A stretch of DNA of 23,530 nucleotides from Candidatus Hodarchaeota archaeon. Its GTDB lineage: Archaea > Asgardarchaeota > Heimdallarchaeia > Hodarchaeales > Hodarchaeaceae. The position numbers and the translations under genes are program-made. Positions 1 to 23,530 of this stretch are shown here, piece by piece. A model generated the notes under the pieces. That model saw only the letters and a list, made by a program, of their open reading frames with translations. It was not told where the DNA came from and did no database searches. Location: positions 1 to 23,530 of the forward strand of contig JAEOTM010000046.1 of NCBI GenBank assembly GCA_016839815.1, in the 5' to 3' direction. The number at the start of each line of letters is the position of its first letter. Position 1 is the first letter of the stretch.

Positions 1-599
1 GGGAAATTTATTATTTCAGGATCAGATAATGCTGGTCGAATAACAAGATTTCCGTTTTCAATGAATCTGGCTGGTGTTGTATAATCATAGAGCACGTCAC
101 TGAGTGTGAAATGAGACTTGTATTCAAGGGGCCAATCTCTTATTACTGGAAGACCTCCAACATAACAAGTGTAAGAATCGATTTTCTCTAAGGTACTATA
201 GAAATGGCCTAGTATGATACTACTTAAACCAGGAGAAACCCCGCAGTCCACTACTGCGGTTACATTATTGTCTTTAGCGAGCTTATCAAGTTCAAAAGCA
301 TCTTCAGCAAAAAATGCGACATCTACAACATTTTTACCGGTTTCTATAATAGATTTAAGCGTCCCAAAACCTATATCAGCCGGTAATGCCCCAACAATAA
401 TATCAAAGTCCATTACCATGCTCTTCAGATTTTGTGAGTTTGATAAATCAGTGTTTATCATATTAATATGTTGTAATTTTAATTTATCTAAGGAAGACTG
501 GTTAATATCTGCAACTGTCACGTCAATATCTTGATCTATTGTTAAATCAAGAGCGATAGTACTCCCAATAAGACCTGCTCCTAAAACAAGACACTTCAT
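1..599 (-). CDS. Saccharopine dehydrogenase / lysine 6-dehydrogenase family NAD(P)-binding protein (5' part; runs off window start)
   Basis: Not in the ORF track. Manual translation from ATG at 599 gives MKCLVLGAGLIG (Rossmann GxGxxG)...VADIN...GALP...VVDCGVSPGLS...YVGGLP...PALSDPE. A GGAGG RBS lies just upstream. Confidence 0.88.
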   Translation of the reverse strand, partial: MKCLVLGAGLIGSTIALDLTIDQDIDVTVADINQSSLDKLKLQHINMINTDLSNSQNLKSMVMDFDIIVGALPADIGFGTLKSIIETGKNVVDVAFFAEDAFELDKLAKDNNVTAVVDCGVSPGLSSIILGHFYSTLEKIDSYTCYVGGLPVIRDWPLEYKSHFTLSDVLYDYTTPARFIENGNLVIRPALSDPEIINF

Positions 600-739
600 T
601 AAATTTCCTCCGATATTAATACCTGCATTTAGGTCATAAATTTGAAATATATACCCCAGTATATATTTTTCTCTAAATACGTTATCTATCCAGAAAAGAC
701 CTGATAATAAGACGTTCCTTCAGTAAGATCTATGAGATG

Positions 740-1270
740 TTATTCTAATATATGATCAGTCTCAGGTTTGGTTAAAACCCAAAAAGCTCCAACTGCATAG
801 ATTGTTCCAATTGGTATATTTAACAAACTGAATACTGCTGAAATATATGTAAAGATCTTTCCTGATTTCTTTTTTCGTAAGAGAAGAGTCCCGCCTATAA
901 TGTCGATAATTCCAGAAAATCCAATAAATACGAAAATCACTCCAAGGATAAACCTGACCATCGATAGTACAGATTCACGATCTGGAGAGATTTCTTCTCC
1001 AGCAGATTGAAGAAATTCGGGGGATAAAACAATACTTAGTATTGGTATCGCAATACATACAATAACTATTGTAATAATACCAAAAGCTAGTTCAACCATT
1101 CCAAGGATCTTTATATGTTGCCTAGTTTGCTCGAGGGCATACATAGGCTGTGAAGTCGAATAAGGTTGGTAAATGGGTTTATCGACGCCTTGTGGTCCTC
1201 CACATGAAGGACAAAATTTATCATTCGTGTTAATTTCGGTTCCACAATTTGTGCAGAATACTTTTTCCAT
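740..1270 (-). CDS. Zinc-ribbon membrane protein
   Basis: N-terminal FCTNCG...KFCPSCG ribbon, followed by about 3-4 hydrophobic helices. Confidence 0.8.
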   Translation of the reverse strand: MEKVFCTNCGTEINTNDKFCPSCGGPQGVDKPIYQPYSTSQPMYALEQTRQHIKILGMVELAFGIITIVIVCIAIPILSIVLSPEFLQSAGEEISPDRESVLSMVRFILGVIFVFIGFSGIIDIIGGTLLLRKKKSGKIFTYISAVFSLLNIPIGTIYAVGAFWVLTKPETDHILE

Positions 1271-1373
1271 AAAAATGCTTCCTGATGTATTACAATCTTC
1301 ATTACCTTTAAAATTTTTAGAAGATGGAACTAGAAAATATGCAATCAGTAGAAAAAAATAAATAACTTATGTG

Positions 1374-1387
1374 TGTGTATATACACA
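1374..1387. promoter_or_regulatory. Perfect 14-bp palindrome, probable VapBC autoregulatory operator
   Basis: TGTGTATATACACA is self-complementary and abuts the AGGTGA RBS of the antitoxin gene. Confidence 0.6.
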
Positions 1388-1398
1388 GGTGAATAAAA

Positions 1399-1629
1399 CT
1401 GGGCAGTAAAACAATAAGTTTGGATGAAGAAGCCTATCAAAGATTAAAAAATGAGAAAAATGGCAATGAATCTTTTTCTGATGTAGTTAAACGTATAACA
1501 CGACCTATTAAACAAAAATCTTTACTGTCATTCGCTGGGGAATGGAAGTTATCATCAGATGAGTTAAAAACTTTGCAAAAAGCAGTAAAAGAAGTGGAAG
1601 GCCAAATTGATGATATGTTTAGACAGTGA
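1399..1629 (+). CDS. vapB: VapB-type antitoxin (DUF217/UPF0330-like), probable CTG start
   Basis: (M)GSKTISLDEEAYQRLKNEK..ESFSDVVKR matches the archaeal antitoxin pattern. RBS AGGTGA at 1387-1392. Overlaps the toxin gene. Confidence 0.85.
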   Translation: MGSKTISLDEEAYQRLKNEKNGNESFSDVVKRITRPIKQKSLLSFAGEWKLSSDELKTLQKAVKEVEGQIDDMFRQ

Positions 1630-2008
1630 TTTTATGATCTCTCTTTTAAGAGGAGATAAAGATGCGAAAGCAAAAGCAAAACAACTAGAAGAAACTTCCA
1701 GATTAGTTGTATCAACAGCAATTAATGCTCTAGAATTATTTATTGGTATAATTGCAGTTGATGGTATCTCAGGAAAGAGAGTTGAGATTACTAGGAATTT
1801 TCTTTCAAATCTAGAAGTATTACCTCTAGATGAAAGTTCCGCAGAAAGATCAGCATTTATACTCAATAGTCTAAAAAAACTTGGGAAAGAAATTGGTTTA
1901 AAAGACTCATTAATTGCTGGTATTGCTTTAGAGCACAAAGCTAATATCTTAACTAGAAATCTGAAGCATTTTGAACGTGTTTCAGGCTTGAAAATCGAAA
2001 CCTGGTAG
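1610..2008 (+). CDS. vapC: VapC PIN-domain ribonuclease toxin
   Basis: CLDSD, ALELF, DSLIAGIAL and ILTRNLKHFERV PIN motifs. Confidence 0.93.
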   Translation: MICLDSDFMISLLRGDKDAKAKAKQLEETSRLVVSTAINALELFIGIIAVDGISGKRVEITRNFLSNLEVLPLDESSAERSAFILNSLKKLGKEIGLKDSLIAGIALEHKANILTRNLKHFERVSGLKIETW

Positions 2009-2046
2009 CCCGTTTTATAAAAAATTAACCAAGAATAGCTCCGTAG

Positions 2047-2889
2047 CTAGGGTTCTTGACAGGTTGGGCAATAATATACTTGACCACCGCCAAAATTCAT
2101 TTTTTCAATTGGTGTACCACAATCAGAGCAGCTAGTGTCTTTCCTATTTGGACCCATCTTTGGAATGTATTTTCCTTTGTTACCATAAAGATCTAAAAAC
2201 TGGATTTTTCCTCCCAATTGTAACCTTTCTTGAACTAAATCTTTAATGGCTTCAAACAATCCCCCTGCTTCTTCTGAATTTAGATCAATCCCTTTTTTTT
2301 TTGGGAATAACTTAGCTCGATATATTATATCCTGAAATGCACTATTAGAGATTCCTACAAGGATGGCATCTTTTCCAACAAGAATTGATTTTAGATTTCT
2401 TTTCAATCTACTAATTTTCCGAGAAAAATATTCAGATGTGAATTCTTCATCTAAAGGTGATTGACCACTTAGAAAATCCCTTTTATACATGTACGAATCA
2501 TCTAATTCATCAGTATTAAGTGCAAGAATACAACCCATACTCTTAATTCTGACAGTCAATGAACTTTTAGTAAAGAATGAGATCTTCAGATGATACTTGG
2601 AGGAACTCTTTTTATCATCCTTATTGTAAAAAACCTCACCTCCGTACTCGGGAGCTATTAATAGATTCACGTTATTATCTAATTCCAGTCGTATAGTATT
2701 TCCTCTTGCTCTCACATCACTAATTTTTCCATTTATTAACCGATCGAAGTCAGCGATATTAGTATTGAGAAATCCAACTTTCTGCATTCTTTCGAAATTT
2801 TGTAAATGATAGGATTCTATTTCTTTACCCACAAGAACTTCGTGCATTTGTTTTGCGAGTATTATTGCCTCTGGTAATTCAATACTCAT
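2047..2889 (-). CDS. Fpg/Nei (H2TH) DNA-glycosylase-like protein with degenerate catalytic motifs
   Basis: ELPE near the N-terminus, H2TH-like segment LKSILV...GISNSAFQDIIYRAKLFP, and C-terminal zinc finger CSDCG...YYCPTCQ. Confidence 0.85.
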   Translation of the reverse strand: MSIELPEAIILAKQMHEVLVGKEIESYHLQNFERMQKVGFLNTNIADFDRLINGKISDVRARGNTIRLELDNNVNLLIAPEYGGEVFYNKDDKKSSSKYHLKISFFTKSSLTVRIKSMGCILALNTDELDDSYMYKRDFLSGQSPLDEEFTSEYFSRKISRLKRNLKSILVGKDAILVGISNSAFQDIIYRAKLFPKKKGIDLNSEEAGGLFEAIKDLVQERLQLGGKIQFLDLYGNKGKYIPKMGPNRKDTSCSDCGTPIEKMNFGGGQVYYCPTCQEP

Positions 2890-3056
2890 AATGATTCATC
2901 ATTTTCATCTAGATCGTTGCTATATATTTCAAACCAGAATACTTGAATAAGATGTTAAAAGATAAATACTTTTCGAGGGTAAAAATCCCAAAACATACAC
3001 ACTGTACATAGGAATTTTTAATAGATATATAATTCACTCAATTGGAGAAATTCAAT

Positions 3057-3752
3057 ATGGTTGATCACAAAATACCATCATCCCAAGAGCAAGAGGTTAC
3101 TTGTACATGGGATGAGTCTTCTGACTGTACTAATTGTACAATAAATGGTAAACTAGACTGTAAATGGCAAAAACATCTATTATTACGATTCTATAAAGGT
3201 GCTGGTCCCTTAATGGTATTTGCAGTACTTGGGTTCATCCTAGTTGGAATAAATGTTACTTGGATTCCAGCGCTCATTTATATTGGATTCTGGATCTTTT
3301 TCTTTGGATTTTTTGAGATTAAAGTGCTTTGTAGTCACTGTCCTTATTATGCAGAAGAAGGAAGAGTTCTTCATTGTTTAGCTAATCATGGAACAATAAA
3401 ACTTTGGTCTTATAATCCAAAACCCATGAATCTATTTGAAAAATTTGGTTTTTTCGCTGGTGCTTTGTTCTTTGTATTTTTCCCCGTGTTAATAGAGATT
3501 TATGGATTAGTTAAAATCAACCAATTTACAACTACTTCAGATTTTCTTACCTATTCCCTAATTGGACTTATAATTCTTGGGATTATAGGAGGAATCTTCT
3601 TTTTCTACGTTTTACAAAAGAGTATCTGTCCCAAATGTATTAATTTCTCATGTCCACTAAATAAGGTACCCAAGAATGTTGTTGATGCTTATTTAGATCA
3701 AAACCCTGTGATGAAGAAAGCTTGGTTGGACAGTGGATATCATATGAATTAA
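3057..3752 (+). CDS. Cys-rich four-TM membrane protein of unknown function
   Basis: Four hydrophobic segments with Cys clusters CTNC, CSHCPYY, HCLANH and CPKCINFSCPLN. ATG at 3057 is preferred over TTG at 3042. Confidence 0.75.
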   Translation: MVDHKIPSSQEQEVTCTWDESSDCTNCTINGKLDCKWQKHLLLRFYKGAGPLMVFAVLGFILVGINVTWIPALIYIGFWIFFFGFFEIKVLCSHCPYYAEEGRVLHCLANHGTIKLWSYNPKPMNLFEKFGFFAGALFFVFFPVLIEIYGLVKINQFTTTSDFLTYSLIGLIILGIIGGIFFFYVLQKSICPKCINFSCPLNKVPKNVVDAYLDQNPVMKKAWLDSGYHMN

Positions 3753-3773
3753 AAAAATGAAGTCATATCGCGA

Positions 3774-4700
3774 TCAGGACATAAAATTATTCAACCTAAA
3801 CTTGATCTTTTGGATATCAGCTTGATTTTTCAAAATAAAAACCAGAGATCTTTGGTTAGGAGGAGAAGAAACACGTGTAAGATGAAAATTATCATCTATT
3901 TGATCAACCCTATACCATCCTTGATCCCCGAGCTGGATATATCCCTTCACCCGCATCGGATAATTCCGAATCTCCCTCATACAGCTAGAAAATTCTTTTT
4001 CTGAAATAATCTTGAATTGAATTAAAGTTATACTTGTTAACCTACCTTTCACGTCTCGTTTCTCATCGTAATTACGCGTTGTATAGACTTCTTCAGGGAA
4101 ATATAGACTTTTCAGGTCATACTGCCCAAGTTTTGTCTCGGATACTTTGGCATTTGGATTCAACTTGTGTATTTTTTTTTTAATTATATCTAGCTCATTT
4201 GAATCAATAAGATCGATTTTATTAATAATGATACGAGACGACACTTCTATTTGAGTCGATATATTTGGAAATGCAGGAAGTAACTTCGTTATAAGGGAAG
4301 CATCAACAAGAGAAATGCTTTCCTTAATTTTATAAATATCTCCAATCTGCTTATTGGTAATATCTAAATCTTGTAAAATTATTGATGGATTCGATAGACC
4401 AGATGTTTCAAGAAATAACGTGTTAATATCACTAGTCTCAAAAAGAAGTTTTAAGGCTTGAATGAACTCAGAATGAAGGCAATTACAGAAAATTGAGCCA
4501 CCATTAATTTCCGAAAACACAATTTTATCCTGCGGCAATAACTCTCTATCTACATTCACTGATCCATACTCATTCATTAATACTCCAGCTCGTATTTCTG
4601 GAATATCATTGAGCTGATCAAGGAGATGACAAAGAAAAGTTGTCTTTCCAGATCCTAAAAAGCCTGTGATTAGAAAAAGATCAATTGTTCGTGTTGACAT
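3774..4700 (-). CDS. CobW/COG0523 family P-loop GTPase metallochaperone
   Basis: GFLGSGKTT, NEYG, GGSIFCNC, ETSG, NKID, RVKG. Its start overlaps the stop of the upstream gene (TGATG). Confidence 0.92.
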   Translation of the reverse strand: MSTRTIDLFLITGFLGSGKTTFLCHLLDQLNDIPEIRAGVLMNEYGSVNVDRELLPQDKIVFSEINGGSIFCNCLHSEFIQALKLLFETSDINTLFLETSGLSNPSIILQDLDITNKQIGDIYKIKESISLVDASLITKLLPAFPNISTQIEVSSRIIINKIDLIDSNELDIIKKKIHKLNPNAKVSETKLGQYDLKSLYFPEEVYTTRNYDEKRDVKGRLTSITLIQFKIISEKEFSSCMREIRNYPMRVKGYIQLGDQGWYRVDQIDDNFHLTRVSSPPNQRSLVFILKNQADIQKIKFRLNNFMS

Positions 4701-6058
4701 CAGAGGTACTTCTCAATTTCAGAATATAATTTGTCTCTTGTTGGAATAATAGAGGAATACTTGACTTCACCATTGATCAGAATACATGGGAGATGTTGAA
4801 TGTTTAATTTCTTGGCGCGTTCAATATTTTCCAGTTTGATCCATTTATATTCTATAAGATCGATTTTTTCTCCAAACATCTTTTTTACATCAATAGCTGT
4901 TTCAAGCATATATCCACAGGCTGCACAAACTTCGGAATCAATAGTGAATACTTCTACAAGTGGTTTATGGAGGGTATGATAATTGGGAAGTTCAATTGTA
5001 ATGTCAGATTCTTCTTTATGATAGCTTTCCAGCGATTTACGTATTAAATCAGGTTTTTGAACTGCTTCAACAACTCCAACTACATTTTCAACAGGAGTAT
5101 CATAAGGCATATCACAACCTGGGGCAATGATCAAATTATCTGGTCCAATCTTTTCTAAGAGATCCACAACATACTTCATATTATCCTGTTGTGTTCCAAA
5201 CAACATAGTTGTCGCTAATGGAATATTTCCACCTAAGATCAGATCGTGTTTAGAGAGAATCTTGTAAGCATGAATCATATCAATATTCTCATCAATAAAA
5301 ATCGAATCAGGATGCGTGGTACACATGGGTTCTAGATTCTTCGTTGCATCCCCACAGACAAAGAAGATTGAAAAAACGTCTAAAGATTTAATGTGGGAGA
5401 ATATATCGGAAAATTCATTCCGTAAAAATTCATCAAACATAACAGGAGATATCTGAGATACAACTGGATCAACTACCGCGATTATATCCATTCCTACCTC
5501 ACTATAATATTCAGCCATCACCTTTGTAACATCAGAAGTATATGCTAGCAGCTCAATGGCATACTGAGGGTTTGTAATAAGATCTATATAGAAATTGGTT
5601 CCTCTTAGATGAGAAGCTAAAGTAAGGGGGCCACAAATTAGTCCAAAAAGTGCTACATGTGTCCCAATCTCGTTTTTTAGAGATTTCATTGTATCCAGAA
5701 TTATTGGTATTCTTCCTTCATGTTGTTCAGGAATTTTCTCTGGAATCATCATATCCTCAGAACAGGGATGATCAATCACCATAGGAGGAGCTTTATCTGA
5801 CCAACGAAGGTTACAACCTAGAATTTCCGCTTCAACTTGGAGATCAAATATGACTGGCATACCATCTGGATGGTAAGCCTTTTTCACCTCGAGTAAACAT
5901 TCGAGGAGTTTCACTTTATCTGTTAAAATTTCGGTTGCAGTATACCCTTTTAAGTGTCCTGCATGAATTCCAGCAAATGGTACCCATGGTACATCGGTAT
6001 TTTTGTGGAGATAAGTCTGGATTATCAGTTCCTTACCTCTAGTATGATTTACCTTCAT
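4700..6058 (-). CDS. UroD/MtaA-CmuA family (methylcobamide-type methyltransferase) barrel fused to a C-terminal thioredoxin-like domain
   Basis: DLQVEAEILG, CGPLTLA, FVCGD, GGNIP and APGCDMP motifs. The C-terminus has CAAC and LPCILING. Confidence 0.85.
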   Translation of the reverse strand: MKVNHTRGKELIIQTYLHKNTDVPWVPFAGIHAGHLKGYTATEILTDKVKLLECLLEVKKAYHPDGMPVIFDLQVEAEILGCNLRWSDKAPPMVIDHPCSEDMMIPEKIPEQHEGRIPIILDTMKSLKNEIGTHVALFGLICGPLTLASHLRGTNFYIDLITNPQYAIELLAYTSDVTKVMAEYYSEVGMDIIAVVDPVVSQISPVMFDEFLRNEFSDIFSHIKSLDVFSIFFVCGDATKNLEPMCTTHPDSIFIDENIDMIHAYKILSKHDLILGGNIPLATTMLFGTQQDNMKYVVDLLEKIGPDNLIIAPGCDMPYDTPVENVVGVVEAVQKPDLIRKSLESYHKEESDITIELPNYHTLHKPLVEVFTIDSEVCAACGYMLETAIDVKKMFGEKIDLIEYKWIKLENIERAKKLNIQHLPCILINGEVKYSSIIPTRDKLYSEIEKYL

Positions 6059-6130
6059 TATATTCCCATTGCTGAGATTCTTTGATCTTTAATCCATATT
6101 GGGTCAAAATTATCTTCCTTACCTTTTCAA

Positions 6131-6523
6131 TCACTGATTATCAAAATAAAATGATTTCTGTTTATTCTGAAAACCAGAATTCATAGTAGGTTTTGTTTTT
6201 AAGGGAATTTGACAGCTAGGACAGAGATTGGATGCATTTGTTGTAGTATATTCGATACCACATTCTGGACAGAAATAAGTCAAACCATCTCTCATTCCTC
6301 CGAGTTGCTGTCTATTATAATGAGAAGAACTTCTGAGATCTAGTGGAGACCCTTGTGATCTACCAGATCCTGTTATTGCTTGGTTTATAATCAAAAAGAT
6401 TGTTCCAAATATTATCATGCTAATACCACCTTCTGGATTTGCTGGAAGTGTGAATATTCCCATAATAATTAGAAATATTGAAAAAATCGTGCCACACGGA
6501 TAGGGAACAATAAAGATCACCAT
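6131..6523 (-). CDS. Small membrane protein with zinc ribbon
   Basis: Two N-terminal TM helices, then YFCPECG...LCPSCQ. Confidence 0.65.
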   Translation of the reverse strand: MVIFIVPYPCGTIFSIFLIIMGIFTLPANPEGGISMIIFGTIFLIINQAITGSGRSQGSPLDLRSSSHYNRQQLGGMRDGLTYFCPECGIEYTTTNASNLCPSCQIPLKTKPTMNSGFQNKQKSFYFDNQ

Positions 6524-6608
6524 TGATTACTCCATGAGAGATGTTATTAGCAGTAAGTATCTGTTGTTCATAAACTTTTTGAGAAAGAGTAGAATAAATA
6601 CCTAAAGC

Positions 6609-7250
6609 ATGAAAAAAAGTGATTTAAAGAGAGAAATACCCAATTTTCGTAATTTGAGGGATATTACACAATATTCTGGCTCTAATATCAAATCTAATAT
6701 GCTTTTTCGATCTTCAGATTTATCAGCGTATGAAAAAGATCCCCTATTAACGAAATGGTTTGATCAACAAGGAATTAAAACTATTATTGATCTTCGAAAT
6801 CGTAAAGATATCATGAGACGTACATATTCTCCTAATATATTGAGACACATTAATTATATCAACCTTATCCTTGTCTCCGAAGAAACTGAGAATAAAATTA
6901 TAGGGAGAGACAACACCGAGTATTATACGTGGGTTCTTACACATGAAAGGGAGAATCTTAAAGAATTATTTACTATCCTAGCAAATAAGGAGAATTATCC
7001 TCTAATTATTCATTGTCATGTAGGAATGGATAGAACTGGTATTGTTCTAGCGTTAATTCATCTTCTATTGGACTCCTCTCGTGAAAATATTATTAAAGAC
7101 TACTTAGCATCAGGACCAAACATGAAACAATATTTAATAAACTTAATTCTGCAAATCACGGATAATAACGGTGGTATTACTCATTATCTCAAGGAATTAG
7201 ACATTTCAGAGAAAATCCAGCATCAAATCATCAGGAATTTAACAAAATGA
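6609..7250 (+). CDS. Tyrosine/dual-specificity phosphatase family protein (Y_phosphatase3-like)
   Basis: NFRNL, LFRSS, IKTIIDLR, catalytic HCHVGMDRTG (CX5R), DYLAS. Confidence 0.92.
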   Translation: MKKSDLKREIPNFRNLRDITQYSGSNIKSNMLFRSSDLSAYEKDPLLTKWFDQQGIKTIIDLRNRKDIMRRTYSPNILRHINYINLILVSEETENKIIGRDNTEYYTWVLTHERENLKELFTILANKENYPLIIHCHVGMDRTGIVLALIHLLLDSSRENIIKDYLASGPNMKQYLINLILQITDNNGGITHYLKELDISEKIQHQIIRNLTK

Positions 7251-8626
7251 ATAACAAAGATCTTTACCATAGAACTCCTCTAGTCTACGAGGATGAAACG
7301 ATCGATAATTTTATCCCTAAAGATGTAGAGTGTGAATACCTCCAAGTACCAAAAATAGAATACTTAACTGAGGATGAGATTGAATCAAGCCTTCTACAAG
7401 CATTAGAAAACCCTCACAATTCCCCAAATTTGGAAGAATTAATTAGAATTCACTATAAAGGGAATTTTGTTACACTTTTAATAGACGATAACACAAGACC
7501 TAATATCCATACACGAATCCTCCTACCACTGGTTGAGGCTCAACTAATTAATTTAGGTGTTAAGAGGTCAGATATTCGAATCATAATAGCCACAGGCACT
7601 CATACTCCACCAACCAGTTCTCAAGTTAAAACACACATTCTTGATGAACTATATTCTGAATGGAAAGAAAGATTATGGCTTCATGACTGTGATGCTGATA
7701 ACGATCATATAGACTTAGGATTATCAAGAGCACAAACCCCAATAATGGTAGATAAACGAGTTTTCAATAGTGATCTGATTATTCCCTTATCCGATTCGGA
7801 ATATCATTATTTTGCAGGAGTTGCAGGATCAGTTAAGTTGATCTTACCTGGTGTGAGTAGTAGAAAGACTGTTCGAGTTAATCATTCAAAGATTTTCGAT
7901 TTAAAATCCGGGTTCAAACAAGAATGTCGAATGGGGAATATTGAAGGAAATGTATCTATCCAAGACATCAGAGAAATTGTAGCTTCAATTCAAAAGACAC
8001 ATGGAAAGCAAATTTTTGTGATTGATGCAATACTAGACAAGAGGAAATTTGTAGACATCGTTACAGGAGATCCTCTTACGATCCATGAACTAGCACGAAC
8101 TTCTCTTTCCAAGATTCGAGATGTAAAATTACGGGAACCAGGAGATCTTGTCATAATCGGAAAACCCTCGGTTAATTACTATCAGGCTGGGAAGGGACTT
8201 AATGCAGCTAGCCATGCTGTAAAAGTGGGAGGATCCATTCTATTACTTGCAGGTTGTCCTGAAGGAATTGGCCCAAAAGAATACTTAGAAACCATGCATA
8301 TAGTAAAGGGAAAGTCTTTCATTGAGGCAATGCAGTGGGTGATCGAAAACAAATGCTCCTCAACTACCTTTGAAATTGGTATACAAAATGCAGTTGATCT
8401 TTTTCGGATTTTAGAGCACACACAAGGGAATCTATTTCTCTATTCAAAAAATTTAGACCCAAAATTGATGAAAGAGGTCTTCAGGGTCAATGTGCTACCA
8501 ATCTCATCTTCTCCTGAAGAAAGTCTCAAAAATTTTGTTTCAGATTATGTGGAGAAGAATCCCCAATCCCGGATTGTGGTTTTTGAAGATTATAACTTAT
8601 TAGCCAAAGTTGAAGATCAATCATAG
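7247..8626 (+). CDS. LarA-superfamily nickel-pincer-nucleotide-dependent racemase/epimerase
   Basis: DDNTRP, ATGTH, EYHYFAGVAGSVKLILPG, NH and YQAGK correspond to LarA catalytic and cofactor-binding motifs. ATGA overlap with the phosphatase gene. Confidence 0.9.
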   Translation: MNNKDLYHRTPLVYEDETIDNFIPKDVECEYLQVPKIEYLTEDEIESSLLQALENPHNSPNLEELIRIHYKGNFVTLLIDDNTRPNIHTRILLPLVEAQLINLGVKRSDIRIIIATGTHTPPTSSQVKTHILDELYSEWKERLWLHDCDADNDHIDLGLSRAQTPIMVDKRVFNSDLIIPLSDSEYHYFAGVAGSVKLILPGVSSRKTVRVNHSKIFDLKSGFKQECRMGNIEGNVSIQDIREIVASIQKTHGKQIFVIDAILDKRKFVDIVTGDPLTIHELARTSLSKIRDVKLREPGDLVIIGKPSVNYYQAGKGLNAASHAVKVGGSILLLAGCPEGIGPKEYLETMHIVKGKSFIEAMQWVIENKCSSTTFEIGIQNAVDLFRILEHTQGNLFLYSKNLDPKLMKEVFRVNVLPISSSPEESLKNFVSDYVEKNPQSRIVVFEDYNLLAKVEDQS

Positions 8627-8667
8627 TGATCAATATTTTAAGATCTACGCAGGATACTTGATTAGGT

Positions 8668-9723
8668 ATGGCTATTCAGTTATTCGATGTTTTAATAGCT
8701 CTTTTGATTGGTTTAACGACAGGTTTAGTGCTTCAAAGGGGAAGAGTTTGTGCTAATACCGCATTTCGAAATTTGTTGTTAATTAGAAACTCAGAAATCG
8801 CCTCGATTCTCCTAATTACTGTCCTGGTAGAAATAGTTGGGTATCAATTCCTTGAAATTCTACAAGGAACGAATTTTGTTTCAAATCCTATACCTTTCTC
8901 TATCATACTAGTTCCTATAGGTGCCTTTATTTTCGGAACAGGAACGGTTCTTGCTGGTGGATGCGCAGGTGGTACATGTTATCGTATTGGTGAAGGTTCA
9001 GTTAAATCTTTCATAGCTTTTATTGGATTTGGTAGTGGAGTAGGGATTTTAGTGATTGCCCCTTTCAAAGACATCTTGGAAAACCTACGAAATGCCACAG
9101 ATTGGTCCATTAATGGTCAAATTCCTTCACTGGAACTATTATTTCCTAGATGGGTGTGGACTCTGTTAGCTCTTGTGATCTTAGCGATTTTTATTATGTA
9201 TCAAATTCCTAAGACAAGTAAACTAACACATCTTCGTCCTGTATGGACACCAATTATTTCAGGGATTCTTTTGGGGTTCCTTGGAGTTAGTGCGCGAATA
9301 GCTTCAACATCTACAGGACGAGCGTTTGGATTTTCAACTACTGATGGTATAGGTGAGTTATTTCAAACATTAGCTGGGATCTTAAATCTCATCGATTCTC
9401 AAACAGTTGGTTGGGCGGGATATTTTATAATTGGACTCATAGGTGGTTCATTCATATCATCTATTGAGCTAAAGGAATTCAAGTTGAAAGTACCTAATAC
9501 AACGGATACTATAAAATTCTTCAGTGGTGGATTTATACTCGGATTTGGGGCAATAATAGCTCTTGGATGCAATTTTGGTCATATTTTGGGGGGTATTCCA
9601 GAATTAGGAATATCATCATTCGTGGCCGCACTTTTTATGATCTTGGGCAACTGGTGTGCCTCACTTATGATCTATACTCGTTTAAATCACCCATATCCCA
9701 CTTCAACACCAATTGATATCTAA
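8668..9723 (+). CDS. YeeE/YedE family sulfur-compound (thiosulfate-type) transporter
   Basis: Multi-TM protein with the three conserved Cys motifs QRGRVC, LAGGCAGG and LGCNFGH. Confidence 0.9.
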   Translation: MAIQLFDVLIALLIGLTTGLVLQRGRVCANTAFRNLLLIRNSEIASILLITVLVEIVGYQFLEILQGTNFVSNPIPFSIILVPIGAFIFGTGTVLAGGCAGGTCYRIGEGSVKSFIAFIGFGSGVGILVIAPFKDILENLRNATDWSINGQIPSLELLFPRWVWTLLALVILAIFIMYQIPKTSKLTHLRPVWTPIISGILLGFLGVSARIASTSTGRAFGFSTTDGIGELFQTLAGILNLIDSQTVGWAGYFIIGLIGGSFISSIELKEFKLKVPNTTDTIKFFSGGFILGFGAIIALGCNFGHILGGIPELGISSFVAALFMILGNWCASLMIYTRLNHPYPTSTPIDI

Positions 9724-9724
9724 A

Positions 9725-10480
9725 ATGACTGACAAGGAAAAAGAGATGCCTCACAAACTTACCGAGAAAGATATGGTTGTTATTATTCCAGCTCATAATG
9801 AGGAAGAGACTCTACCATCCTTAATACGTCTTATCCAGTCCAAGATATCTTCAACAATTCTAGTTGTTAATAATGCCTCAAGCGATCAGACTGGCGCTAT
9901 TGCACATAATGCAGGGGCCATAGTTGTACATGAAAAACGTTTAGGCTATGGCAATGCTTGTTTGGCCGGAATTAACTATTTAACATCTCTTTCTGACAAA
10001 CCAAAGGTTATCTGCTTTTTTGATGGAGATGGTCAGAGTTTAGTAGATGACATTCCAAAAGTAGGAAAATCTGTCTTTCAGGGCAAAGCTGATTATTGCC
10101 AAGGGTCTAGAATGATCCTAAAATCGTCGAAAAATAGTTTAGAAACGTTAGCTCGCGTAGCTAATCACTTCTTTTCACTACTACTGTCTTTTACTTATCA
10201 CCAACGTATCACAGATTTAGGTCCACTCCGTATTATCACTTGGAAAGCATTACAAAAACTAGAAATGACTACCCCAAGTTACGGATGGACCATGGAAATG
10301 TCTGCAAAAATAATGAAATCAGGTTTGAGACATACTGAGGTCTCAGTAAATTACATTAGGCGCAAAAAGGGAAAAAGTAAAATTTCTGGAAATATCACTA
10401 GTGCTTTCAGAGCTGCCTTAGTTATGTCTTCTACTTATCTCAGGATTCTATTTTTCTGGAGGCCTACTCATAGTGTCTGA
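9725..10480 (+). CDS. GT2 glycosyltransferase, polyprenol-phosphate sugar synthase (DPM1)-like
   Basis: IIPAHNEE, VVNNASSD, GYGNAC, FDGDG, GSR, TDLGPLR, RRKKGKSK. The start could be 9713, 9725 or 9746. Confidence 0.9.
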   Translation: MTDKEKEMPHKLTEKDMVVIIPAHNEEETLPSLIRLIQSKISSTILVVNNASSDQTGAIAHNAGAIVVHEKRLGYGNACLAGINYLTSLSDKPKVICFFDGDGQSLVDDIPKVGKSVFQGKADYCQGSRMILKSSKNSLETLARVANHFFSLLLSFTYHQRITDLGPLRIITWKALQKLEMTTPSYGWTMEMSAKIMKSGLRHTEVSVNYIRRKKGKSKISGNITSAFRAALVMSSTYLRILFFWRPTHSV

Positions 10481-11234
10481 CAATTCCACTGGGATAATTG
10501 TATTTACAAAAGTTCCTCAATCTGGATTGGTAAAAACTCGAATCCAACAGCCACTTCTTTCTCCTGAGTTCCCCTCCATATTACAAACTGCCATGTTATT
10601 AGATACGATAAAAGGATTAAAATTCATTCCAGAAAAAATCTCTCCTGTAGTCACATATCACCCAGAACAGGCAAAATCAACATTTGAAAAACTGATCATT
10701 AAACCCTTAGTCAAAGATGATCCAAAATTTGTATCCACACTTAAATTTGTCCCACAGAGCGGAGAAACTTTTACTGATCGTTTTCATAATTCTTTTCAGC
10801 ATGTTTTTCACAATCTCAAATTATCTTCTGCTTTAATTATTGGTTCAGATACACCACATCTTCAACCAACTCTTTTACAAACAGCGATCAAAATATTACA
10901 ATCTGATCCACTCAGATCAGTTCTTGGGCCCTCTCAAAATCAAGGATTCTACTTACTAGGACATAATGTTCCAAGTATTGATGGAATTGGGCAAATCTTT
11001 GAAGAGAACTCCCCTTATGGAGAATTGGGTAATGCCATGGATCTTCTTTTAAATTATACAAATGTACATATATTACCCGAAGTAAGTGATATAGATGAAT
11101 TTGAAGATTTAAAATCCGTGGCATCTATAATAAGACTTTTATCGCTGAATTATGAAAGGGGAAAGGAAGTTTATTTACCTGAACATACATTCAATTTGAT
11201 AAACACATTAGACACCACAATCTGGGATTCCTAG
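10473..11234 (+). CDS. DUF2064 / TIGR04282-like GT-A fold transferase (CofC-related fold)
   Basis: FTKVPQSGLVKTR, PQSGETF, IIGSDTP, VLGPSQNQGFYLLG and DIDEFEDL. GTG start overlaps the GT2 stop. Confidence 0.88.
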   Translation: MSDNSTGIIVFTKVPQSGLVKTRIQQPLLSPEFPSILQTAMLLDTIKGLKFIPEKISPVVTYHPEQAKSTFEKLIIKPLVKDDPKFVSTLKFVPQSGETFTDRFHNSFQHVFHNLKLSSALIIGSDTPHLQPTLLQTAIKILQSDPLRSVLGPSQNQGFYLLGHNVPSIDGIGQIFEENSPYGELGNAMDLLLNYTNVHILPEVSDIDEFEDLKSVASIIRLLSLNYERGKEVYLPEHTFNLINTLDTTIWDS

Positions 11235-11276
11235 GAGCTTCTCCTAAAGAATAATAGAATAAAGGTAAGGAGAAGA

Positions 11277-11528
11277 TCATAGAAATAGATCAAAAAGAAT
11301 CAGGAATATCGAGAAGGCGAAAAGTAATGCTCCTATAATTAGAATATCCTCAAATGTTCTTATTGAGTATGTATTATGCTTATTTAACGGTTTAACCTTC
11401 CTGATTAAACCTTCTGATTCTGGAATCTTTTGTTTCATTCTTAATTTTCTAATATCTGTTTTTTCGATACCAACTGCTTTTTGTACTGGTTCTTTTTCAG
11501 TGGAATAGTTTTCAATCATTTTTTTCAC
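11277..11528 (-). CDS. Small protein with a single C-terminal TM helix
   Basis: Basic soluble N-terminus and hydrophobic tail ILIIGALLFAFSIFLILFDLFL. A TATA-like box and a palindrome lie upstream. Confidence 0.5.
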   Translation of the reverse strand: MKKMIENYSTEKEPVQKAVGIEKTDIRKLRMKQKIPESEGLIRKVKPLNKHNTYSIRTFEDILIIGALLFAFSIFLILFDLFL

Positions 11529-11574
11529 TCAAAATATCTTATCAAAGACTATATTAGTCTTTCAACTATTAGTT

Positions 11575-11599
11575 TTTAAACTATTCGATTTCCGAATAT
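11575..11599. promoter_or_regulatory. TATA-like box plus imperfect palindrome (copy 2 of the PadR-linked motif)
   Basis: TTTAAACTATTCGATTTCCGAATA closely matches TTTAAACTGTTCGAATTTCGAATA at 13335-13358. Confidence 0.55.
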
Positions 11600-11755
11600 G
11601 TGTTTTGAGAAATCGATTTAAAAATGTGAATAACTGATAAAGAAGGTGAGAAACTGATTGAAACTCATCAAGAAAATCTCATCTTAATCTAGATACTGGA
11701 ATTCGGCTAGAACCAAATCCCGATCCATCTCAAATCAATTAAATCTTCATTTGAA

Positions 11756-12913
11756 CTATTTAGTAAAATTTTTTACGGTTTGATTCCATGAAAAATAGTA
11801 TAGCAGATAAAAACTATTTAATAGCAACAAAAGACTAAGATAAACAGCAATCCAAGCTGGTAAGCCAAAAACAGTCCAAAACATTAGTTCTCCCCACAAT
11901 CCATATACTCCAATCAAAAGGATCAAACCCCCGAGTAAATTTCCGCTTCTAAGTTTCTTCATAATTTCAATCTCATAAGAACTAATAAATCTTAATAATA
12001 CAAAGTATGGTACATCAGAGGGTACTTGGATTATATTCCATCTATAGAGAAAGAAAAAAGAAATTAAACTTAGAATCAGTAACAATATACTCATAGTAGC
12101 GAATTCATCTCGTGAAACATCTAAAGGGGAGTAAATGAAAAATAACCACACAGCTATAAGTGATAATACTAACCCCAGCGAGAAATACTTTCTATATTGT
12201 ACTAACTGGATTTCATAGCGATAATTCTTTCGTACTTTCTTATGATAAAATCGCTTAATCGAAAATCCGATTACTAATCCAAGTATTAGTGCTGGAATAA
12301 GCATACCTGAAGCAACACCATGCAATCTGTTGAATAAATTAGGGATTTTGATCAAATCTGGTTCTGCAAAAGTAGAGAACTGAATATTGATTAAAGCAAT
12401 TCCTAGAATAAGACTGACTAAGTACGATAAACAAAAAATCGCGATGTATGAATATTCAATTAATTCGAGTGGAAAGAATTCCTCACTTTTTCTTATAGAA
12501 CCACTAAGGTTTCGACCACAATTATCACAGAACCTAGCATCACTATCATTTGGCCAATTACAGAATGCACATACATTTGATTTGTCTATTTCAGATCTTG
12601 AAATGACTTCAGAATGAACTACTTGGTCAAAACTCACGTCCATTGCCTGTAATATTTCACTAGGAGAGCCTATATCTTTTAGCAAACCTATAGCATCATC
12701 AAAAGTTATTTTTGATTTATCTACAAAATTCTCAACAAATTCTTCAATGTACTCAACAATCCCTGTAATGACCTTTGTTTGATCATCTGAATTAATATCC
12801 AGTGAAGACATTTTCTTCTGAAAATTAAACAAGAAAGATTCAATTAATTGCCATGCGTCAGTAGTAAAGTAATTTGATAAAGATTGAAAAGAATCCTGAT
12901 TAAGAATACTCAT
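11756..12913 (-). CDS. HAAS-like domain + zinc ribbon + multi-TM membrane protein (PadR partner)
   Basis: Helical N-terminus ending LLKDIGSPSEIL (HAAS-type GxP motif), then CAFC...FCDNCG and about 6 TM helices. Starts 11 bp after the padR stop. Confidence 0.7.
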   Translation of the reverse strand: MSILNQDSFQSLSNYFTTDAWQLIESFLFNFQKKMSSLDINSDDQTKVITGIVEYIEEFVENFVDKSKITFDDAIGLLKDIGSPSEILQAMDVSFDQVVHSEVISRSEIDKSNVCAFCNWPNDSDARFCDNCGRNLSGSIRKSEEFFPLELIEYSYIAIFCLSYLVSLILGIALINIQFSTFAEPDLIKIPNLFNRLHGVASGMLIPALILGLVIGFSIKRFYHKKVRKNYRYEIQLVQYRKYFSLGLVLSLIAVWLFFIYSPLDVSRDEFATMSILLLILSLISFFFLYRWNIIQVPSDVPYFVLLRFISSYEIEIMKKLRSGNLLGGLILLIGVYGLWGELMFWTVFGLPAWIAVYLSLLLLLNSFYLLYYFSWNQTVKNFTK

Positions 12914-12924
12914 TTTAATTCCTC

Positions 12925-13302
12925 TTATTCATCCTGTAAAAGGAGATTGATAATATGTTGAAGTTCCAACCAATCTCTTCTTTTTTTGTTTAATTGTTGC
13001 ATTCCCTTTTCAGTCAGAGAATAAACCGATCTCTGACGTGTTACACCTACAGATCGAGAGGGGGTGTCTTCTATTCTTTTTACTAAATACCCCTTTTCTT
13101 CTAATTTGTCCATTTGGGGATATATCGTTCCAGCTCTTAATGAAATCATTCCATTTGTCTTTTCCTTAATTATTCTGATGATTTCATATGCACTGTAGAA
13201 TTTTTTTGGCCCTATAACTCTTAATGTTGATAAAATTACTAAAAGTGAGAGATCCTTCCCTATATAGGAATTATAATCTTGATGACTATCGCTCTGACTC
13301 AT
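12925..13302 (-). CDS. PadR family transcriptional regulator
   Basis: AYEII, GTIYPQMDKLEEKGYL and RSVYSLTEKG winged-helix motifs. Confidence 0.92.
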   Translation of the reverse strand: MSQSDSHQDYNSYIGKDLSLLVILSTLRVIGPKKFYSAYEIIRIIKEKTNGMISLRAGTIYPQMDKLEEKGYLVKRIEDTPSRSVGVTRQRSVYSLTEKGMQQLNKKRRDWLELQHIINLLLQDE

Positions 13303-13339
13303 TCACACCAGATTATTCCAAAATTTCTGGGATATTTAA

Positions 13340-13360
13340 ACTGTTCGAATTTCGAATAGT
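13340..13360. promoter_or_regulatory. Near-perfect 21-bp palindrome next to the padR TATA box, probable PadR operator
   Basis: ACTGTTCGAA-T-TTCGAATAGT has one mismatched pair. It is adjacent to TTTAAA, about 33 bp upstream of the padR ATG. Confidence 0.65.
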
Positions 13361-13425
13361 CGAGAATTCTACATTTGACTAGTTAATGTAGAGCTTACAT
13401 TGATAAACTGAAACTAACAAACCAC

Positions 13426-14247
13426 CTAGGTAACGTCAACTAGTGATTCTATCCGTTCAATTGACTCATCAATATTCTTTATATCCTCAATATTAAGCGA
13501 GATAGCATTTTCGGGACATACAAGTACACATCGCCCACACCCACGACATGTATCATTTATAACAGATTTTCCATCAACAATTTTGATCGCTTTTACAAAA
13601 CACACATCAACACAAGTGCCACAACCTATGCAACTCTCATCCACAGTTATCGATACTCCAGGCATTTTATTTATCTTAGCTGCTATCTTTTTAGATACAT
13701 GAGGGAGAATACGCCATAAACAACAGCAATCACAACAATTACATATAGTAAGTAATTTTTCTCCAGGACCTACCTTTAGCCAGACAGTATCAAGTTTATT
13801 CCGTCCGATAAGATGCACCAATCCAGCCTCCCGGCACTTAGCTACATGTTCAAGTGCTTCTTCCCTAGTAACGTTCTTGCCTAGATTTTTGTCAATCTTC
13901 ATGGCCGCTTCTCCCAAGAATAAGCATCCTAACTCAATAGGATAATGATCACACTTTGAAGCTGATCGACAAATACACCAGTCCATTATAAAATGGTAAT
14001 TTGCTTCATTTACAAAATGTTCCACAATTTTTGAAGGAACAACTGTTTCTCCATGCCGTTCTATTGGTTGATTGAGTTGTATTTGAGTTGTACTTTCATC
14101 TTTTGGTAAATATAGGATATCATCCCCATCAAACATCATATAGTCCATAGCTCTCCCTAAGAGGGGAATACGAGTGAACTTAGAAAAGAAAATTCTAAGT
14201 GGAAACCCTTTTTTCAATAACCAAACAAATAACCGTGATCTGGGCAT
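13426..14247 (-). CDS. 4Fe-4S ferredoxin-domain protein
   Basis: CICR...C...C and ICNCCDCCC, plus two C-terminal clusters CIGCGTCVDVC and CRGCGRCVLVCP. Confidence 0.9.
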   Translation of the reverse strand: MPRSRLFVWLLKKGFPLRIFFSKFTRIPLLGRAMDYMMFDGDDILYLPKDESTTQIQLNQPIERHGETVVPSKIVEHFVNEANYHFIMDWCICRSASKCDHYPIELGCLFLGEAAMKIDKNLGKNVTREEALEHVAKCREAGLVHLIGRNKLDTVWLKVGPGEKLLTICNCCDCCCLWRILPHVSKKIAAKINKMPGVSITVDESCIGCGTCVDVCFVKAIKIVDGKSVINDTCRGCGRCVLVCPENAISLNIEDIKNIDESIERIESLVDVT

Positions 14248-14510
14248 CTTCTAAAACCATCTTCCTTGAAAAAATACGAATTGACGGAATCGGTGATGGT
14301 ATATTTATTTCCGCTGTTAATTTCAATATATTACTAAAATCGCAGATTTTCTGAACTAACCGTAGTTATTTTATCTTTTCGTCTTCCGTATGGAATACTT
14401 CTTATTTTTCCAAAATTATGTATATTATAAATAGATCACTTACAGAAAGATTCTGGAGTGGAATGTTTTCTTTCAAATGGAAGCACAGATATTTAGTAAA
14501 GGTGTTTGGT

Positions 14511-15947
14511 ATGCAAATTCCACTTGGGGTTATAATTTGGATGATGAGTGGTTTTTTTTTCTTTCTTAGCTCAAGTTATTATATTCTAGAGATGATTCCG
14601 TCCTATATTCGACACCGTAAGAATTATCTCAATCCAATTTCACCTTCTAATGAAGAGATATTCACTTTACTGAGCCAATCTGGACAACTTTTCCCCTTGA
14701 TAAAATTTCAGATAACTACACGGGGAGACGAAAGAGATGTAGTAAAACGAGGAATTAATAGTATCTATCAGATAACTAAAGATAATCCATTATTTACCTC
14801 AAACATAGAGCTTTTAATTGTAACTGACAATCCTGAAGAAGTTGGTATTTTCACTGACTATTTTAAATCATTAAATATAATATTTCCGTCAGAAGTTTTG
14901 GTAGTTCCCCCAGACTATAATACCCCTAATATGACGTTATACAAAGCACGAAGTCTACAGTATGCGGTAGAATACAGAAAATCGATAAACCCTATAAGAT
15001 CAAATGAGAAGATAAGATCATTTATCTTTTATTTCGATGCTGAATCAACAATTGAAGAGGAAGATTTTCGAAGAATCATCCATACGACTATTAGTTTTCC
15101 AGATAAAAAGATCTTTGAAGGTCCAATTGTGTATCCACACAAATACTTCGAATCTAACGTTTTTAGTCGTCAGATGGAAGCATCTCGTCCATTTAACTGT
15201 CATCACTGTGCTCAGGTGATGAAAAATCCCCCACCTACCCATTTGCACGGTTCAAATCTTCTGGTTGAAGAGGAAATTGTTAATGAGGTTGGGTGGGATT
15301 TTGGACGAGTTGATAATAAACCTATTTTAGCGGAAGACCTAATTTTCGGGCTTAATGCTTATATGAAGTATGGTGGAGGTGTTTTCGGCTGGCATGGAGG
15401 ACGGATATCGGAACAACCACCCTTCACAATTCGATCATCATTTAACGCTAGAATTCGATGGGTGACTGGCGCATGGCAAGCGTTAAAGTTGTTAAATGAT
15501 GTTCCTGATTTCCAAAAACTTTCTCGGCGTCAACAACTCTCCATTAAGCTACGAATCAGACTTCGCATTATGACTCATTCCTTGAGCTTCTTTGCTGCAA
15601 GTTTTGTAATACTAAGTTTAGCCATTTTTCTATTTCCTTCAGTATTCATGGCTTTTCATTTCAATCCGCAGCTCCTTTCCCCCAATTTCAGAACTGCACA
15701 ATTTGTCTTAACTAGACTTATTTTTCTACCTGGGACAATTTTTTGGTTATTTGGAGTATTCATAGGTTCTTTAAAGAACTTAGAATTAATTGAGGGAATT
15801 ACACGAAGAGAGAAGATTGTAGAAATAATAAAACTTTTAATTGTAACACCTCTAGCTGGTCCTATTGAATCATTTAGCGCATTGTACGCTTCAATTAGAT
15901 GGATAATTGGTAAACCGTACAATTCCTGGGCGGTTACATCAAAATAG
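14511..15947 (+). CDS. Membrane GT2 glycosyltransferase, Egghead/BRE-3-like
   Basis: ITTRG, VVPPDY.T...YKARSLQY, FDAES, HGSNL, AEDL and EQPPFT...RIRW, with N- and C-terminal TM helices. ATG 14511 follows AAGGTG, so it is preferred over 14418. Confidence 0.8.
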   Translation: MQIPLGVIIWMMSGFFFFLSSSYYILEMIPSYIRHRKNYLNPISPSNEEIFTLLSQSGQLFPLIKFQITTRGDERDVVKRGINSIYQITKDNPLFTSNIELLIVTDNPEEVGIFTDYFKSLNIIFPSEVLVVPPDYNTPNMTLYKARSLQYAVEYRKSINPIRSNEKIRSFIFYFDAESTIEEEDFRRIIHTTISFPDKKIFEGPIVYPHKYFESNVFSRQMEASRPFNCHHCAQVMKNPPPTHLHGSNLLVEEEIVNEVGWDFGRVDNKPILAEDLIFGLNAYMKYGGGVFGWHGGRISEQPPFTIRSSFNARIRWVTGAWQALKLLNDVPDFQKLSRRQQLSIKLRIRLRIMTHSLSFFAASFVILSLAIFLFPSVFMAFHFNPQLLSPNFRTAQFVLTRLIFLPGTIFWLFGVFIGSLKNLELIEGITRREKIVEIIKLLIVTPLAGPIESFSALYASIRWIIGKPYNSWAVTSK

Positions 15948-15957
15948 GCGAGGATGC

Positions 15958-17325
15958 TTGTTAACTCCTAGAAATCGGAAAAAATCAGATATAGATTTTT
16001 GGACGAGTATGAAAAATTGGTTTGAGTCCCAAGGAACAGTTTTATTATTAGTCGGAGGAATATTTCTGTTTCTTTCAATGGCGTTTCTCATTGTAAAAAC
16101 AGGATTGAATCGATCGCTCATGAGCTTTGAATTATTATTCTTTTTACCTTTTCTTGTATATCTGATCTTACTTTTGTATCTTAATACTTTCAGGATAAAC
16201 TCAATAAGGTACTATAGAGGAGTAGTAATTTCCTTCACAGTTTTAATCCAGCTTCTCATCTTAACTACTGAAATTTCCTTATCAGATGATATATACCGCT
16301 TCCTTCTTGAAGGAAAAATGATTCTAAATGGATTTAATCCTTACATAACATCCATAGATGAAGTTCCTAATGATTTATTACCAAATTTTCTTCCATTAGT
16401 CAACAATAGCCATATTACGTCACCTTATCCTCCCTTAGCATTATTTTTTTTTGCAGTGCTTGTCTGGATTCGGGAAGATCCACTTATCTTTCGAATTACC
16501 TTTTCTGCATCCTTTATTCTTTCGATCATCCTATTGGATAAATTATTAACAGATATAAATAGATGGAAATCAATTATCTTTGCATGGAATCCGTTATTTC
16601 ACCTTGAAATAGCAAATGGATCACATTACGAACCTTTAATTATTTTCTTCATCGTCATTTTTCTCCTTGCTTTAAAGGAGGAAAATAGGGTAGTAGCAAG
16701 TATTGCTCTTTTAGTAACCATACTTTTGAAATACTATACAGTCTTCATTATTCCAATCTTTTGGAAGCATTTGGGGAAGGATGGAAAAAGGATGTTTGGA
16801 TTTGGAATGTTAATATATATAGTATCAGTCTTTCTGTATCCTTCGCAGCTATCAGGGGTGTTTGTCTACGCGGATGAGTGGTATTTTAATGCAAGCATCA
16901 TGTGGATACTTTTTAAGACCACTTCCTCCTTTCTGCTTTCAAAAATAATCTCAGCATTAATTTTTCTTTCATTTCTATTAGTCATAAGTTATGGTGCAAA
17001 TAAATCCGAAAACATTCCATATTATTCAGTGGGCTTGATTATTGGTCTTTTCTTACTTTTTCAACCAACCTTTCATCCTTGGTATCTGTTTTGGTTATTC
17101 CCATTTATTATAATGGACACTAACAGAACACCTTGGAGCTGGATCATTCTTTCTGGGCTAGTAATCTTCTCATACAATGTTTTTATCCAGTTCGATTCAA
17201 GCAGTATATGGTTTGAGTCAGGTTTAATACGTTTAATCCAGTACATACCGTTTTATGTCCTCTTTCTTTTTGAAAACCGAAAAAACCTCACAAACATGAA
17301 AAAGAACATTTTTTCTTTAAAATAG
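15958..17325 (+). CDS. GT-C fold (GT87/DUF2029-like) polyprenol-phosphate-sugar-dependent glycosyltransferase
   Basis: SDDIYRF...G.NPY, SPYPPLA, AWNPL, GSHYE, LLKYY and HPWY motifs, more than 10 TM helices. Probable TTG start 10 bp after the upstream stop. Confidence 0.82.
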   Translation: MLTPRNRKKSDIDFWTSMKNWFESQGTVLLLVGGIFLFLSMAFLIVKTGLNRSLMSFELLFFLPFLVYLILLLYLNTFRINSIRYYRGVVISFTVLIQLLILTTEISLSDDIYRFLLEGKMILNGFNPYITSIDEVPNDLLPNFLPLVNNSHITSPYPPLALFFFAVLVWIREDPLIFRITFSASFILSIILLDKLLTDINRWKSIIFAWNPLFHLEIANGSHYEPLIIFFIVIFLLALKEENRVVASIALLVTILLKYYTVFIIPIFWKHLGKDGKRMFGFGMLIYIVSVFLYPSQLSGVFVYADEWYFNASIMWILFKTTSSFLLSKIISALIFLSFLLVISYGANKSENIPYYSVGLIIGLFLLFQPTFHPWYLFWLFPFIIMDTNRTPWSWIILSGLVIFSYNVFIQFDSSSIWFESGLIRLIQYIPFYVLFLFENRKNLTNMKKNIFSLK

Positions 17326-17355
17326 AAAAAGGAGGAATAATACCCTTAGAATCCG

Positions 17356-17868
17356 TTATATGAGAAACTTAACATATTTTTCGGGAATCTTTTCCTGTAA
17401 CCAGTAGTCTGCACCATACCATCTACCTGCGCTTATTAGAGCACATGTAAGAAACCCTACAAACAAAATTGGTTGTGTCCAAATCCACTCCGCGCCTAAT
17501 GAACCCAAACCAAGTATTACAGTAGAACCTGCTCCAATGAGTGAACCAAGTCTAGTTAAAATTCCGAAAGTAAGTGATAGAGCAATTAGGAGCTCAAAAA
17601 TCATCCAACCAAGTCCGAAAAAGGTAGAGGTTGTAGTATTGGCTATGGCAACTTCTTTAATGATTATATCAAAAGGCGTTTCTATATGTCTAGTAGGTTC
17701 AAGGAAATATTCGATTGTATCTTTAAAACCTGTTGCAGTAAATACTCCTTTTCTAAGATTCTCCATCCATGTTGTCAAAAAAGCTAATCCCAAAGCAACT
17801 CGTAGTATAACAACATATCCCCCTGATATTTTCTGATCATGCATCTTTTGGATTGTTTCACGTGACAT
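17356..17868 (-). CDS. DoxX / DoxD-like membrane protein
   Basis: LRVALG, ELLIALSLTFGILTRL and GRWYGAD motifs, four TM helices. Confidence 0.8.
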   Translation of the reverse strand: MSRETIQKMHDQKISGGYVVILRVALGLAFLTTWMENLRKGVFTATGFKDTIEYFLEPTRHIETPFDIIIKEVAIANTTTSTFFGLGWMIFELLIALSLTFGILTRLGSLIGAGSTVILGLGSLGAEWIWTQPILFVGFLTCALISAGRWYGADYWLQEKIPEKYVKFLI

Positions 17869-18159
17869 TAATCATTCTCCTAGTATTTTCTTTGTACGGT
17901 GATGGAATTGTTATTTATGATTATGCCTTGAAAGATCGAAATATTTGCTACTAATTCCGTAATGTCAGATCTAATCAATACGCGACTAATTTTTTCAGAA
18001 TCTATGTCGCTAAAATCGAAAATAAATATTTAAAGAAGTGAATTCTTTTTAGAGCATTGTTCTCAGAAGGATTTATTGAAAGCAGGGAAGTAATTAAATT
18101 GGACAAATTACCCCAAATCCTCGATTTGTCCTCCATCAAACAAAGATGAGTAAAATACA

Positions 18160-18951
18160 ATGAATTTCAAGTATGATTTTACTGTTAAAGACGTTTCTGA
18201 TGCATATGATGGTGTTGTGGGTGTATTATGGGAAGTGTTGATGGGAGAACACATCCATGTAGGAGGAGAAAAGGAAACGGAAAGGTTAGCAAAGAAGTTA
18301 CAGGTAAATGACAAGTATGTACTGGACATCTGTTCTGCACTAGGTGGTCCAGCTAGATACCTAGCAAAAAACTTCAATGCTTCTGTACTTGGAGTAGATA
18401 TTACTAAAACTATGTTAGATAAGGCTAATACACGTACTATTAAGGAGGGGTTGCAGGATAAAATAGAATATCGGAGAGGTAACGCCTTGGATTTACCAGT
18501 GAGTAGTAATAGTATGGATATCGTTTGGGGACAAGATGCCTGGTGTTACATAACTGATAAATCACGATTAATTTACGAAGCTGTTAGAGTCTGCAAACAA
18601 AAAGGGAAGATTGGCTTTACAGATTGGATTTTAGGTTCTACTCCCCTAGAAAAGGAAGAAGCTGACACTCTGTTTGAATTCATGATTTTTCCAAATTTAG
18701 AAACTCTTGAAGGATATCAAATACTCTTAGAGGAGAATAATTGTAAAGTAATTGAGGTGGAAGATCTTCAAGATGATTTTGCGATTCATCTGAAGCATTA
18801 TCTTGAAAAATTGGTAGGGATGAAAGAAGTAATTACCCAAGAATTCAGCGCAGAATTGTACGAAATCGCTGAAGCTGGAGTGAAAGCGTGGAAAAAGGCT
18901 GCGGAAGAGGGGAAAGTTTCACGTGGATTGTGGATTGCTGAAAAAGTATAA
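18160..18951 (+). CDS. Class I SAM-dependent methyltransferase (resembles the sarcosine/dimethylglycine and phosphoethanolamine N-methyltransferase group)
   Basis: EHIHVGG, VLDICSALGGPARYLA, GVDIT, GNALDLP and DIVWGQDAWCY. Confidence 0.88.
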   Translation: MNFKYDFTVKDVSDAYDGVVGVLWEVLMGEHIHVGGEKETERLAKKLQVNDKYVLDICSALGGPARYLAKNFNASVLGVDITKTMLDKANTRTIKEGLQDKIEYRRGNALDLPVSSNSMDIVWGQDAWCYITDKSRLIYEAVRVCKQKGKIGFTDWILGSTPLEKEEADTLFEFMIFPNLETLEGYQILLEENNCKVIEVEDLQDDFAIHLKHYLEKLVGMKEVITQEFSAELYEIAEAGVKAWKKAAEEGKVSRGLWIAEKV

Positions 18952-18965
18952 AGGATACAATAAAA

Positions 18966-20030
18966 GTGTTCGATGAACCAAATTCTGCCTTCCTTCACGG
19001 AGGAATGTCATCAGAAGCTCTAATTCAAAAGAAATATTTTAACGAGGGTTTGATATATACCTTACAAATTGAATTGACACTTAAATGTGCACAAGGATGT
19101 TCTTACTGCTACGCAGAATCAACACCATCAAGTCCTGAACTTTTAGACTCCAAAGAAATAAAGAGAATCATTGATGAGGCTGCTGAGATTAAAGTTAGGT
19201 GTATTGACTGGTTGGGAGGAGATCCTCTTGTCCGAAGTGACTGGTACGACTTATTAATGTACGCTCAACAAAAAGGGTTGATAAATAACATCTGGACCTC
19301 TGGTATTCCGTTAAAAAACAAAACAATCGCAAAAAAAGCCGTTGAGGTAACTCAAAACGGTGGATTTATCTCTGTACATCTTGATTCACTGAATCCTGAC
19401 GTGTACAAACAAATTCATTCTTTCAAAATTGAAGAAAATATCGATGCCATACTTCAAGGGGTTGAAAATATAATCTCTTTCGGTAAGGATCCAAATGAAA
19501 TTTGGAACTGTATTACCTTGACAAAACCAGTAGCAGTCAATGACGTCTATGATACCATGGTATGGTTTTGGAATAAGAAGAAGATCAGAACTGTTCTTAC
19601 ACTTTATAATCCAGTTGCAAGTACTGATTCTCGAGAAGAATTAGTACCTTCAAATGCGTTAATACAGAAAGCTTACCAGGGACGAGATGAGATTATGTAT
19701 GGGGACGATTTATCTTTTTCAACAATGGATGTTAACAAATTCTATTGTGGAAGTATGATCTGTATTACGAATGAAGGGGATTACACTCCCTGTTCAGTTA
19801 TTCGTACAAAGGAATTTGGTAATCACCAAACTATAAGTCTGGTTGAACTTTTAGAGGAAAATCCAGGGGATATTTTGATGAAAAAACTTCGTAATCCAGA
19901 TGATCTACCTGAACCATGTTCAGATTGTGATCAGAATGAAGTTTGTTTCGGTTGTCGATCATCCGCATATTATTATTCTGGAGATATGTTTGGATGTGAC
20001 CCCAAATGTTCTAGATGTAATCCAAGCTGA
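18966..20030 (+). CDS. Radical SAM protein with SPASM domain
   Basis: CAQGCSYC and GGDPL, then C-terminal CGSMIC...PCS...CSDC...CFGCR...DPKC. Confidence 0.93.
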   Translation: MFDEPNSAFLHGGMSSEALIQKKYFNEGLIYTLQIELTLKCAQGCSYCYAESTPSSPELLDSKEIKRIIDEAAEIKVRCIDWLGGDPLVRSDWYDLLMYAQQKGLINNIWTSGIPLKNKTIAKKAVEVTQNGGFISVHLDSLNPDVYKQIHSFKIEENIDAILQGVENIISFGKDPNEIWNCITLTKPVAVNDVYDTMVWFWNKKKIRTVLTLYNPVASTDSREELVPSNALIQKAYQGRDEIMYGDDLSFSTMDVNKFYCGSMICITNEGDYTPCSVIRTKEFGNHQTISLVELLEENPGDILMKKLRNPDDLPEPCSDCDQNEVCFGCRSSAYYYSGDMFGCDPKCSRCNPS

Positions 20031-20107
20031 ATTCTAATTTTAGAGAGTAAAAAAAATGGATTTCCTCTCCCATAATTCCTTGTACTGATATTTCTACCTG
20101 TAGTTTT

Positions 20108-20878
20108 CTAGGAGTTTCCACCTAATACTCTTCTAAACCAACTAGGCATGAGATAACCAATCATACTACATAAACCTGCTAAGGAGGCCGTAACCCACGC
20201 CACAAAATACCATATGGTATATCCTGCACCCGCAAAACGATCAGCAAAGAAGAAGACAAAGACAAGCATTTCAAAGATTGCAGAGAAACTGATCATAAGA
20301 AAACCACCGCGAGAAACTCGGGTATTTGCTCGTATGGTTGCTTGGAATGCTTTCACAAACAAGATGAGAAAACCGAAGGTAGATACTACTACATGCCAGA
20401 TAAGCAGGTGAGGAGGTATATAGATTCCTGGAAGTTCTAAAAATGGTGCTGATTGTAATTGGAAAATAAAAATCAGTAGAAAACCGACTGTTACTCCATT
20501 TGCAAGTGTTATAAAATCTTTCAGATAGGGTATCCTAGAATCTTCATCAAAGAAGATATCTTCCGTGAAATAATATAAAAACACGTTACCAAGTAACGAG
20601 AATGTATAACCAACATTAATTCCAAGAGTAGAAATATCTATTTCATCCCCAGTAAGAAAGTTAGTCGTTTTAGTGCTAAATAGCATTAGTACGGCAACGA
20701 AATATAAAGTAAAACTTAAGAATAAGTTTCTTGTTGCATCTTTTCTAGTACTCCGCCATTTAGACATAAGATTCAACGTTAAATAAGCATATACTAGTAA
20801 AGCTGTACCCTCCGCAATTAATGCTAATGGAGGAATTTCTGAAACTTCTTGTTGAATTAGTAGTATCTCTGATATCAT
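20108..20878 (-). CDS. Seven-transmembrane protein of unknown function
   Basis: Seven hydrophobic segments with basic loops (KWRSTRK, RANTRVSR). GAGGTGA RBS precedes ATG 20878. Confidence 0.75.
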   Translation of the reverse strand: MISEILLIQQEVSEIPPLALIAEGTALLVYAYLTLNLMSKWRSTRKDATRNLFLSFTLYFVAVLMLFSTKTTNFLTGDEIDISTLGINVGYTFSLLGNVFLYYFTEDIFFDEDSRIPYLKDFITLANGVTVGFLLIFIFQLQSAPFLELPGIYIPPHLLIWHVVVSTFGFLILFVKAFQATIRANTRVSRGGFLMISFSAIFEMLVFVFFFADRFAGAGYTIWYFVAWVTASLAGLCSMIGYLMPSWFRRVLGGNS

Positions 20879-20889
20879 TTTATTCACCT

Positions 20890-21378
20890 CTACCATAAAC
20901 CACTGTCTTTGAGTTTATCTGCTACTTTTTCCTCTTTTTTCGTTACACAATGATCGGTGGATGTTTTTTTCAAGGAATTAATATTATTTACGATAATACG
21001 TTTAAATTCAGGAACTAGATGTTCATTTAGAACAGTATCAACAATCATTTCTTTTTCTTGATAAGAACGATAGAAGTTTTCGGCATGATTATTGATTGTA
21101 ACTAGAGTTGGATACCAACAATCGGAATTAGAATCACGAGTGATCGCTATTACGCTAAGTATTTCTTCAGAGCCCGTTATTATTAAATTGGCATTGTCTG
21201 TTTGAAATGAGGTTAATTGGCCGATCTCAAAATCGTGGGCCATCCCTCTTAGTGCAACTAAGAATCCACCAAATAAAACAGAATCTGTTTTTGTATGACC
21301 AAACTCAAAAGAGGAAATCGGAATTCCCGAATCCTTATCTATTATCCAAAGACCGATAAATCCTTGTGTATCTTCCAT
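20890..21378 (-). CDS. Longin/profilin-like-fold small protein (Asgard-type)
   Basis: GLWIIDKDSGIPI...DSVLFGGFLVALRGMAHD...LTSFQT pattern (beta-beta-alpha-beta-beta-beta-alpha), typical of longin-like domains. Confidence 0.65.
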   Translation of the reverse strand: MEDTQGFIGLWIIDKDSGIPISSFEFGHTKTDSVLFGGFLVALRGMAHDFEIGQLTSFQTDNANLIITGSEEILSVIAITRDSNSDCWYPTLVTINNHAENFYRSYQEKEMIVDTVLNEHLVPEFKRIIVNNINSLKKTSTDHCVTKKEEKVADKLKDSGLW

Positions 21379-21593
21379 GGAGTTGGTCGCCTTCCTTGAA
21401 GTCTTAATAATGAGGAATAAGAATTAACAATAATCTAGCTATGTAGTTAAACAGAATTAAACCCTTTTTAATAATAACTTTTCTAGTCAATAATTTGGTT
21501 TATTTCGTCATCTGAACCTCGTATATCCAAAGATCCTAACAGTTATAAGCACTATTCGATTAACTTTACTTACATATCTTAGATGGGATAAGT

Positions 21594-22277
21594 GTGCATA
21601 CGAAACCTCATAAACTTAGGGATATTGAAGAAGAGATTATGGAAGCGCTTTTTGATCTTCAATTATCACTTTGTGACGAATCTCATTTGAAAATGAAGCA
21701 AATTCTTGATCGTATAGGTCCGCAAGTTTCAAAAACGCAATTAACAAACATAGTCCAAAGAAAATTAGAAAAACTAGGATATGTGGAGTATATTCCATAT
21801 GAAGGGGTGCGTCTTACTGATGTGGGATTTCAAGTAGCACAAAAAATCGCTAGGAATCATAGACTGGCTGAAGCCATGCTTTATCAAATCTTTCACATGC
21901 CTTTTGAGACAATTCATGAACAAGCGTGTCTCCTAGAACATGCAATCTCTGATGAAATGGCACAGTATATTTTTGAAGCACTCCCAGAGAAAAGGACTCC
22001 TTTTGGAATTATGATTCCTATGTCTGTAAATGAAGATTACGCTTGCTCTGATCAAACCATAATAGACACTCCAAAGGGGTCATCAGTGAAATTAGTTCGA
22101 GTGTCAATTCATAATTATGAAACAGCCAATCAGCTTCTTAAATTCGGAATTAAAGGCATCGGAGAAAAAATTCAGGTATTAGAACATAAGAAAAATGGGA
22201 TAGTCATCCAAATTGATAATTCCGAATACACAATTCCTCTCAACCTTGCAGTTACACTCTATGTTGATCCAACTTAA
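21594..22277 (+). CDS. DtxR/MntR family metal-dependent transcriptional regulator with FeoA/SH3-like C-terminal domain
   Basis: GYVEYIPYEGVRLT, RNHRLAE and HEQACLLEHA motifs. Confidence 0.92.
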   Translation: MHTKPHKLRDIEEEIMEALFDLQLSLCDESHLKMKQILDRIGPQVSKTQLTNIVQRKLEKLGYVEYIPYEGVRLTDVGFQVAQKIARNHRLAEAMLYQIFHMPFETIHEQACLLEHAISDEMAQYIFEALPEKRTPFGIMIPMSVNEDYACSDQTIIDTPKGSSVKLVRVSIHNYETANQLLKFGIKGIGEKIQVLEHKKNGIVIQIDNSEYTIPLNLAVTLYVDPT

Positions 22278-22403
22278 CAAACTGTATCTTTACCTACAGA
22301 TTCACAAATCCGAACTTGAAGAAAAATATAAAATTCCTTGGTAGTCAACCCTAGCATTCTCGATTTTATTTATTCAGGTATTTTTCAATGGTGGTTATAT
22401 CAA

Positions 22404-22478
22404 ATGTCAGACATACAAGCGCATATTAAGAAGCTTGCAGATGAAATAGGTCCACGAGGATCAACTTCATATGTATGA
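22404..22478 (+). pseudogene. Truncated N-terminal remnant of an M28-family peptidase-like gene
   Basis: MSDIQAHIKKLADEIGPRGSTSYV* with a GGTGG RBS. L..EIGPR resembles the M28 N-terminal signature, and no continuation is recognisable. Confidence 0.55.
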
Positions 22479-22667
22479 ATGTTACCATGTCGTTGGTTAG
22501 GTTAAGGAAAGTATATACATACACTTTGCGGGTAAGTGGGGGAAGCCCCAAAAAATGTCATGTTTTTACAAAAGTTAACCATGCACAAATAAAAGCAGTA
22601 GAGTAAGATATAAAGATTTAAAAAGAATTGAATGATCTAATTAAAACTACACGAAAGAGGGGTTTTT

Positions 22668-23530
22668 TTGAATACTAGAAATCTAGAAAAGATAATTATA
22701 ATCTTCTCGCTTCTGTTAATGGCTATATCTTCAATCAATCAAGCGAAATCAGAGATAATATTCGAAATCTGGGAAGAAAATTTTGAGGACGACACATGGG
22801 CTGATAACTGGGACCTTGTAGGTTATCTTCGAGATAAATTAGCAGGCGGGGGAGTTTACTACGAACTTGTTGATCCAGACTTCAGTGTTGTTAATGGTAT
22901 ATTAACAGCACCAAAAGCTCAAGTTGACAATAAAACAAGCATGGCTTTTCATGATAGCAACGTAGCATATGGCAACTGGAGTTTTGATTGGTTTGCTAAA
23001 GAAGATGTTACCCCTGTGGATCGTCCATGGGATGTCATCAGTTTCATGTGGAACGATTCGAAATATAACTATAATTACCCCCTCGGGATGACTGAACCAG
23101 AGGCCTTAAATTTTTCTAAAGGTTATTTCTTAGATATTGACTGTTATAGTAATCCATCCACCTCTGCCATACTTCTTGGTGTTATGAAGTTTCCCCATTA
23201 TGAGTTCCTTGTTAGCTATGATTATAGTGGTAGTCTCACTCGTACTGGTTCCCACCATTTTGATATTACACGAGATCTCCAAGGACAATTTAAGGTGTAT
23301 CTTGATTCAGAATTAATTCTCCAAGCAACGGACAATTCTTCAGTCACATCGGAGAAATTTTCATTTATATCTTATAATGGTGAATCAGGAATTGACAATA
23401 TTACTGTTAGCGGTACTTTCACGTCCACCATAACTACTACCACTAGTACTACTCCTACCACTACTTCTACCACTACTTCTACCACTACTTCTACCACTAC
23501 TCCCACCACTTCTCCTAATTCCTCATCTAC
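22668..23530 (+). CDS. Secreted/surface protein: signal peptide, beta-rich (ConA/LamG-like) domain, Thr/Ser-rich stalk (runs off window end)
   Basis: Not in the ORF track. Open frame from TTG 22668 (RBS GAGGGG): MNTRNLEKIIIIFSLLLMAISSINQAKS..WEENFED..AYGNWSFDW..HHFDITRDLQGQFKVYLD..GIDNITVS..TTTTSTTPTTTS. Confidence 0.85.
   Translation, partial: MNTRNLEKIIIIFSLLLMAISSINQAKSEIIFEIWEENFEDDTWADNWDLVGYLRDKLAGGGVYYELVDPDFSVVNGILTAPKAQVDNKTSMAFHDSNVAYGNWSFDWFAKEDVTPVDRPWDVISFMWNDSKYNYNYPLGMTEPEALNFSKGYFLDIDCYSNPSTSAILLGVMKFPHYEFLVSYDYSGSLTRTGSHHFDITRDLQGQFKVYLDSELILQATDNSSVTSEKFSFISYNGESGIDNITVSGTFTSTITTTTSTTPTTTSTTTSTTTSTTTPTTSPNSSS
23457..23516 (+). repeat. 12-bp coding tandem repeat (ACCACTACTTCT), encoding TTTS
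   Basis: Three exact copies at 23457-23492, followed by two degenerate copies (ACCACTACTCCC, ACCACTTCTCCT). Confidence 0.9.

Follow-up and report, generated by a model that had tools for sequence, protein, structure and literature searches.

A phosphatase-LarA pair probably added late in front of an older conserved YeeE-glycosyltransferase module in a Hodarchaeota genome

Genes and features of the locus

The window analysed here is a stretch of 23,530 nucleotides from Candidatus Hodarchaeota archaeon (assembly GCA_016839815.1, contig JAEOTM010000046.1). Five co-oriented genes occupy positions 6609-11234, as the earlier note had described, and all five open reading frames were found on the plus strand. 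Domain searches returned the same gene identities as that note, and its background statements on LarA, YeeE/YedE and DUF2064/TIGR04282 proteins also hold. The features of the locus are as follows.

6609..7250, plus strand: Cys-based phosphatase (PTP), Y_phosphatase3/COG2365-like, with CX5R loop (Pfam PF13350, 1.3e-33)
7247..8626, plus strand: LarA-superfamily homologue, Lar_N and LarA_C domains (PF09861, 2.6e-38; PF21113, 1.2e-06)
8627..8667, no strand: LarA-YeeE spacer of 41 bp, with AATATTTTAAG, TATA-like, some 25-30 nt upstream of the ATG of YeeE
8668..9723, plus strand: YeeE/TsuA-type sulfur-species channel, three conserved Cys (PF04143, Sulf_transp, 3.4e-58, full length)
9725..10480, alternative TTG start 9713, plus strand: GT2 of the polyprenyl-phosphate glycosyltransferase type, DPMS/AglJ/ArnC-like (Glycos_transf_2, 8.2e-16)
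10473..11234, plus strand: DUF2064 protein with CofC/MobA-like nucleotidyltransferase fold (PF09837, 5.5e-16)
11277..13302, minus strand: small ORF, zinc-ribbon protein and PadR regulator (Pfam), which split the module
13426..14247, minus strand: 4Fe-4S ferredoxin-domain protein, at this position in the close clade only
14418..15947, plus strand: membrane GT2 (GT2_3; Glyco_trans_2_3, PF13632, 4e-14), GT21/Egghead-like, conserved module member
15907..17325, plus strand: GT-C fold glycosyltransferase, MptA/MptB/GT87-like (weak NCBIfam MptA/MptB), conserved module member
17356..17868, minus strand: DoxX-family small membrane protein (PF07681), conserved module member
18160..20030, plus strand: class I SAM methyltransferase and radical SAM/SPASM enzyme, not ArsM/ArsS

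Direct reading of the sequence gave both reported overlaps, the ATGA at 7247-7250 between the phosphatase and LarA genes and the 8-nt overlap of GT2 and DUF2064 (GTG at 10473, TGA at 10478-10480), as well as a GGAGG 11 nt upstream of the DUF2064 GTG. This GTG start is supported by the motif FTKxPxxGxVKTRL, which sits at the N-terminus and is invariant in an alignment of 14 orthologues; the later ATG annotated on a JGI contig would drop it. For GT2, the ATG at 9725, 1 nt past the YeeE stop, is more likely the start than the TTG at 9713, and with either one the gene is tightly coupled to YeeE. The TATA-like element before YeeE is a candidate internal promoter, which in an AT-rich genome could be a chance match; a comparable AATATTTTTAAG lies within the LarA-YeeE spacer of loci L006 and L011.

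Phosphatase and LarA homologue

The phosphatase matches PDB entries 8dhi and 1ywf (PtpB), and its CX5R loop HCHVGMDRTG aligns with HCTAGKDRTG of 8dhi, which places it in the Cys-based superfamily. Its orthologues (65%) were found only in genomes G005 and G006, and tblastn located it also on two JGI contigs (L006 and L007).

The LarA homologue, presumed to be an NPN-dependent 2-hydroxy-acid racemase or epimerase, matches the malate racemase Mar2 (6d6z) at 3e-40. Its motifs are intact, as had been reported: DDNTRP, TGTH, SEYHYFAGVAGSVK, VNH and YYQAGKG occupy the same positions in Mar2, and DxTR, GTH, EYH, K, NH and YQAxKG all align. Residue roles taken from published LarA structures assign to these positions the two catalytic His, the NPN-tethering Lys, the nickel-ligand His and the carboxylate site, of which the Arg and the Y-Q-x-x-K residues are present. 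Compared with the NCBIfam subfamilies for lactate racemase, malate racemase LarAH5/H6 and LarAH10, the protein scores below every curated isofunctional-family cut-off (176-214 bits vs 460-540), the best match being malate racemase LarAH6 (214 bits vs 500). The cofactor genes larB, larC and larE, which the earlier note proposed to seek elsewhere in the genome, are all present above their NCBIfam cut-offs, with LarC at 123.9/98 bits, LarB at 234.7 bits and two LarE copies at 265 bits; larC and larB are paired on contig C117. With its catalytic residues aligned and larB, larC and larE above their cut-offs, the protein most likely works as an NPN-dependent racemase or epimerase of 2-hydroxy acids. 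LarA homologues have been reported in 87.5% of Asgardarchaeota (PMC11770544). With the LarA superfamily (lactate, malate and broad 2-hydroxy-acid racemases, and gluconate 2-epimerase) it shares both domains, the catalytic His/His/Lys/His and the carboxylate-binding residues; unlike the superfamily as described, it is partnered with an overlapping Cys-phosphatase gene, an arrangement that has no described counterpart.

YeeE transporter

YeeE aligns over its full length with the solved Spirochaeta thermophila YeeE (8e-44), and the Cys residues in GRVC, GGCAGG and LGCNFGH align with those of S. thermophila TsuA, so the YeeE motifs are likewise intact. It thus resembles the YeeE(TsuA)/YeeD(TsuB) thiosulfate uptake system in all three relay cysteines, but differs in having no adjacent YeeD/TusA, in scoring below the NCBIfam TsuA cut-offs (200 bits vs 400; 139 vs 645) and in lying among glycosyltransferase genes. 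Its contig (C94) carries none of the genome's 11 TusA-family matches, and each of two other YedE-type loci has a TusA directly upstream. YeeD was reported to be essential to YeeE-mediated uptake in bacteria (PMC11073785), and therefore the orphan YeeE may have another mode of action or may rely on one of those 11 TusA-family matches elsewhere in the genome. The orthogroup is a distinct Asgard clade with 46-78% identity; identity to bacterial YeeE goes down to 36%.

GT2 and DUF2064 proteins

The best NCBIfam match of the GT2 is AglJ (99 bits), and it also matches PpgS (66 bits) and a Dol-P hexose transferase. The profile of its orthogroup matches Pyrococcus furiosus DPMS (5mlz, 1.6e-11, positions 5-215 of 237), ArnC (positions 5-213) and GtrB, spanning the catalytic domain and the interface helices, and FDGDG, containing the DxD motif, is invariant in the orthogroup. 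The DUF2064 protein matches PDB entry 3cgx (2e-21) and CofC (30 bits), and the CofC-like motifs K..KTRL and GSDTPH are invariant among its orthologues.

Its best NCBIfam match is TIGR04282, which, together with TIGR04283, carries a name that would suggest an arsenosugar or selenium-type cassette, with YeeE as a metalloid or selenium transporter; the earlier note had mentioned such clusters. This reading would fit the relationship of YeeE to selenium-linked YedE, and the downstream methyltransferase with weak ArsM similarity next to a radical SAM enzyme. However, TIGR04282 reaches 93 bits vs a cut-off of 134 and TIGR04283 33 vs 182, YeeE is of the TsuA and not the YedE type, and no ArsS was found in the 89.5% complete genome, where the best match to ArsS (TIGR04167; 35.5 bits vs 300) is the SPASM enzyme itself. 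The radical SAM enzymes beside YeeE in L082 and L084 are Rv1681-like, not ArsS, and the one in the window is not orthologous to them. What is shared with the ArsS/TIGR04282/TIGR04283 cassette (formerly rSAM/selenodomain) is a small GT2 and DUF2064 pair with a nearby radical SAM; the lack of ArsS, the sub-cut-off GT2 and DUF2064 and the other families of the neighbouring radical SAM enzymes set the locus apart, and the arsenosugar or selenium link is extremely improbable.

Conservation of the YeeE-glycosyltransferase module

All window proteins were searched by tblastn against 17 related loci. YeeE, GT2, DUF2064, GT2_3 and GT-C stand next to one another in G002, G010, G016, G001, G013 and G014, and the same order is found on a short contig of G020; DoxX lies near these genes in most such loci. 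The same families occur, rearranged in order and orientation, in G059, G061 and the Kariarchaeaceae loci L082 and L084, and DoxX is directly upstream of YeeE in G059, L082 and L084. The membrane GT2, whose L084 orthologue also has Glyco_transf_21, adjoins DUF2064 in 12 other loci. A homologue of the GT-C sits within the same locus in 13 related loci, and GT-C orthologues have precomputed PF26314/PF09594 (MptA_B/GT87) assignments. In the window, the 11277-13302 block interrupts this arrangement; it occurs at that position in the window genome only, and in none of the module loci compared does a counterpart follow DUF2064 ahead of the downstream genes; homologues of its single genes lie elsewhere (L012, L030). 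YeeE, GT2 and DUF2064 thus make up the 5' half of a module conserved in Heimdallarchaeia, a real functional association, whose further members are the membrane GT2, GT-C, DoxX and usually a radical SAM enzyme; the methyltransferase and radical SAM pair at 18160-20030 is often module-linked in Hodarchaeales.

Among 83 Heimdallarchaeia genomes, the YeeE orthogroup is present in 12, and all 12 have the DUF2064 orthologue; 11 of them carry both genes in one locus, and 9 side by side. Because the genomes are related, these counts are not from independent samples, and the module is seen in two GTDB families and metagenome contigs only. Only three genomes have DUF2064 and no intact YeeE: in G006 a remnant is left, in G008 the GT2 is truncated, and in G064 the contig ends. 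This co-occurrence, an association that outlasts gene-order rearrangement in at least three lineages, and the TusA partners of the two other YedE-type loci, which this locus lacks, make it very unlikely that YeeE is a common importer of thiosulfate for assimilation, placed by chance beside unrelated glycosylation genes. In favour of that reading, YeeE has the full length of a TsuA-type channel, its Cys triad is intact, and the many TusA-family matches in the genome could act in trans.

Proposed function of the module

Judged by the families of its members, the module most likely uses polyprenyl-phosphate sugars to glycosylate a glycolipid or glycan of the cell surface, and through YeeE it would have some connection to sulfur transport. 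In the proposed mechanism, DUF2064, with its CofC-like nucleotidyltransferase fold, would convert a phospho-sugar or a compound like it into an activated NDP-derivative, and on the cytoplasmic side the DPMS/AglJ-like GT2 would pass the moiety on to dolichyl or polyprenyl phosphate. The loaded lipid would then be flipped, and outside the GT-C would hand the moiety to an acceptor, probably a glycolipid that the membrane GT2 has begun. YeeE keeps its Cys relay but has no YeeD; it and DoxX may be a pair for sulfur handling or redox work that accompanies the glycosyltransferases, for sulfur supply to a modified sugar or for something else. Family resemblance is our basis for inferring that DUF2064 is a nucleotidyltransferase, and likewise for the sugar, the acceptor and any role of sulfur; no characterised member of the family was found in the searchable literature.

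This mechanism follows the same logic as Ppm1/MptA-B lipomannan synthesis, GtrABC, ArnC/ArnT and MtxS/MtxT. Like Ppm1 with MptA/MptB (mycobacterial lipomannan), GtrA/B/C, ArnC/ArnT with ArnE/F, PpgS/Rv3779 and AglJ/DPMS, the module couples a DPMS/ArnC/GtrB-like GT2 to an MptA/B/GT87-type GT-C. Unlike those three-component systems, it adds a DUF2064 gene overlapping GT2, a second membrane GT2, YeeE, DoxX and a radical SAM enzyme. No flippase family of the GtrA or ArnE/F type was recognised in the module; its conserved membrane partners of small or polytopic type are DoxX and YeeE alone.

In Mycobacterium tuberculosis, MtxS (Rv0539, a GT2) makes decaprenyl-P-MTX and MtxT (Rv0541c) is a GT-C, the two serving the capping of lipoarabinomannan with the sulfur-containing sugar methylthioxylose, MTX (PMC8780516, PMC12088412). 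MTX capping has in common with the module a polyprenyl-P-sugar synthase and a GT-C that deliver a sugar, in MTX capping an unusual one, a likeness at the level of described roles. Unlike the MTX cluster as described, the module has YeeE, DoxX and a membrane GT2, and no MTA or nucleoside phosphorylase was found among the window genes or the scanned neighbours in related loci. Rv0540, between Rv0539 and Rv0541c, is presumably a DUF2064 protein; a literature search on Rv0540 found no mention of it.

Origin of the phosphatase-LarA pair

The phosphatase and LarA genes stand beside YeeE-GT2-DUF2064 only in the window, G005, G006 and the JGI contigs L006/L007 among the 17 related loci. In the LarA tree, these module-linked copies are one clade (100/99) inside a 14-row orthogroup (100/100), in which the remaining 10 rows, with 54-68% identity, are unlinked and in unrelated contexts. 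Inspection of those contexts showed that the ten other orthologues never adjoin the transferases, YeeE or the phosphatase; they occur singly, often close to genes for amidohydrolases or M20/M28 peptidases, and for this reason the ancestral role of this LarA was probably catabolic. The translationally coupled pair was placed upstream of YeeE once, recently, in a small Hodarchaeales clade. In a concatenated tree of GT2, DUF2064 and GT2_3, G002 nests within the clade having the pair (98.6/96), yet its 93% complete genome keeps the module and has neither the phosphatase nor a LarA orthologue, which points to a secondary loss. G006 keeps the pair and has YeeE reduced to a 75-aa remnant. The pair and YeeE have each been lost singly, and the pair is dispensable for the neighbouring genes.

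These patterns bear on the single five-gene pathway that the earlier note had proposed, in which LarA would epimerise a hydroxy or sugar acid, DUF2064 and GT2 would activate or glycosylate it, the phosphatase would dephosphorylate the product and YeeE would supply sulfur, the product being a thio- or seleno-sugar or a modified head group. Literature searches found no described pathway with this combination of genes, in agreement with that note. The five genes are co-oriented, tightly spaced and overlapping, the window, G005, G006 and the two JGI contigs share their order, with 57-75% protein identity, DUF2064 resembles CofC, an activator of phospho-hydroxy acids, and the genome has the NPN machinery. 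However, the linkage arose once and is limited to one small clade, ten LarA orthologues are unlinked, G002 has lost the pair and kept the module while G006 has lost YeeE and kept the pair, and the module stands without LarA in at least eight other genomes; in addition, no kinase is present for making a phospho-hydroxy acid, and the TATA-like element lies in the spacer before YeeE. A single pathway of this kind is therefore unlikely. Of the original proposal, the association of YeeE, GT2 and DUF2064 stands, but the phosphatase and LarA joined them in one clade only; conservation of the five-gene order is confined to a clade of four rows, which largely refutes the proposal for its LarA half. The module to which YeeE, GT2 and DUF2064 together belong reaches 6 kb beyond positions 6609-11234.

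The five genes are probably composite, and the combined evidence is best explained by a phosphatase-LarA pair added late before an older conserved module, probably one of lipid-linked glycosylation. With gaps of 41 bp or less and the order PTP-LarA-(YeeE)-GT2 in three species representatives, all five may be co-transcribed in this organism; given this possible co-transcription and the order kept in the clade, the pair could have been recruited there into the pathway of the module.

Gene content of the locus

The source is a 4.24-Mb metagenome-assembled genome of Hodarchaeales (Heimdallarchaeia, Asgard), 89.5% complete, in which the window is the entire 23.5-kb contig C94. All five genes that an earlier note had grouped as an operon are present on the + strand with the expected domains, and two further glycosyltransferase genes lie downstream.

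6609-7250, +: phosphatase (PTP), a Y_phosphatase3 Cys-phosphatase with the CX5R loop present
7247-8626, +: LarA homologue, Lar_N + LarA_C
8668-9723, +: YeeE, YeeE/TsuA-type, with Sulf_transp over the full length
9725-10480, +: GT2, with polyprenyl-phosphate glycosyltransferases (AglJ, PpgS, Dol-P hexose transferase) as top curated matches
10473-11234, +: DUF2064, TIGR04282-like and CofC-like along its whole length
14418-15947: membrane GT2, Glyco_trans_2_3, with a GT21 match on one orthologue
15907-17325: GT-C, MptA/MptB/GT87-like

The overlaps claimed for the first five genes, the ATGA at 7247 and the 8 nt shared by GT2 and DUF2064, were both read directly in the sequence; LarA and YeeE are 41 bp apart, and GT2 most likely starts at the ATG at 9725, 1 base past the YeeE stop. 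The motifs described as intact are indeed so, as the catalytic and cofactor residues of LarA align with those of malate racemase Mar2 and three cysteines of YeeE align with those of the solved S. thermophila protein. A sigma-70 promoter/terminator scan of the window, a model unsuited to an archaeon, gave one terminator-like match, inside the YeeE coding region and below the shuffle mean. A 9-mer (GCAGGATAC) located 5' of YeeE is common to the window (8650-8658) and the compared genome G002 (L010:691-699) and absent in the loci L006 and L011; this may be chance.

Narrow conservation of the phosphatase-LarA pair

The full order PTP-LarA-YeeE-GT2-DUF2064 was found in the genome G005 and two JGI contigs (essentially the same organism). 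G006 has the same order, but its YeeE has decayed to an N-terminal remnant of 59-75 aa (L012:10673-10891) between intact LarA and GT2. The five-gene order is conserved only narrowly. Orthologues of the phosphatase (65%) were found in G005 and G006 only, and the next relatives, at ~44%, are non-orthologous C-terminal domains of proteins of 469-487 aa (L036:6415-7878, L038:4905-6314). In the G059 version of this long relative, the N-terminal part is a nucleotidyltransferase domain of the Polbeta type.

By maximum likelihood, the linked LarAs group as a single clade (100/99) nested in an orthogroup of 14 rows (100/100), in which every other member is unlinked. The tree of concatenated GT2, DUF2064 and membrane GT2 places G002 inside the PTP-LarA clade (support 98.6/96); this genome, 93% complete, keeps the downstream genes, lacks PTP-LarA and has no LarA orthologue anywhere. 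The single linked LarA clade, together with the position of G002 and its lack of the pair, indicates that PTP-LarA was gained once and then lost in G002, with the neighbours retained. A LarA 3'-end remnant 5' of the G002 YeeE, suggested by alignment, was not confirmed by blastn and tblastx, which gave nothing above chance, so this loss is inferred from the tree only.

The LarA homologue and its cofactor genes

The source genome has four Lar_N matches in total. The larB, larC and larE genes for the nickel-pincer cofactor (NPN) were all found elsewhere in the genome, with LarC, LarB and two LarE copies above the NCBIfam cut-offs. These include larC and larB side by side with an 8-nt overlap (L029:3-1899, on contig C117), distant from all four LarA homologues, and the two larE copies on separate contigs (C66 and C43). 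LarA homologues have been reported in 87.5% of Asgardarchaeota species (PMC11770544), and the presence of LarA plus NPN genes in the source genome is ordinary for Asgard archaea.

The window LarA reached no curated subfamily cut-off, the best being malate racemase LarAH6 (214 bits vs 500). Orthologues with 54-68% identity occur in 10 other contexts (G008, G004, G021, G001, G003, G012, a Promethearchaeota-labelled contig and three further contigs) without PTP, YeeE, GT2 or DUF2064 alongside; amidohydrolases, M20/M28 peptidases and nitroreductases recur beside them. The peptidase and amidohydrolase neighbours hint that these LarAs may act on 2-hydroxy acids derived from amino acids. Proximity of a LarA orthologue to an amidohydrolase or M20/M28 peptidase was repeatedly observed (L006:5413-6825, L008:6288-7344, L071:3282-4928, L069:4721-5902, L070:701-2071), and the amidohydrolase of L006 and L011 is missing from the window.

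Measured against the conditions that the earlier note itself set for refutation, the proposal that LarA belongs to a five-gene pathway is largely refuted, with the order confined to a small clade, the other orthologues unlinked and the pair lost in G002. A sulfolactate route, with PTP standing in for phosphosulfolactate phosphatase, LarA racemising sulfolactate and YeeE providing the sulfite, was dropped because ComA (PF02679) is lacking in the source genome.

A conserved YeeE-linked glycosyltransferase module

In a tblastn survey, YeeE-GT2-DUF2064 was followed directly by homologues of the membrane GT2 and GT-C in eight genomes (G002, G010, G016, G001, G013, G014, G020 and G012), in which a homologue of DoxX (17356-17868) usually comes next after GT-C. 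The window module is split by a block on the - strand (11277-13302), encoding an 83-aa ORF, a 385-aa zinc-ribbon protein and a PadR regulator, which none of the compared module loci has at this position and which is probably an insertion peculiar to this genome. It is also split by a ferredoxin gene, restricted to the close clade.

The module families are also present, with altered order and orientation, in distant Heimdallarchaeia (G059, G061, the Kariarchaeaceae contig L082 and the contig L084). DoxX lies directly 5' of YeeE in G059, L082 and L084, and in L082 (6447-7945) and L084 (6416-7856) it is accompanied there, also 5' of YeeE, by a gene for a 304-aa Rv1681(MoeX)-like radical SAM protein. 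The Hodarchaeales loci instead have a methyltransferase and SPASM radical SAM pair 3' of the module; the SPASM protein of the window (18966-20030) was rejected as an orthologue of the Rv1681-like one, with ~20% identity in the core only.

The YeeE orthogroup, defined at 50% identity or more, includes 12 of the 83 class-level genomes. A DUF2064 orthologue is present in all 12, at the same locus in 11 and adjacent in 9, and DUF2064 without an intact YeeE was seen only in G006, G008 and G064, whose loci are decaying or cut. In G008 (CP070760.1, a 3.16-Mb single contig), the module looks decayed (L016:9630-12393), having DUF2064 and the membrane GT2, a GT2 truncated to ~110-131 aa, and no YeeE, GT-C or DoxX found nearby. 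By tblastn, no partner gene of the window accompanies the bacterial DUF2064 relatives (Nitrospinota, Planctomycetota, Bacteroidota; 25-30% identity). The association of YeeE with the glycosyltransferases outlasts rearrangement, which argues for functional coupling and not inherited synteny alone, in a set of module genomes that are mutually related and drawn from few lineages. The earlier pathway interpretation thus holds in part, for the conserved YeeE-GT2-DUF2064 association and not for the membership of LarA. The locus is best summed up as two neighbouring units: a phosphatase-LarA pair specific to one lineage and, next to it, a conserved but uncharacterised module for lipid-sugar glycosylation that is linked to YeeE.

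The module YeeE forms a distinct Asgard clade, with identity dropping from 46% to 36% on exit, and has no TusA/YeeD partner in the window, while both other YedE-type loci of the source genome have one. One of these (L065:1501-2055; C25:9555-10109 in the source genome) has TusA directly 5' and a single in-frame TGA within the Sulf_transp match, which could be a selenocysteine, a frameshift or a pseudogene.

Proposed function of the module

The profile built from the GT2 orthogroup hits dolichol-phosphate mannose synthase, ArnC and GtrB, and the similarity takes in both the catalytic domain and the helices at the membrane interface; this match came from the profile alone, PDB searches with a single GT2 or membrane GT2 sequence giving no match. 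The donors of GT-C enzymes are polyprenyl-phosphate sugars. The pairing of GT2 and GT-C in the module follows the same logic as Ppm1 with MptA/MptB, GtrABC, ArnC/ArnT and MtxS/MtxT, MtxS and MtxT having roles in methylthioxylose (MTX) capping (PMC8780516, PMC12088412). In most Hodarchaeales the GT2 and DUF2064 genes overlap, and the DUF2064 product has invariant CofC-like K..KTRL and GSDTPH motifs, with 3cgx as the sole solved relative. DUF2064 would supply the nucleotide-activated donor to GT2, and the membrane GT2 probably begins the lipid acceptor. No mention of DUF2064, of what TIGR04282 does, or of Rv0540 was found in the literature searched.

The suggested link to an arsenosugar cassette (ArsS/TIGR04282/TIGR04283) failed, since the TIGR04282 and TIGR04283 scores are under the cut-offs, ArsS is absent from the genome and the radical SAM proteins of L082 and L084 are Rv1681-like; the NCBIfam 'arsenosugar' names of these families are misleading here. 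A sulfur-bearing sugar as the module product is an attractive but unsupported possibility. In the clade of the window, G005 and G006, it is conceivable, though improbable, that LarA and PTP were recruited to tailor a lipid-linked sugar precursor, with YeeE, DoxX and radical SAM delivering sulfur for a thio- or other sulfur-bearing sugar attached to a surface glycolipid of these Asgard archaea; LarA could then, for example, epimerise a sugar acid or 2-hydroxy-acid moiety following dephosphorylation. If true, nickel-pincer racemases and a YeeE sulfur channel would for the first time be tied to each other and to the synthesis of glycoconjugates.

Adjacency alone gives no ground for annotating LarA and the phosphatase into a glycosylation pathway, and the conserved module, more than the LarA juxtaposition, carries the main interest. 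No known prokaryotes are more closely related to eukaryotes than the Asgard archaea, whose surface glycolipids and glycans have, to our knowledge, received hardly any study. The Heimdallarchaeia-specific set combines a sugar loader of the dolichol-phosphate type and a GT-C with a lipid glycosyltransferase resembling Egghead/GT21 and an orphan YeeE sulfur channel. It places DUF2064, an uncharacterised family, in a functional setting and provides a concrete, testable handle on an envelope component.
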